NCBI GenBank assembly: GCA_963742735.1
Contig: CAVUMN010000004.1
Location: forward strand, 1-64,000
DNA: 64,000 nt
Source: an uncultured Actinomycetes bacterium
Lineage (GTDB): Bacteria; Actinomycetota; UBA4738; JBBDTT01
Direction of reading: 5' to 3'
The position numbers were made by a program, and so were the translations under genes. The notes beneath the pieces are model-generated. The model was given only the letters and a program-made list of their open reading frames with translations, searched no databases and was not told the origin of the DNA. Shown here one piece after another: positions 1 to 64,000 of this stretch (positions within the stretch are counted from its first letter, which is position 1; each line of letters starts with the position of its first letter).

Positions 1-1
1 G

Positions 2-549
2 GACGGCCACGTGGATGTGTACGACGGCGTGAGCTCGCCGACCGGCGAGGCCGCCGACATGCCCGTGGGCGTGGCGCTCGGACGCGCGCCCGAGTCCTGG
101 GTGGCCGCGGCCGGCGGGCCCAGCACGGAGGCCCGAACGTGGTCGCCCTCGGCGCCCGTGACGAGGAGGAGCGCGCGGACATCGCGCCACTGATCGCAGG
201 TGAGCTCTCCGAGCTGCGCGTGGTCGCACCACCGGAGATGCGCTCGGCCGGCCCCGGTGCCGCCGCCCGCTCGAGCGCCGAATGGCTCGCCGAGCGGGCC
301 GGCAGCTTCTGGCTTCACCTCGACGTGGACGTGCTGGACGAGGCCGCCATGCCCGCCACCGACTACCTCATGCCGGCCGGGCTCGAGTGGGACGAGCTCG
401 CGGAGCTGCTGGCTCCGCTCGGGGCGTCGCCCGCGCTCGCCGGCGTGAGCCTCGCATGCCTCAACCCGGAGAGGGATCCCGGCGGCCGGCTCACCGAGCG
501 CACCAGCGCGCTTGTGGCGGGCGCATTCGATGAGAGCGGTTCCCCCTAG
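2..549 (+). CDS. Arginase/ureohydrolase family protein, C-terminal part (5' end outside window; apparent frameshift near 130-140)
   Basis: DGHVD...TGEAADMP motif at the window start, then HLDVDVLD...MPA...GL and NPERD in ORF 139..549; these are the arginase-family metal-binding motifs. Confidence 0.85.
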   Translation, partial: RPRGCVRRRELADRRGRRHARGRGARTRARVLGGRGRRAQHGGPNVVALGARDEEERADIAPLIAGELSELRVVAPPEMRSAGPGAAARSSAEWLAERAGSFWLHLDVDVLDEAAMPATDYLMPAGLEWDELAELLAPLGASPALAGVSLACLNPERDPGGRLTERTSALVAGAFDESGSP

Positions 550-606
550 CGGGGGACGGCCCCCGTCGGATAGCGTGCCCGAAGCTGTCGACAGAGGGGG
601 AGTGCA

Positions 607-2649
607 GTGAAGAACGGGTCGTTCCTGCGTCGTGTTATTTTGATGTGCACGGTGCTCGGCGCCCTGCGCTGGCCCGCTGTGGCGTTCGCGCATCTGGAGC
701 GGCCGTCCTACTGGCCCGATCCCGCCCCCGACACGTCGGTCTGCCCGGCCGCGGGCGGCAAGGTGCCGGAGCTGCGCTCGCTCGAGTCGGCGGTCACCGG
801 CAAGGGGGCCGGCAAGGTCCGCGTCGTGTGCCAGGGCCGCGGTGGCTGGAAGTCGCTCGAGCTGCTCGCGAGTCGATCGAGAAGGCGCGCAAGCACGGCT
901 ACCGGATCCGGCCGAGCCAGCCGAAGCTCTACCTGAGCCGACGCGAGGCCTCGAGCTGCTGCTGGCAGAACCTCGCGCTCGCGAGAAGTGCAAGTACAAC
1001 GAGATCCAGCCGGCCGTCTTCGCCTCGGGCAACAACGACCGCGTGGTCGTCATGCCGGGCCGCTACACCGAGCCGACCTCGCGCGCCCAGCCGCTCAACG
1101 ACCCGCGCTGCGCCAACCTCACCCAGACGGACTCGGGCGGCGCCAAGACGCCGAGCTACCGCTACCAGGTCACCTGCCCGAACGACCAGAACCTCGTCTA
1201 CGTCCAGGGCCGCGCGGTCTCGCGACGCGCCCCGCCGCAGCCCCCGCTGACCAACCGCCAGGGCATCCCCGACCTCGGGCCCTGCGTGCGCTGCAACCTC
1301 CAGCTCGAGGGCACCGGCGTGCTGCCCACCGACGTGATCATCGACGGCGCCTCCGACTACGAGTCGGGCGATGCCGAGGCGCGGCCGCGCACGCTGCACA
1401 AGCACGTGATCATGCGCGCCGACCGCGCCGACGGCTTCGTGGCGCACAACTTCACCGCCCGCGGCGCGCTCGAGCACGGCATCTACATCGAGGAGACCGA
1501 CGGCTACCGGATCGACACGGTGAAGATGTTCTGGGCGGCCGACTACGGCAACCTCACCTTCACCTCCGACCACGGCCTCTACACGGACTGCGACGGATTC
1601 GGCGCCGGCGACGCGGTGCTCTATCCGGGCGCCGCGCCCGAGACCGGCGAGCAGGCCGACCTGTCCTTCTATCCCGACGCGCCGCGCATCAACACCACGG
1701 TGCGGCGAGTGCGACATGCACGGAAGCGTGCTCGCCTACTCGGGCTCGATGGGCAACGCCGTGCGGATCACCAACAACCACATCTACGGCAACACCGCCG
1801 GGATCTCGACCGACACCATCTCCGCGGGCGGCCATCCCGGCTACCCGGCGGACAGCGTCCAGGTGGACCACAACTACATCTACTCGAACAACCTGGACCT
1901 GTTCGCCCGAACCCGCCGGTCGACCCGGTGGTGGGCATCCTCCCCTCGGGCGTGGGCATCTTCTGGGCCGGCCACAACAACGGCCGGGTGCACGACAACT
2001 GGATCTGGGACAACTGGCGCGACGGCGCCTTGCTGCTCTCGATCCCGGACTTCCTGGTCACGCCCGAGGGCAACATCAACCCGGGCGGCTCGTGCAAGAG
2101 CGACCCGCGTGAACCCGCGCTGTCCACCTCGTGCGGCAACCGCTACTACGACAACCACCTCGGCCGCGTGCCGCAGGGGCTTCAAGCCGTTCGCCGCCCT
2201 CTACGGCTTCGGCAACAACGTGGGCCCGACCCGCGGCGTCGCGAGGAACGGCGTGGACTTCTGGTGGGACGAGGGCGGCCTCGGCACCGTCGTCGGGCAA
2301 CTGCTGGTTCAACAACGAGGGCTCCGACGGCACCGACGGCCAGCGTGACCGGCTCCGGGGTCGGCGACGGCAACGACTCGCTGCCGTCCGACTGCACCAG
2401 CACCGCGGCGGCGACGGGGTGAAGCTCTCCTACCTGCTGTCCTGCTTCCTGGCGCGCGAGGGCGACCTGCCGCCCGAGCAGTGCGACTGGTACACGCTGC
2501 CGCCGCAGCCGGGCTCGCCGGCCGCCGCGGCCAAGCAGAAGGCGTTCGAGGAGGGCGCGCGCGAGTTCCTCAAGACCGCGCGGGCCAAGCAGCTGCAGGA
2601 CAAGGTCGGCGAGGTCACGGGCATCGCCGAGTCGGAGCCGCCGGAGTAG
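607..2649 (+). CDS. Secreted right-handed parallel beta-helix (pectin-lyase-like) protein, several apparent frameshifts
   Basis: Signal peptide (..AVAFA|HLERPSYWPDP); IQPAV..VVVMPGRY; NFTA..HGIYIEETDGY; NNHIYGNTAGI; DNWIWDNWRDG repeats spread across ORFs 607, 842, 1716 and 2131. Confidence 0.7.
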
Positions 2650-2651
2650 GC

Positions 2652-3014
2652 ATGACGGCGCGGCCAATCGCGGCGGGCGGCCGCGCTCCTCGCCGCGGTG
2701 CTGCTGGCGCCTGCGGCGGCGGACCGGCCAGACAAGAAGGCCAAGCCCGTGGGCGAGATGCTCGTGGGCTCGGTGGCCCCGATGGCCCAATGCACGGACT
2801 GGAACGGGGGCACCCGCGACGAGCGGATGGCGACGATCGACGACATCCGCGAGCAGATGAACCTCAAGGACAGCGCCGTCCAGACGCCCGAGCTGTCCGA
2901 CAAGGCCGCCTACCGGGTGCTCGACGGCATCTGCAGCCGGCCCTACGCCGGCAGGTTCCGGCTCTACAAGCTGTACGCGCGCGCGGACAGCTTCGCGCCT
3001 TCGCCGAGGACTAG
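2652..3014 (+). CDS. Small secreted hypothetical protein (two Cys), apparent frameshifts at both ends
   Basis: ATG 2652 directly after the upstream stop; hydrophobic N-terminus; core AQCTDW...LDGICSRPYAGRFRLYKLY in ORF 2698; ends ..AFAED* at 3014 in another frame. Confidence 0.55.
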   Translation: MTARPIAAGGRAPRRGAAGACGGGPARQEGQARGRDARGLGGPDGPMHGLERGHPRRADGDDRRHPRADEPQGQRRPDARAVRQGRLPGARRHLQPALRRQVPALQAVRARGQLRAFAED

Positions 3015-3065
3015 GCGGGGCGGGCGGTGTGGCTCGTCCAAGAGCCTCACCGCCGGACTCCGCCC

Positions 3066-4400
3066 CTACCTCCCGCTCTCGACCGCCCCTGCCGCGCCGA
3101 CATCCCCCTGCCTGCGCACAGCGCTTCCGTTGCCATTGCCGTTCCCGCGCACGCGGATCCGGCGCTGGCGTCCGCCATTCGTGGCCGGCCGCGGGCGGCT
3201 GCCCACCGCCGCGATCGTCCTCACGGCCTCCTCGCCGGCCGCCGTGGATGTGTCGATCTCCGGATCGAGCGTCAACAGCGACACGCCGCGGCCGGAGAGC
3301 CGGCCGAGCAGGTCGTCGATCTCGGCACGCGACCGCCCGAGGCGCGCCACGTCCGACACCACCAGGCCGGTGGCCCGGTCCGCGGCGAACTGCTCGAGCG
3401 CGTAGATGATGCCCGGGCGCTCGAGCGTCTCCTGCTCACCCGGATTCTCGTCGCGGACCACCCCGATCAGGCGGAAGCCGCGACGCTTGCAGAGCCGCTC
3501 GATCAACTCGATCTGAGCGAACAGCTCGGCATGGCGCTCCGGATACGTGGTCGGAACGGTCACGTAGCCCAGCACCGCCGCACCCGGACGCAGCGCACCC
3601 TGGAGCTCCCACGGCTCGGGGTGTGCCTGAAGCGCCGGCGGCAGCGGCGTCTGCACCTCGGCGTACCGGACCCAGAACGGCAGCTTCCGTGAGGGGTCGA
3701 GCACGTAGAAGCGGCTGCCCTTGGCCCGCTTCTCCTTGTCCCGCAGCTCCGGGATCTCCACCGCGTAGGCGGTGCCGCTGAAGCGGCCGATCCCAGGATC
3801 CTCGCTCTCTCCCGCGAGCTCGAGGCCCCTGCCGAGCGGGACGATCGCCGGCGCCGGGTGGCGGCGGCGCATGACCGTCACGCCGTACCGCACGAGCAGC
3901 GCCGCTCCGAGCCCCAATCCAGCCGCCGCCAGCGCGATCAGGATCCAGGGCCGTCCCTCCTCACCCGCGGGCGAGGCGCGGCCGGTGTGGCGGTCCGGCC
4001 GCGGGCGTCTCGTGGGCCGCTTCACGCGAGCGGCCGGTGCCGGGGTATCGGTTCGGCTGCGAACCTCCGCCAGGCGCGCGGCGAGCGCCGACCGCGTCCG
4101 CGGTCCAACCACGCCGTCTGCCTTCACGTGCCAGTGCCGCTGCGCGCGGCGCACCGCGCGCTCGGTCCTTGGACCGAACCTGCCGTCGATCGGACCTGGT
4201 CGCTCCCCGACCGCCCGCAGGCGGCGCTGGAGCACCTTTACGCGCTGCGAGCCATCCGGCTTGGCAAATCCGGCACCGCTGGCCAGCAGGCCGCGCGTGG
4301 GCTGCTCTGCCGCCAGTGCGGCCTGGGGGATGCCCAGCAGCAGCACCATCCCCAGCAGCAACCCGGCGCCGGTGGGCCAGGCTCTCGTTGTTCCAAACAT
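3066..4400 (-). CDS. Membrane protein: signal peptide + peptidoglycan-binding domain (PG_binding_1) + TM helix + degenerate serine-recombinase (resolvase) catalytic domain
   Basis: VKVLQRRL..GPIDGRFGPRTERAV..ADGVVGPRT (PG-binding); PWILIALAAAGLGLGAALLV (TM); VLGYVTVP..Q...RPGI..LVVSDVARLGRS..LDPEIDTSTAAG (resolvase fold, lacking YxRxS); RBS AAGGAG upstream. Confidence 0.8.
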   Translation of the reverse strand: MFGTTRAWPTGAGLLLGMVLLLGIPQAALAAEQPTRGLLASGAGFAKPDGSQRVKVLQRRLRAVGERPGPIDGRFGPRTERAVRRAQRHWHVKADGVVGPRTRSALAARLAEVRSRTDTPAPAARVKRPTRRPRPDRHTGRASPAGEEGRPWILIALAAAGLGLGAALLVRYGVTVMRRRHPAPAIVPLGRGLELAGESEDPGIGRFSGTAYAVEIPELRDKEKRAKGSRFYVLDPSRKLPFWVRYAEVQTPLPPALQAHPEPWELQGALRPGAAVLGYVTVPTTYPERHAELFAQIELIERLCKRRGFRLIGVVRDENPGEQETLERPGIIYALEQFAADRATGLVVSDVARLGRSRAEIDDLLGRLSGRGVSLLTLDPEIDTSTAAGEEAVRTIAAVGSRPRPATNGGRQRRIRVRGNGNGNGSAVRRQGDVGAAGAVESGR

Positions 4401-4477
4401 CTTTCACTCCTTGTTCGAGCGGAAAACGAGCCGGACGTCTGGCGTCCGGCGTAGAGCCAGCTAGCGCTGCTAGCCGG
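4384..4477 (-). promoter_or_regulatory. Set of hairpins covering the upstream stop codon and the RBS/start codon of the 3066..4400 gene
   Basis: Minus strand: CCGGCTAGC-agc-GCTAGCTGG (4477..4457, contains the TAG); GCCGGACG-ccaga-CGTCCGGC (4450..4430); CTCGTTTTCC (4430..4421) pairs with GGAAcAACGAG (4394..4384), enclosing AAGGAG and the ATG. Confidence 0.5.
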
Positions 4478-5434
4478 GGCGCTCGAGGAGTGCGAGATGG
4501 GCCTGCGGCCTGAGACAGGCCGCGGCCTCGATGAGCCGGCTCGAGCGCAGGGCCGCGAGGCCCATCAGCGCGAGGAACGCGGCAAAGACTGCTCCGGCGA
4601 AGGAGCCGCTGCCCGAGGAGGCGCTGCCCATCGAGGGTCCGCCGGGACCCTGAGGCGACGGCGGTGGCTCCGGGTCGGGCGCGGGACCGCCACCTCCGTG
4701 CGGGGACTCGGCGAGCCACCGTCCGGGCTGGGGGCGCCGCTCACGCCGATGGCCGGGGGCACCTGCAGCGCGGCTCCGGCTCCGGCCGCGGCTCATCCAG
4801 AGATCGCGCAGATCGGCGCCGGGGAGCGGCCTGGTCTTGGAGATGTTCTCGACCGTGGGCGGAGCCAGGGGCGACGCCGATGCCGGCAGGTTGAGGACGA
4901 CGGGAGCAGGCGGTGTCGATCCGATGTCGGTGGGAGCGGGTCACCGCCGGGCCGAGCGGAGGATCGGATCCGGGGCCGTCGATGACCGGGCTGGGACGGC
5001 GGGCACCGCCGGGTCCACGACCGGATCGACGGGCGGGTGGACACGAGGGTCGGTGATCGGTCACCGGATCCACGACCGGATCGACGGCCTGGATGACCGG
5101 ATCGACGGCGGGGTCGATGACCGGTCGACCGGAGTGACCACCGGATCGACGGGACCGGATCGATCACCGGGTCCACGACCGGGTCGACGACGTCCGTGAC
5201 CGGATCCACCACCGGATCGACGCCGGCGGGACGACGGGATCGAGCACCTCCGGTACCGCGGGGAGCGCCGGCGCCTCGGTGAGGTCGGAGACGACCGGGA
5301 CGACGTCAGGGATCGCGACGGGCAGCTGCGCGGAGGCCGCGGCGGGGAGGATGCAGGCGCCGACGAGCGCCAGGGCGAGAGACGACCGCCCTGATTCCCC
5401 AGGTCCCTACGGCTCTGTGTCCGTCCCCTGCCAA
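4470..5434 (-). CDS. Hypothetical exported Pro/Val/Asp-rich protein ending in a hydrophobic segment and LLERPG-stop; multiple apparent frameshifts
   Basis: Probable TTG start ~5434; SLALALVGACILPAAASA signal peptide; VDPVVDPVTDVVDPVVDPVIDPV repeats; C-terminus FAGAVFAAFLALMGLAALRSSRL..HLALLERPG*. Confidence 0.6.
4975..5245 (-). repeat. Degenerate ~12-bp coding tandem repeat (VDPV/IDPV units)
   Basis: Recurrent gaccggatcgac / gaccgggtccac units on the + strand. Confidence 0.7.
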
Positions 5435-5595
5435 TCCTCTAGCTCCAGCTGCGCTTTCCGTGCGGTTGCCGATGACTCCAGAAGCATTACCCGTCTGCAC
5501 CGATTCTCCTGCGCCAAATTGGGCAAACGCAACTGGCTTATGCCGCAAAGTCCGGCTTTTTACACCTGCGGCCGGTCGGAACGGTGCACTCACGG

Positions 5596-8500
5596 TCAGA
5601 ACCCCAGCGCGTGGATCGCGATCGACTGGTCGTCGCTGATGGGCGGGCCGAAGGGGCTGGTGGGCCCGTCGGCGAAGGCATCGATGTTGTAGCGCCGCGA
5701 GCCGGCCACGGATTCCCACGAGTAGCGCGCGACGTTGTGCTCGACGCTCGTCTGGATGCCGAGCCAGTACCAGCCGGGCCTGAGATCGACCGTGTACGGC
5801 AGATAGAGGCCCACCCATCCCGGCGGACGGCCCGCGCTGACGGTGGACTCGAAGCTGCTGGTGAGCAGCGCGCCGGGCTGGCCCGCCTGGTCGGCGTAGA
5901 TGAGCCCGCGCAGCTTCTGCGATCCGGTGCCGCCCCCGTTGCCGTCCGCGTGGACGGTCAAGGACCGAACCGTGGCCGGGAACCACAGGAAGAACCGCGA
6001 GGCGCGCTTGACGTTGGCGCTCGTGGCGCTGAACGAGCCGCCCGGGTTCCCCCGCCCGAACAGGAAGCCGACGGAGGGCGCCGGCACTGCCGCCGACGCG
6101 AGCCGGCCCCAGTTGCCCGCATCGTCCTGGTAGAGGACCGCCACCCGGGTGGTCTTCGAGCCGATGTCGGCCACCGTGTGCGACTCGGTCTGCCCGGATC
6201 CGGCGCTCGCGTCGAAGTCGCCCACCACGGTGCCGTCCGTGGGGTGGTTGATCGGGCCCGTGGACTTGACGATCCGGTAACGGCGGGCCTGGCCGCACTG
6301 CCAGTCGTCGCCGGGTGCCGTGAACGTGAGCGTGGCCGAACGGCCGTTGCGGGTCACGCCGAGCTGGGTGGGCGTGCCCGGTGGGCGGCTGTCCACGCCG
6401 TACGCGCCGGTGGACCACTCGTCGTGACGGGAGGTCCACCACTCGTCGTTGCCGCCGCAGGCGGGCCTGTCGGTATCCCAGAGGAAGGAGTTGCCCTCGC
6501 GGGTGAGCGCTGCCACCTCCAGGTTCCCGTCGCCGTCCACGTCGCCCACGGCGGGAACGCCGAACAGCCACCCGCCCGTGAACTTGGGCCAGCCGGCGCC
6601 CTCGACGCCGGTGGAGTTGATGTTGCGCAGGTAGTAGAGCCCCGTGCCGACGATCACCTCCTTGCCCGCCGCGGCGGACACGTCGGCCACGGCCGGGCTG
6701 GACAGCAGCTGGTAATCCTCGACCGCCTGCGGGAAGGCCGGTAGGGACGCCCCTGTCTGCCCGTTCCACGCCTGCATCACGTGGTTGTAGGGAAGGTTCT
6801 GGCCGACCGCCACGCCGAGGTTCACCAGCTGGTTGAGGGTGAGCCCGCCCTTGACCACCTCGGGTCCCGCGAGCGTGGAGTCCAGGTCCGCGACGATCGG
6901 GTTCTCGAAGAGATTCAGCACGCGCACCTTGTCCACGTGCTCCCCGCCCGCGGGCGAGGCGTCGTAGGTCGTGACCGGCGAGCCGTCACCGTTGTGGGCC
7001 TCCACGTCGCCCGTGGCCACGTTTCCGATCACCTCGAGCAGCGGGTCGGCATCCACGTTGGCCAGCACGTGGTCCACCCCGGGCCCGACCAGCGGAAGCG
7101 CGTCCGGCACCGCGCCGTTCGGCTTGATCGGCCAGCCGGGCAGGACCGCCCCGTTCGCCCCGAGGGCGTAGGTGCGCCCGCTGCCTCCCAGCGCGTTCGC
7201 GAGGATGTTGGTGACTCCACCGCGGATCGTGCCGGCCAGATCGAGCGGGCCCGTCGGGGTGCCCGGCGCCGTGGGATCGGGGTCGAACTCGGCGGTGGGC
7301 ACGACTATCTCCGGACGGGCGTCGCCGGCGATGTTGCCCAGCGCGGCCGTGTTGATGATCTCGGCCCCGTCGAGGGCGGGATCCCTGAGCTTGCTCGGGA
7401 AGCCCGGCAACGGATTGCCCTGGCCGTTCCAGGCGTACACGTGCTGGTCGAGGGACGGCACGACGATCTCGAGGGCCGGCCCGCCCACCAGGTCTCCGAG
7501 GGTGGGGGAGGCGATGAAGCCGCGCTTGATGTGGTTCTCGCGCGTGCGCAGAGCGGGGGTCGACTTCGACGGGTCGATCCGGACCGGGAACCCGGGGACC
7601 ACGCTGCCGTCGGCGTTCCACGCGTACACGTGCTCGCCCGCCGAGTCCACGATCTCGGGCTCGAGGTCGCCGTCCACGTCGCCGATCGCCGGCGTGCGCA
7701 GGACCTCGCGCGGGGGCGTGACCTGGGCGTATGAGGGCGCGCCCGGGTGCACGTTCGCGTAGGTGAGCGTGCGGACCGGCTGGCCGCCGTTGAAGCTCCC
7801 GAGCGGTGTGCCGTCGGCCTTGAGCACGTTCAGCTCACCGCTCGAGTCGGCCTCCACAACGTCCAGCTCATTGTCGCCGTCCAGGTCGAACAGCCGCTGC
7901 GAGGCCTCGCCGCCCGTGCCGGTGTGCCGCGACCAGCCGGAGTGCTGCGTGGTGTCGCGGTAGGCGAACAGCACCTTGCGGTCCTCGCCGCGGTTGCCCG
8001 CCGTGTCGGTCACCACGACCCGGACCGTGAAGGCGGGCTCGTTGGGGTCCTTGTCGCCCGGGCCCTTGGCGGGTGCGGTGGGATCGGTGGTGGCCCCGCC
8101 GCCCGTGCGCGCGTCGAGCGCGGAGCGCACGGTGTTCAGGTTGATCGTGCCGAGCGTCCCGTCGATCGGCGCCGAGGCGCTCTGCGTGCTCACGTCCTGG
8201 AAATCCGCCTCGGCCGGCTCGATGCCGGGCGCCCACTGGAGCTTCCACGTGTACCCGGCCGCCCGCTTGGCGGACAGCCGCCCGCTGATCTGAACCGATG
8301 TCTGGCGGGCCAGGTTGAGCGGAGCGAACCAGTCGGGCCCCGTGATGAGGGCCTGCGGCGGGATCTTGCCCTGGTCGATCCGCTCGAGCGCGAGGCCGAG
8401 GTCGGGACGCCCGTAGCCGAAGTGCTGGTCCCAGCCGACCTGTGCGGGATCGGCCACGCCCGTGCCGGTGGTGTTCTGCGCCACCACGTCCTCGGCGGTG

Positions 8501-9903
8501 AGCGTGAGGAGCTGCTTGATCTCGTTCGGCTCGAGCGGCGCCGCGGGCGTCTTCTGGCGCCCGAAGGAAGCCACCAGTCCCGCCGCTCCCGCCGCCTGCC
8601 CGGTGGCCTGCGATCCGGTGACCGCCGGCATGACCACGTGGGCGTGGCCGCCGTACTGGGTCGTGCCCGAGTTTCGGAACCAGGTGCCGATCGGGGCCGA
8701 GGTGGGGATCCCGAGGTCGCCGAGGAAGGCGCCTATCTCGGCGCTGCTCTGACCGAGCCCCTCGACATCGGACACGCTGCCCTGCACCTGCATCGCCTCG
8801 TCGTAGACGGTCGGGATGTTGTGGTCGGCCGTGTTGAGGTCCGAGGAGACGATCGCGAGGAAGACGCCCTTGCGGTACGCCTCCCTGAACGCCGCCCGGC
8901 CGAAGCGCGAATTGAAGAGGCCTCCAACCGCGCCCTCCACGACCTCGATGTTGTTGTCCGCGGCGTAGAGGACGGCCTGGGAGAAGTTGTTGACGTCCAT
9001 CACGAAGGTGTCCCACGACCGCAGCGGCACGATCTGGCAGCGCGGGCAGACGCCGGTGCCACCGGTCCCCTCGTTGGTCTGTGACCCCGCCTCCGCGGCG
9101 CGTCCCGAGCCGTGGTTGGAGGCGCTCGAATAGCTCGACGCGTCGTACGGGTCGTTGTCGTCGTCGAAGAAGTCCCAGCCGGCGATGTCGTCGACATAGC
9201 CGTTGGAGTCGTTGTCGCCGTCGCCGTCGAAGGCGGCGAGCAGGTCGCTCGCGTCGAGGATCGTGTCCGCCTCGGCGTGGCCGTCCGTGATCGACACGCG
9301 CGGGTCGTTGGCGAAGTCGTCGACGTCGAACGCGCCGTCGTTGTTGCAGTCGTCCTGGGCGCAGGCGGCGCCGCCGGTGGTCTGCGGGGTGGGCAGCTCG
9401 CCCTCGTTGAGCGCGATCTTCTTCCGGAGCTGGCCGTTGTTCCAGCGGATGCCGGTGTCGAGGATCGCGATCTCCACGTCCGGGCGGCCGATGGACCGCT
9501 TCCAGGCACGGTCGGCCGACACGCCCGACACCTGGCCCAGCGGGTTGCGGCCCGCCGTGGTGTTCTGCGCCTGAAGGCGCGTGACGTGGGCGTCGAACGG
9601 GGGCTTGTACAGGGCCGTGAGCTGTGAGGCGCCCGGCGCGAACCCGAAGCGCTCGAGCTCCTCGTCGAACACGTTCGAGCAGGTGGCGCCGCCCTCGTTG
9701 TCCGTCTCGCAGGCGTCGAAGTCCGGGTCGTTCGGCGCGTTTAGCCGGACGCTCTCGTCCGGGTTGGATCCCGGGAAGGCGCCGAGCGCGGGCGCGGCAG
9801 CGAGCAGGCACACGGTCAGTGCGGCTACAGCGAGGCGGCGGGCTCTTCCTCGGATCTTCAGGCTCCTGGGGCGGCGGGCGGCAAGCGTTTCACATCCGGG
9901 CAC
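5596..9903 (-). CDS. Secreted S8 (subtilase) peptidase with Ca-binding DxxDG loops, FG-GAP/VCBS repeats, an FN3-like domain and a C-terminal beta-sandwich
   Basis: ILDTG (Asp), NHGSGRA (His), VTGSQATGQAAG (Ser region); NGYVDDIAGWDF; DLDGDNELDVV, GDVDGDLEPEIV, GDVDGDGNLEV; signal LLAAAPALG. Confidence 0.85.
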   Translation of the reverse strand: MPGCETLAARRPRSLKIRGRARRLAVAALTVCLLAAAPALGAFPGSNPDESVRLNAPNDPDFDACETDNEGGATCSNVFDEELERFGFAPGASQLTALYKPPFDAHVTRLQAQNTTAGRNPLGQVSGVSADRAWKRSIGRPDVEIAILDTGIRWNNGQLRKKIALNEGELPTPQTTGGAACAQDDCNNDGAFDVDDFANDPRVSITDGHAEADTILDASDLLAAFDGDGDNDSNGYVDDIAGWDFFDDDNDPYDASSYSSASNHGSGRAAEAGSQTNEGTGGTGVCPRCQIVPLRSWDTFVMDVNNFSQAVLYAADNNIEVVEGAVGGLFNSRFGRAAFREAYRKGVFLAIVSSDLNTADHNIPTVYDEAMQVQGSVSDVEGLGQSSAEIGAFLGDLGIPTSAPIGTWFRNSGTTQYGGHAHVVMPAVTGSQATGQAAGAAGLVASFGRQKTPAAPLEPNEIKQLLTLTAEDVVAQNTTGTGVADPAQVGWDQHFGYGRPDLGLALERIDQGKIPPQALITGPDWFAPLNLARQTSVQISGRLSAKRAAGYTWKLQWAPGIEPAEADFQDVSTQSASAPIDGTLGTINLNTVRSALDARTGGGATTDPTAPAKGPGDKDPNEPAFTVRVVVTDTAGNRGEDRKVLFAYRDTTQHSGWSRHTGTGGEASQRLFDLDGDNELDVVEADSSGELNVLKADGTPLGSFNGGQPVRTLTYANVHPGAPSYAQVTPPREVLRTPAIGDVDGDLEPEIVDSAGEHVYAWNADGSVVPGFPVRIDPSKSTPALRTRENHIKRGFIASPTLGDLVGGPALEIVVPSLDQHVYAWNGQGNPLPGFPSKLRDPALDGAEIINTAALGNIAGDARPEIVVPTAEFDPDPTAPGTPTGPLDLAGTIRGGVTNILANALGGSGRTYALGANGAVLPGWPIKPNGAVPDALPLVGPGVDHVLANVDADPLLEVIGNVATGDVEAHNGDGSPVTTYDASPAGGEHVDKVRVLNLFENPIVADLDSTLAGPEVVKGGLTLNQLVNLGVAVGQNLPYNHVMQAWNGQTGASLPAFPQAVEDYQLLSSPAVADVSAAAGKEVIVGTGLYYLRNINSTGVEGAGWPKFTGGWLFGVPAVGDVDGDGNLEVAALTREGNSFLWDTDRPACGGNDEWWTSRHDEWSTGAYGVDSRPPGTPTQLGVTRNGRSATLTFTAPGDDWQCGQARRYRIVKSTGPINHPTDGTVVGDFDASAGSGQTESHTVADIGSKTTRVAVLYQDDAGNWGRLASAAVPAPSVGFLFGRGNPGGSFSATSANVKRASRFFLWFPATVRSLTVHADGNGGGTGSQKLRGLIYADQAGQPGALLTSSFESTVSAGRPPGWVGLYLPYTVDLRPGWYWLGIQTSVEHNVARYSWESVAGSRRYNIDAFADGPTSPFGPPISDDQSIAIHALGF

Positions 9904-9934
9904 CCTGCGTGCCCGTACTACGGGGGGCTACGGC

Positions 9935-11898
9935 TCACTCGTAGTTGTCGGTGCGGCAGGGGTTGCCGCCGCACACGTCGATCACCGCGCTGTTCGGCGA
10001 GAGGAACGCCGACTTCTGGTTGCGTGCCGCCACGGTGTTGCGCGGGAACGCGTGCGGATCCAGCCCGCCGCGGTTGGGGATGTTCAGCGCCGGCGGCGGC
10101 GGTGTCTGAGGGCCGCCGTCCCAGTAGACGATCGCCGAGCCCTTGAACGGGAAGCTCCCGATGCTCGGGATGCCGAACAGCGGCGTCTTGTCGGTGGAGC
10201 GTCCGGCGTCGACCGCCGGCCGGTAGGCGCGGGCGCCGATCGTCCGCGCCTCCACGTCGGACATGGCGTTGGCCACCTGGTGGTCGCCGATTGCTACATG
10301 GAGGAGCACCGTGTGCTTCGGGGTGTGCCGCGGCGGCCTATTGGTCACGTGGTAGGCCCAGCCGTTGGTCTCGCCGCGGTCCCAGAGCATCTGGATCAGC
10401 GACACGATCAGCAGGCGCGTGCCGCCGTCCGGGTAGGCCGGCCTGAATACGGCGTTGTAGGTGTCGAAGTCGACCGAGCGCGGGAGCAACGTGCCGTAGT
10501 TCATCGTCGCCACGCCCAGCACGGCGCGCCGCCAGTCGGGCGCGACCGCGGTGGCCAGGCCGCCCAGGATTGCTCCCTGCGAGTTCGAGTCGAAGTAGAG
10601 CTGCGACGTGTCGAGCAGCTTCTGCGCGCCGGCGCCCTGGAACGCGGCGTTGGCCGCGAAGCCCTGTGGATGCGCGAGCAGCCGCCCCAGGTAGAGCGTG
10701 TTGAGCACCCCCTGCTGGAGGCGGTCGGCCAGCGACGGGAACTTCGAGATGTCCTGGAGGATCGAGACCGCGTTGGGCACATCGGCGCTCGACATGCCCG
10801 CCCAGTCGGTGGCGCAGAACGTGAAGTCGTGCTCCGCGCTCATGTTCTGGATGTTGATCTCCTCGATCTGCTCGTGGGAGCCGAGCAGGCCGTGGCCATA
10901 GAGGGCGATCCGCGAGGGGGCGGCGAAAGCGGCGCGCGGGATGTTGCACTGGAACGGCGCCAGCGCGACGTTGCCGGGAATCTGCGTAGGGAGCGCGTCG
11001 CGCTTGGAGCTCGAGTAGTGGTAGCGCGAGCCAGGCGGGCAGCCGGCCTTGTCGAGGTAGCAGGGGACCGTGAACGTGCCCGAGATCCTGCGGGCGATGA
11101 GCGGGTCCTGGGCGGGTGTGAAGTTCTGGACCGAGCTGATCGAGAACGCCGGCGCCCGGCCCTGGATGACCCCGTCGCCCAGCTTGGTGTCGCCCAGCTG
11201 CCTGAATGCGTCGGCGCGGATCTTGAGCAGGCGGGCCGTGAGCGACTTGTCGCTCGCCACCGTGAAGTTCCACGTGAGGTACACGCTCGAGCGCCTGACC
11301 TTGGCCTTCTTCAGGGCCTTGCGGAGCTTGCTCGAGGTGGTGCGCCAGAGGCCGCGCGGGGCGCTGTGCTTCAGGTTGCGGAGCACGACCACGTAGCGGC
11401 GCCCCGACACCAGGTTCTTCGCCGGGTGGATGATCAGGTTGCGGCTCGCGGCCGGCGCGTCGCCGGCGTCAAGCTCGCCCCAGACGATCTGGCGCCTGCC
11501 GGTCTTCTCGTCGAGCAGCAGGAGCGGCTGCCTGCGGCCGCGGTACCTGGCCAGGTCGTTCACGGGCACGATCCCCGAGCGCCTGAACTGCGCCTGTGTC
11601 TTCAGGAAGGGCAGGTGCACGGTGATCGGCTGGCCCGGGCTGAAGCCGTCGTTGCGGTTCCACTCGCGCGGGTCGATCCGCGAGCCGCGCGTGTTCGCCG
11701 GCATCGCCGAGCGGACGAAGGCCACGCGCCGGCCGGTGGGCGTCTTCGAGTCGCGCTTGGTGAGCGCGTGGTCGTTGGGGAACGGGAGCAGGCAGCCCTT
11801 CTTCGGCACGCCGTTGCACTTGGCCGCCTCCGCTCCGCGGGCAGCGCCAGGGCGGTGGAGGCGAGGGCCAGGATCACGAGAAGCGGTAGGCGGCGCAT
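9935..11898 (-). CDS. Secreted alpha/beta-hydrolase-fold protein with N-terminal Ig-like domain (frameshift near 11830)
   Basis: Signal MRRLPLLVILALASTALA (ORF 11602..11898); CLLPFPND, NRNDGFSP; YGHGLLGS oxyanion-type motif; SNSQGAILGG elbow; GDHQV; DPH. Confidence 0.7.
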
Positions 11899-11929
11899 GG
11901 CGGCACCGTACCGCGCAGGCTCGGAACGC

Positions 11930-12982
11930 TCAGTCGCCGGTGAGTGCGCGGAACGTCTGCTCGGCCTCGGCCACGAGCGTCGCCACCACCTCGGCCGCCG
12001 GAACCGCGCGAGCGAGCAGCGCGCCCTGACCGGCGAACATGGGGAAGAAGTCCGCGGGATCCGCGCCCGCTTCGCGCAGCGCCGCGGTCAGTGACATCTG
12101 CGCCGGATAGGGCAACGGCTCCGTGACCTCCTCGGTGCCGCGGTTGCGCAGTACGCGCGCGGGCCGGCCGGAGTACGCGCGCGTGATCGTGGTGCGCTCG
12201 GCGTCGGCGGCGCGCAGCGCCTCGCGGTAGAGAGCCGGGGTGGCGCTTTCCGGGCAGGCGAGGAAAGCCGTGCCCACCTGTGCGCCGCCGGCTCCCAGCG
12301 CCAGCGCCGCGGCCAGCCCGCGGCCGTCCGCGATGCCGCCCGCCGCCACGACCGGGACGGACACGGCGTCCACCACCTGCGGCACGAGCGCGAGCGTGCC
12401 CACCGGCCCGTCGTCGCCCTCCACCAGATAGCTGCCGCGGTGGCCACCGGCCTCGCCACCCTGAGCCACCACGGCATCGACTCCGCGCTGCTCCAGATCG
12501 CGCGCCTCGGCAACCGTGGTGGCGCTCGCGAGGATCGTGATACCCGCCTCGCGACAGGCGGCGAGCGCGTCGCCTCCCGGCAGCCCGAAGTGGAAGCTCA
12601 CGACCGCGGGGCGGATCTCGAGCAGCGCCTCGAGCCGCTGCTCGTCAAAGGCGAACGGCGGTGTGGAAGGCTCGGGCGGGTCACCGAGTCCGAGCTCCTC
12701 GTACAGCGGCGCGATCGCGGCCCTGGCCGCGGCGGCCGCGGCGGCGTCCACGCGGGGTGGCTCGTGGCAGAAGAAGTTGAGCTGGAACGGCCTGTCCGTG
12801 GAAGCGCGGACCGCCGTCGCCTGCTCCCGGAGCTCGGCCACATCGAGGACGGCGGACCCCAGGCCTCCCAGCCCGCCCGCCGCGCTGACCGCGGCCGCGA
12901 GCTCCGGCGTGGCCATCCTGGCCATGGGCGCCTGGAGGACCGGATGCTCCACTCCGAGGAGTTCGGTGACCCGCGTGCGCAC
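11930..12982 (-). CDS. Nitronate monooxygenase family flavoprotein
   Basis: HPVLQAPMA, AVSAAGGLG, VVSFHFGLP, AQGGEAGGHRG, AAGGIADGRG, GTAFL, SGRPAR. Confidence 0.92.
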   Translation of the reverse strand: MRTRVTELLGVEHPVLQAPMARMATPELAAAVSAAGGLGGLGSAVLDVAELREQATAVRASTDRPFQLNFFCHEPPRVDAAAAAAARAAIAPLYEELGLGDPPEPSTPPFAFDEQRLEALLEIRPAVVSFHFGLPGGDALAACREAGITILASATTVAEARDLEQRGVDAVVAQGGEAGGHRGSYLVEGDDGPVGTLALVPQVVDAVSVPVVAAGGIADGRGLAAALALGAGGAQVGTAFLACPESATPALYREALRAADAERTTITRAYSGRPARVLRNRGTEEVTEPLPYPAQMSLTAALREAGADPADFFPMFAGQGALLARAVPAAEVVATLVAEAEQTFRALTGD

Positions 12983-13089
12983 GGGCTCCGAGGCTACCCC
13001 CCTTTGCGCCTGCCGGCCACTCCGGATAGGGTCGAGTCCTGACCTCACGCCCCGAAATCGATCCGCGCTCGGACGCCGATCCCAGGCCG

Positions 13090-14337
13090 GTGGACGAGGT
13101 GCTCGTGACCGAGCGCGAGGAGTGGGTCGACGGTCCGCCCTACGAGCTCTTCAAGCGGATGCGCTCGGAGTGCCCGGTCCACTGGACGCCCCGGATCAGC
13201 GAGTACCCCGAGGAGGACGGCTACTGGTCGGTGACCACGGCCGACGACGTCCACGCGGTCAGCCGCGACTGGCAGACCTACTCGTCGGCCACCGGCATCA
13301 CCGCCCTGCGCGACGCGATCATCCCGCTCGAGCTCACGCAGGCGATGTTCATCGGGATGGACCCGCCGAAGCACGACCGCCTGAAGGCGCTCTTCCAGCG
13401 CGGCTTCACGCCGAAGCGGATCGCCGAGCACGAACCGACCATCCGGGAGATCACCGTGGGTGTTCTCGACCGGCTGGAGGGCCGCGACGAGTGCGACCTC
13501 GTGACCGACGTCGCGCAGCCGGTCGTGTCGCGCGTGATCGGCAGCTTCATGGGCATCCCGCCCGAGGACGACGAGGTGTGGGCGCGGCTGATGAACACCA
13601 CGCTGGGCGCCGGCGATCCGGACCTCAACCCGGAGGGCGTGGAGTCGGTGATGCAACGCGACGTGCCGGAGATCTTCGAGCGCTGCGGCAAGCTGATCGC
13701 GGAGCGCCGCGAGAACCCCACCGACGATCTTACGAGCGTCCTGGTGCACGCCGAGGTGGATGGCGAGCGGCTCGAGGAGCACGAGATCGTCATGGGCTTC
13801 TTCCTGCTCGTGGCCGCCGGCAACGACAGCACCAAGGCCACGTACTGCAGCGGCATGCGCGCGCTGCTCGAGAACCCGGAGCAGCGCCGGAAGCTGCTCG
13901 ACGACCCGGCGCTCGTTGGCGCCGCGGTCGAGGAGTCGCTGCGGATGTTCCCCGCGTTCGCACACTTCGCGCGCACCGCCACACGAGACGCGGAGCTGAA
14001 CGGCGCGCAGATCGCCGAGGGCGACAAGGTGGTCATGTGGTACGTGTCCTCGAACCGGGACGAGTCGCGCTACGAGGACCCGGACAACTTCGACGTGACC
14101 CGCAACCCCGAGCACCAGGCCTTCGGCGCCGGCGGGCGCCACTTCTGTCTCGGCACGGCGCTTGCGCGGCTGGAGCTGCAGATCCTGCTCGAGGAGACCC
14201 TGTCCCGGTACCCCGCCATGGAGCTCGCCGGCGATCCGCAGTTCGTCGAGTCTCCATTCGTGAACCAGCTGAAGACGCTGCCCGTCCGGCTGGGTGGCTC
14301 CGGCTCAAGCCGCGGCCCCAAAGTGGCGATGGGCTAA
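13090..14337 (+). CDS. Cytochrome P450 (actinobacterial, CYP125/CYP124-like)
   Basis: MDPPKHDRL, AAGNDST I-helix, EESLR (ExxR), SSNRDE, FGAGGRHFCLG heme motif. Confidence 0.95.
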   Translation: MDEVLVTEREEWVDGPPYELFKRMRSECPVHWTPRISEYPEEDGYWSVTTADDVHAVSRDWQTYSSATGITALRDAIIPLELTQAMFIGMDPPKHDRLKALFQRGFTPKRIAEHEPTIREITVGVLDRLEGRDECDLVTDVAQPVVSRVIGSFMGIPPEDDEVWARLMNTTLGAGDPDLNPEGVESVMQRDVPEIFERCGKLIAERRENPTDDLTSVLVHAEVDGERLEEHEIVMGFFLLVAAGNDSTKATYCSGMRALLENPEQRRKLLDDPALVGAAVEESLRMFPAFAHFARTATRDAELNGAQIAEGDKVVMWYVSSNRDESRYEDPDNFDVTRNPEHQAFGAGGRHFCLGTALARLELQILLEETLSRYPAMELAGDPQFVESPFVNQLKTLPVRLGGSGSSRGPKVAMG

Positions 14338-14350
14338 GACACCAGAGAAT

Positions 14351-14434
14351 CTTCTCGACACAGGCACCCTCGTCGCGAGGCGGGTCCGCAAAGCCACGGA
14401 ACTCCGCCCGGAGTGCGCCGGGCTACCGAAGGAG
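14351..14434 (+). ncRNA. c-di-GMP-I (GEMM-I) riboswitch
   Basis: CTTCTCG-ACACA-GGCA..CTCGTC-GCGA-GGCGGG..CGCAAAGCC..CGG..ACTCC-gccc-GGAGT..CCGGGCTACCGAAGGAG. P1, P2 (GNRA loop) and P3 all pair; positions equivalent to Vc2 G20, A47 and C92 are conserved; it lies ~90 nt upstream of ATG 14523. Confidence 0.85.
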
Positions 14435-14522
14435 TGCCGCATCCACACGGCCGCCCAGCCAAGCGGTCCGTGGCGCCATAGGAACGTCGCAGGGGCTGCT
14501 CGTCACATAGGGAGAGGACGTC

Positions 14523-15689
14523 ATGTCCAGCCCCATCCATCTGAGGCGCATCGGGCCGCTCGCGGCTCTGCTCGCCGTTCTATTCGCCTTCCATGCCGGT
14601 CCCGCCGCGGCTCAGGTCGATCTCGGCACAACAGGCTCTTCGTGGTCCTCGGCGGCTCGACCGTCACCAACACCGGCCCGTCGGTGCTCAACGGAGACCT
14701 CGGCGTCTCCCCGGGTACGCGCTGGTGGGCTTCGGCCTTCCCGCCGTCGTCAACGGAGCCACTCATGCCAACGACGGCGTCGCGGCTCAGGCGCAACTCG
14801 ACCTGACCACCGCCTACAACGTCGCCGCCGGGGAGCCGTTGCGCCGGCCGACGACCTGACGGGCATCGACCTCGGAGGCCTGACGCTCGTCGCGGGGGCC
14901 TACGGGTTCGACACCTCCGCACAGCTCACCGGGCAGCTCACGCTCGACGCCCAGGGCGACCCGAACGCGCAGTTCGTCTTCGAGATCGGCTCGACGCTGA
15001 CCACCGCGTCGGCCAGCTCGGTGCTCCTGGTCAACGGAGCCTCACCGTGCAACGTCTACTGGCAGATCGGCAGCTCGGCCACGCTCGGCACCGGCACGGC
15101 GTTCCAGGGCAACCTGATGGCGCTCACGAGCATCTCGCTGAACAGCGGAGCCACCGTGCTCGGGCGGGCACTCGCCCGCAACGGCGCGGTCACCCTGAAC
15201 AACAACACCCTCAACGCCGCCGGGTGCGGCGCCAACACCACGCCCACGCCGACCCCGACGCCCACCCCGACCCCCACGCCCGGTGGCGGCGCCACGCCCG
15301 GCACCGGAGCCGGAGCTGGGCCCGGAACCGGAACCGGCGCGGGACCCGGCGCGGGACCCGGCGGCCCCAACAGGGCAGACCGGGTCACGCGCAACGGCAG
15401 GGCGACCGTGCGTCGCGGCTCACGCAGCTCCTGCACCGACGGCTTCCGGGCCACGGTGCGCGGGCGCATGATCGAGCGAGTGGTCTTCCGCTTGGACGGC
15501 AGGCGCGTCAAGGCAGTGAGGCGCTCCCCCTTCCGGATTCAGCTGAACGCCGGCCCCGGCCGGCACAGGCTCACTGCGCACGTGACCTTCACGGACGCGA
15601 CTCGGGCAAGGACGGTGGCGCTCAGATACCGCGCGTGTGCCGCCCAGCTGCTCCGGCCCCGCCAGGGCCCGTCGCGATTCACCGGATGA
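14523..15689 (+). CDS. Secreted DUF3494 ice-binding-family protein with PT/PG linker and basic C-terminal beta domain (compensating frameshifts ~14635-14840)
   Basis: FVVLGGSTVTNTGPSVLNGDLGVSPG; AQAQLDLTTAYN; DLGGLTLVAGAY; LTLDAQGDPNAQFVFEIGSTLTTAS; NVYWQIGSSATLG; GRALARNGAVTL. Confidence 0.92.
   Translation: MSSPIHLRRIGPLAALLAVLFAFHAGPAAAQVDLGTTGSSWSSAARPSPTPARRCSTETSASPRVRAGGLRPSRRRQRSHSCQRRRRGSGATRPDHRLQRRRRGAVAPADDLTGIDLGGLTLVAGAYGFDTSAQLTGQLTLDAQGDPNAQFVFEIGSTLTTASASSVLLVNGASPCNVYWQIGSSATLGTGTAFQGNLMALTSISLNSGATVLGRALARNGAVTLNNNTLNAAGCGANTTPTPTPTPTPTPTPGGGATPGTGAGAGPGTGTGAGPGAGPGGPNRADRVTRNGRATVRRGSRSSCTDGFRATVRGRMIERVVFRLDGRRVKAVRRSPFRIQLNAGPGRHRLTAHVTFTDATRARTVALRYRACAAQLLRPRQGPSRFTG
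15238..15366 (+). repeat. Low-complexity linker repeats (TP)n then (GAGP/GTG)n
   Basis: TTPTPTPTPTPTPTPGGG..PGTGAGAGPGTGTGAGPGAGPGG. Confidence 0.8.
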
Positions 15690-16402
15690 GCCACGGGGCG
15701 CGCCCGCTGCTGGGCGTGGCGCTCCTCACAGCGGTCATCGGCTCCACGCTCACCGTCCCGGCACACGCCGCGGGCGGGAGCGTGCGAGCCGGCCGGCCGC
15801 TCGTGGTGCTGACGCAGGATCACGCCGTGCGTGCCCGCCCGAGCGCAGGCGCGCGCTGGGTCGAGTCCGTGGCGGCGCGCCGCCCGCTCACCGGCGTGCG
15901 GACCGTCCTTCCCGTCCTCGGGCGCACCGTTGGCCGCGGAGGGGCGCGCTGGGTGCACGTCCGGCTCCCCGGTAGGCCGGCCGGACATCACGGCTGGATC
16001 CGCGCCCGTCACACGAGACGATCGTCCACCGAGTGGCGCCTGGTAGTCACCGTGTCCACCCGCCGCGTGACGGTCTACCGCCACGGCCGGGTCGCACGTC
16101 GCTTCAGCGCCATCGTCGGCAAGTCCTCGACACCCACGCCCACCGGCGGCTTCTTCATCGAGGAGGCGCTCGCGCTCGGCTCGCAGGTGGGCGGTCCGTA
16201 CGCGCTCGCCACGAGCGCGCGGTCGAGCGTTCTCCAAGAATTCGAAGGCGGCCCCGGCCAGATCGCGATGCACGGGGTCAACGGGCTCTCGGGCGCGCTC
16301 GGCTCGGCCGCGTCCCACGGGTGCATCAGGCTCAGCACGGACGCCATCACCTGGCTGGCCGGACGCATCGGCAGCGGCATTCCGCTGACCATCCGGGGCT
16401 AG
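15686..16402 (+). CDS. L,D-transpeptidase (YkuD family), exported
   Basis: ATGA overlap with the upstream stop; VGKSSTPTPTG; MHG....SHGCIRL catalytic motif. Confidence 0.92.
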   Translation: MSHGARPLLGVALLTAVIGSTLTVPAHAAGGSVRAGRPLVVLTQDHAVRARPSAGARWVESVAARRPLTGVRTVLPVLGRTVGRGGARWVHVRLPGRPAGHHGWIRARHTRRSSTEWRLVVTVSTRRVTVYRHGRVARRFSAIVGKSSTPTPTGGFFIEEALALGSQVGGPYALATSARSSVLQEFEGGPGQIAMHGVNGLSGALGSAASHGCIRLSTDAITWLAGRIGSGIPLTIRG

Positions 16403-16558
16403 CGCCCCCGAGCCTGACCCGCCGCTTGTGGCAAAGGCCACTTTTCGGCTCCACGCCTGGCCTGGACGCTGCTTGCAAGCGGCCGCTCGCGTCCAGGCGA
16501 ATACGCGGAATCGCATTTACTTTCGGTTAGGGACCTCGAACGGAATCGGGACGGACCT

Positions 16559-19500
16559 TTGCCGGGACTCAGGCAGGAAGCCATTCGTAGAAAGCCGCGC
16601 GTCGCTGCGCTCATGCTGCTCGCCGCACTCACGGCGTGCGCGCTCGCCCTCGCGGTCGGCTCGGCGCTGGCCGCCGGGGCTCCGGATACCTCCATCACCG
16701 CCGGGCCGTCGGGTACCTACCGCTCGGGATCGGCCCAGTTCACGCTCTCCTCGGGAACGGGCGGCGCCACGTTCGAGTGCTCCCTCGACGGCGGCGCCTT
16801 CGAGCCCTGCTCTTCGCAGCCCAGCTTCGAGGTGGCCAACGGCTCGCACCGGCTCGAGGCCCGCGCCGTCTCGCCCGGCGCGTCCGGCACGCCCGACCCC
16901 ACCCCGGCGGCGCGCACGTGGTGGGCCGACGCCAGCTTCCAGAACGGGAACTTCGAGACGCCCGCCGCCGGCTGGACCAGCCAGGGCTACACGGTGCCGG
17001 GCTTCGGGTGGAGCGGAGGAACGCTCCAGGTGGTGGCCGGAGGCCTCGCGGGCAGCAAGAAGGCCGGCCTGTTCACAGCCTCGGGCTCGGGCTCGCCCAC
17101 GATCTCCACCGCTCCCGATCCCTACAACGCGATCGGCGCCGGCGTGACCCTCACCGCTCAGGGGTCGATCCGCGGGCAGACCAGCGGCCGCTCCATCTGC
17201 CTCAAGCTCCGCGAGTACCAGCCGGGCACGAGCGGCGACACGCTGGTGAGCTCGGGTCAGACCTGCGTGGTCACGAACGGCTCCTGGCAGTCGTTCCCGG
17301 CGCTCACCTACACGACGCAGCAGAGCGGCAGCTACGTGGACGCGCTCGTCTTCCAGGCCACCAGCGGCGCGGCCGGGGAGACCTTCTACGTCGACGGGCT
17401 TTCGGTCAGCGAGCCGGGATCGCCGGCGGTGCCGGCGCTGCCGGAGGTGCAGGGCGATCCGGTGCTGCTGGGACTGGCCGACATCGCCTCCTGCTGGTCC
17501 GCCGGCGACGAGGCCACCGCACGGCTGCTCGACACCACGCCGGGCGTGATCGGGATCGCCGGCGACACCGAGCAGAACCACGGAGAGCCCGCCGAGTTCC
17601 AGGGTTGTTACGAGCCCACCTGGGGCCGGCACAAGTGGCGCACCAAGCCGGCCGTGGGCGACCACGAGTACGGGACACCGGGCGCTGCCGGCTACTTCGG
17701 GTACTTCGGCTCCGCCGCTGCAACCAACGGGAAGGGCTGGTACAGCTACGACCTCGGCAGCTGGCACATCGTCGTGCTGAACAGCAACTGCGATCTCGTC
17801 GGCGGATGCGGACCGGGCTCCGAGCAGTACGAGTGGCTCGAGAACGATCTGGCGCAGAACGCCGGGAGCTGCGTGGGCGCCTACTGGCACCACCCGCGCT
17901 GGAGCGCAGGAGCCACGCACGGCTCGCTCACCAAGAGCGCCCCCTTCTGGGACGTGCTCTACGAGTACAGCGCCGAGTTCGTCTACAGCGGGAACGACCA
18001 CACCTACCAGCGCTTCGCGCCGCAGACCCCCAGCGGGCAGTTGGACCAGGCCCGCGGCATGCGGCAGTTCGTGGTCGGCACGGGCGGCACCCAGCACTAC
18101 CCGCTGAACACGCCACTGGCCAACACGCAGGTGCAGACCACCGGAACCTTCGGGGCGCTCAAGCTCACTCTCCACGCGAACAGCTACGACTGGAGCTTCC
18201 TCCCCCAGGACGGACGCTCGTTCACCGACACCGGGTCCACGAACTGCTCCCCGCTCACCAACGACACCCGGAGCCCCGAGACGACCATCGACTCAGGGCC
18301 CACCGGTCTCGTGGCGTCCACGATGGCGAGCATCTCGTTCTCGTCCAACGAGGCCGGCTCGACGTTCGAGTGCAAGCTCGACTCCGGCGCGTGGCAGGCC
18401 TGCACCTCGCCGCGTGCGCTCACCGGCCTGGGCCAGGGATCGCACACCTTCCGTGCACGCGCCACAGACCCCGCCGGCAACGTCGATCCCACCGAGGCCA
18501 CGCGCACGTGGACCGTGGACACCGCGGCGCCCGACACGAGCATCGGCTCCGGCCCGACCGGCACGGTCGCCTCCACCAGCGCGAGCATCTCGTTCAGCTC
18601 CACCGAGTCCGGCTCGACCTTCGAGTGCAAGCTCAACGAGGGCGCCTGGCAGACCTGCACGTCGCCGCGCGCCCTCACGGGACTCGCCCAGGGCTCGCAC
18701 ACTCTCTCGGTACGCGCCACCGACGCCGCCGGCAACGTCGATCCGACGGAGGCGGCGCGCACGTGGACGGTGGACACGCAGGCCCCCGACACCTCGCTCA
18801 CCGGTGGGCCCTCCGGCCTCGTGGCCTCGACCTCGGCCAGCTTCCCGTTCAGCTCCACCGAGTCCGGCTCGGGCTTCGAGTGCAAGCTCGACGACGGCGC
18901 CTGGGAGACCTGCACCTCGCCGCGCGCTCTATCAGGCCTCGGGCAGGGAGCCCACATCTTCCGCGTTCGGGCCACCGACGCCGCCGGCAACACCGACCAG
19001 AGCGAGGCCGTGCGCACCTGGAGCGTCGACACGGTCGCGCCCGACACCTCGATCGGATCCGGTCCGACCGGCACGGTCGCGTCCACCTCCGCGACGCTCG
19101 GATTCAGCTCGCCCGACCCGGACGCGACATTCCAGTGCAAGCTCGACGACGGCGCCTGGGAGGGCTGCTCCTCACCCCGCGCGCTCACCGCACTCGTGCA
19201 GGGCGCCCACACCTTCCGCGTGCGCGCCGTTGACGCGGCCGGGAACACCGACGCCACCGAGGCCACGCGCTCGTGGACCGTGGACTCCGTCCCGCCCGAC
19301 ACGACGATCACCGCCGGGCCGAGCGGGCCCACCGCGTCCACCGCCGCGAGCATCTCGTACAGCTCCACCGAGGGCGGCTCGACCTTCGAGTGCAAGCTCG
19401 ACGACGGCGCCTGGCAGACCTGCACCTCGCCGCGCGCCCTCACGGGACTCGCGCAGGGCGCCCACACATTCCGCGTGCGCGCCACCGACGCCGCCGGCAA

Positions 19501-22007
19501 CACCGACGCCACCGAGACCACACGGTCCTGGAGCGTCGACACCGTGGCGCCCGACACGACGATCGGCTCCGGGCCGACCGGCACGGTGGCGTCCACGGCG
19601 GCCACCCTCGGCTTCAGCTCGCCCGACCCAGACGCGACCTTCCAGTGCAAGCTCGACGACGGCGCGTGGCAGACCTGCACCTCGCCGCGCGCTCTGACCG
19701 GGCTCGCGCAGGGAGCCCACACCTACCGCGTGCGCGCCACCGACGCCGCCGGCAACACCGACGCCACCGAGGCCACGCGCGCGTGGACCGTGGACAGCGT
19801 GGCCCCGACCACGTCGATCGGGTCCGGACCGTCGCCGCTCACGCGCACGAGCTCCGCCACGCTGGCGTTCACCTCGTCGGAGACGGGGTCGACCTTCGAG
19901 TGCAAGCTGGACTCCGCCGGGTGGCAGCCCTGCGATTCGCCGCACACGCTCACGGGACTCTCCGACGGCGCCCACCTGTTCTCGGTGCGCGCGACCGACG
20001 CGGCCGGCAACACCGACGCCACCGAGGCCACGCGCTCCTGGACCGTGGACACGGGCGCGCCCGACACGAGCATCGGGTCCGGCCCGTCGGGGCCCACCGC
20101 CGCCACGTCGGCGAGCATCGGCTTCGCCTCGAGCGAATCCGGCTCCACGTTCGAATGCAAGCTCGACGAGGGCGCATGGCAGACATGCACCTCGCCGCGC
20201 GCCCTCACCGGACTGGCTCAGGGCGCCCACACGTTCCGTGTCCGTGCGACCGATCCCGCCGGGAATGTCGACCCGAGCGAGGCGGTGCGCACCTGGACCG
20301 TCGACACGGTCGCGCCCGACACCACCCTCGAGGTCGGCCCGGCCGGCCCGACCGCGTCGAAGGCCGCCTCGTTCTCGTTCGCGTCCGCGGACCCGGAGGC
20401 CGGCTTCCAGTGCAAGCTCGACGACGGCGCGTGGCAGACCTGCGCCTCGCCGCGCGCTCTCAGCGATCTCGCGGAGGGCTCGCACAGCTTCCGCGTGCGC
20501 GCGGTGGATTCGGCGGGCAACTTCGATGCCAGCGAGGTCGTCCGGACCTGGAGCGTGGACACCCGGGCGCCCGAGACCACGATCGGCAGCGGCCCCACGG
20601 GCCGCTCGGCCACCGCCTCGGCCAGCATCACCTTCTCGTCCAGCGAGCCCGGCTCGGCGTTCGAGTGCAAGCTCGACGACGGCGCCTGGCAGACCTGCGC
20701 CTCGCCGCGCGCCCTCACCGGACTGGCCGACGGCGATCACACCTTCCGGGTGCGCGCGCTCGACACGGCGGGCAATGCCGACCCGACTGAGGCCGTCCGC
20801 ACCTGGACCGTGGACACCCAGGCGCCCGAGACCACGGTCTCGGCCGGGCCGTCCGGTCCCACGGGCAGCACCTCGGCCGACCTCGGCTTCGCCTCGAGCG
20901 AGGCCGGCTCGAGCTTCGAGTGCAGGCTCGACGACGACGGCTGGCAGGTCTGCACGTCGCCGCGTGCTCTGACCGGCCTCGGTCAGGGCTCCCACACCTT
21001 CCGCGTGCGGGCCACCGACGCCGCCGGCAACACCGACCCGAGCGAGGCCGTCCGCACCTGGACCGTCGACACGGTCGCGCCCGCACGACCATCGAGGCGG
21101 GGCCCTCCGGCACCGTGCCCACGAACCGCGCGGACTTCGAGCTCGGCTCGGCGGAGCCCGGCTCCACGTACGAGTGCAAGCTCGACGACGGCGCGTGGGA
21201 GTCGTGTGGATCGCCGCGGAGCCTCACGGGCTCTCCAACGGAGAGCACACCTTCAGCGCCCGTGCCACCGACGCGGCGGGCAACACCGATGCCTCACCGG
21301 CCAGCCGGACCTGGGTGGTCGACGCCGAGCCGCCCGACACCTCGATCACCGCGGGGCCCTCGGGCACCGTGCGCACCACCGGCGCGACCTTCACCTTCGC
21401 CGCGAGCGAGCCCGGCGCGAGCTTCGAGTGCCGGCTGGACGAGGGCGCCTGGGCGGCGTGCGGATCGCCCCGCACCCTCACCGGCCTCTCGTACGGCCGC
21501 CACAGCTTCCACGTGCGCGCCCTCGATCAGATCGGCAACGCGGACGCCTCACACGCCAGCCGGACCTCGACCGTCGAGCGCACCCCGCAGAAGCCGACCC
21601 CGCCGCCGGTCGTCGACCCGCCGCGGCCGCCTGCCGTGCCGTCGCAGAAGCTGATCGCCGCCCAGCTCGGGCGCGACCTCGCCACCACCGCGCGGACGCT
21701 GCGCCGCCTCGGCGCCCGCAAGCTGCGCGCACGGCGGGGCTTCACCGCCACCGGCCTCCGGGCGCTCACCGACGGAGCCTTCTCGGCCAAGCTGACCGCG
21801 CAGGGCCCGGGCGGCGCGATGGTGCTCGGCAAGGGCACCCGCCCGGCGAGCGGCCCGGGAGCACACACGCTCAGGCTGAAGCTCAGCCGCTCCGGCGTGC
21901 GCAGGCTGGCCGCGATGGGTCGCGTGCGGATCAAGCTCGCGCTCGAGTTCCGCGACTCGGCCGGTCGCCGGACGGTCAAGGTCGTTAGCTTGCGCCTCCC
22001 GGGCTAG
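16559..22007 (+). CDS. Giant secreted protein: Ig-like repeat + carbohydrate-binding-like domain + calcineurin-like metallophosphoesterase + 13 tandem Ig-like repeats + basic C-terminal domain (frameshifts ~21085 and ~21230)
   Basis: Signal peptide; FQNGNFE; ADIASC, AGD, PAVGDHEY, YSYDLGSWHIVVLNSNC, YWHHPRWS, SGNDHTYQRF, VVGTGG; repeats PDTxIxxGP..FECKLDDGAWxxCTSP..HTFRVRATDAAGN. Confidence 0.88.
18268..21570 (+). repeat. 13 tandem ~255-bp coding repeats (85-aa Ig-like units with paired Cys)
   Basis: Recurrent ttcgagtgcaagctcgacgacggcgcctgg...tgcacctcgccgcgc at ~255-bp period. Confidence 0.92.
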
Positions 22008-22052
22008 CCGCAGCGCTCACGCCCGCCTCAGCGAGGTTGGAGGCTTCACGGA

Positions 22053-23093
22053 ATGCCACTCGAGCGGATCCTGAGCGAGCGCGAGCTGGGGCGAGCCGTG
22101 CTCGAGCGCCAGTCGCTCCTGACCCGCAGTCGCGGCTCGCTGGCCACCACCGTCGAGCGAATGGGCGGGGTGCAGGCCCAGTACGCGCCGTCGATCTACA
22201 TCGGGCTCTGGTCGCGGGCCGAGGGACTCGAGCGCCGCCAGGTCACGCGCGCGCTCGAGCGGCGGACGCTCGTCCAGGCCACGCTCCTCCGAAACACGAT
22301 CCACGTGGTGTCGCCGGGGGACTACCGGCAGTTCGCGGAGGCCACGGGGGACGGCCGCCGGAGCTCGTGGCTGCGGGCGCGCGCCCACGGCGGCCCGACT
22401 CGCTGGAAGGTCGAGGCAGCGGCCCGGCGGATGCGCGCCGTGCTCGCCGACGGACCGGCCCACCGCAGCGAGTTGATGCCGCTGGTGGACGGTGACACGG
22501 TGCTCTTCAACGGTGCCACGACCTGGCTCGACCTGGTGCGCGTGCCGCCCTCCGGCACATGGGAGCACCGGCGTGCGGACATCTACGCGCTCGCCGAGAC
22601 GTGGCTCGACCGCGAGCAGACGGAGCACCCGCGGCGGCACACCGTCACCCGCTACCTCGGAGCTTTCGGGCCCGCGGCGGTGGCGGACATCGTGAGCTGG
22701 TCGGGGATCCCGCCGGCCCAGCTGAAGCCCGTGCTGGAGAGCATGGAGCTGCGGCGCTTCCGGGACGAGCGCGGCGGCCTGCTGCTCGACCTGCCGCGCA
22801 GGCCGCTTCCCGATCCCTCGACCAAGGCGCCGGTGCGCTTCCTCCCGACCTGGGACGCCGTCCTGCTCGTGCACGCGCGCCGGACCGGCATCCTGCCCGA
22901 GCGCTTCCGCCCGCAGGTGTTCGGCATCAAGACGCCTCAGTCGGTGCCGACCTTCACGGTGGATGGCCAGGTGGCCGGCACCTGGCGCGAGGAGAAGGGC
23001 AAGGTGCGCGTCAAGCCATTCGAGCCGCTGCCGAAGGCGGCACGCCGCGAGGTCGACGAGGAGGCGTCGCGGCTGGCAAAGTTCATCGCATGA
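22053..23093 (+). CDS. HTH_42 / AlkZ-like DNA glycosylase (winged-helix)
   Basis: GGVQAQ (QxQ motif), LWSR, TLLRNTIH, RYLGAFGPA, VRFLPTWD, VDGQVAGTW. Confidence 0.88.
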   Translation: MPLERILSERELGRAVLERQSLLTRSRGSLATTVERMGGVQAQYAPSIYIGLWSRAEGLERRQVTRALERRTLVQATLLRNTIHVVSPGDYRQFAEATGDGRRSSWLRARAHGGPTRWKVEAAARRMRAVLADGPAHRSELMPLVDGDTVLFNGATTWLDLVRVPPSGTWEHRRADIYALAETWLDREQTEHPRRHTVTRYLGAFGPAAVADIVSWSGIPPAQLKPVLESMELRRFRDERGGLLLDLPRRPLPDPSTKAPVRFLPTWDAVLLVHARRTGILPERFRPQVFGIKTPQSVPTFTVDGQVAGTWREEKGKVRVKPFEPLPKAARREVDEEASRLAKFIA

Positions 23094-23503
23094 GCGATTC
23101 ACCCGAGGAGCTCTGCCGGCTCGCCTACGAGCGCTACAGCGCCGGTGAGATCGAGGCGATGCTGGAGCTGTTCCATCCGGAGGTGGAGGTCTACGTGGCC
23201 CCGCCGAACTTCGAGAGCGGCACCTATCGAGGCCACGAGGAGTACCGGCAGCTCCTCGCGCGCTGGGGATCGTCGTGGGACGAGATGCGCACGGAGCCGA
23301 GGGGCCTTACCGTCAGCGGGACCTGGGTGCTCTCGATCGTCGAGTACATCGGGCTCGGAAAGGGCTCGTCCATCGAGGTAACCCAGCGCTCGTACGAGCT
23401 CTCGCACTGGCCAGCGGGCAGCTGCGTGCGCTACGAGGTCTACTGGGACGAGGCCGACGGCCGGTCCGCCTTCTCCAGGCACGCGGCGGAATCAGCGGTC
23501 TAG
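23090..23503 (+). CDS. SnoaL/NTF2-like small protein
   Basis: ATGA overlap; AYERYSAGEIEAMLELFHPEVE..GTYRGHE pattern. Confidence 0.8.
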   Translation: MSDSPEELCRLAYERYSAGEIEAMLELFHPEVEVYVAPPNFESGTYRGHEEYRQLLARWGSSWDEMRTEPRGLTVSGTWVLSIVEYIGLGKGSSIEVTQRSYELSHWPAGSCVRYEVYWDEADGRSAFSRHAAESAV

Positions 23504-23506
23504 CGA

Positions 23507-24363
23507 GTGTCCGGTGCGGCACTCGGGCTCGTGCTGCTCGCGGCGGGTGCCCACGCGCTCTGGAACCTCGTGGCGAAGACGGCGCCGGGCGGCGGCACCG
23601 CGTTCGTCTGGCTGGCGTCGATCTTCGGCGCGTGCGTGCTCGCGCCGCCGGCGCTGGTGCTCATCGCCACCTCGCCGCCCAGCCTCGCCGCCGTGTGGTT
23701 CATGGTCGGATCCGGCGTGCTGCACGCCGTCTACTTCGCGTGCCTGCAGCGCGGCTATCGCGACGGCGACCTGTCGCTCGTCTATCCCCTCGCCCGCGGC
23801 ACGGGGCCACTGCTGGCCACGGTGGCGGCGGTCGTGGTGCTCGGCGAACGGCCGGGCGGACTGGCGCTGGTGGGCGGGGGCGTGGTGGTGGCGGCGATTC
23901 TGTGGCTGGCCGCCCCGGCCGTGCGCGCCGGCGCGCCGGGCACGAGTTGGGCGCTGGCCACCGGCGTGACGATCGCCGCCTACACGCTCTGGGACAAGCA
24001 CGCCGTGGACGGCCTGACGCGTCGCCGATCGTCTACTTCTGGGCCACCGAGGTGGGCATAGTGCTCGTGCTCGCCCCGTTCGTGGCGCATGCGGCGGGTG
24101 GCCCGCGTGCGGCGTTCCTGTCGAGCTGGCGAGTGGACCGCCGCTCGGCCCTGGCGGTGGCGCTCCTGTCGGGGTTCTCGTACATCCTCGTCCTCAACGC
24201 GCTCCAGCTCGCACCGGTGAGCTATGTGGCTCCCGCGCGCGAGTCGAGCGTGCTGGTAGGGGCAGCCCTGGGGGTGGGCGTGCTCGGCGAGGGCGACCGC
24301 CGGCGCCGGCTCGGCTGCGCAGCGGCGATCGTGGTGGGGATCGCCGCGCTGGCGCTGGGGTGA
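23507..24363 (+). CDS. EamA/DMT family transporter (frameshift near 24020)
   Basis: HALWNLVAK, YRDGDLSLVYPLARG, AAYTLWDK, PVSYVAPARESSV. Confidence 0.9.
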
Positions 24364-24407
24364 GTGTTCACTTTGTCCTCCATAGGAGGCGTAACTGAAC
24401 AATCACC
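24359..24407. terminator. Imperfect AT-rich hairpin between convergent genes (possible bidirectional terminator)
   Basis: GGTGA-g-TGTTCA ... CCTCC-ata-GGAGG ... TGAACA-a-TCACC. Confidence 0.4.
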
Positions 24408-24436
24408 TTCGACCCTCACCCAGCCGGGACGAGCGC

Positions 24437-25210
24437 CTACCGCGTAACAGCCCGCCGGTAGCGCGACACCGACAGCGTCGCGAACACGGCGATCAGACCC
24501 AGCGACCAGACGCAGGCCATCCACACGTCGGTGCCCGCCGGAGCCCCCAGCCAGAGCGCCCGGATCGCGTCCACGACCGTGGTGATGGGGTTGGCGTTGG
24601 CGATCGGCTGGAGCCAGCTGGGCATCGAATCGACCGGCACGAAGGCCGACGAAGCGAAGGTGAGCGGGAAGACCGCGATGAAGCCCAGGGCCTGCGCCGA
24701 CTCGGCCGACGATGCGGACAGGCCGAGGTAGGCGAACACCCAGGAGAAGGCGTAGCCGAAGAGGAGCAACAGCCCGACGCCGCCCAGGATCTCGATCACC
24801 CCGTTGTCGAACGAGAAGCCGACGAGGATGCCCACCACGAGCATGATGACCAGCGAGATGACGTTCGTGGCCACGTCGGCGAGCGTGCGTCCGGCGAGTA
24901 CGGCCGAGCGGGCGATCGGAAGGGACCGGAAGCGGTCGATCAGCCCCTTCTTGAGGTCCTCGGCCAGGCCGAGGGCGGTCACGAAGCCTCCGAAGGACAT
25001 CGTCTGCACGATGATCCCGGGCATCAGGAAGTCCACGTAGTCGTAACCCGGCGTGCTAATCGCGCCGCCGAAGACGTAAACGAACAGCAGCACGAACATG
25101 ATCGGCTGCACCGTGAACGAGAGCAGCAGGTCGGGAGCCCGCGGGATCCGCAGCAGGTTGCGGCGCGCCAGCACCATCGTGTCGGACACGGCCATCGCCA
25201 GCGAGCTCAC
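24437..25210 (-). CDS. ABC-2 type exporter permease (DrrB-like)
   Basis: QPIMFVLLFVYVFGGAI, GLIDRFRSLPIARSAVL, SSAFVPVDSMP; GTGA overlap with the ATPase gene. Confidence 0.92.
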   Translation of the reverse strand: MSSLAMAVSDTMVLARRNLLRIPRAPDLLLSFTVQPIMFVLLFVYVFGGAISTPGYDYVDFLMPGIIVQTMSFGGFVTALGLAEDLKKGLIDRFRSLPIARSAVLAGRTLADVATNVISLVIMLVVGILVGFSFDNGVIEILGGVGLLLLFGYAFSWVFAYLGLSASSAESAQALGFIAVFPLTFASSAFVPVDSMPSWLQPIANANPITTVVDAIRALWLGAPAGTDVWMACVWSLGLIAVFATLSVSRYRRAVTR

Positions 25211-26208
25211 GACCGCACCTCCTCGGGCACGCTCTCCGGCTCCTGCTCGACGGCCTCTTCCTCCTCGGCCTCCGCGGCGTGCCCGGTGAGCGCGATGAAC
25301 ACGTCGTCGAGCGTCGGACGGCGGATGACGAGGTCGGCTATCCCCACGCCCGCGTCGTCCAGCTTCCGCACCGCCTCGGCGATGACGCCGCTGCGCCGCG
25401 GCACCCCCATCCGGACGATGCGCCCATCCACCTCGGGCGGCTCCGCGCACATGGGCGACAGGGCAGGCACCGCGGCGGATGCCTGAGAGGGATCCTCCAA
25501 CGTCACCTCGAGCCGCTCGCCGCCGATGCGGGACTTGAGCTCGTCCGACGTGCCCTCGGCGATCACGACTCCCTGGTCGATCACCGCGACGCGGTCGGCC
25601 AGCCTGTCGGCCTCGTCGAGGGTCTGGGTGGTGAGCAGGACGGTGGTGCCCGCCGCCACACGCGCCTCGATCGTCTCGAGGAGGGAGACCCGGCTGCGCG
25701 GGTCGAGGCCGGTGGTGGGCTCGTCGAGGAACAGGACGGGCGGCCGGACCACCAGCGAGGCGGCCAGGTCGAGGCGGCGGCGCATTCCGCCCGAGTACGT
25801 GCGCACGAGGCGATCCTTCGCCTCGTTCAGCTCGAAGCGCTCGAGCAGCTCGTCCGCGCGCTCGCGGGCGGGCTGGCGGCCCAGGTGGTAGAGCCGCCCC
25901 ACCATCTCCAGGTTCTCGAAGCCGCTCAGGTTCTCGTCGACCGCCGCGTACTGGCCCGCGAGGCCGATGTGTGCGCGCAGCGCAGCTGCGTCGCGCACGA
26001 CGTCGAACCCCGCCACGCGCGCGCTGCCGGCATCCGGCTGCAGCAGCGTGGTGAGGATGCGAACGGCGGTCGTCTTGCCGGCGCCGTTGGGGCCGAGCAG
26101 GCCGAGCACGGTGCCGGTCTCCGCGCGGAGGTCCACCCCGCGGAGGGCCTCGACGCTGCCGTACGACTTCCGCAGCCCCTGAGCGTCTATGCCGAGCTCG
26201 TCAGACAC
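25207..26208 (-). CDS. ABC exporter ATP-binding protein (DrrA-like)
   Basis: GPNGAGKT, YSGGMRRRLDLA, LFLDEPTTGLDP, RRPTLDDVF. Confidence 0.95.
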   Translation of the reverse strand: MSDELGIDAQGLRKSYGSVEALRGVDLRAETGTVLGLLGPNGAGKTTAVRILTTLLQPDAGSARVAGFDVVRDAAALRAHIGLAGQYAAVDENLSGFENLEMVGRLYHLGRQPARERADELLERFELNEAKDRLVRTYSGGMRRRLDLAASLVVRPPVLFLDEPTTGLDPRSRVSLLETIEARVAAGTTVLLTTQTLDEADRLADRVAVIDQGVVIAEGTSDELKSRIGGERLEVTLEDPSQASAAVPALSPMCAEPPEVDGRIVRMGVPRRSGVIAEAVRKLDDAGVGIADLVIRRPTLDDVFIALTGHAAEAEEEEAVEQEPESVPEEVRS

Positions 26209-26255
26209 TCGCGACCACGCTAGCGATCGCCGGCGCGCCGCGATGTGCGTGAGCG

Positions 26256-26576
26256 CTAGTGCAGGCGACGGCGCACCCGTGCGAGCCGGCCCGCGCGCTC
26301 GCGGTCACGCTCGTGGAGCTGATCGCGCCGCAGCTCGAGCAGTGCCACCAGCTCGGCGGTCGGCTCGAACGGGTCGGCGATCGGCCGGCCCGAGCCGAGC
26401 GGCAGGGCGGCCAGCACGCGCGTGCCCGCCTCCGCCACCAGGGCCGCGCCGCGAAGCCGGGGGGCGCTGTCGAGCGACGCGAGACGCGCAAGCGCACGCT
26501 CGTCGTCGACACCCGCGTGGCGCACCGTCACGTTGGCGAGCGCGAGCTTGGGTGTGGCGGCAGTGGTGCGAAACAT
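26256..26576 (-). CDS. Small hypothetical protein (LARLASLDS...ADPFEPTA motif)
   Basis: Strong RBS GGAAGGAGG upstream; divergent from the MocR gene. Confidence 0.75.
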   Translation of the reverse strand: MFRTTAATPKLALANVTVRHAGVDDERALARLASLDSAPRLRGAALVAEAGTRVLAALPLGSGRPIADPFEPTAELVALLELRRDQLHERDRERAGRLARVRRRLH

Positions 26577-26600
26577 TTGCGGCCTCCTTCCGGCCAGGAC

Positions 26601-26663
26601 CTAGGGTGTACTACAACGCTCTCTTAGTGTACGATGCACAAAGCGCCTTTCTATGTCCTACAA
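26601..26663. promoter_or_regulatory. Divergent promoter region with repeated motifs (candidate MocR operator)
   Basis: GTGTAC at 26606 and 26627 (21-bp spacing); TGTACTACAA (26607) vs TGTCCTACAA (26654); lower GC. Confidence 0.4.
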
Positions 26664-28152
26664 GATGAACTTGTCCGACCTCAAGCGCGACAGCGGAACA
26701 TCGCTGACGCAGCAGCTGGTGGATCGCTTCGTGGCGGCCATCGAAGCCGGGGAGCTGCCGCCGGGCGAGAAGCTGCCCCCCACGCGCCGGCTGGCGGAGG
26801 AGGTGGGCGTGAACCACCTGACGGCCGCGCGCGTGTACCGGAAGCTCGCCGAGCTCGGCTACGTGTCCGCCAGCGTCGGGCGCGGCACCTTCGTCCGCTC
26901 GCTCGCTCCCGCGGGCAGCACAGAGCTGGGCGACGACTGGCAGGTGTACGCGCTCCCGGAGCGGGAGATCGCCTACCCCGAGCAGGTGCTTGCCGACGCG
27001 TTCTCGGTGGACGAGCCGGGGATGCTCTCGCTGGCCACGGGCTGGCCCAACCCGAGCACCTACCCGGTGGAGGAGCTGGGCTCCATCGCCGCCGACGTGT
27101 TCGCGGACGAGGGCGAGAACGTGCTGTCCTGGCTCCCCGCCGAGGGCCTCTACGGGCTGCGCGAGCAGCTGGCCGAGCGCGGGCGGCGCTTCGGGTTCGC
27201 CACCGAGGCCGAGGAGCTCGTGGTCACCTCCGGCGCCCAGCAGGGCCTGCGCCTGGTGGCCGAGGCGACGCTCGAGGAGGGCGACGTGGCGGTGGTGGAG
27301 TCGCCGAGCTTCATCGGGATGATCGGCTCGCTGAGAGCCACCGGCGCGAGGGTCATCGGCGTGCCCGTGGACGAGCACGGCCTGGACGTGGATGCGCTCG
27401 AGCGCCTGCTCACCCGCCACGAGGTCAAGCTGGTGGCCCTCCAGACCGCCTCCCACAACCCGACCGGGTGCGATCTCGCGCCCGACAGGGCCCGGCGGCT
27501 GGCCGAGCTGGCGATGGAGCGCAACTTCTTCGTGCTCGAGGACCAGGTCTACGCCGACACGCGGCTCGAGGGCGAGCGGCCACGATCGGTACGCGAGCTT
27601 GCCCCGGCGCACGTGATCCACGTGAGCTCGCTCTCGAAGGTTGTCGGCCCGGGCCTGCGTGTGGGCTGGGTGGCGGCGCGCGGCCCGATCAACGAGCGCA
27701 TAGCAATGGCGAAGCTGCTGGCCGACTTCCAGACGTCCACGCTCACCCAGCACATGGCGGCGCGCTGGCTCGCCTCAGGCGCCCACGACCGCCACGAGAA
27801 GAAGACCGTGCCGTTCTACCGCGCGCGCCGCGACGCGCTGATGGAGGCGCTCGAGCGCCACCTGCCCGGCGAATACCGGGCGGAGTCGCCGAAGGGCGGC
27901 CATCACGTATGGGTCACGCTCACGCGGCCGCTCGATGAGCGCGCGCTCTACTCGGAGGCGGCGCGGCACGGAGTCACGTTCACCCCGGGTGGAGCGGTCA
28001 CTCCGGAGCGCCGCTCGCAGACCGCGTTCCGGCTCTCCTACCCGCTGCTGACGCCGGAGGAGCTCGACGAGGGCGTGCGGCGCCTGGCCCGCGCCATCCG
28101 CGAGGTCCGCCGGCGGGCGCGCCACTCGGTGGCGGCCGCGCCGATCTCCTGA
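26653..28152 (+). CDS. MocR/GabR family regulator (GntR HTH + PLP aminotransferase domain)
   Basis: GEKLPPTRRLA..VGRGTFV; VTSGAQQG, HNPTG, EDQVY, SLSKVVGPGLRVGW. Confidence 0.95.
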   Translation: MSYKMNLSDLKRDSGTSLTQQLVDRFVAAIEAGELPPGEKLPPTRRLAEEVGVNHLTAARVYRKLAELGYVSASVGRGTFVRSLAPAGSTELGDDWQVYALPEREIAYPEQVLADAFSVDEPGMLSLATGWPNPSTYPVEELGSIAADVFADEGENVLSWLPAEGLYGLREQLAERGRRFGFATEAEELVVTSGAQQGLRLVAEATLEEGDVAVVESPSFIGMIGSLRATGARVIGVPVDEHGLDVDALERLLTRHEVKLVALQTASHNPTGCDLAPDRARRLAELAMERNFFVLEDQVYADTRLEGERPRSVRELAPAHVIHVSSLSKVVGPGLRVGWVAARGPINERIAMAKLLADFQTSTLTQHMAARWLASGAHDRHEKKTVPFYRARRDALMEALERHLPGEYRAESPKGGHHVWVTLTRPLDERALYSEAARHGVTFTPGGAVTPERRSQTAFRLSYPLLTPEELDEGVRRLARAIREVRRRARHSVAAAPIS

Positions 28153-28164
28153 GCACCCGCCGAT

Positions 28165-28641
28165 TCAGGCGCCGGTGGTCCGTCGCCACACCTCGCCGAG
28201 CCAGCGCAGCTCGTCCTCGGAGAGGTGGTTCAGGAAGCGCCGGCGTACGCCCTCCAGGTGCGTGGCCCGGGCGCGGTCGAACAGCGCGCGGCCGCGCTGG
28301 GTGATCGCCGCGTAGGACCCGCGGCGGTCGCTGGGGCAGCTCTCCCGCCGCAGCAGCTGCTGACGCTCGAGGCGGTCCACCAGGCGCGTGAGCCCGCTGC
28401 GGCTGAGCAGCACCGAGTCGGCCAGCTCCGACATGCGCAGGCGCCCGTCCGGCGAGTCGGCCAGGTAGAGCAGCACCTCGTACGAGGTGAGCGGCAGACC
28501 GTGGGCGCTCACCAGGTCGGTGTCGAGCGCCCGTGTCAGGCGCGAGTGGGCGCGGAAGAGGCCGCGCCAGGCGGCCAGCTCGTCCTCGTCGAGGAGGCGC
28601 GCCGGAAGGGTTGCGGTTGCGGTGCGATCGCTTGCCTCCAC
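28165..28641 (-). CDS. MarR family transcriptional regulator
   Basis: YEVLLYL..LRMSELADSVLLSRSGLTRLVDRLE..DRRG. Confidence 0.95.
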   Translation of the reverse strand: MEASDRTATATLPARLLDEDELAAWRGLFRAHSRLTRALDTDLVSAHGLPLTSYEVLLYLADSPDGRLRMSELADSVLLSRSGLTRLVDRLERQQLLRRESCPSDRRGSYAAITQRGRALFDRARATHLEGVRRRFLNHLSEDELRWLGEVWRRTTGA

Positions 28642-28682
28642 GGCTGTCGAGTCTAGTCCGGCGGGCGAGCCCGTGCCGGGCG

Positions 28683-29276
28683 TCAGCGCCCGCCGCCGAA
28701 GAGCCGGCGCAGCCGGTCCATCAGCACGCCGAAGAAGAGCGAGAAGCCGCTCACCGGCTTCGCGGGAGTGGGCGTCTGCGGGTCCGGCGAAGGAGCGGCG
28801 GGCACCGCTTCGCGACTCGACTCGTCCGACTCGATCGAGCTCTGGAGACAGCTCGAGAAGTCGCGCAGCAGGCGGTTCGAGACATCCTGGATCATCCCGC
28901 CGCGCCCGAAGCGGGCGAGGCGCCCGGTGAGCGTGAAGTCCGTCTCCACATCGACCTTCGTGGTGTCTCCCTGCGAGCTCATCACACTCACGATGCTCGC
29001 CTTGGCGGTGCCCTGGCCGCGCTTGTCCTGCCCGCTCGCGCGCATGACCACGCGCCGCGCCGCCTCGTCCACCTCCTCCATGTGCAGTTGGCCGCGGTAG
29101 GACGCGGTGGTGGGCCCGAGCTTCACGGTGAAGCTGCCGCGGTAGGTGCCGTCGTCATCCGAGTCCGGGTCGATCTCCGCCCCGGGCAGGCACGGGGCCA
29201 CCCGGCGCACGTCGATCAGCGCCTCCCAGACGCGCTCAAGAGGAGCGGCCACCTCGAACGACTGCTCGAGCTTCAC
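28683..29276 (-). CDS. coxG: CoxG/SRPBCC family protein
   Basis: LEQSFEVAAP..VAPCLPGA..VKLGP..GRLARFGRG; cox cluster context. Confidence 0.85.
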   Translation of the reverse strand: MKLEQSFEVAAPLERVWEALIDVRRVAPCLPGAEIDPDSDDDGTYRGSFTVKLGPTTASYRGQLHMEEVDEAARRVVMRASGQDKRGQGTAKASIVSVMSSQGDTTKVDVETDFTLTGRLARFGRGGMIQDVSNRLLRDFSSCLQSSIESDESSREAVPAAPSPDPQTPTPAKPVSGFSLFFGVLMDRLRRLFGGGR

Positions 29277-29278
29277 GC

Positions 29279-29866
29279 CTACGCTCCCGACGCCGGGAGG
29301 GACGCGTGACGGAGTGCGTCCAGCTGCTCCGGCGTATCCACGTCCTCGCCACCGCCCAGGTCGTCGCAGGCCACGTCCAGGCTCGCGATGCTGCGGAGCA
29401 GGTTGCGTGCCCCGTGATCTCCGGTCACGTCGCGCAGCCGGACGAGGAGGTCGCGCTCCAGGACCACCGGATGACCCGGAGTGCCGCCATAGGTCGCCCG
29501 GACCGCCGCCGCAGCGCCGCGGGCGCTCACGACCCGCTTGATCGCCTCCGGCGAGAGTCGCGGCAAATCGCCCAGCGTGACCACCACCGCATCGCAGTCG
29601 GACAGCGCGGCGAGGCCGCAGGCGAGCGAGGCCGACTGACCCTCCTGCCAGCGCTCGCACACGACGGGCCTGATCCCGTGCAGGTCGACCGTGCGCACCA
29701 CCTCCTCGGCCTCGGCCCCGAGCACCACCACCGCCCGGTCCACCGGGGCGAGCGACATGGTCAGCAGGGAATGCTCGAGGAGCGGGCGGCCCTGGAGGTC
29801 GGCGAGCTGCTTGGCGCTCCCGAAGCGGGTCGCGCCACCCGCGGCGAGCACGAGACCACCGATCAC
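29279..29866 (-). CDS. Molybdenum cofactor cytidylyltransferase-like nucleotidyltransferase (MocA-like)
   Basis: LVLAAGGATRFGSAKQL, GQSASL, LGDLP, GHPV, GDHGAR, DVDTPE. Confidence 0.88.
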   Translation of the reverse strand: MIGGLVLAAGGATRFGSAKQLADLQGRPLLEHSLLTMSLAPVDRAVVVLGAEAEEVVRTVDLHGIRPVVCERWQEGQSASLACGLAALSDCDAVVVTLGDLPRLSPEAIKRVVSARGAAAAVRATYGGTPGHPVVLERDLLVRLRDVTGDHGARNLLRSIASLDVACDDLGGGEDVDTPEQLDALRHASLPASGA

Positions 29867-29930
29867 GCGCGAACCTCGCCCATGGTCGACAGCATGCCCG
29901 CCGACCCGCGATCCGAAGCGCGAGCCGGCG

Positions 29931-31085
29931 TCAATCGATGCTCTCCTGCATGAGCGCTGCCAGCTCCTCCAGCGATGCCAGCGAGTTGCCGGCGAGGAAG
30001 TGGTCCACGTACGGGAGAGCCGCCTGCATCCCGCGCGTGAGCGGCTCGTAGTCGGGGTGCGCCTTGAGCGGATTGAGCCAGACGAGCCGATGGGCGCAGC
30101 GCCCGAGTCGGCCGAGCTCGCTTCCGAGCTGCGCCGGATCGCCGCGGTCCCAGCCATCTGACAGCAGCACCACGATCGCCCCGCGGCCCACGCGGCTGCC
30201 GTGCTCGCGGTTGAGGGTGGCCAGCGAGGCGCCGATGCGGGTGCCGCCCGACCAGTCCCCGACCCGCGCCGCCGCGCGATCGAGCGCCGCGTCCTGGTCG
30301 CGCCCGCGCAGCTCGGCCGTGACGCGCGTGAGCGAGGTGCCGAACACGAAGGCCTCGACGCGACGCCGCGCGCTCACGCAGGCCTGCATGTACTGGAGGA
30401 GCATCCGGGCGTAGGGCTCCATCGACCCGGACACGTCGCACACGAGCACGAGTGGCCGGGGCCGCTCGCCCGGGCGCCGCCAGTGGCGCTCCACGGGGTC
30501 GCCCTCGTACCGCAGCGAGCTGCGCATCGTCCTTCTCAGGTCGGGGCGAGCGCCGGCCGGCCGCTCTCCGCGGCGTGCGGGACGCAGGCGCCGGCTGCTG
30601 CGGGTGGGGCCGGACCCGGCGAGCCGGACCATCAGGCGGCGCGCCAGCCGCCTCTCGGCCTCCGTGTACTCGGCGAAGTCCTTCTCGCGCAGCAGCTCCA
30701 CGTCGGACCAGGCCGCCGGCACCGGCTCGAGCCGCGCATCGGCCGGGGCCGGCGGGCGCTCCTCCGCCGGCACGGCCACACGCGGCAGCACCAGCGAGGC
30801 CACGTCGGCCAGCGTCTCGGGCTCGTCCATCGGATCGACGGGCGGCGCGACGTCGGCCATCCACTCCGCGAAGGCGGCGTCGAACGCCTCCACGTCCTCA
30901 CGGCGGGAGCAGAGCACCGCGCGCAGCGCGAAGTAGGCGCCCCGCCGGTCGTCCGGGCCCACGGCGGCAAGCGCCTTGTGGGCGCGGAGAAGCTCCTCGA
31001 CGCCCACCCGCGCACCGGCCGCGCGCATCGCAGCGGTGAGCAGCGCCAGCCGGCCCGTCACGCGCAGCCCGAGTCGCTCAGACAC
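29931..31085 (-). CDS. coxE: CoxE-like VWA domain protein
   Basis: CDVSGSMEPY (MIDAS), WSGGTRIG, SDGWDRG, WLNPL. Confidence 0.92.
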   Translation of the reverse strand: MSERLGLRVTGRLALLTAAMRAAGARVGVEELLRAHKALAAVGPDDRRGAYFALRAVLCSRREDVEAFDAAFAEWMADVAPPVDPMDEPETLADVASLVLPRVAVPAEERPPAPADARLEPVPAAWSDVELLREKDFAEYTEAERRLARRLMVRLAGSGPTRSSRRLRPARRGERPAGARPDLRRTMRSSLRYEGDPVERHWRRPGERPRPLVLVCDVSGSMEPYARMLLQYMQACVSARRRVEAFVFGTSLTRVTAELRGRDQDAALDRAAARVGDWSGGTRIGASLATLNREHGSRVGRGAIVVLLSDGWDRGDPAQLGSELGRLGRCAHRLVWLNPLKAHPDYEPLTRGMQAALPYVDHFLAGNSLASLEELAALMQESID

Positions 31086-31899
31086 CCTCGAGCACCCTTC
31101 GCTCGCGCACGGCCTCTATGTCCTCCCGCACCTTCAGGGCGACTCCAAGGGTCCGCTCGAGCTCCGCGCCGTCGAGCGCCAGCAGCGCCTGTGCCCACGC
31201 GATCGTCTCCCCCACGCCGGGCAGCTTGTACAGGTCCTCCCCGCGCAGGCGCGCCACCGCGTCGCACACCCGCGCCGCGATCTCGTCCGGCACCCCGGGC
31301 AGCCGCGCGCGGACGATCTCCGCCTCCCGGTCGCGATCCGGGTAGTCGATCCAGTGGTAGAGGCAGCGGCGCTTGAGCGCGTCGTGCAGCTCGCGCGTGC
31401 GATTGGAGGTGAGGACGACCGTGGGCCGGTGCAGCGCGGTGACGGTGCCGAGCTCGGGGATGGTCACCTGGAAGTCCGAGAGCAGCTCGAGCAGGAACGC
31501 CTCGAACTCGTCGTCCGCGCGGTCGATCTCGTCGATCAGCAGCACCACCGGCTCGGGGTGGCGCAGCGCCTCGAGCAGCGGGCGGCGCAGGAGGAAGCGC
31601 TCGGAGTAGAGCTGCTCCTCGCCGCCCGCCCTCAGGTGGAGCAGCTGGCGCGGATAGTCCCAGTCGTAGAGGGCGTGGTGAAGGTCGATGCCCTCGTGGC
31701 ACTGAAGCCGCACGAGTGGCGCGCCGAGGGCGGCGGCCAGCGCCTTGGCCACCTCCGTCTTGCCCACGCCGGCCTCGCCCTCGAGGAGCAGCGGCTGTTC
31801 GAGCGCCAGGGCGAGATAGACCGCGGTGGACAGGCCCTCGTCCGCGAGGTAGCGCTCGCCCGCCAGCGCCCTGCCCGTGGCCTCCGGGCTGTCCAGCAT
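31078..31899 (-). CDS. coxD: CoxD-like MoxR AAA+ ATPase
   Basis: LEGEAGVGKT, LIDEIDRADDEFEAFLLE, TSNRTRELHDALKRRC. Confidence 0.92.
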   Translation of the reverse strand: MLDSPEATGRALAGERYLADEGLSTAVYLALALEQPLLLEGEAGVGKTEVAKALAAALGAPLVRLQCHEGIDLHHALYDWDYPRQLLHLRAGGEEQLYSERFLLRRPLLEALRHPEPVVLLIDEIDRADDEFEAFLLELLSDFQVTIPELGTVTALHRPTVVLTSNRTRELHDALKRRCLYHWIDYPDRDREAEIVRARLPGVPDEIAARVCDAVARLRGEDLYKLPGVGETIAWAQALLALDGAELERTLGVALKVREDIEAVRERRVLEGV

Positions 31900-31912
31900 C
31901 AAACCTCGCCGG

Positions 31913-32761
31913 TCACGCGGCGCGGCCCGCGGCAGCCTCGAGCGCGCGCCGGGCCAGCACGCGGGCGAGGTGGCGCTTGTAGTCGGGTGTGGCGTTGGCG
32001 TCCCCGGGCGGCTCTGTGCCGTCGGCGGCCTGCTCGGCGGCCGCCGCGATCCGCTCGGCGTCGAGCGGGCCTCCGCGCAGCGCGTCCTCGGCCGCGGTGG
32101 CGCGCAGCGGCGTGGAGGCCATGTGCGTGAGCCCTATGCGCACGTCCTCGCAGACTCCTCCGGACGCCTTCACGAGCGCCACCACGCCGACCATCGCCCA
32201 GTCCTCGGCGCGACGGGTGAACTTCTCGTAGCCCCAGCCGTAGCCGTCCATCGCCGGCACGTTCACGCTCGTGAGCACCTCGCCGGGATCGAGCGTGGTG
32301 GTGAGGTAGTCCTGGAACAGGTCGGCCGCCGCAATCTCGCGCTCGCCGCCCGCGCCGCGGGCGGTCACCGACCCGTCCAGCGCGAGCACCACGCCCGGCA
32401 GGTCGGACGCCGGATCGCCGTGCGCCAGCGAGCCGCCGATCGTGCCGCGGTTGCGCACCTGCTGATCCGCGATCTGCGCCGCCGCCTTGGCGACGACCCC
32501 CAGCTCCTCGCTGTCCTGGAGCGCGGCATGCGTGGTCAGGGCTCCGATCCGCCAGGAGCCGTTGTCGCGCCGCACGCCGCGCAGCTCCTCGATGCCGCCG
32601 ATGTCCACCAGCAGCGTCGGCGCCGCCAGGCGCAGCTTCATCAAGGGGAGCAGCGAGTGGCCACCGGCCAACAGCTTGGCGTCCTCGTCGCCTCCCGCCA
32701 GGGCGCTCAGCGCCGATTCGACGCTGTCCGCACGCACGTACTCGAACTCAGCGGGGATCAT
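31913..32761 (-). CDS. coxM: Xanthine dehydrogenase/CODH family FAD subunit (CoxM-like)
   Basis: [35 protein letters not shown]. Confidence 0.92.
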   Translation of the reverse strand: MIPAEFEYVRADSVESALSALAGGDEDAKLLAGGHSLLPLMKLRLAAPTLLVDIGGIEELRGVRRDNGSWRIGALTTHAALQDSEELGVVAKAAAQIADQQVRNRGTIGGSLAHGDPASDLPGVVLALDGSVTARGAGGEREIAAADLFQDYLTTTLDPGEVLTSVNVPAMDGYGWGYEKFTRRAEDWAMVGVVALVKASGGVCEDVRIGLTHMASTPLRATAAEDALRGGPLDAERIAAAAEQAADGTEPPGDANATPDYKRHLARVLARRALEAAAGRAA

Positions 32762-35190
32762 CCGGCACCTCCTTCGTCCGGGCTGCTGGGGCCGCTGCCG
32801 GCGGACCCCTTGCCGTGCTCGCCCAGCGAGGGCGGGCCGCCTCCGTTCCCACCGCCGTGGATCGCCTCCCACACACGCATCGGCGTGAGCGGCATGTCGA
32901 TCCAGCTCACGCCGAGCGGCTCGAGCGCGTCGAGCACGGCCGCCGTGACCGCCGGCGTGGCGGCGATGGTGCCCGCCTCCCCGATGCCCTTCACGCCGAG
33001 CGAGTTGACGGGCGACGGCGTCTCGGTGCGGTCGGTCTCGAAGCTCGGCACCTCGGCCGCGGTGGGCAGCGCGTAGTCCACGAAGGTGCCCGTCACGAGC
33101 TGGCCGTCCTCGTCGTAGACGATCTGCTCGTAGAGGGCCTGGCCGATCGCGTGGACGATGCCGCCGTGCACCTGACCGTCGATCAGCATCGGGTTGATCG
33201 CGGGCCCGCAGTCGTCCACCGCCACGTAGCGCACGACCTTGACCTTGCCTGTCTCCACGTCCACGTCCACCACGCAGGCGTGCGCGCCGAACGGGAACAC
33301 GAAGTTCTCCGGGTCGTAGAACGAGTTCTCCTCGAGCCCCGGCTCGATCTCGGTGGGGAGCTCGTTGGGCGGCACGTGGGCCGCGAAGGAGATCTCGGCC
33401 ATGGTCATCGACTTGTCGGGGGAGCCGCGCACCTGGAACTTGCCGTCGGCGAGCTCGATGTCGTCGGGCGAAGCCTCGAGCAGCGCCGCACAGATGCGCT
33501 TGGCCTTCAGCTGCACCTTCTCCGCGGCCTTGGCCACGGCCTCGCCGCCCACCGAGAGCGAGCGCGAGCCGTAGGTGCCCCAGCCCCAGGGCCCCTGGTC
33601 GGTGTCGCCGTGGATCACGTCCACGTTCTCGGGGTCGATGCCAAGCCGGTCGGCTGCGATCTGCGCGAAGCTCGTGTCGAGCCCCTGGCCGTGGGGCGAG
33701 GTGCCCGTGAACACCGTGGCTGAGCCTGACGGGTGCACGCGCACCATGGCGGACTCCCAGAAGGCCGCCTGCAGGCCCACCCCCTGCGGCCCGACGGCGC
33801 GTGAGGGCGCCAGGCCGCACACCTCCACCCAGGTGGAGAAGCCCACGCCGCGGTGGATGCCCTTCTCGCGCAGCTCGGCCTGCTCGCGCCGGAACGCGTC
33901 GAGGTCGAAGTTCTGGAGCAGACGGTCGAGCGACCCGTGGTAGTCGCCGGAGTCGTAGACGATGCCGAGCGGCGTCTCGTAAGGGAACTCCTCCTTGGGG
34001 ATGAAGTTCTTGCGCCGCAGCTCGAGCGGATCCATTCCCAGCTCACGGGCGAGCTTGTCCATTGTCAGCTCGATCCAATAGGTGGCCTCCGGCCGGCCCG
34101 CGCCACGGATCGCGTCGGTGGGCATCTTGTTCGTGAACACGCCCGTGAAGTGCAGGTCGATGGCCGGCAGCTTGTAACAGCCGCCCATCACGGGGAAGCC
34201 GAGCTCGGGGATGAACGGGGTGAGCAGCTGCTGGTACGCGCCGAGGTCGGCCACGATGCGGGCCTTCACTCCGGTGAGCGTGCCGTCCCGCTTCGCGCCC
34301 AGCGTCACGTGCGCTACCTGGTCACGGCCGTGGTGCGAGGTGCTCATGTGCTCCGAGCGCGACTCCGTCCACTTGACCGCCCGGCCCAGGCGCCTGGCCA
34401 GCGCGAGCACGAGAGCCTCCTCCGCGTAGACCTGGAGCTTGGCTCCGAAGCCGCCGCCCACGTCGGGCGCCACCACGCGGATCTTGTCCTCGGGCATGTC
34501 GAGCATCCCGGCCAGCAGCAGACGCGCGATGTGGGGGATCTGGGTGGAGGAGTAAAGGGTGAGGCTCTCCCCGCGCGGCTCGCCGATCGATCCGCGCGGC
34601 TCGATCGGAGCGCCGGAGGTCCGGTGGTTGGACACGCGCTGCTCCACCACCACGTCCGCCTCCGCCAGCGCCGCCGCGATGTCGCCACCGCCCACGGCCC
34701 ACTCGTGCGTCTTGTTCGTGCCGAACTCGTCCCACACGAGCGGCGAGCCGTCCTCGAGCGCCTTCTCCGGGTCAACCACGGCGGGCAGCGCGTCGTACTC
34801 GACGATCACGTCCTCGGCCGCGTCCACCGCCACGTAGCGGTCGACGGCGACCACCACGGCCACCGGGTCGCCCACGTGCTTCACGGCGCCGCGCTTGACC
34901 GGCCAGTGGTCCGGGGTCTTGATCTCCACGCCGGGCGGGTCCCAAGCCATAGGGAGCCCCGACGCGAAGTCGCCGGCGAGGTCCTCGCCCGTGAAGACGG
35001 CCACGACGCCGGGGTGGTCCTCGGCAGCCGACTTGTCGATCGAGACGATCGTGGCGTGCGCCTCCGGCGAGCGGACGATCGCGGCGTGGAGCATGCCCGG
35101 CAGGGCGATGTCGTCCACGTAGTTGGCCCGCCCGGAGATCATCCGGGGGTCCTCCTTGCGCTTCATTGCCTGGCCGACGTAGGTGGTCAT
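32758..35190 (-). CDS. Molybdopterin-binding large subunit, form II CoxL-like (not form I CODH)
   Basis: [26 protein letters not shown] active-site loop, HGQG, GSRS, GQVHGG, KGIGEAG. Confidence 0.92.
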
Positions 35191-35672
35191 GCGTGCGCTC
35201 CGCTCTCGGCCGCCGCGAGCACCGCTTTGACGATGTTGTGGTAGCCCGTACAGCGGCAGAGGTTGCCCTCGAGACCGTGGCGCACGTCCTCCTCGGAGGG
35301 ATTGGGGTTGCGCGCCAGCAGGTCGGCCGCGGCCATGATCATCCCGGGCGTGCAGAAGCCGCACTGGAGGCCGTGCTGCTCCCAGAACGCCTGCTGCAGC
35401 GGGTGCAGGGCGCCGTTGCCCTTGGGGGCCATCCCCTCGATCGTCGTGACCTCCGCCCCATCGGCCTGGACCGCCAGCACGGTGCAGCTCTTGACGGCCT
35501 GGCCGTTCAGGTGAACGGTGCAGGCACCGCAGTTGGTCGTGTCGCAGCCCACGTGCGTGCCGGTGAGGCCCAGCTCGTCGCGCAGCCAGTGCACCAGGAG
35601 GAGCCGGGGGTCGACCTCGGCCTCCCGCGTCTCTCCGTTGACGCTCGCCTGCACCGGGACGGTCGTACTCAT
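35187..35672 (-). CDS. coxS: 2Fe-2S small subunit (CoxS-like)
   Basis: [28 protein letters not shown]. Confidence 0.93.
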
Positions 35673-35730
35673 CCTTCCTCCCTCGCTCGACTCCTCCTGG
35701 CGCTGATGCTAATCCAACGGGATATCCTCG

Positions 35731-36624
35731 GTGACCATGCCGGAGAGTCGGACCCGCCAGTTCCGGTACGACGGTCACCGGCTCGTGTACGACGAGTACG
35801 GATCGGGCGACCGGACCGTGCTGCTGCTCCCACCGCTGCTGTTCTCGCGGAAGATCCACCGACCGCTCGCGGAGACGCTGGCCGAGCGCGGTCACCGCGT
35901 CCTTTGTCTCGACCTGCTCGGGCACGGCGACTCCGACCGGCCGCCCGAGATGGGCAACTACTCGATGCAGATCTTCGCGCGCCAGGGGATCGGGCTGCTC
36001 GACCACCTGGACATCTCGCGCGCGGTGGTGGGCGGGCCGTCGCTCGGCGCCAACGCGTCGCTCGAGGTCGCGGCCGCCGCGCCCGACCGCGTACGCGGCC
36101 TCCTGATCCAGATGCCCGTGCTCGACAACGCCCTGCTCGGCTGCGCGCTCGCGTTCACCCCTCTGCTCGTGGGCCTCACCTTCGGGGCGCCGGTGGCGCG
36201 GCTGGCGGGGTTCGGCGCCGGGCTGGTGCCACGCGGGCTATCTCACCTCGGTGACTCGATGCTCGACTGGGTGGCCCAGGATCCGAAGCCCTCGGCGTCG
36301 GTGCTCCAGGGCCTCTTCTTCGGGCGCGTCGCGCCTCCGGCGGACGAGCGCAGGACGATGCGCCAGCCGACGCTCGTGATCGGCCACCGGCGTGACCCGG
36401 TGCATCCGTTCAACGACTCGGACATGCTCATCCACGAGCTGCCGAACGCACGGCTGATCGAGGCCAACTCGATCATGGAACTCTGGACGACACCGGAGCG
36501 CCTGACCGGCGAGATCGTGCCGTTCATCGAGCAGTGCTTCCGCAGCCGCCGGTCCACGGCACCGCGCCGGCCGCCCGGCACGGCCAAGCGCGGCGGCCAG
36601 CCCGCCAGGCGCCGCTCCGCCTAG
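35731..36624 (+). CDS. Alpha/beta hydrolase
   Basis: DLLGHGDS, GGPSLGAN nucleophile elbow. Confidence 0.88.
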   Translation: MTMPESRTRQFRYDGHRLVYDEYGSGDRTVLLLPPLLFSRKIHRPLAETLAERGHRVLCLDLLGHGDSDRPPEMGNYSMQIFARQGIGLLDHLDISRAVVGGPSLGANASLEVAAAAPDRVRGLLIQMPVLDNALLGCALAFTPLLVGLTFGAPVARLAGFGAGLVPRGLSHLGDSMLDWVAQDPKPSASVLQGLFFGRVAPPADERRTMRQPTLVIGHRRDPVHPFNDSDMLIHELPNARLIEANSIMELWTTPERLTGEIVPFIEQCFRSRRSTAPRRPPGTAKRGGQPARRRSA

Positions 36625-36660
36625 GCGGATCCGGCCGCCCGATCACTACGCTTCCCCGCC

Positions 36661-37374
36661 GTGTCCAGCAGACGTGAGCAGAAGGAGGCGCTCCGGCGCG
36701 AACGCGAGGAGCGTGAGCGCCAGGCCAAGGCCGCCCAGGCGCGCAAGCGGATGGTGGGCTACGGCGGCGGCTTCGTGCTCGTGCTGGCTGTCCTGGCGGT
36801 GGTGGTCTTCGTGCTCGCCGGCGGCGAAAGCGACTCCGGCAACGTGGATCCGAACGTGCTCCCGAGCGGCGGATCGGTCTCGGAGCAGGAGGAGTTCGAC
36901 CTGACGAAGGCCGCGGCGGCGGCCGGCTGCGAGCTCAAGGACGTGAAGGCGTCCGGTTCCTTCGACCACACCACCGATCCCAGCGAGCGGGTGAAGTACA
37001 ACTCGAACCCGCCGACGTCCGGACGCCACTTCGCCGTCCCGGTGGACGACGGCGCGTACAGCACCTCGCCGACCGACGAGCAGCTCGTGCACAACCTGGA
37101 GCACGGCCGCGTGATCATCTGGTTCAAGCCGAGCCTGCCCAAGGACACCCGCGCGGACCTCAAGGCGCTTTTCGACGAGGACACCTACCAGATGGTCCTC
37201 ACGCCGCGGGCGAAGATGCCCTACCAGGTCGCGGCGAGTGCCTGGAACGGGACTCCCGAGCCGAGCGGCCTCGGCCGGCTGCTCACCTGCGACACCGCCA
37301 CCCCGGAGATGTGGGACGCGCTGCGCGCGTTCCGCGACGAGCACCGCTCGAACGGCCCCGAGCCGGTTCCCTAG
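36661..37374 (+). CDS. DUF3105 membrane-anchored protein
   Basis: N-terminal TM; YNSNPPTSGRH, VHNLEHG, GPEPVP. Confidence 0.85.
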   Translation: MSSRREQKEALRREREERERQAKAAQARKRMVGYGGGFVLVLAVLAVVVFVLAGGESDSGNVDPNVLPSGGSVSEQEEFDLTKAAAAAGCELKDVKASGSFDHTTDPSERVKYNSNPPTSGRHFAVPVDDGAYSTSPTDEQLVHNLEHGRVIIWFKPSLPKDTRADLKALFDEDTYQMVLTPRAKMPYQVAASAWNGTPEPSGLGRLLTCDTATPEMWDALRAFRDEHRSNGPEPVP

Positions 37375-37467
37375 CGCGCCCCGCGCTGCGAGCGCGCTTG
37401 CAGCAGGCCGTTCTGCACGACATCGCCCGGCCCGCAACCGCACGCCTGGCACCGTGTTCGGTGAGGA

Positions 37468-39204
37468 GTGAAGCGACTGGCCACACTGTGCGTGCCGGGG
37501 ATCGCGCTACTGCTGTTCGTCGTCGCCCCGGCGCTCAGCGCGGAGCGCTGGCAGCCCGATCCCGTCGACTTCGAGCTGGAGCCCGCGCAGACCCAGGTGT
37601 CGGCCGCCCGGAGCGGCCGCGTGCTCTCACCGGCTCTGCGCGCCCCGCGCCGCTTCAACCTGGTCGGGCTGCGCTGGCGTGGCCGCGCCGAGCCGCGCCT
37701 GACCGTGAGGGTGCGGCGCGACGGACGGCCCTGGAGCCGCTGGCAGGCGCTCGACGCCCACGCGGACCACAATCCCGACCCGCGAAGCGGCGAGCGCTCC
37801 GTGGCGGCCTCCGATCCGCTCTGGGTCGGCGAGGCCGACCAGGTGCAGTACGCGCTCAGCCGCCCCGTGCCCGGCCTGCGCCTGCACTTCGTGAACGTGA
37901 ACGGCACCGCCACGGCGGCCGAGCGGGTGACCACCGCCCTGCGGCGCGCGGCCAACACGGCGGTGAGCACCGCGGCGGCTGCTCTCGGGAGCGCCGACGC
38001 CCACGCCCAGGGCGATCAGCCCGCGGTGGTCTCGCGCAGGGAGTGGGGCGCCCGCAAGTGCCCGCCACGGGAAGCGCCCTCGTACGGCGTGGTGCGCGCC
38101 GCCTACGTGCACCACACCGTGTCCCTGAACGACTACTCGCCGGCTGAGGCGCCGGGCATCGTGCTCGCGATCTGCCGCTACCACCGCTACTCGAACGGCT
38201 GGAACGACGTCGGCTACCAGGCGCTGGTGGACAAGTACGGCGTGCTCTACGAGGGCCGGGCCGGCGGCCTCGACAGGCCAGTGCTCGGCGCGCACGCCCA
38301 GGGCTTCAATGCCCAGAGCACCGGGATAGCGAGCATCGGCGACAACAGCTCGGTGGGGCTGTCCGACACGGCGCTCGACGCGCTTGCCGGCTACATCCGC
38401 TGGAAGCTCACGCTTCACGGCCAGCCCCTCAGCGGGCAGACCACGCTCGTGAGCGCCGGCGGCGCCACGAGCCGCTACGGCGGCGGCGCCCGGGTGCGCG
38501 TTCCGCGGGTGCTCGGCCACCGCGACACCAACAGCACCGCCTGCCCGGGGTCGGCTCTCTACTACCAGCTCGACGACCTGCGCGCCCGCGTGTCCACCGG
38601 CGAGCCGCTGCCGGGACTGGCCACGTTCCTGTCCGCGTCGCTGTCGCGCTCGCGGGTCCGGTACCGGCGGGCGGTCACGGTCACCGGCACGCTGACCTCC
38701 AACGAGCTCGCCCCGATCGCCGCGCAGCCGGTGCGCCTGCAGGTGCTGCGCGGCGGGCGCTGGCGCACGCTGGCGGAGCCCGTGACCGACGTGGCCGGCG
38801 CCTGGAGCGCGACCGTGACGCCGCAGGGCACGAGGATCCTGCGCGCCACCTACGCCGGCGACGGGCTCTGGCGGCGCAGCTTCAGCCCGGAGCAGGTGGT
38901 GCGAGTGGTGCCGCTGGTGCAGCTCGACGCCACCTCCGCGCTCGCGGTGCGCGGGCGCCCGGTGGGCGTGCGCGGACACGTGACCCCGCGAAAGCGACGC
39001 GTCTACCAGGTGCTCCAGCAGCGCATCCGCGGCGTCTACAGGCAGGTGGGGGTGCGCTCGGTCCGGGTGCGCTCGGGACGCTTCCGGAGCTCCTTCACGC
39101 CGAGCTTCGCGGGCCTCTACCGCGTGTACGTGCTCGCCGCGGCCGACTCCGCCACCGACCGCGGCCGCTCGCCGCTGCATGTGGTGCGGGTGGCGCGGCG
39201 GTAG
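37468..39204 (+). CDS. Secreted N-acetylmuramoyl-L-alanine amidase (Amidase_2/PGRP-like) with C-terminal beta domains
   Basis: VHHTV, YH..GWNDVGY, GAHAQGFN, GHRD..TACPG. Confidence 0.92.
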   Translation: MKRLATLCVPGIALLLFVVAPALSAERWQPDPVDFELEPAQTQVSAARSGRVLSPALRAPRRFNLVGLRWRGRAEPRLTVRVRRDGRPWSRWQALDAHADHNPDPRSGERSVAASDPLWVGEADQVQYALSRPVPGLRLHFVNVNGTATAAERVTTALRRAANTAVSTAAAALGSADAHAQGDQPAVVSRREWGARKCPPREAPSYGVVRAAYVHHTVSLNDYSPAEAPGIVLAICRYHRYSNGWNDVGYQALVDKYGVLYEGRAGGLDRPVLGAHAQGFNAQSTGIASIGDNSSVGLSDTALDALAGYIRWKLTLHGQPLSGQTTLVSAGGATSRYGGGARVRVPRVLGHRDTNSTACPGSALYYQLDDLRARVSTGEPLPGLATFLSASLSRSRVRYRRAVTVTGTLTSNELAPIAAQPVRLQVLRGGRWRTLAEPVTDVAGAWSATVTPQGTRILRATYAGDGLWRRSFSPEQVVRVVPLVQLDATSALAVRGRPVGVRGHVTPRKRRVYQVLQQRIRGVYRQVGVRSVRVRSGRFRSSFTPSFAGLYRVYVLAAADSATDRGRSPLHVVRVARR

Positions 39205-39211
39205 GGATGTG

Positions 39212-39796
39212 TCAGTCCCAGCCCTGCCGCAGGGTCTCTGAGTAGAGCCCTCGGCCCGTCAGCAGCAGCCGCGCCGTGCGCGCCAGGATCTTCAGGTCCA
39301 GCAGCAGCGAGCGGTTGTCCACGTACCAGACGTCGAGCTCGATCCGCTCGGGCCAGGGCAGCGACGCCCGCCCGTGCACCTGCGCCCAGCCCGTGATGCC
39401 CGGCTTGACCTCGAGCCGGCGGCGCTGGCGGTCGGTGTAGCGGTCCACCTGCTCCTGGACCGTCGGGCGCGGGCCCACCATGGCCATCTCGCCGCGCAGG
39501 ACGTTCACCAGGTTCGGCAGCTCGTCGAGCGAGAAGCGGCGCAGCATCCGCCCGGCCCGCGTGATGCGCGGATCGCCCTCGAGCACGTAGATCCCGGCGC
39601 CCATCGCCTCGGCTCCGGAAACCATGGTGCGCAGCTTCCAGAGGTCGAACGGCCGGCCGTCGAGGCCCACGCGGCGCTGACGGAACACCACCGGCCCGCG
39701 CGACTCGATCCTGATCAGGATCGCCGCCACGGCGAGCACCGGAGCCGCCACGGCGAGCGCGAGCGCCGCCAGGACCGTGTCGAGGGCCCGGCTCAA
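39212..39796 (-). CDS. Bacterial sugar transferase (priming phosphoglycosyl transferase)
   Basis: FRQRRVG, KLRTM, SLDELP, VGPRP, KPGITGWAQ, DVWYV. Confidence 0.95.
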   Translation of the reverse strand: MSRALDTVLAALALAVAAPVLAVAAILIRIESRGPVVFRQRRVGLDGRPFDLWKLRTMVSGAEAMGAGIYVLEGDPRITRAGRMLRRFSLDELPNLVNVLRGEMAMVGPRPTVQEQVDRYTDRQRRRLEVKPGITGWAQVHGRASLPWPERIELDVWYVDNRSLLLDLKILARTARLLLTGRGLYSETLRQGWD

Positions 39797-39820
39797 GGCG
39801 CACTACCGTTGCGCCCGCGC

Positions 39821-41003
39821 ATGCGGATCCTGTACCTGCACCAGTTCTTCATCACGCGGGCGGGCGTGGGTGGCACGCGCTCATACGAGTTCGCGCGCCG
39901 GTTCGTGGACCGCGGACACGCGGTGCGGATGGTAACCGCGGCCTCCGGCAGCAGCGAGGTGGACGGCATCCAGGTGGTGGGGGCGCGCGGCGGCTACGCC
40001 GACTACGTGAGCGCCACGGCCACCTCCTATCCGCGTCGGATGCTGGCCTTCGCGCGCTTTGCCGTGGCCGCCTCGCTGCACGCATTGCGCGGGCCGCGTC
40101 CCGACGTGGTCTATGCCACCTCGCCGCCGCTCACGATCGCGCTGCCCGCGCTGCTGGCCGCCGCCCGTCACCGCGCGCCGCTGGTGTTCGAGGTGCGCGA
40201 CCTCTGGCCGGAGGCCCCGATCCAGATGGGCGCCCTGCGCAATCCGCTCGCCCGGCGCCTCGCACGCGCGCTCGAGCGCTTCGTCTATCGCGCGCAGCGC
40301 TCGCGTGATCGCCCTCTCGCCGGGCATCCGCGACGGCATCGCTGCGGCCGGCGTGGACCCGGCCCGGATCGTGCTGGCGCCGAACGCCGCCGACCTGGAG
40401 CTTTTCTCCCCGGCGCTCGACCGCGACACCGAACGCGCCCGGCTCGGGCTCGGCAACGGCTTCGTGTGCAGCTACTTCGGCACGCTCGGCGAGGCCAACG
40501 ACCTCTCGCAGGTGGTGCGCGCCGCGCCCCTGGTGGACGGCGTGACGTTTGTGCTCCTGGGCGGCGGCAAGCAGCGCGCGGAGCTGGAGCGCGAGGCGCG
40601 AGCTCTCGGCGCCGGCAACGTGGTCTTCCTGGACCCGACGCCCGACAAGACCACGGTGGCCCGCCTGGCCGCGGCGTCGGACGCTTGCCTCACGATCTTC
40701 AAGGACGTGCCCGTGCTGGCCACCAACTCGCCCAACAAGCTGTTCGACACCTTCGCGGCGGGCCGGCCGGCGATCGTTAACCAGGCCGGCTGGATGCGCG
40801 AGCTCGTGGAGAGCAACGAGGCCGGCCTGTTCGTGCGCCCGGGCGACCCCGGCGATCTGGCCGCCAAGGTCGCCTGGCTGCGCGACCACCCGCGGGAGGC
40901 CGAGCGCTACGGCCGCAACGCGCGCGCGCTGGCGGAGCGGGAGTTCGACCGCGAGGCGCTCGCGGCCCGCGTGCTGGCGGTGCTGGAGGAGGAGGCGGAC
41001 TGA
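39821..41003 (+). CDS. Glycosyltransferase family 4 (WbuB-like), frameshift near 40290
   Basis: MRILYLHQFF..GGTRSYEFA, TSPPL, EVRDLWPE, NSPNKLFD. Confidence 0.9.
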
Positions 41004-41949
41004 TCGAGCTCTCGTACTGCGTGGTCAACACGAACGGGCGCGAGCACCTGCTGGCCTGCCTTGACGCAATCCGCCGCACGCACCCCGCCGGCGTGGAGCC
41101 ACGAGCTGATCGTGGTCGACAACGCCTCCGACGACGGCTCGGCGGAGGCGGTGCGCTCGGCGCATCCGGAGGCGCGCGCTGATCGCGCTCGAGCTGCGGG
41201 AGGGCAAGGCCGCGAACGACTCGCTGCTGCTGCGCGAGGCGAGCGGCAGCTACTGCCTGCTCCTCAACGAGGACTCCGAGCTCGAGCCCGGCAGCGCACA
41301 GGCGCTGGTGGACGCGCTGGAGGCAGACCCGGCCGCCGCCGTGGCGGGCGCGCAGCTGCTCACGCCGGACGGGCGGCCGACCGCGTGTGCCTGGCGGCTG
41401 CCCGACGCAGGGTGGGCGCTGGCGGCAGCGCTCTTCGCGCACCGCCCCTACGCGGTGCAGAGCAAGGGACGGGACGTGCGCGCGGTCGGCTGGGTGCAGT
41501 CGAGCGCCATGCTCGTGCGCCGCGAGGCCGCGGAGGGCGTGGGGTGGCTCGACCCCGAGTTCTTCGTGTACTCGGACGAGACGGACTTCTGCAGGCGGCT
41601 GACCGACGCGGGCTGGCGGATCCTCTTCGTGCCCGGCGCGCGTGCCGTGCACCACGACCAGCTGTCCACGGACCCCGCGGCTATGGAGCGGCGGATCGTG
41701 GAGTTCCACCGCGGCCGCGACCGCTACTTCCGCAAGCACGGCATGTCCGTGACCCGCCTGCTCTGGACGATCTGCTGGACCTGGGCCTATCTCGTCCGCG
41801 CCGCCGCGGCGCTGGCGCTGCCCGGCCGCGACCCGCACCGCTACCTCCTGCACGCCCGCCAGCAACTGCGGCCGCGGGCCGGCAGCGGGCTGCGCGAGGC
41901 GGCCGACGCGTACAACGCCGGCCGCAACGCGGCGACCGCCGCCCGCTAG
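41000..41949 (+). CDS. Glycosyltransferase family 2, apparent frameshifts near 41095 and 41175; start uncertain
   Basis: LSYCVVNTN, VVDNASDDGS, LLLNEDSE, DPEFFVYSDETDFC. Confidence 0.85.
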
Positions 41950-41981
41950 CCGGGCCCGCTGCATCTACGCTTCCCGCGCCC

Positions 41982-43520
41982 ATGGAGCATGCGGACCTCG
42001 CCCAAGCAGCAGCGGTCTGCGGCGCGCTCGGATCGGCGCTCGTGCTGCTCGCGCGCGGGCGGCTCGCGCTGCTCGCCGGTCTGGTGGCGCTCGGGCTCGC
42101 CGAGGCGGGCCTGGTGGGAGCGCTGAACGACGGCGGCTTCGACAAGCTCACGAGCCCTGCCGGCGGCGCGGCCGCCCTGGTGGGGCTCGGGCTCTTCGGC
42201 GGGGCCGCCGCGCTGCTCGTCCGCCGTCCGGCGTGGGTGCCACTGGCCGTGCTGGTGGCCGCGCCGTTCCGGCCCCCACTCGACTTCAACAGCTCGAACC
42301 GCTTCTTCGTCTCCGTGGCCGAGGACGGGCGGCTCGGTCGCCTGCTGCCGCTCTACTTCGTGCTGGTGGCCGCCGGCCTGGCGCTCGGCTGGCGGGCACT
42401 GCGCGGGGAGAGCGTGCGCGCGCTGCCTCGGCAGCTGGCCCTGCCGGCTGCGGCGTTCTTCGCATTCGCCTTCCTCTCGCTCCTGTGGGCGGACGACGTG
42501 GAGGCCGGCGCCAACATGCTCACCTTCTTCACGCTGCCGTTCGCCGTCCTGCTCGCCGTGGTGGCGCGCGCCGAGTACCCGGACTGGGCGCCGCGCGCGC
42601 TCGCGGCCGCGGCCATCGCGCTCGCCTGCCTGTTCGCGGCGGTGGGCGTCTGGCAGGCCATCACCCACGACCTCTTCTTCTACGCGCCCAACCTGGCGGT
42701 CTCGAACGCCAACACGGACTTCTTCAGGGTCACCTCGCTGTTCGGCGACCCGAGCCTGTACGGGCGCCACGTGGTGCTCGGCATCGGCGTGGTCCTGACG
42801 CTGTTGGCCACCAGTCGCTCCCGCAACGGCATCCTGCTCGCCGCGCTCGCGCTCATGTGGGCGGGGCTGTTCTTCTCGTACTCGCAGTCGAGCATGGCGG
42901 CGCTGCTACTCGTCACGCTCGCGATCGCCTTCGCGACGGGCGACCGCGGCGTCAGGCGCACGGTCGGGCTGCTCGCGCTCGGCGCCGCGGTCGTCGCGCT
43001 CGGGTTCGGCGCCGTGAAGGTGGTCGGCGGCGAGTCGATCAACCGGGTCACGAGCGACCGCACCGATCGCGTGGAGGACGCGCTCCGGGTGGTGCGCCAC
43101 GATCCGCTGATCGGCGTGGGCATCGGCGGACAGCCACGGGCCAGCCGCCTGCTCACCGGCAGCGAGCGCCCGAACGCGAACTTCGTGTCGCATACCACTC
43201 CGCTCACGGTCACCGCCGAGCTCGGCGTCATAGGGCTCGTGCTCTACGTCTGGCTGTTGGTGGGAGGAGTCGGCTCGATCGCCGAGGTGTACAGATCGCA
43301 GCGCGCGCTCGGACTGGCGCTCGGGGCCTCGCTGCTCGCGCTGTTCGTGCACGCGCTCTTCTACAGCGGCTTCCTCGAGGACCCGCTCACCTGGATGGTG
43401 CTCGCGGTGGCGGCGGGCTGGCTCATGAGGCCCGGGCCCCCCGAGCCGTCGCCGGCCGAGCGCGCCCGGGCGAGGGCGGGCTCGAAGCCGGGTGGCGGCG
43501 TGGCGGCGGCCACCCCATGA
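41982..43520 (+). CDS. O-antigen ligase/Wzy_C-like polytopic membrane protein
   Basis: Many TM segments; RVTSLFGDPS, SYSQS, PLIGVGIG, SHTT...AELGVIG. Confidence 0.85.
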   Translation: MEHADLAQAAAVCGALGSALVLLARGRLALLAGLVALGLAEAGLVGALNDGGFDKLTSPAGGAAALVGLGLFGGAAALLVRRPAWVPLAVLVAAPFRPPLDFNSSNRFFVSVAEDGRLGRLLPLYFVLVAAGLALGWRALRGESVRALPRQLALPAAAFFAFAFLSLLWADDVEAGANMLTFFTLPFAVLLAVVARAEYPDWAPRALAAAAIALACLFAAVGVWQAITHDLFFYAPNLAVSNANTDFFRVTSLFGDPSLYGRHVVLGIGVVLTLLATSRSRNGILLAALALMWAGLFFSYSQSSMAALLLVTLAIAFATGDRGVRRTVGLLALGAAVVALGFGAVKVVGGESINRVTSDRTDRVEDALRVVRHDPLIGVGIGGQPRASRLLTGSERPNANFVSHTTPLTVTAELGVIGLVLYVWLLVGGVGSIAEVYRSQRALGLALGASLLALFVHALFYSGFLEDPLTWMVLAVAAGWLMRPGPPEPSPAERARARAGSKPGGGVAAATP

Positions 43521-44872
43521 GGCACTTCGGCGGCGAGCGGCTCGGGCGCCTCGAAGCCCTCGGCCTGATCACGGTGCTGCTCGCGCTCGTGACCGTGACC
43601 CTTCCCGAGCTCGGTTCGGACCCGTGGCGCTTCCGCCCGGGCGCCGTCGACCCGTCCGGTCCGCTGGCTCCGCTCGTGCGCGCCGCCGGCGAGGAATGGG
43701 ACGTGGGCATCGCCCGCGCCGCGGCCTTCTTGGCCGCGCTCCTGTGCGGGGCGGCGGCGCTGACGCTCCTGCGCGAGCGCACCTGGCCGCGCGCCGCCGG
43801 GATCGCGCTCGTGCTGACGGTGGGCGTGCTGCTCGCGGCGCCCTCCACGCTGCTCCAGCTGGGGCTGCGCGACTCCACCGAGCCGTGGTTCTTCACCAAC
43901 GACTCGACCTACCAGATCGAGCAGAGCGGGGATCTGGTTCTGGACGGCGAGAACCCCTACGGCCACGACTACCGCCGGTCGGGGCTGGAGCGTTTCTACA
44001 CGCGCGACGGAAGCGTGTCCGAGCAGGTGCGCGAGCGCGAGGTCGCGCTGCGGCACTTCGCGTACTTCCCCGGCGCGCCGCTGAGCGCAGCCGCCTGGCG
44101 GGTCCTGCCCGCACCGTTCGACGACTACCGGCTGCTGGTGCTGCTCGCCACCTTGGCCGCGCTGGCCGCCGCGCTCGCGTTCCGCGCGCCGCTCGGCTGG
44201 CGCCTGGCGGTGGGAGCCCTGCTGGTGTGCAACCCGGTGGCGGTGCGCTCGGCGTGGTTCGGTCAGAACGACCCCACGAGCCTCCTCTTCCTCGTGCTCG
44301 CCTTCGCGCTCGTGACCCGCTCGCGCTTCGGCTGGGCCGCGGCGAGCCTGGCGGCCGCGGTGCTGCTCAAGCAGTTCGCGCTCGTGGCGCTGCCGTTCCT
44401 GGTGCTCATGGCCGTGCAGTCGGGCGCCGGGCGCGCTCAGCTCCGGCGCGCGGCTCTGGTCTTCGGCGGCGTGACGCTCGCGGGGGTGCTCCCGTTCTTC
44501 ATCGCCGACCCGGGCGCCTTCTACGACGACACGGTCCGCTACGGCGCCGGCACCTACCGGATCGTGGGCTACGGGCTGTCGGGGATCCTGGTGCGGATCG
44601 GCATCCTCGACGACCGCGACGGGAGCTACCCGTTCGCGCTCTTCGCCCTGCTCACCTGGGTGCCGCTGACCGTCTGGCTGCTGCTGGCTCAGCGCCGCGC
44701 GAGTGACCTGTGGGTCGGCGCCGCGGGCTTCGCGATCTCGATCCTGTGGCTGATGTTCATCGGCCGGACCTTCAACAACTACTACCTGCTCTGGCCGCTC
44801 ACCGGCGCCGCCGTGGCCGTGCTCATCGCGGTCGGCGCTCCCGGAACGCGAACTGCTGCGCCCGACCCGTGA
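43517..44872 (+). CDS. GT-C-type (GT87-like) membrane glycosyltransferase
   Basis: Polytopic; ND..GENPY, YFPG, GQND, LLKQF motifs. Confidence 0.7.
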   Translation: MRHFGGERLGRLEALGLITVLLALVTVTLPELGSDPWRFRPGAVDPSGPLAPLVRAAGEEWDVGIARAAAFLAALLCGAAALTLLRERTWPRAAGIALVLTVGVLLAAPSTLLQLGLRDSTEPWFFTNDSTYQIEQSGDLVLDGENPYGHDYRRSGLERFYTRDGSVSEQVREREVALRHFAYFPGAPLSAAAWRVLPAPFDDYRLLVLLATLAALAAALAFRAPLGWRLAVGALLVCNPVAVRSAWFGQNDPTSLLFLVLAFALVTRSRFGWAAASLAAAVLLKQFALVALPFLVLMAVQSGAGRAQLRRAALVFGGVTLAGVLPFFIADPGAFYDDTVRYGAGTYRIVGYGLSGILVRIGILDDRDGSYPFALFALLTWVPLTVWLLLAQRRASDLWVGAAGFAISILWLMFIGRTFNNYYLLWPLTGAAVAVLIAVGAPGTRTAAPDP

Positions 44873-46127
44873 CGTACACGCGGTCCTCGTCCGCCACCAC
44901 CGGGTTGGCGTACTTCCCGCCCGGGAAGCGCCACACCTGACGGCCATTCGACGCGCGCACCGCGTAGGTCCCGTCGGGCCCCTGCTTGACCGACCGCTGG
45001 GCCTCCGATCCGCAGCTCGAGCAGGTGGCGTAGTACACGAGCCCGGACATGACCGTGGGGGCGGCGTGCACGGCGCCCGGCGCCTCGATCTGCCAGTCCG
45101 TGTCGCCCGTGGCGGCGTCGAGGGCATAGAACTTGCCGTCGTAGGTGCCCACGAACACGCGCCGGTTCCAGACCGCGGCCGCGCCGTAGATGTACGAGCC
45201 GAGCGGACGAGCCCAGAGGAGCTTGCCGCTCTTCGCCCCGAACACGTACATCGTGCCGTCGGTGTTGCCGATATACACGCGGCCGTACGCCACCGTGGGA
45301 GTGGCGTAGAAGAACTCCCGCGAGCCGAAGCTGGAGTTGGACTGGGCGCTCCAGCGGAGCTTGCCGGTGCGCGCGTTCAGCGCGTAGAGCGTGCCCCCGT
45401 CGGACGCGATGTAGATCGTGCGCTTCCAGTACGCCGCCGAGGTGTTGACCTCATCGTCCGCCTGGAAGGCCCAGATCCGCCGGCCGGTGCGCGCGTCCAC
45501 GGCGTAGACGTTGTGGTCCCACGAGCCGAAGTAGAGGCGCCCGCCCCGCAGGAGCGGCGAGGACTCGATCGGCTCCGACTTGAAGCGCCAGCGCTCGCGG
45601 CCGGTCTGGGCGTCCCAGGCCACCACGAACCCGTCCGCGCCCGCCTGCCCCTGCTCGCACACCACCGGGTGCATGTAGGACTGGTAGACGAGGCCGTCGC
45701 CGATCGTCGGCGAGGACGCGGCGCAGCGGCGGAGGCTCTTTTTCCAGGACACCTTGCCGGTCTTCGCGTTCAGCGCGAAGAAGAGGCCCTTCTGCTGGGC
45801 CAGGTACACGCGCCCGTAGCCGATGGCGGGCGGGAACTCGAGCGAGTCGTGAGCGTCGATCGACCAGAGGCGCCGGTAGGGCGGCCGGTGCTCGTACGGC
45901 GAGATGTGCGAGCGCTCGGCGTCGTATCCGTAGGTGGGCCACGGGCGCGGGTTCTCGCGCTTCGGCGGTGGCTTGGGCTCCGGCGCCGCGGTGGTGACGA
46001 ACTCCTCGTCCGCGGAGCCGCGCTTCTCGGTGGGCTGGTTCTCGTTGTGGACGTACACGGCCGCCGCAGCTCCTACCGCGAGCACGACGAGCGCGACGCC
46101 CACCAGGAGGCGGCGGCGTCTCAGCAT
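44823..46127 (-). CDS. Membrane-anchored PQQ-like beta-propeller repeat protein (BamB-like)
   Basis: Repeated ALNAKTGKVSW / AVDARTGRRIW / ALDAATGDTDW. Confidence 0.9.
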   Translation of the reverse strand: MLRRRRLLVGVALVVLAVGAAAAVYVHNENQPTEKRGSADEEFVTTAAPEPKPPPKRENPRPWPTYGYDAERSHISPYEHRPPYRRLWSIDAHDSLEFPPAIGYGRVYLAQQKGLFFALNAKTGKVSWKKSLRRCAASSPTIGDGLVYQSYMHPVVCEQGQAGADGFVVAWDAQTGRERWRFKSEPIESSPLLRGGRLYFGSWDHNVYAVDARTGRRIWAFQADDEVNTSAAYWKRTIYIASDGGTLYALNARTGKLRWSAQSNSSFGSREFFYATPTVAYGRVYIGNTDGTMYVFGAKSGKLLWARPLGSYIYGAAAVWNRRVFVGTYDGKFYALDAATGDTDWQIEAPGAVHAAPTVMSGLVYYATCSSCGSEAQRSVKQGPDGTYAVRASNGRQVWRFPGGKYANPVVADEDRVYVTGRAQQFAFRERRPR

Positions 46128-46173
46128 CGCGCGAAGGATGGCAAAGGCCCCCGGCGGCTCCGGGACGGCGCCG

Positions 46174-47988
46174 TCAGCCGAGGTCGCCGCGACCGGACAG
46201 CAGGGTCCAGATTCTCCGCGTGACGCGCGGTACCTCGACGCTCAGGCGCGCCTCCTCGAGCTCACGCGACCACTGCGGCGTGCCGGTGCGCAGCACCAGC
46301 CCCTCGCCCAGGCGGAAGGCCGTGAAGGCGGGCTGATCGGCCTCGCGGCCCGCCGACACCAGGAGCGGGGCGTCGGGCGGCAGGCTCTCCGAGCGCTCGA
46401 ACAGCGTGAAATCGCCGATCAGGGGGCTGAGGCCGTCGAACAGCCCGAGCTCGTCCTCGAACACGCTGAGCGGCGCCGCGCCGGTGCGCAGCAGGGCCGT
46501 GCGCTCCCCGAACACGTTGGCGGGGCGCGGAGGCTCCGCCGGCCCGAACGACGCGCGGCCGAGGGCCACGTCGCGGCGGAACGCGTCGGCGCCGAACGAG
46601 GCCACCCGTCCGCCCCCCTCGACGTAGCGGCGCAGGCGCTGCCCCAGCGCCGGCGGCAGCCACAGCGCGCCCCCGGCGAACACCACGCCGGGCGCGTTCC
46701 CGAGTGCGGGCCCCTCGTTCCGGGCCAGCGACAGGTCCGTGGTCAGGTCGTAGTCGAGCCCCGCCCGGTCGAGGAAGCGCAGGAGCGGCGCGCTCTCCGA
46801 CCGGAAGCCTCCCGGCAGGGCGCCGCCCGCGAACTCGCGCTCCAGTCGCAACCGCCGCGCCGCGGGGAGCGAGTCCGCAAAGCCGTCGTGGTCGTCGTCC
46901 ACGCGGTTACGGCCCTGCCACGAGAGTGCCGGGAGCACCACGAGCGGCCTCGGCCGGGCCGCCGACCCCGGCGTCTGCGGCAGCCCTGCCACGGCGAGCG
47001 GCCAGACGGCGCGGCGGCGCCCGGCCCGCACGCGCACCAGGTAGACGCCAGTACGCGTCCGCCGCGGCACCCGCACGCGGAACGACCCCCCGATCCGCTC
47101 CCCGCGCACCACGGGGCGCGGCGAGCCCAGCCGCGACAGGACGAACCCGAAGGACCGGTCGAAGGGCCCGACGCGCAGGCGCGCCACCGCGCCGGCGGGG
47201 ATCACGTCGAGCGGCCCGGCGAGGGTGAAGGGCCTGACCGACACGCCAGTTCCCGCCCGGGCGGTGCGTGCGGTCGGCGTGGGCGCCGGGGCCTCGGTGG
47301 GGTTGCCCGCGCGATCGCGCACCTGCACCGTGAACGCGTAGTCGCCCACCGGCGCGACCCTCCCCTCGCGCAGCCGCCCGTCCCAGACGGCACCACGGTC
47401 GCCGCCGCCGCGGAAGCGCAGGACGAGCCGGGGCGGGCCGTCCCCCGTGCGGAAGATCCGGAAGACGGGCGCCTCGTTCGACGGGCCGCTGTATCGCAGG
47501 CGCACTTCGGGGACCTGCCCCGGCTCCCCGGGAGCGATCACGCTCGGGCGGGCGGAGAGGAGCGCCGCCCGCGGCGGCCGGCGATCGACGTTGATCTGCT
47601 TCTGCGAGTCGATCACGCGGCCCTCGTCGCGGCGGAGCACCCGCATCCGGTAGATGCCGTCAGGCACCGGCAGCCCCTCGTCGTCGCGGCCGTTCCAGCG
47701 CACGCGGTGCTTGGCGTCGCCCGCCAGCTCGCGGTTGTTCATGAGCCGGCGCACCTCGTGGCCCTCCTGGTCCATCACCGAGAAAGTGACGCGGGCCGGC
47801 TCCGAGAGGTCGAAGCCCAGCTGGGTGGTGTCCCTCACGCCATCGCCGTTGGGCGAGAAGTTGAGCGGGAACGCGGCGAACCGAAGTACGAGCGCATCCT
47901 CGCTCTTGAGCTGCTGTGTGACGAGGAAGGCGGCGATCGTCGCCACCACGAGCAGCGCGAATACCGCCCGGACGAGGGGCCGTGTCAT
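46174..47988 (-). CDS. Exported protein with FlgD-type Ig domains and a C-terminal domain resembling the N,N-dimethylformamidase beta-subunit family
   Basis: FSPNGDGVRD, WNGRDDEG..PDGIY, WDGR..GDY; GVYLVRV..LVVLPALSWQGRN, YDLTTDL. Confidence 0.65.
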   Translation of the reverse strand: MTRPLVRAVFALLVVATIAAFLVTQQLKSEDALVLRFAAFPLNFSPNGDGVRDTTQLGFDLSEPARVTFSVMDQEGHEVRRLMNNRELAGDAKHRVRWNGRDDEGLPVPDGIYRMRVLRRDEGRVIDSQKQINVDRRPPRAALLSARPSVIAPGEPGQVPEVRLRYSGPSNEAPVFRIFRTGDGPPRLVLRFRGGGDRGAVWDGRLREGRVAPVGDYAFTVQVRDRAGNPTEAPAPTPTARTARAGTGVSVRPFTLAGPLDVIPAGAVARLRVGPFDRSFGFVLSRLGSPRPVVRGERIGGSFRVRVPRRTRTGVYLVRVRAGRRRAVWPLAVAGLPQTPGSAARPRPLVVLPALSWQGRNRVDDDHDGFADSLPAARRLRLEREFAGGALPGGFRSESAPLLRFLDRAGLDYDLTTDLSLARNEGPALGNAPGVVFAGGALWLPPALGQRLRRYVEGGGRVASFGADAFRRDVALGRASFGPAEPPRPANVFGERTALLRTGAAPLSVFEDELGLFDGLSPLIGDFTLFERSESLPPDAPLLVSAGREADQPAFTAFRLGEGLVLRTGTPQWSRELEEARLSVEVPRVTRRIWTLLSGRGDLG

Positions 47989-48034
47989 GGCCGGCGGAAA
48001 CCTAGTGGAGGACCCGGCGAGCGAGAATGCGCGC

Positions 48035-49126
48035 GTGCGGGTGCAGCTGATCGATCCCTCGGGCGACGTGGCGCCCTACGACCACGCCCTCGCCGCGGCC
48101 CTAGCTGGGCGGGGCGCAGACGTGGAGCTCGTGACCTCGCGCTTCGTGCACGGTCCGGCGGCCACACCGGAGGGGTACACCGCCGACCGCCGCTTCTACC
48201 GGCTGGCCACGCGCTTCGGCGCCGAGCGGCCGAGGCTGCGCAGAGCGCTGAAGCTCGCCGAGCACGCGCCCGACATGCTCCTCTACCGGCGCCACGCACG
48301 CCGCGCGGACGTGCGCCACTACCAGTGGCTGCCGCTCCCCGCGCTCGACGCATGGCTCCTTCCTCCCGCCCGGCCACGGGTGCTCACGCTGCACAACGTC
48401 CTGCGAGCGGAGCGGCTCGACCGCCGGCTGCTCGACCGGATGGACGCGCTCGTGGTGCACACCCGGGCGGGCGCGGAGCTCCTCACCGCCCGCCACGGCA
48501 TCCCAGCCGAGCGGGTCAGGACGATCCCCCACGGCGCGTTCGAGCACCTCACGAGCCAGCCCGGCGAGGCGCCGCTGCCGGAGGAGCTGCGCGCGGTGGA
48601 GGGCCCGGTCGTGCTGTGCTTCGGGGTCGTGCGACCGTACAAGGGCGTGGACGTGCTGCTCGAGGCGTTCCGCGACGTGGAGGCGGAGCTGTGGGTGGTG
48701 GGCCGCCCGCTCGGAGAGTCGATGGAGCGGCTCAGGAGGCTCGCGCCGCCGGGGCGCGTGCGCTTCGTGCCGCGCTACGTGAGCGACCGCGAGCTGCCCG
48801 CCTACTTCCGCCGCGCCGATCTCCTCGTGCTTCCGCACCGCCGCGTAGACGTGTCCGGCGTGCTGTTCGCGGGCCTGGCGTTCGGGAAGCCGATGGTGCT
48901 CTCCGACGTGGGCGGCTTCCGCGACGTGGCACTGGAGCACGGCGCCGGGCGGCTCGTGCCGCCGGAGGACCCGGAGGCGCTGGGCCTGGCCATCCGCGAG
49001 CTGCTCGAGGACTCCGGCGCGCGCGAGCATCTGGCCGCGCGCGCTCGGGCTGCGGCCGCGGGGCCGTATTCGTGGGAACGCATCGCCGGGCAGACGCTCG
49101 ACCTCTACAGGGAGCTGATGGCATGA
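48035..49126 (+). CDS. Glycosyltransferase family 4
   Basis: PYDHAL, IPHG, FGVVRPYKG, SGV..GKPMVLSDVGG. Confidence 0.9.
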   Translation: MRVQLIDPSGDVAPYDHALAAALAGRGADVELVTSRFVHGPAATPEGYTADRRFYRLATRFGAERPRLRRALKLAEHAPDMLLYRRHARRADVRHYQWLPLPALDAWLLPPARPRVLTLHNVLRAERLDRRLLDRMDALVVHTRAGAELLTARHGIPAERVRTIPHGAFEHLTSQPGEAPLPEELRAVEGPVVLCFGVVRPYKGVDVLLEAFRDVEAELWVVGRPLGESMERLRRLAPPGRVRFVPRYVSDRELPAYFRRADLLVLPHRRVDVSGVLFAGLAFGKPMVLSDVGGFRDVALEHGAGRLVPPEDPEALGLAIRELLEDSGAREHLAARARAAAAGPYSWERIAGQTLDLYRELMA

Positions 49127-49902
49127 GGGTCGTGTTCATGGCCAAGAGCAAGCGCTCGGCGGCGCGGGCGCTTGCGTGGCTCGTGGAGAACGGCTGCGAG
49201 GTGCCGGCCGTGGTGGCCTCCGAGCCCGACGAGTGGACCACGGAAGAGCAGCGCGTGGACCTGGTGGCCGCCGAGCACGGGATCCCGCTCCTTGGCGAGA
49301 GCGACCTGTACGGCGCCGCCGAGCGCGGCGAGCTCGGACAGGTGGACCTCGTGGTGTCGTTCCTCTTCTGGAACCGCATCCGCGAGCCGCTGATCTCGCT
49401 CGGGCGACTTGGCTGCATCAACCTCCACCCGGCGCCGCTGCCGGACCTGCGCGGCGTGGGCGGCTACAACGTGGCGCTGCTCGAGGGCCGCGACGAGTGG
49501 GGCGTGTCGTGCCACTTCGTGGACGACCGGATCGACACCGGCGACCTCGTGGAGGTGGAGCGCTTCCCGATCGACTCCGCCGCCGAGACGGCTCTGTCGC
49601 TCGACGTGCTGAGCCAGGAGCGGCTGCTGGCGCTCTTCCAGCGCGTGGTCGAGATCGCCCTGTCCGGAGACGAGCTGCCGCGCGAGCCGCAGGAGGAGGG
49701 CCGCTATGTGTCGCGCGCGGAGCTCGAGGAGCTGCGCGTGGTGCGGCCCGGGGACGATCTCGACCGCAAGCTGAGAGCGTTCTGGTACCCGCCCTGGCCG
49801 GGCGCGGTGGTGGACATCGAGGGCCGCCGGCTGACGCTGGTGGACGACGGGCTGCTTGCCGAGCTGGCGCGCGCTTATCGGGCAGCCGGCGTGGTGCCGT
49901 AG
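49123..49902 (+). CDS. Formyltransferase family protein (probably sugar N-formyltransferase)
   Basis: INLHPAPLPDLRG, GVSCHFVDDRIDTGD; ATGA overlap with GT4. Confidence 0.85.
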   Translation: MRVVFMAKSKRSAARALAWLVENGCEVPAVVASEPDEWTTEEQRVDLVAAEHGIPLLGESDLYGAAERGELGQVDLVVSFLFWNRIREPLISLGRLGCINLHPAPLPDLRGVGGYNVALLEGRDEWGVSCHFVDDRIDTGDLVEVERFPIDSAAETALSLDVLSQERLLALFQRVVEIALSGDELPREPQEEGRYVSRAELEELRVVRPGDDLDRKLRAFWYPPWPGAVVDIEGRRLTLVDDGLLAELARAYRAAGVVP

Positions 49903-49939
49903 CCGGGACACGGCCGCCCGCCGGGAGTACCCTGAGAGC

Positions 49940-52900
49940 ATGAGCGGACTGGCCTGCGCCGCCTGCAGTACCGAGAATCCCGCTGACGCTCGCTTCTGCA
50001 TGGGCTGCGGCGCCGCGCTCGAGCGCGTTTGCCCCTCCTGCTCCACGCCCGCTCCCGGCGCCGCGCGCTTCTGCATGAACTGCGGCGCCGCGCTCGACGG
50101 AACGCCCGCGCCGGCGCCCGTGCCGCAGGTCGAGCGCCCGCCGGAGGAGCGGCGCCAGGTCACGATCCTGTTCGCCGACCTCTCGGGCTACACCGCGGTG
50201 GCCGAGCGGATGGACCCGGAGGCCGTCAAGGGGCTCGTGGACCGCGCCCTGATGCGGCTCGGCGCCGAGGTGGAGCGCTACGGCGGCAACGTGGACAAGT
50301 ACATCGGGGACAACGTGATGGCGCTCTTCGGCGCGCCGGTGGCGCACGAGGACGACGAGGAGCGCGCCGTGCGCGCGGCGCTCGGGATGCAGGCCGCGAT
50401 GACCGAGGTGAACGAGGGGCTGCCGCCGGGAGTGGACTTCCAGCTGCGGGTGGGCATCAACACCGGCGAGGTGATGGCGGGCGCCGTCGGCGAGAGCTAC
50501 ACCGTCACCGGCGACACCGTGAACGTGGCGTCCCGGCTCCAGAGCGCCGCCCGGCCCGGAAGCGTGACCGTTGGCGAGCGGACCATGCGCGCCACCCGCG
50601 GCGCGGTGCGCTACGAGGAGCTCAGCCCGCTCGAGCTGAAGGGCAAGTCCGAGCCGGTGCCCGCCTGGGAGGCGCTGAGCCTGACGGCCACGCACAGCGT
50701 GGGCCGCGCCGCGGCGGCGCACGAGTCGCCGCTGGTGGGCCGCGACAACGAGCTGGTCACGCTCGAGACGCTCTACGAGCGCGTGGTGCGAGAGGGCTCC
50801 CCGCACCTCGTGAGCCTCATCGGCGAGGCCGGCGTGGGCAAGACGCGGCTGCTGCGCGAGTTCGAGCGGGTGCTCGGCGAGCACTCGATCGCTCCCACCG
50901 TGCGTACCGGGCGCTGCCTCCCGTACGGCTCAGGCATCGTCTTCTGGGCGCTTGGCGAGGTGCTGCGCGCCGAGTGCGGGATCGTGGACTCCGACTCGGC
51001 GGAGGAAGCGTGGCGGAAGCTCTCGACCTACGTCGCCGGCCTGTTCGGCAACGGTCGGAGCTCAACGAGCCGGGCGAGCGCGAGGCCGCGCTGATCGGCC
51101 GACTGCTCGGAATCGAGGTGCCGCCGGAGCTGGTGCCGTCCGAGCGCGACCCGGAGCGGCTGCGCGAGGCGTTCTTCTCGGCGCTGCGCATGGGCATGGA
51201 GAAGATGGCCAGCCGCCGCCCGCTGGTGCTGGCGTTCGAGGACATCCACTGGGCCGACGACGGCATGCTCGACGCGATCGAGCACCTCGCCCAGTGGGTG
51301 CGCGCGCCGCTGATGCTCGTCTGCCTCGCGCGTGACGAGCTGCTCGACCGGCGTCCCGGCTGGGGGGCGGGGCGCCGCTCGGCCACGCAGCTGCTCCTCG
51401 ATCCGCTGGCCTCCGAGTACACGCACGAGCTGGTGGCCGCCCTGATCCCCGGCGGCGACGACGTGGTGTCGAAGGTCGTGGAGCGCTCGGGCGGCAATCC
51501 GCTCTTCGCCGAGGAGATGGCGCGCCGGGTGGCCGAGGGCAACCTCGGCGCCGCCGAGCTTCCGGAGACGGTGCAGGCGGTGCTGGCCGCGCGCCTCGAC
51601 GCGCTCGATCCCTTCGAGCGGCGTCTCGTGCAGCAGGCCGCCGTGGTGGGACGAACGTTCTGGGAGGCCTCGCTGGCCCCGCTTGCCGAGGCGGAGGGCA
51701 GGGAGCTCGGCAGGGCGCTCACGGTGCTCCAGGAGAAGGACATCCTCGCCCCCGGCGCCGAGGGCAGGCTCGCGGGCGAGCGTGAGCTCGCGTTCAAGCA
51801 CGTGCTGATTCGCGACGTGGCCTACGGGATGCTGCCCAAGGCGGTGCGCTCGCGGAAGCACTTCGAGGTCGGCGCGTTCATCGAGGAGCGCGCGGGCGAC
51901 CGGACCGACGAGATGGTGGCGCTGCTGGCCGAGCACTACGGCCGCGCGGCGTCGCTCGGCCGCGAGGGCGCCATCGCGGCCACCGAGCTCGCGCCCATGC
52001 GCGAGCGGGCCATGCGCTTCCTGGAGGAGGCCGGCGACGCCGCCGCGCTCCTCTACTCGAACCGCGAGGCCGCCGCCCACTACCGCCATGCGCGCGACGT
52101 GGGCGCCGACCAGGACCTGGCCGTGCGCGTGCGGGTGTCGGAGAAGCTCGGCGACGTGTCCCTCCGGCTGGGTCGCGTGGACGAGGCGATCGGCGTGTGG
52201 CAGGAGTGCCTCGACTGGCACCGCGGGCAGGAGGACCTCGAGCGGGTGGCGGACCTCCACCGCAAGACCGGCGCGGCGCTCTCGCACAAGGGCGAGCGCA
52301 GGTCGGCGATCGAGCACTACCAGCGCGGCATCAACCTGCTCAAGGACGGCCCGCCGCGGATCGAGCTGGTGCGCCTCTACGAGGAGGCGGCTTGGCTCTA
52401 CCTGCACACCGGGGACAACATGCTCGCCATCTACGCCTCGGAGAAGGCGCTGCGGCTGGCCGAGCGGCTCGGCGAGACGCGCGCCGCCAGCCGCGCCCAC
52501 GGCATCTTCGGGCGCGTGTTCGGCCGCATCGGCGACACCGAGAAGGCGCGCCAGAACCTGGAGCGCGCGGTGGAGCTGGCGCGCGGCTCGGACGACGGCG
52601 AGAGCATCCTCGCGCTGTCGGCGCTGGGCCGCCACCTCGAGATCTCCGAGGCGGACATGGACGGCGCCCGCGAGGCCTACCACGAGGCGCTGGCGCTGGC
52701 CGAGCGCGTGGGGATGCTCCCCGCCCAGGTGGAGCTCCACGCCTGGCTCGCGCAGCTGTCCGCCTACTGCGCCGAGTGGGACGACGTGACGCGCTCCACC
52801 GACGCCAGCGCCGAGCTGGCCGAGCGCGAGGGCCTCGTGGGCAAGCTCTGCCTCCCCTACTCGCTCCGAGGGCTCCTGCTCTGGCGCGAGGGCCGCCTCG

Positions 52901-53466
52901 AGGAGGCCACCGTGCTCTTCCATCAGGCGCACGAGCTGGCGGAGCAGGTGGGCTGGTCCGAGATCGCGTTCCAGGCGCTCTTCGGGCTGGCGCTGGCCCT
53001 GCGGGACTCCGGCGACTACGCCAGCGCCGCCGACGCGCTCGACCGCGCGATCGACGTGTGCGAGCGGGCCGGCCTGCTCGCGCAGTCGATCCAGGCCACC
53101 GCCGCGCGCGCCGTGGTCCTGTCCCTCTCCCAGCGCCCCGGGCCGGCCCGCGAGGCCGCCCGCGAGGCCGCCGAGCTGGCCGAGCGGATGCACTACCCGA
53201 TCGGCCGTGCCGCGGCCCTGGAGGCGCGCGGGCTGTCCGCCGAGGACCCCGAGGAGGGAGTGGCCCTGCTCGCCGACGCCGAGACCACCTGGCGCGGGCT
53301 CGGCCGCCCGCTCGAGGCCGCCCGCTGCGGGCTCATGGCCGGCCAGCGGCTCGTGGGCGTCCAGCCCGACCGGGCTCGTGAGCTGCTCGAAGCGGCAGCC
53401 GTAGAGACCGAGCGACTCGGCGTGCCGCACCTGGCCAAGCGGGCGCGGGCACTCGTGCCTGGGTAG
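49940..53466 (+). CDS. STAND-type class III adenylate/guanylate cyclase: double zinc ribbon + cyclase + AAA ATPase + TPR (frameshift near 51055)
   Basis: CxxC x4; LFADLSGYT, KYIGD, GINTG, GDTVNVASRL; LVGR, GEAGVGKT, EDIHWAD, GGNPLF, FKHVLIRDVAY. Confidence 0.93.
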
Positions 53467-53475
53467 CCAGTCATT

Positions 53476-53795
53476 GCGCGTTCGCTTGTGCTCGCGGGTC
53501 CTGTCTCCGTCGCGTCTCCTCGTTCGAGGACCAAACGACGGTCCTCGCCCGAGAAGTCGCAACGTCGCCACCCGCTCGACAGCACCGCCGGCTGACCAAA
53601 CAACTGCCCTCGTTTAGAGCGCTAAGCGACGACGAACGGAACCCCGGGACGGCCGGTCCCTCATCGCTTTTACAAAAGGGGGGCGTTTCGCTTGTCGAGC
53701 GGGTGGCGACGGCGGCGATTACCGGATCAGTGAGCTTGCGAGCTGAAACGGTGATCGCTGCCGGAGACAGGACCCGCGAGCAGCAGCGACCGCGC
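53476..53795. ncRNA. Unidentified ~320-nt highly structured intergenic element (nested inverted repeats; candidate ncRNA)
   Basis: Perfect 21-bp IR 53489..53509/53762..53782; perfect 19-bp IR 53563..53581/53693..53711; 14-bp side stems 53509..53563 and 53711..53762; small hairpins at 53610..53629 and 53646..53660. Confidence 0.6.
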
Positions 53796-54997
53796 TAGGG
53801 CGTCTGGTCGGCACCCGCAACCACGACCACACCAGCGTCGCCTGCGAGCGCCTGTGTCTCTGCATCGATCGCCTCGCGCTGCGGGATCTTCAGCCGCCGG
53901 CTCACCACCACGGCCTCGCGCCTGTGGCCGCTCGCGTAGAGGACCACCGACTCCGCGCGCTGCTGCTCCTGGTTGTCCGCGTTCCCGAGCGTGCCGAGGT
54001 CGAAGCCCAGCCGCTCGACCTCGTCGCCGATCCCCGCCGCCAGGCCGGGCTCGAGCGTTCCGTTCAGGACGGCCACGGTCACGTCCGCGGGGTTGACCGC
54101 CTGGCCGCCGTTGCCCTGACGTCGCCCGCGTCGTGCGGTGTCCTCCGAGCCACTTCCACCGGCGTTGCTGGTCGCGGGCTCGGAGTCGTCTCCTGTCAGC
54201 TGCGAGACGGCGAACGCCGCGCCGCCGCCGAGCACGAGCACGCCGGCCACGGCCAGCACGACGATCCTGGACCGGGTGAGCCCGCCCTCGCGGGCGGCGC
54301 CGGCCGACGGCGGGATGATCGCGGTGGGCTGCGGTGTGGGCCGCGCGAGAGGATCGGGGCGGGAGAAGCGTGGCGGGGTCGGCGGAGTCGGGCGCGCCTG
54401 TCCCGCGGGCGTGGCGGGCCGCGCCGCGGACGGCACGGCCACGGGAGGCGGTGGCTGGCCGGCGGGCTTGTCGGTGGCGGGCGCCTGGGTGTCGCCGGGC
54501 GCGGCGGGAGTGCCCTGCTGCACCGCCGGCGCCGGGGGCGCCGTTCCGGCGGCCGCCTGGGGCGCGCCGGACTGCTGAGCCTGGCCGGCGGGCGAGGGCG
54601 TCTTGTCCGCGTCGTCGCCGGCCGCGGGCTCGGGCGTGCCTCCGTCAGCGGGGCCCTGCTTGCCCTGGCCGGCGGGCGTGGCTGCTCCCGGCCCGCCGGG
54701 GCGCTCCGCCGTGGCTGCGGCGGCCACTGCCGTGGCGGGCCGCGCTCCGGCCGCTGCTGCCACTGCCGGAGCGGGAGCGGCGGGCACCTGGGGCGGTCCC
54801 GAAGGCGTCTGTGATGGCGTGCCCGGCTTGACCGGAACCGCCGCCCCGGCCGGCGTGGGCACCGAGGGCGGGGTGCCTGCCGGCTTGGCCTGAGGCTGCG
54901 CCACGACCCGCTGGGGGACCGCGGTGGCGGGCTGCGCCGCGCGCTCGGGCGCTCGTCCGGCCCATTCGCGCAGCCGCTTCACATCTCGCGCCTGCGC
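53795..54997 (-). CDS. LytR C-terminal domain protein with long Pro/Ala-rich region and TM helix; N-terminus missing or disrupted
   Basis: QARDVKRLREWAGRAPER; TM IVVLAVAGVLVLGGGAAFAV; VTVAVLNGT..GLA..LGNA..SVVLY..VVVVAGAD (LytR_C). Confidence 0.8.
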   Translation of the reverse strand, partial: AQARDVKRLREWAGRAPERAAQPATAVPQRVVAQPQAKPAGTPPSVPTPAGAAVPVKPGTPSQTPSGPPQVPAAPAPAVAAAAGARPATAVAAAATAERPGGPGAATPAGQGKQGPADGGTPEPAAGDDADKTPSPAGQAQQSGAPQAAAGTAPPAPAVQQGTPAAPGDTQAPATDKPAGQPPPPVAVPSAARPATPAGQARPTPPTPPRFSRPDPLARPTPQPTAIIPPSAGAAREGGLTRSRIVVLAVAGVLVLGGGAAFAVSQLTGDDSEPATSNAGGSGSEDTARRGRRQGNGGQAVNPADVTVAVLNGTLEPGLAAGIGDEVERLGFDLGTLGNADNQEQQRAESVVLYASGHRREAVVVSRRLKIPQREAIDAETQALAGDAGVVVVAGADQTP

Positions 54998-55096
54998 AGC
55001 GCCCCGGCCGGGGCGGGGATCAGGAGCAGGAGCACGAGGAGGAGCGAGGCGCGTCTCACCCGGGTCGAGTTCTGCGCGCGTGCGAGACTCTCCTGT

Positions 55097-55621
55097 ATGG
55101 CGCACTTCGCGGTCACCGCGATCGGAGCCGACCGCCCTGGCATCGTGGCGGCGCTCACGGGTGCCCTCCACGGCCTGGGCGGCAACCTGGAGGACGTCTC
55201 CTCGACGATCCTGCGCGGCCACTTCGCGACGATGCTCGTGGTCGACGCGCCGGGCGACGCGGACGGGATCCGCTCGGCGCTCGAGGACGCGGCGGGCCCC
55301 CTGGGCGTGCAGGTCCACGTGGCCGACGTCGAGGCCGGCGCGCCCGAGCGCCCGCGCGCCACGCACGCGCTCACCGCGTACGGGTCGGACCGCCCGGGGA
55401 TCGTCTCGGGCCTGACCGCGCTGCTGGCCGAGCGCGGGGTGAACATCACCGACCTCTCCTGCCGGCGCACCGGTGGGGGCGAGCCGATCTACGTGATGGT
55501 GGCCGAGCTCGCGCTGCCGGATGGCGTCGACGTCGCCGAGCTGGAGGCCGCCATCCGCGAGACGGCGGCGGGCATCGGGGTCGACGTGAGCTTCGGGCCC
55601 GTCGAGGTCGAGACCCTCTAG
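55097..55621 (+). CDS. Tandem ACT-domain protein (GcvR-like)
   Basis: GADRPGIV..NLED and GSDRPGIV..NITDL. Confidence 0.9.
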   Translation: MAHFAVTAIGADRPGIVAALTGALHGLGGNLEDVSSTILRGHFATMLVVDAPGDADGIRSALEDAAGPLGVQVHVADVEAGAPERPRATHALTAYGSDRPGIVSGLTALLAERGVNITDLSCRRTGGGEPIYVMVAELALPDGVDVAELEAAIRETAAGIGVDVSFGPVEVETL

Positions 55622-55623
55622 CG

Positions 55624-56124
55624 GTGGGCGTCCGCGACGTGCGGCGCTACCCCGACCCGGTGCTCAAGCGACCCGCCGAGCCGGCCGGTGAGCTCACCGA
55701 CGCCCACCGCGCGCTGGTCCGGGACCTGGTGGACACGATGCGCGCCGGCCCGGCCACCGTCGGCCTGGCCGCGCCGCAGATCGGCGAGAGCGTCCGGGCC
55801 TTCGTCCTGGACGTGACCGGCCACCCGCGGGCGGAGGACGCCCACGGCCTGGTGGCCCTGTTCGACCCCGAGATCCTCGAGGCGGGCGACCCCGACGTCC
55901 TTCGTGAGGGATGCCTGTCGGTCCCCGACCTCACCGCCAACGTCCGCCGCGCCCGGCGCGTGGTCGTGCGGGGCGTGGACCCGAAGGGCCGGAACCGCGA
56001 GTACGAGATGCGCGGGTTCGAGGCTCGCGCGCTGCTGCACGAGGTGGACCACCTCGACGGCATGCTGATCCTCGACCGGGTGACGGCGGGATCGGACCTG
56101 TTCCCCCGGAAGGTGTATCGGTAG
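55624..56124 (+). CDS. def: Peptide deformylase
   Basis: GLAAPQIG, EGCLS, HEVDHLDG. Confidence 0.96.
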   Translation: MGVRDVRRYPDPVLKRPAEPAGELTDAHRALVRDLVDTMRAGPATVGLAAPQIGESVRAFVLDVTGHPRAEDAHGLVALFDPEILEAGDPDVLREGCLSVPDLTANVRRARRVVVRGVDPKGRNREYEMRGFEARALLHEVDHLDGMLILDRVTAGSDLFPRKVYR

Positions 56125-56131
56125 CGAGCGC

Positions 56132-57349
56132 CTACAGGCGCTCCAGGATCATCGCCATCCCCTGCCCGCCGCCGACGCACATCGTCTCCAGCCCGATCTG
56201 CTTGTCGTGGAACGCGAGCGAGTTCACCAGGGTCGAGGTGATCCGGGCCCCGGTCATGCCGAAGGGATGCCCGACGGCGATCGCCCCCCCGTTGACGTTC
56301 AGCTTGTCGGGGTCGATCTTCAGGTCCTCGGCCGAGGGGATCACCTGGGCGGCGAAGGCCTCGTTGATCTCCACCTGGTCGACGTCCTCGATCGTCATCC
56401 CGGCGCGGGCCAGGGCCTCGCGCGAGGCCTCCACCGGGCCGAGGCCCATGATCTCGGGCGACAGCGCGGTGATGCCGGTGGACACCACGCGCGCGAGCGG
56501 CTTGATGCCCAGCTCGTTGGCTCGGGTGTCGCTCATGACGATGACCGCCGCGGCCCCGTCGTTGAGGGGACAGCAGTTCCCCGCGGTGACGGTGCCGTCC
56601 GGCCGGAACACCGGCTCGAGCTGCGAGACCTTCTCCAGGGTCGTCCCCGCGCGGGGCCCGTCGTCTTTGTCGACGACCGTCCCGTCGGGGAGCGTCACCG
56701 GGGTGATGTCGCTCGGCCAGAACCCGCTGGCGATGGCGTCCTCGGCGCGGTTCTGGCTGCGGACGCCGAACTCGTCCTGCATCTCGCGGGTGATGCCTCG
56801 GAGCTGCGAGACGTTCTCGGCCGTCTGCCCCATGGCGATGTAGACGTCGGGGATCTTCTCGTCCTCGCGGGGGTCGTGCCACGTCTCGGCGCCGGCCTCC
56901 TCCCGGGACTTGGTGCGGGCCATGGCCTCCTCGAAGACCGGGTTCATGGTGTCCGGCAGGGTGTCGGACGAGCCCTTGGCGAACCGGCTCACGCACTCGA
57001 CCCCGGCGGAGATGAACACGTCGCCCTCCCCCGCCTTGATCGCGTGAAAGGCCATGCGGGTGGTCTGCAGGCTCGAGGAGCAGTAGCGAGTGATGGTGGT
57101 GCCGGGCAGGTGGTCCATGCCCAGCAGGACCGCGACCACGCGTCCCATGTTGAAGCCCTGCTCGCCGCCGGGGAGACCGCACCCGAGCATGAGGTCCTGG
57201 ATCTCGGTCGGGTCGAGCTCGGGGACCTTGCCGAGCGCCGCGCGGATCATCTGCACGACCAGGTCGTCGGGCCGGATCGTCGAGAGCGAGCCCTTGAACG
57301 CCCGGCCGATCGGCGAACGGGCGGTGGCCACGATGACTGCCTCAGGCAT
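56132..57349 (-). CDS. Acetyl-CoA acyltransferase (thiolase)
   Basis: RSPIG, RYCSSS, NDGAAA, NEAFA, GHPFG, MCVGGGQG. Confidence 0.96.
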   Translation of the reverse strand: MPEAVIVATARSPIGRAFKGSLSTIRPDDLVVQMIRAALGKVPELDPTEIQDLMLGCGLPGGEQGFNMGRVVAVLLGMDHLPGTTITRYCSSSLQTTRMAFHAIKAGEGDVFISAGVECVSRFAKGSSDTLPDTMNPVFEEAMARTKSREEAGAETWHDPREDEKIPDVYIAMGQTAENVSQLRGITREMQDEFGVRSQNRAEDAIASGFWPSDITPVTLPDGTVVDKDDGPRAGTTLEKVSQLEPVFRPDGTVTAGNCCPLNDGAAAVIVMSDTRANELGIKPLARVVSTGITALSPEIMGLGPVEASREALARAGMTIEDVDQVEINEAFAAQVIPSAEDLKIDPDKLNVNGGAIAVGHPFGMTGARITSTLVNSLAFHDKQIGLETMCVGGGQGMAMILERL

Positions 57350-57416
57350 TGGAACCTCCTCGATCGAGAACGGGATGTCGCCGCAGCCGGACCCTATACC
57401 GGGATGCGGTTCGCGA

Positions 57417-57995
57417 TCACCGGTCGTCCTCGAGGGGCCCGTAGGGGACCTCGATCGTGCCGGCCAGGTGGAGCAGGCGCCCGGTCTCGGGAAGGCTCGA
57501 CGCGAGGACGCTCGCGCACAGATGGTCGTCGCCGAGCTCGGTGATCTCCAGCGTGACCTCGTCGCCGGTGCCCTCCAGGCCGAAGGACGACGTGATCGAA
57601 CGGTCCTGGTCACGGCGAGAGACGTCGAGGTTCACGCCGTCCCGGCCGCTGGTGTACTCCCGCGCCTCGGGGGCTTCGCCGTCGAGGGGCACGAGCATCG
57701 CCACCGACACCAGGTCCTCCGGCTGCGCGCCGCCAAGGTCGAAGGCCTGGGAGCCGAACACCACGTGGAGGTCGCCGTCGGCGTCGACGTAGGCGCCGCC
57801 GCCCCGGGCCACGAACGTGTCGTCGATGGGACCCCGGTCGGCCTCGAGCGCGATCGTGACGGTGTCGGCGCACCCGGTCCCGCCGGTGGTCTCCCGCGCA
57901 TCTGGGCCCCCGCCGTCCTCCCCGGTGCACGCGCCCAGCGCCAGGACCAGGGCGGCCAGGCCGTAGGCGAGGCCGAGCCTTCGATGCCGCCTCAT
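57417..57995 (-). CDS. Hypothetical lipoprotein
   Basis: Lipobox LVLALGAC; ATGA overlap with the upstream FMO gene. Confidence 0.7.
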   Translation of the reverse strand: MRRHRRLGLAYGLAALVLALGACTGEDGGGPDARETTGGTGCADTVTIALEADRGPIDDTFVARGGGAYVDADGDLHVVFGSQAFDLGGAQPEDLVSVAMLVPLDGEAPEAREYTSGRDGVNLDVSRRDQDRSITSSFGLEGTGDEVTLEITELGDDHLCASVLASSLPETGRLLHLAGTIEVPYGPLEDDR

Positions 57996-59173
57996 CGGGG
58001 CGATGCGTTGGCCGGTTCGGCCGAGCGAGCCGCCGACCGGCGCGCGCGGGCGACCGCGCGGCCCAGGCGACGGGCGTCGATGCCGATCTCGCGCAGGTTC
58101 CCGCTGATCGGGTTGGTGAACCCGATGAAGTGCAGGTTCGGCGCGCCGGGGTGGGTGCGCTCCGCGTGCACGACGGGCCGGCCGGTTTCGGCGACCAGAC
58201 CGTGGTCGCCCACCAGCGGCTCGAGCCCTCGGCGGAAGCCGGTAGCGGCGAGGACCGCGTCGGGCCGCACCCGTTCGCCCCCGGCGAGCAGGACGTCCGG
58301 CCCGTCGAAGCCCTCGACCGCCCCGACCACGCGGACGCGGCGCTTCTTGAGCAGCCCGATCAGGCCGACGTCGAGGATCGGGACCATGTCCCGCTTGATC
58401 CGGGTGTACATCCCGCCCCGCGGCGGCGGCATCCCGTACGGCGTCAGGTCGCCCACCGTCATCCGCTGAACCCCCGCGGCCAGCCGGTCCACCAGCCGCG
58501 TCGGCAGGTGCCGGATGAGGATCCCGGTGATCTGTGACGGGAACCCCCGCACGTCGCGGCGCAGGATGTTCGGCGGCGTCCGCACCGAGATCATCACGTC
58601 CGCCGCGCCCCCATCGACCAGGTCCACGCAGATCTCGGCGCCGGAGTTCCCGGTCCCCACCACCAGGACGTCCTTGCCCCGGTACGGCTCGGCGTTGCGG
58701 TAGTCGTAGGAGTGGATCAGCTCGCCGGTGAACGTCTCCCGTCCGGGCCAGTCCGGAAGCACCGGGTCGCGGTTGAACCCGGTGGCGACCACCACGATCC
58801 GGGCGGCGATCGGCTTGCCGTCGGTCTCCACGACCCAGTCGTCGCCGTCGCGAACCAGCCGGCGGGCCTCGACGCCGGTCCGAACGTCGAGTCGGTGGTG
58901 TCGCGCGTACCGCTCCAGGTAGCGAACCACGCCGTCGCGCGAGACCCACTTGCCCTCGCGGCGGTCGATGGCCAGCCCCGGCAGGCCCGAGAGCCACCTG
59001 ACCGTGTGCAGGTGCAGTCGCTCGTAGTGCCGCCGCCAGCTCGAGCCGATGGAGTCGCGCTCCAGGACCAACGGCCGGATGCCGCCGCCGCGCAGCGTGG
59101 CCGCCGCGGCGAGCCCGGCCGGCCCTCCGCCGATGACCACCGCCTCGGCATGCTCCATCCCGTTCGCGCTCAC
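57992..59173 (-). CDS. Flavin-containing monooxygenase (class B)
   Basis: GGGPAG, FTGELIHSYDY (FxGxxxHxxxY), GTGNSG, ATGF. Confidence 0.92.
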   Translation of the reverse strand: MSANGMEHAEAVVIGGGPAGLAAAATLRGGGIRPLVLERDSIGSSWRRHYERLHLHTVRWLSGLPGLAIDRREGKWVSRDGVVRYLERYARHHRLDVRTGVEARRLVRDGDDWVVETDGKPIAARIVVVATGFNRDPVLPDWPGRETFTGELIHSYDYRNAEPYRGKDVLVVGTGNSGAEICVDLVDGGAADVMISVRTPPNILRRDVRGFPSQITGILIRHLPTRLVDRLAAGVQRMTVGDLTPYGMPPPRGGMYTRIKRDMVPILDVGLIGLLKKRRVRVVGAVEGFDGPDVLLAGGERVRPDAVLAATGFRRGLEPLVGDHGLVAETGRPVVHAERTHPGAPNLHFIGFTNPISGNLREIGIDARRLGRAVARARRSAARSAEPANASPR

Positions 59174-60501
59174 GGGCCGGCCAGCGCGAACACCCGCCAC
59201 TCGCCGGGGACGCCCTTCAGCGCGTGCTCGCCGCGGTCCTCGAACTCCAGGCCGCCCCCGGCGACGAGGTCCTTCACGGTCGAGGACACGAACACCTCGC
59301 CGGCCCCGGCCAGACTCGCGATCCGGGCCCCGATGTGGACGGCGATCCCCTGGACGTCGTCGCCCGAGAGCTCGATCTCGCCGGTGTGCACCCCGGCCCG
59401 GATCTCCAGGCCGATCGTGCGAACGGACTCGCCGGCGGCGCGGGCGCACTCGACGGCGCGCCGCGGGGAGTCGAACGTCGCCAGGAAGCCGTCGCCGGCG
59501 GTGTGGACCTCGCGACCGCCGTACCGGTCGAGCGCGTCGCGGAGGAGCCGGTGATGTCCCTCCAGCAGCTCGCGCCAGTCGCGGTCGCCCAGCTCCGCCG
59601 CACGCTCCGTGGACCCGACGATGTCGGTGAACAGCACCGAGGACAGCACCCGGTCGTGCCGGGGGGGCGGGCGGGTCCCGGTCAGGAACGCCTGAACCTC
59701 GTCGGCGACCTCGTCGACGTCGGCCGAGATGATGGTCGTCCCGGTCCCCGAGAGCTCGACGAGTTTGCCGTCCGGCACCGCCGCCTCCAGCGCGCGGGCG
59801 TTGCGGATCGGCAGGATCGTGTGCGCGGTCTTGTGCAGGACCAGGACCGGCGCCTGGACCGAGGCGAGGCGATCGGTGACGTCCCACCCCATCGTCATCA
59901 TCATGAAGGCCTGGAAGGGGATGCCGCTCGCCGCGGCGCGGTTGTACCGGCGGAACCAGGCGCGGAACCCCGGATCGTCGAGGCGGTCGGGCGCCACGAT
60001 GGACAGGTGGGCGTCAAGATCGATGTCCTCGTTGGCCGCGGCCATCCGTTGGAGGACCTCGACGTCGACGCCGAGGTCGTCCGATTCGGAGCGCATGAAC
60101 CGCATCGGCGTCTCGTAGGCCACGACGGCGCGGATCCGCTCCGGATGCGTCGCCGCGAACGCGAGCGCGAGCATGCCCGCGTCGATGGTCCCCATCAACG
60201 CCGCGCGCTCCGAGCCGGCCGCGTCCATCACGATGCCGAAGTCCTCGACCTGGTCGTCGAAGATCGGGAGCCCCTCGAGAGGGTCGGACATGCCCATGCC
60301 CCGGCGGTCGAACCGGATGAGGCGGGCGAACGCCGAGAGCCGTTCGAAGAGGCGGCGGAACCGTTGGTCCTCCCACGCGATCTCCAGGTGGGCCACCGCG
60401 CCCTGCATGAGGACCAGGTCGACCTCACCCGCGCCGGTGACCTGGTAGGCGATGTGGACGCCGTCCGGGGCGAGCGCGTACTGGGTCTCCGGCGGTTGCA
60501 C
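59170..60501 (-). CDS. Alpha/beta-hydrolase-like domain + class III cyclase (LipJ/Rv1900c-like)
   Basis: HIAYQV, FDRRGMGMSD; LFTDIVGST, HTAGDGF, GVHTGE, GIAVHIGARI, LKGVPGEW. Confidence 0.92.
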   Translation of the reverse strand: MQPPETQYALAPDGVHIAYQVTGAGEVDLVLMQGAVAHLEIAWEDQRFRRLFERLSAFARLIRFDRRGMGMSDPLEGLPIFDDQVEDFGIVMDAAGSERAALMGTIDAGMLALAFAATHPERIRAVVAYETPMRFMRSESDDLGVDVEVLQRMAAANEDIDLDAHLSIVAPDRLDDPGFRAWFRRYNRAAASGIPFQAFMMMTMGWDVTDRLASVQAPVLVLHKTAHTILPIRNARALEAAVPDGKLVELSGTGTTIISADVDEVADEVQAFLTGTRPPPRHDRVLSSVLFTDIVGSTERAAELGDRDWRELLEGHHRLLRDALDRYGGREVHTAGDGFLATFDSPRRAVECARAAGESVRTIGLEIRAGVHTGEIELSGDDVQGIAVHIGARIASLAGAGEVFVSSTVKDLVAGGGLEFEDRGEHALKGVPGEWRVFALAGP

Positions 60502-60584
60502 GACGGGGGCAGGCTACCGCTCCCGCCGGATGGCCGGAACGCCGATGGGGCATAGGTGTCCTACGCTTGCTCCAGGAGGCATCC

Positions 60585-62225
60585 ATGGGCCAGAAGGCGT
60601 CGGACCTCTTCGTCGAGTGCCTCGAGGCCGAGGGCGTGCGTCAGGTCTTCGGCATCCCCGGCGAGGAGACGCTCGACCTGAGCGAATCAATGTCCCGGTC
60701 GTCGATCGAGTTCGTCCCCGTCCGCCACGAGCAGGGCGGCGGCTACATCGCCGACGTCTTCGGCCATCTCACCGGCCGCGCCGGCGTGTGCCTGGGAACG
60801 CTCGGCCCGGGAGCCACCAACCTGGTCACGGCGGTGGCCGACGCCTTCCTCGACCGGGCGCCGCTGGTGGTCCTCACCGGCCAGACGGGCCTGGAGCGCA
60901 TGCACAAGGGCTCGCACCAGTTGCTGGACGTCCTCGCCCTCCTGAAGCCGATCACGAAGTGGAACGCGCGGATCAGCGATCCCGCGACGATCCCGGAGGT
61001 CGTGCGCAAGGCCTTCAAGCTGGCCGAGGCTGAGCGGCCCGGTCCCACGCACATCGAGCTCCCCGAGGACGTGATGGGCGCGCCGGCGGAGGGCTCGCCG
61101 CTGCCCCGCACCCTCACCCCTCGAACGCAGCCACCCGAGGACGACATCGCCGCCGCGGCCGCCATCCTGGACGGCGCGACGCACCCGGTGGCTCTGGCCG
61201 GTAACGGCGCGGTCCGCGGGGGAGCGGCCGAGGCCCTGCGCGCCTTCTCCGAGACCACAGGCATCCCCGTGGCCGAGAGCTTCATGGGCAAGGGGCTCAT
61301 GCACCCGGACGACCCCCTGGCGCTGGGCGCCGTCGGCCTGCAGGCGGGCGACTACCGGCTCGCGGGGTTCGACCGCGCCGACGTCGTGGTGACCATCGGC
61401 TACGACCTGGTCGAGCACGACCCCCGCTTCTGGAACCCGGACGGCCGCAAGACGATCGTGGTGGTGGACACCGTCCCGGCCGAGATCGACGAGCACTTCC
61501 TCCCCAAGATCGAGCTGGTGGGCGACGTGGTCCACACGCTCGGCGCGCTCGCGGCGGCGAGCGGCAGCCGGTCGCGGGAGGGCGGGGATCCCGGGCTGCG
61601 CGACGTGATCCGGCGACGGATGGAACGCCTGGAGCACGAGCCCGCCTCGCCCATGCGGCCTCCGCGCGTCCTCAACGCGATCCGTGGAGCGCTTGGACCG
61701 GCCGACATCCTGGTCTCCGACGTCGGTCTCCACAAGCTCTGGATCGGCCGCCTGTACCCGGCGTACGAGCCGAACACCGTCCTCATCTCCAACGGGCTCG
61801 CCGGCATGGGCTTCGCGGTCCCCGGAGCGATCGGGGCCAAGCTCGCGCGACCCGACCGGCGGGTGGTCGCGGTGAGCGGAGACGGAGGCTTCCTCATGAA
61901 CGTCCAGGAGCTCGAGACGGCGAAGCGGCTCGGCACCCCGTTCGTCAACGTCGTCTGGGAGGACGGCACGTTCGGTTCGATCGCGTGGAAGCAGCGCAAG
62001 CGGTTCGGCGCCAGCTTCGGGATCGAGTTCGGCAATCCCGACTTCGTCAAGCTGGCGGAGTCCTTCGGCCTGCCCGCGTGGCGGTGCGAGACCATCGACG
62101 ACTTCGTGGACCGGCTGGACGAGGCGCTCGGCCTGGACGTCCCCTCGGTCGTCGTGGTGCCCATCGACTACACCCTGGACCTGGCCATCTTCGAGGAGCT
62201 CGGCGAGGAGATCGTCGCCACGTGA
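60585..62225 (+). CDS. ThDP-dependent enzyme, acetolactate-synthase-like (possible 2-oxoglutarate decarboxylase)
   Basis: FGIPGEE, RHEQ, TLGPGATN, SDVGLHKLWI, ISNGLAGMG, GDGGFLM; RBS AGGAGG. Confidence 0.9.
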   Translation: MGQKASDLFVECLEAEGVRQVFGIPGEETLDLSESMSRSSIEFVPVRHEQGGGYIADVFGHLTGRAGVCLGTLGPGATNLVTAVADAFLDRAPLVVLTGQTGLERMHKGSHQLLDVLALLKPITKWNARISDPATIPEVVRKAFKLAEAERPGPTHIELPEDVMGAPAEGSPLPRTLTPRTQPPEDDIAAAAAILDGATHPVALAGNGAVRGGAAEALRAFSETTGIPVAESFMGKGLMHPDDPLALGAVGLQAGDYRLAGFDRADVVVTIGYDLVEHDPRFWNPDGRKTIVVVDTVPAEIDEHFLPKIELVGDVVHTLGALAAASGSRSREGGDPGLRDVIRRRMERLEHEPASPMRPPRVLNAIRGALGPADILVSDVGLHKLWIGRLYPAYEPNTVLISNGLAGMGFAVPGAIGAKLARPDRRVVAVSGDGGFLMNVQELETAKRLGTPFVNVVWEDGTFGSIAWKQRKRFGASFGIEFGNPDFVKLAESFGLPAWRCETIDDFVDRLDEALGLDVPSVVVVPIDYTLDLAIFEELGEEIVAT

Positions 62226-63688
62226 TCACGCACGAGGACGAGCGCCGGGTCGTCGACGGGGTCCCCAAGCAGCTGCTGATCGGCGGGACGTGGCGGGACG
62301 CCGACGCCGGTGCGACGCTGGCCGTCGAGGACCCCTCCACCGGCGAGACGCTCTGCCAGGTCGCCGACGCCTCGCCCGCGGACGGCGCCGCGGCCCTGGA
62401 CGCGGCGGTGGCGGCCCAGCCGGGGTGGGCGGCGACGCCTCCCCGGGAGCGCGGCGAGATCCTGCGCGCCGCGTACGAGGAGATCACCAAGCGAGTGGAC
62501 GACCTCGCCGTGCTGATGACGCTCGAGATGGGCAAGCCCGTCGGCGAGTCGAAGGCCGAGGTGGCCTACGCGGCGGAGTTCCTTCGATGGTTCTCCGAGG
62601 AGGCCGTGCGCATCGACGGCCGCTACGCGACGGCCCCCGACGGGACGAGCCGGCTCCTGGTCATGCTCCAGCCGGTCGGGCCGTGCCTGCTCATCACCCC
62701 GTGGAACTTCCCGATGGCCATGGGCACGCGCAAGATCGGCCCGGCCATCGCCGCGGGCTGCACCATGGTGATCAAGCCGGCGGCGCAGACGCCGCTGTCG
62801 ATGCTCGCGCTGGCCGAGATCCTGAAGGGCTGCGGCCTCCCCCCCGGGGTCCTGAACCTGGTCACCACGTCGTCCTCCGGCGAGGTGATGGAGCCGCTCA
62901 TCACGGACGGGCGAGCCCGCAAGCTCTCGTTCACCGGCTCGACCGAGGTCGGCCGAAAGCTCATGGCCCAGGCGGCCGACCAGGTCCTGCGCATCTCGCT
63001 CGAACTGGGGGGCAACGCGCCGTTCCTGATCTTCGACGACGCAGACCTGGACGCCGCGGTCGAGGGCGCCCTGATCGCGAAGATGCGCAACATCGGCGAA
63101 GCGTGCACGGCGGCGAACCGCTTCCACGTGGCCGAGGGCGTCGCCGGCGAGTTCGCCGAGCGGCTGGGAAGCCGCATGGGCGCCATGAAGCTCGGGCGCG
63201 GGACCGAGGACGGCGTCCAGGTCGGCCCCCTCATCGACGCCACCGCGCGCGAGAAGGTCTCGGACCTGGTCGCCGACGCGCTCGCGAAGGGCGCCCGGGC
63301 CGTGGTGGGCGCCGAGCCCCCCGGCGGGCGCGGCTACTTCTATCCGCCGACGGTCCTCGCCGAGGTGCCGCCGGATGCACGCATGCTGAAGGAGGAGATC
63401 TTCGGGCCGGTCGCGCCGGTGACCACGTTCGCGTCCGAGGAGGCCGCCGTGGCGGCGGCCAACGACACGGAGTTCGGCCTGGTCGCCTACGTCTTCACCC
63501 GCGACATCAAGCGCGCGTTCCGCGTGGTCGAGGGCCTGAAGTTCGGAATGGTCGGCCTCAACCAGGGGCTGGTGTCGAACCCGGCCGCCCCGTTCGGGGG
63601 CGTGAAGCTCTCGGGCATCGGCCGCGAGGGCGGCCGCGAGGGGATCCTGGAGTACCTCGACGTGAAGTACGTCGCGATGAACGTCTGA
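62222..63688 (+). CDS. gabD: NAD(P)-dependent succinate-semialdehyde dehydrogenase
   Basis: TPWNFP, FTGST, LELGGNAP, KMRNIGEAC, EEIFGP, PFGGVK; GTGA overlap. Confidence 0.85.
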   Translation: MITHEDERRVVDGVPKQLLIGGTWRDADAGATLAVEDPSTGETLCQVADASPADGAAALDAAVAAQPGWAATPPRERGEILRAAYEEITKRVDDLAVLMTLEMGKPVGESKAEVAYAAEFLRWFSEEAVRIDGRYATAPDGTSRLLVMLQPVGPCLLITPWNFPMAMGTRKIGPAIAAGCTMVIKPAAQTPLSMLALAEILKGCGLPPGVLNLVTTSSSGEVMEPLITDGRARKLSFTGSTEVGRKLMAQAADQVLRISLELGGNAPFLIFDDADLDAAVEGALIAKMRNIGEACTAANRFHVAEGVAGEFAERLGSRMGAMKLGRGTEDGVQVGPLIDATAREKVSDLVADALAKGARAVVGAEPPGGRGYFYPPTVLAEVPPDARMLKEEIFGPVAPVTTFASEEAAVAAANDTEFGLVAYVFTRDIKRAFRVVEGLKFGMVGLNQGLVSNPAAPFGGVKLSGIGREGGREGILEYLDVKYVAMNV

Positions 63689-63706
63689 TCCGGTCCGGGG
63701 CGTGGG

Positions 63707-64000
63707 TCAGACGGCGCGCTGCTGCGTTGCCGTCGTGCGGACGAACGTGGCCGTCACGCCGGTCGTCCCCGAGACGGTGAGGGTGCACGACGTGGCCGTG
63801 CCGCAGCTCGCCGCGGCGCCGCCCCACTGGGAGAACACCCAGCCGGTCACGTTGATGATGTTGAGGGTGACGCTCGTCGGCGAGGGATAGTTCTCGGTGC
63901 AGTCGGCGCCGCACCGGATCAGCAGGTCGGTGGATCGCACGGTGCCGTTCCCGGTCTTGGTGACGGTCAGCACGTTGCCTGACGAGGACTGCACAGTGTA
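63707..64000 (-). CDS. C-terminal fragment of a protein with a divergent InlB B-repeat domain (5' part outside window)
   Basis: LTVTKTGNGTVRS..CGADC..VTL..FSQWGG..C..VTATF. Confidence 0.75.
   Translation of the reverse strand, partial: YTVQSSSGNVLTVTKTGNGTVRSTDLLIRCGADCTENYPSPTSVTLNIINVTGWVFSQWGGAAASCGTATSCTLTVSGTTGVTATFVRTTATQQRAV

Follow-up and report, generated by a model that had tools for sequence, protein, structure and literature searches.

The DNA analysed here (the window) is a stretch of 64,000 nucleotides from an uncultured Actinomycetes bacterium (contig CAVUMN010000004.1 of assembly GCA_963742735.1). On the minus strand of the window lies a gene, here called gene B, whose frame at 3066..4400 starts with ATG, encodes 444 amino acids and has no internal stop. 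A GGAG Shine-Dalgarno sequence is located 6 nt ahead of the ATG, and the GC content of the gene by codon position is 0.76/0.57/0.87. Another gene, here called gene A, lies directly upstream on the same strand. The features are as follows.

3066..4400, minus strand: gene B, predicted bitopic envelope protein of 444 aa, with full-length orthologues 57-97% identical
4308..4400, minus strand: predicted signal peptide, aa 1-31, with predicted cleavage after A-L-A (aa 28-30), read from the sequence
4083..4247, minus strand: PG_binding_1 domain, aa 52-106 (folded unit aa 40-117), predicted to be extracytoplasmic; PF01471, pLDDT 94-97
3951..4049, minus strand: predicted extracellular linker, aa 118-150, unconserved, pLDDT 41-48
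3867..3947, minus strand: single transmembrane (TM) helix, aa 152-178, predicted N-out/C-in from the AlphaFold2 model helix and positive-inside statistics
3651..3848, minus strand: juxtamembrane beta-domain, aa 185-250, predicted to be cytoplasmic; pLDDT >90, or 84.7 when folded alone
3201..3578, minus strand: serine-recombinase catalytic fold, aa 275-400, nucleophile-less and with a truncated helix E; PF00239, Foldseek
3552..3569, minus strand: dead active-site motif G-Y-V-T-V-P, aa 278-283, where recombinases have G-Y-x-R-x-S; sequence and family alignment
3069..3200, minus strand: basic disordered tail, aa 401-444, a decayed form of helix E and the arm, with ...GAVESGR as its conserved end; pLDDT <50
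4430..4450, minus strand: conserved hairpin between the gene A stop codon and the gene B ribosome-binding site, with the stem in 5/5 short-form loci
4470..5499, minus strand: gene A, in several frames in this assembly, the last 156 codons (4470-4940) being open

Architecture of the gene B product

A sequence-only reading of this locus had described one frame joining a signal peptide, a PG_binding_1 domain, a single TM helix and a resolvase fold, and the domain searches bear out that description. The modules are arranged in the order signal peptide, PG_binding_1, TM helix, beta-domain, serine-recombinase fold and basic tail. A signal peptide is predicted from the Arg of the n-region, the hydrophobic residues 12-25 and the A-L-A at 28-30, together with the hydrophobic N-terminal stretch found in 113 of 131 family members. 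The next domain matched PF01471 at E 3e-15 (56.6 bits against a cut-off of 23), and the PDB sequence matches of the N-terminal domain include peptidoglycan-binding domains. This domain (PGBD) is predicted to lie outside the cytoplasm, as judged from the signal-type N-terminus and the positive-inside statistics. The mean number of Lys and Arg residues is 1.02 in the 15 residues before the TM helix and 4.06 in the 15 residues after it, and 123 of 131 members have more after it. The AlphaFold2 model has a mean pLDDT of 78.5, with values of 88-97 over most of aa 275-400. Codons 131-141 of the linker are locally frame-shifted relative to the 97%-identical orthologue at locus L004 by a 7-nt insertion and a 1-nt deletion. 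The L004 state was also found in one independent short-read contig (run X2), and the shift touches no domain.

The sequence-only reading did not include the juxtamembrane beta-domain. This domain is 67-74% identical (BLAST/alignment) even in paralogues that are only ~50% identical overall. It had no match in Pfam, no usable match in the ESM Atlas and 0 matches at E<=0.001 in the PDB by Foldseek. The best structural likenesses were of the chromo-barrel/Tudor/SH3-like kind, only at E 0.12-1 and TM up to 0.5, and the beta-domain is therefore left without a fold assignment. An identity as a peptide-binding barrel was considered and set aside, the resemblance being weak (best E 0.12). PADLOC defence models matched 0 families when P0001 and P0024 were searched.

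The active site of the recombinase fold

Residues 279-399 (nt 3204-3566) matched PF00239 at E 1.8e-13 (51.3 bits against a cut-off of 23.3), spanning profile positions 4-120 of 145, and the gamma-delta resolvase 2gm4 was matched by phmmer at E 1.5e-5. Foldseek returned 38 PDB matches at E<=0.001, nearly all of them serine-recombinase catalytic domains. The top TM-score was that of TP901-1 integrase (3bvp_B; target-normalised TM 0.82, rmsd 2.4 A, 127 columns). A search of the ESM Atlas with aa 175-444 gave generic resolvase clusters only, at 0.80 or less.

The motifs RPG, (D/A)RLGRS, DTST..G and YVTVP are readable in the sequence as had been claimed, the first three as R328-P-G, A352-R-L-G-R-S357 and D383-T-S-T..G. 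In the alignment with gamma-delta resolvase, A352, R353 and R356 correspond to D67, R68 and R71. Arg8 is replaced by Thr281, Ser10 by Pro283 and Asp67 by Ala352, and the residues Y6, D36, R68 and R71 are kept as Y279, D317, R353 and R356. According to Olorunniji & Stark 2009 (PMC2794168), Y6, R8, S10, D36, R68 and R71 are crucial, their mutation greatly reducing cleavage, and none of the active-site mutants described there was strongly inhibited in site binding. Since Arg8, Ser10 and Asp67 are Thr, Pro and Ala in gene B, canonical DNA cleavage by this fold is impossible, and the fold is catalytically dead, as the sequence-only reading had it. As a same-genome control, the one genuine large serine recombinase of this genome reads VVYLRVST...VDRLARS at the equivalent motifs; it is only 34% identical to gene B over 95 residues.

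Is the loss peculiar to this gene? Arg8 and Ser10 are kept together in 0 of 165 family domains. The active-site residues were also counted over 133 aligned family members. Y6 is present in 131 of them. Position 8 is T in 65, S in 48 and R in 2; position 10 is P in 70, A in 14, S in 13, R in 10, G in 7 and other residues in the rest; position 36 is D in 103 and E in 30. R45 was found in 126, R68 in 108 and R71 in 72 members, and D67 is not conserved. These alignments indicate that the loss of the active site is ancestral to a large family. Cys304 is present in 132 of the 133 members. It was tried as a family-specific residue and rejected: the resident genuine recombinase also carries a Cys at the aligned position, and Cys304 is thus ancestral.

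In gene B, the model helix E is confined to aa 387-400 (about 14 residues) and is followed by S-R-P-R-P and disorder. The PF00239 match extends to position 144 of 145 in long-form relatives, as against 120 here. The C-terminal tail had no Pfam match (aa 401-444); it is conserved within the short-form clade and can be aligned with the distal part of helix E in gamma-delta resolvase.

Distribution, selection and output variants

Full-length orthologues of gene B occur in at least 14 other assemblies, and both domains, PG_binding_1 and resolvase, were found in 74 of 111 database matches; the fusion is thus not confined to this assembly. All full-length carriers among 80 loci are metagenome-assembled genomes. 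In a class-level sample around G000, which does not include the carriers named Thermoleophilaceae, 8 of 294 genomes matched the cytoplasmic part at E<=1e-8. Seven of these eight matches are weak (E 1e-9 to 1e-14), resolvase-only and in frames of 216-555 aa, the unpublished genome G182 being among them, and the full module was found in G000 only. The family-level sample around G000 held one other genome, which had no match. In the same bacterial family there are soluble relatives that retain an intact GYxRxS and share 34-48% identity with P0079. Databases name the relatives of gene B 'peptidoglycan-binding protein' or 'DNA invertase Pin-like recombinase', and the latter name is functionally wrong for these genes.

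Purifying selection is strongest on the cytoplasmic modules. The dN/dS values are 0.15-0.26 for the resolvase fold, 0.16-0.30 for the beta-domain, 0.22-0.40 for the PGBD, 0.23-0.50 for the linker and 0.24-0.64 for the tail. The sequence-only reading had proposed that the recombinase fold has been repurposed. This proposal stands, because the dead fold is real, the loss is ancestral, the gene is under purifying selection and the locus, as described below, is not mobile.

It had also been stated that no helix-turn-helix (HTH) follows the fold. This holds for the clade of gene B but not for the family, since 96 of 164 relatives matched a custom HMM of the C-terminal module and thus still have helix E and an HTH-like part of the Recombinase domain. 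PF07508 was above its cut-off in 5 of 10 variant forms scanned, and P0079 aligns to residues 3-145 of Gin invertase, including helix E and the GRxxGRP arm. In a quick tree, the HTH-less clade containing gene B (23 rows, SH-aLRT 94) is nested in a clade of 54 rows (99), of which 27 have the HTH and 27 do not, so that its other rows are mostly HTH-bearing. The tree and alignments indicate a secondary loss of the HTH in the clade of gene B, where a basic disordered tail takes its place. Other members have a different output after the TM/beta/dead-resolvase core: HATPase_c_2 in P0072, whose tail is resembled by those of P0070, P0078 and P0139, and DivIVA in P0045. The DivIVA fusion is represented by one sequence and may result from read-through in gene calling. 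The PGBD is absent in the clade members P0036, P0037, P0043 and P0044.

Partner gene A and the locus

The strongest functional clue, absent from the sequence-only reading, is the upstream gene A. In relatives, gene A encodes a signal peptide, tandem repeats rich in Pro, Asp and Val, a Gly/Ser-rich stretch, a TM helix and a cytoplasmic tail. This conserved tail of about 25 residues ends in ...LRPQAHLALLERPG-stop or, in the general form of the motif, ...(E/D/Q/H)RPG-stop. Gene A was found by aligning the upstream DNA; clustering of neighbours by BLASTP with a 50% coverage rule missed it, since it is repetitive and divergent. Its 5′ limit in the window was mapped from the start candidates of L004. 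A co-directional upstream frame with a TM helix, basic residues and ...RPG/RPD-stop is present in 25 of 25 membrane-form loci examined (the window, L004-L015, L018, L021, L086, L087, L089-L091 and L101-L105). One genome contributes four separate A-B pairs to this set, and some of the B proteins are just 30-36% identical to that of the window. Soluble relatives that have no TM helix also have no TM-tailed partner (0/10). Genome-wide, the C-terminal signature of gene A occurs in 1 of 24,876 frames of at least 60 aa, the one upstream of gene B. NCBIfam and Pfam sorting-signal models did not match gene A, and an insensitive word-indexed search with its last 86 residues gave one match, a hypothetical protein. 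The number of diverged paralogues per genome ranges from 1 to 5, each with its own A partner.

The assembly contains many indels, and the neighbours of gene B (607-2649 and gene A) are frame-broken. Compared with the intact 327-349-aa frame of L004, gene A of the window has 12 indel runs, 10 of which are not multiples of three. At 4 of these sites, the L004 state was found in two contigs of run X1. If the indels are real, gene B either works here without gene A or is itself being lost, though the gene B frame is intact.

The other genes nearby encode an arginase-family protein, a beta-helix protein and an S8 peptidase, with synteny in L004, L005, L008 and L010; besides gene A, no neighbour is conserved beyond vertical synteny. 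Judged from these chromosomal neighbours, the locus is not a mobile element, in agreement with the earlier remark that no transposon context is visible. In L010 and L008 the outer pair of the intergenic hairpin shows a compensated G-C to A-T change, and the T-run is not conserved there. A sigma-70 promoter scan of 2600-5700 found none, and an Rfam scan of window positions 1-12000 gave one match, at chance level.

A possible two-protein envelope module

Serine recombinases are familiar as soluble enzymes of mobile elements or phase variation. In the full-text literature, I found no report of a nucleophile-less, membrane-anchored and wall-binding lineage of them. The gene pair points to an undescribed two-protein envelope module. 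The reading I prefer, at a probability of about 0.45, is that the tail of A docks on the beta/dead-recombinase part of B and that DNA binding was ancestral and has been lost in the clade of the window. Gene B would be the second gene of a conserved two-gene cassette, gene A being the first. Its product would be a type-I bitopic protein, whose single PG_binding_1 domain grips peptidoglycan outside the cell and whose beta-domain and recombinase fold sit directly beneath the membrane on the cytoplasmic side. The product of gene A would be a secreted, proline-rich, tandem-repeat and presumably wall-spanning protein anchored by its C-terminal TM helix. A and B would adjoin each other within the membrane, where the cytoplasmic tail of A may dock on the module of B and the PGBD may tie the pair to the wall. 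In the HTH-bearing majority, the complex may bind DNA while tethered to the membrane, acting as a relay from wall to gene or as an anchor for DNA. The clade of the window has lost this output, and there B may be an adaptor or scaffold for A, and it possibly modulates an HTH-bearing paralogue where the genome has one. No such paralogue was found in the genome of the window (88.9% complete), and this cannot therefore be the sole role of gene B there. Family-wide adjacency of A and B can also arise when two proteins are co-regulated or act in one pathway but never touch.

A more far-reaching version is doubtful. The cassette would be a trans-envelope relay, with A as a wall-spanning 'probe' and B as a peptidoglycan-anchored pseudo-recombinase, so that the state of the wall would be coupled, in a single step, to DNA binding on the inner face of the membrane. 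The vestigial phosphate-binding pocket of the recombinase (R45, R68, R71), which has outlived the nucleophile, or the adjacent beta-barrel would be put to new use to clamp the ...ERPG-COO- end of A. If this were true, it would be the first serine-recombinase fold domesticated as a receptor or transducer module, and the HTH-less (as in the window), anti-sigma-kinase and DivIVA-linked forms would be its output variants.

Alternatively, B may be a non-covalent wall anchor or export helper that retains, inserts or positions A, the PGBD serving as the anchor and the cytoplasmic module being only a structural clamp, unconnected with DNA or signalling. The invariant adjacency, the lack of an output domain in the short form and the layout of the gene A C-terminus, which resembles that of tail-type sorting or anchor signals, are in keeping with such a role, and the conserved hairpin between the genes could set the A:B ratio. 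However, it is unlikely, as it explains neither why 96 of 164 members keep the HTH nor why others have an anti-sigma-kinase-like HATPase_c_2. Besides, the cytoplasmic part is under tighter constraint than the PGBD, which four members lack altogether.

I consider it rather unlikely that the protein is a DNA- or nucleoid-to-envelope tether. Such a tether would link chromosome and wall physically, in the service of segregation, of choosing the division site or of organising the nucleoid. The HTH would make the contact in long forms; in the short form, the arginine-rich tail and the retained cationic pocket (R45, R68, R71) would bind DNA without sequence specificity. The canonical DNA-binding apparatus is complete in long forms, the tail of the short form has a strongly basic, conserved character, the three arginines recur in the family at the counts given above, and DNA binding persisted in the resolvase active-site mutants of PMC2794168. 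The DivIVA domain of P0045, fused or read through, would also suit a tether, but as noted it is one sequence that possibly reflects gene calling. A tether leaves the partner gene A unexplained, and the 1 to 5 diverged paralogues, each paired with an A, look more like signalling or recognition modules.

It is very improbable that the protein is still an enzyme whose nucleophile has moved to the Thr/Ser at position 8 or to Tyr6, carrying out phosphoryl transfer on DNA or another substrate at the membrane. The near-invariance of Tyr6, the Thr or Ser at position 8 in 113 of 133 members, and the largely kept D36, R45 and R68 are unusual for a 'dead' pocket. Nevertheless, R8 and S10 both belong to the six residues at which, according to PMC2794168, mutation causes a great loss of cleavage, D67 is not conserved, position 10 is Pro in 70 of 133 members, and gene B has a truncated helix E and no DNA-binding domain.

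There is similarly little room for two roles suggested by the sequence-only reading, a dominant-negative partner of genuine serine recombinases and a self-standing dimerisation or tetramerisation module relaying wall binding. The fold does belong to a dimerising and tetramerising enzyme, and one genuine large serine recombinase is encoded in the genome of the window. However, the low identity between the two speaks against a pairing, and five carrier genomes have no genuine partner, since every PF00239 match in them is a dead-family member. As for self-assembly, only about 14 residues are left of helix E, through which these enzymes canonically dimerise, and the proposed module is unsupported. 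Homodimer prediction with two copies of the cytoplasmic part (aa 180-420) and the family alignment scored 0.00, which gives no answer either way.

A DNA-damage or cell-division checkpoint protein combining Bacillus subtilis YneA and YneB in one chain is scarcely credible. The YneB model was the second-best NCBIfam match, and according to PMC6051672 YneB is induced in the SOS response and is encoded in one operon with the division inhibitor YneA; but the score of the model (NF049883), 28.5-30 bits where the cut-off is 175, reflects generic similarity to resolvases, and the topology and the type of wall-binding domain differ. Lastly, a decaying relic or gene-calling artefact, brought to mind by the indel-rich assembly, the frame-broken neighbours and the compensated frame change in the linker, is refuted by the intact gene B frame, a dN/dS well below 1 in all folded modules, the full-length orthologues elsewhere and the high model confidence.

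Comparison with known systems

Gene B has the same catalytic fold as the serine recombinases (Tn3/gamma-delta resolvase, Gin/Hin and TP901-1/PhiC31/Bxb1). Like them, the family keeps Y6, D36, R45-P-G, R68, R71 and the D-T-S-T motif, and its long-form members keep helix E, the GRxxGRP arm and the HTH. Unlike them, gene B lacks the Ser10 nucleophile, Arg8 and Asp67, is predicted to be membrane-anchored behind a secreted PGBD, has the extra beta-domain, a truncated helix E and no HTH, and sits at a stable chromosomal locus with gene A as an obligate neighbour. The family shows how a DNA-cutting fold can be domesticated and wired to the envelope and a dedicated partner. Roughly half of its active-site residues survive, and most members still have the entire DNA-binding apparatus.

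ToxR and CadC are membrane-bound one-component DNA-binding regulators, and ToxR works with the co-encoded bitopic ToxS. The gene B family resembles them in being single-pass with an extracytoplasmic domain, and in its long forms only, in having a cytoplasmic DNA-binding domain. In contrast, its topology is opposite, with the signal peptide and sensor at the N-terminus and the DNA-binding part at the C-terminus, and its DNA-binding unit is derived from a recombinase, not a winged helix, and is missing from gene B. Should the long forms turn out to bind DNA while tethered to the wall, they would represent a new class of one-step transmembrane regulators.

YneA has a LysM domain and a TM architecture, and mycobacterial ChiZ has an arginine-rich disordered cytoplasmic part. 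PMC6051672 describes YneA-YneB as an SOS operon of B. subtilis. It likewise combines a wall-binding single-pass membrane protein with a resolvase-like protein, but gene B is one polypeptide and has PG_binding_1 instead of LysM.

The fungal proteins Wsc1 and Mid2 are wall-stress sensors, in which a short conserved cytoplasmic tail recruits a cytoplasmic partner. Gene A alone may be compared with them, by analogy, in its signal peptide, extended wall region of the Ser/Thr/Pro type, single TM helix and short conserved tail. The sequences are unrelated and come from another kingdom, and the likeness is one of layout alone.

Sorting systems include LPXTG/sortase, PEP-CTERM/exosortase and PGF-CTERM/archaeosortase. 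As in these, gene A would be a secreted passenger with a Gly-rich stretch, a TM helix, basic residues and one dedicated neighbour protein. In contrast, its motif follows the TM helix, at the extreme and predicted cytoplasmic C-terminus, and gene B matched only PGBD and Resolvase models, with no sortase- or exosortase-type domain. To my knowledge, the envelopes of Thermoleophilia-type actinobacteria are almost unstudied, and the TM helix, basic residues and ...RPG-stop form a new and very specific C-terminal signature on their repetitive surface proteins. As a minor observation, the 'LLERPG' of the gene A tail resembles an 'LERPG' within gene B itself (aa 326-330).

Gene B encodes a bitopic protein with a non-catalytic recombinase fold

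Gene B (3066..4400, minus strand) is an intact ORF that begins with ATG and encodes 444 aa. A GGAG precedes the ATG by 6 nt, and the GC contents of the codon positions (0.76/0.57/0.87, genome GC 72%) follow the pattern of a real gene. The AlphaFold2 model, made from 133 family sequences (mean pLDDT 78.5), has four confident modules with disordered linkers between them.

Domains and modules of gene B (minus strand)
aa 52-106: PG_binding_1 (PF01471); Pfam, E 3e-15, above the curated cut-off
aa 279-399: Resolvase (PF00239); Pfam, E 1.8e-13, profile 4-120/145, above the curated cut-off
aa 40-117: peptidoglycan-binding (PGBD) module; AlphaFold2 model
aa 152-178: single long transmembrane (TM) helix; AlphaFold2 model
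aa 185-250: beta-domain; AlphaFold2 model
aa 275-400: alpha/beta domain; AlphaFold2 model

Foldseek groups aa 275-400 with serine-recombinase catalytic domains (38 PDB matches, E<=0.001), including TP901-1 integrase (TM 0.82, rmsd 2.4 Å), PhiC31, Bxb1, gamma-delta, Gin, and Sin. Beyond aa 400, the model has only a basic, disordered tail, which aligns with the distal helix E of gamma-delta resolvase. The N-terminus reads like a Sec signal peptide, and the TM helix is directly followed by R-Y-G-V-T-V-M-R-R-R-H. In 131 family members, the mean number of K+R within 15 residues of the helix is 1.02 before and 4.06 after it, with the excess on the C-terminal side in 123 of them. Since the positive residues follow the helix and the N-terminus is signal-peptide-like, the predicted topology has the PGBD outside and the recombinase fold inside.

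The active-site strand of gene B is G-Y-V-T-V-P, where the enzymes have G-Y-x-R-x-S. Aligned with gamma-delta resolvase, gene B has Ala for D67 and retains D36, R45-P-G, R68, and R71. As an internal control, a genuine large serine recombinase of the same genome (contig C2, 552 aa) reads VVYLRVST...VDRLARS. Thus, the sequence-only reading of one uninterrupted frame, an outer PGBD, a single TM helix, and an inner resolvase fold with a dead site and otherwise kept motifs was correct in every particular observed on gene B.

Conservation of the dead site

An exhaustive representative search yielded 209 proteins at E<=1e-30, many of them driven by PGBD repeats. Among 252 retrieved proteins, 165 domain matches (164 proteins) were of the dead-resolvase type, and none of the 165 keeps both Arg8 and Ser10; the dead site, whose conservation had been in question, is family-wide. 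These counts cover the retrieved sequences and loci, which are related and hence not independent. PF00239 and PF01471 occur together in 74 of 111 database matches (precomputed Pfam), so the fusion is not unique to this assembly. All full-length carriers among the 80 fetched loci are metagenome-assembled genomes, and the class-level genome tally includes an unpublished genome, G182, with only two weak resolvase-only matches.

Residues in 133 aligned full-architecture members (Tn3 numbering)
Tyr6: Y 131
Position 8: T 65, S 48, R 2
Position 10: P 70, A 14, S 13, R 10
Asp36: D 103, E 30
Arg45: R 126
Position 67: not conserved
Arg68: R 108
Arg71: R 72

According to Olorunniji & Stark (PMC2794168), Y6, R8, S10, D36, R68, and R71 are crucial for cleavage, and no mutation strongly inhibits site binding. 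Set against these residues, the census indicates that the family has lost two of the six, the nucleophile among them, and has kept much of the phosphate-binding pocket. The dead site is ancestral to the family.

Rough dN/dS (Nei-Gojobori), window against two orthologues
Dead resolvase domain: 0.15-0.26
Beta-domain: 0.16-0.30
PGBD: 0.22-0.40
Linker: 0.23-0.50
Tail: 0.24-0.64

The low dN/dS across the modules rules out a relic, and gene B encodes a working pseudo-enzyme.

The HTH of relatives and its loss

Most family members are ~100 residues longer than gene B. In ten variant forms scanned with Pfam, the Resolvase profile reaches position 144/145, and five of the ten also score above cut-off for the HTH-like N-terminal portion of the Recombinase domain (PF07508). 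The alignment of the long-form protein P0079 with Gin invertase covers residues 3-145 of the latter, including helix E and the GRxxGRP arm. A purpose-built HMM found the helix E/HTH module in 96 of the 164 proteins; among the 68 without it are fragments and several short-tailed groups besides the query's clade. Thus, the earlier statement that no HTH follows holds for gene B, which has only a tail, but not for the family.

A few of the 68 carry other output domains. P0072 has a Pfam-confirmed HATPase_c_2 in the HTH position, and the tails of P0070, P0078, and P0139 resemble it. These RsbW/SpoIIAB-like variants have up to three PGBDs outside. P0045, among the 68, has a DivIVA domain after the core, by fusion or maybe by read-through of a neighbouring gene.

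In a quick IQ-TREE phylogeny (146 domains, midpoint root), the query's HTH-less clade has 23 rows (SH-aLRT 94). It is enclosed by a 54-row clade (SH-aLRT 99; 27 with and 27 without the HTH) whose other rows mostly bear the HTH, and which itself lies within HTH-bearing diversity under the midpoint root only. Because of this nesting, and because the tail still aligns to helix E, the absence of the HTH in the query's clade is a secondary loss. A truncation of this assembly was ruled out, since the short C-terminus is conserved in ~14 sequences. Short and long forms co-occur in three genomes (G294, G295, G297); no long form was found in the present genome (88.9% complete).

In genomes of G298's family, five loci (L088, L095, L096, L097, L099) encode soluble resolvase + HTH proteins of 216-319 aa, which have neither TM helix nor PGBD and have also lost Arg8 (GYVTVAA, GYVCVGS, GYASVPP, GYVSSGE, and GYVCATA). 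Intact small recombinases occur beside such proteins in that family. The soluble Arg8-less proteins may be intermediates in domestication.

An obligate neighbour gene

Gene A (4470..5499, minus strand) lies directly upstream of gene B. In relatives, it encodes a protein of 300-800 aa with a predicted signal peptide followed by long tandem repeats, which are rich in Pro/Asp/Val/Thr and vary between loci, and then by a Gly/Ser-rich stretch, a TM helix, and a cytoplasmic tail of ~25 residues. The tail ends in ...LRPQAxIALLERPG-stop, with variants such as WRPV.FIA.LERPD, LLDRPG, LLHRPG, LLQRPG, PQQRPG, and LNERPG. No Pfam or NCBIfam model matches gene A. The upstream DNA of five short-form loci was aligned, and the conserved frame stops 68-69 nt before the gene B ATG.

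A gene A-type ORF was found directly upstream on the same strand in 25/25 membrane-form loci examined (the window, L004-L015, L018, L021, L086, L087, L089-L091, and L101-L105). The pairing holds for the short and long paralogues of three genomes, and extends to B proteins that share only 30-36% identity with the query; one genome has four separate pairs. Of ten soluble relatives that lack a TM helix (five with intact GYxRxS, five already dead), none has a TM-tailed neighbour; upstream of one of them, L095, a frame ends in VVERPG but shows no evident TM helix. As a control, the 24,876 stop-to-stop frames of >=60 aa in the complete 3.08-Mb genome sequence were scanned. Five end in [EDQH]RP[GD], and in only one of these, the frame upstream of gene B, does a hydrophobic stretch precede the tail. 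That the genes have stayed adjacent through duplication and deep divergence points to A and B working together.

The LLERPG end of gene A resembles the nearly invariant LERPG of gene B (aa 326-330, the Arg45 loop), by coincidence or mimicry. A GC-rich hairpin (4430-4450, minus strand) lies between the gene A stop and the gene B ribosome-binding site. It is kept in 5/5 short-form loci with a compensatory change in its outer pair, and a T-run follows in the three closest loci only. It is possibly an attenuator or processing site setting the A:B ratio.

Possible functions

The gene B product is bitopic: it has a wall-binding head and, under the membrane, a strongly constrained non-catalytic recombinase fold. 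The protein encoded by its obligate neighbour ends in a conserved cytoplasmic tail. Most relatives have DNA-binding parts. Tentatively, with a probability of roughly 0.45 for the reading as a whole, A and B would form a membrane complex in which the gene A tail docks on the beta-domain or the retained cationic pocket of gene B. The long forms would bind DNA as regulator or tether; in the query's clade, this output would have been lost and gene B would serve A as an adaptor or scaffold. Because both forms co-occur in three genomes, modulation of the long form by the short one is a further possibility. The logic of the long forms is similar to that of membrane-bound one-component regulators, but their topology is the opposite one.

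The two main rivals, both rather unlikely, are that gene B only anchors A or helps to export it, and that it tethers DNA to the envelope. The earlier suggestion of a dominant-negative partner of real recombinases is weakened, since in five carrier genomes all PF00239 matches belong to the dead family. A relocated nucleophile is very improbable. Gene B works like no known serine recombinase, differing in nucleophile, Arg8, helix E, DNA-binding domain, and genomic context.

In Bacillus, YneA/YneB form one operon (PMC6051672). The analogy is loose, since gene B scores 28.5-30 bits against the YneB model (cut-off 175). In the main full text of freely accessible literature, no PGBD-TM-resolvase protein, serine-recombinase pseudo-enzyme, or gene A partner was found described. 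Databases name the family 'peptidoglycan-binding protein' or 'DNA invertase Pin-like recombinase'. Thus, known fold and domains make up an undescribed architecture and cassette, with a function that I infer.

State of the locus

Neighbouring genes in the window
607-2649, plus: beta-helix-domain gene in three frames (L004: intact 680-aa ORF, PF13229)
2698-3405, plus: small convergent ORF (L004, 125 aa; L005, 102 aa), no Pfam match
5596-9903, minus: secreted S8 subtilase, 1435 aa, FG-GAP-like repeats, upstream of the cassette
9935-11809, minus: 624-aa protein of no known family, upstream of the cassette

Compared with the intact 327-349-aa gene A of the relative L004, 4401-5620 has 12 indel runs. 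Because ten of them are not multiples of three, gene A in the window is spread across several frames, with only the last 156 codons open. Two contigs of short-read run X1 match the L004 state at four indel sites (~4709, ~4786, ~4939, and ~4993); being ~95% alike, they come from a related strain. One contig of run X2 has the L004 state of the gene B linker. The simplest reading of the frame breaks in gene A and the beta-helix gene is assembly error in GC-rich repetitive DNA. It is possible that gene A is really decaying in this strain, and the beta-helix gene may be either a pseudogene or broken by assembly indels.

The (V/I)DPV-type repeats of gene A are encoded by a 12-nt tandem array (5063-5243, ~16 copies), where a stretch of 128 nt is skipped by one metagenome contig, consistent with strain-to-strain variation in repeat number. 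The convergent ORF has no stop until 3405 and apparently overlaps gene B by 340 nt; the overlap is probably not genuine and due to an indel close to the 3′ end of the ORF. Nucleotide identity to the L004 genome falls from 98.2% (3015-12000) to 88.9% (1-3012) exactly at the gene B 3′ end, and ~3012-3015 may mark a breakpoint of recombination between strains. Synteny of the subtilase and 624-aa genes extends to the short-form loci L004, L005, L010, and partly L008.

The only genuine serine recombinase of this genome (locus L085, G000:C2:51800-54100, ORF 495-2153, minus strand) is a large serine integrase of 552 aa whose active site is intact. Since its C-terminal residues (GFEPLTS...) resemble a translated tRNA 3′ half, its sequence suggests that the element integrated into a tRNA gene.
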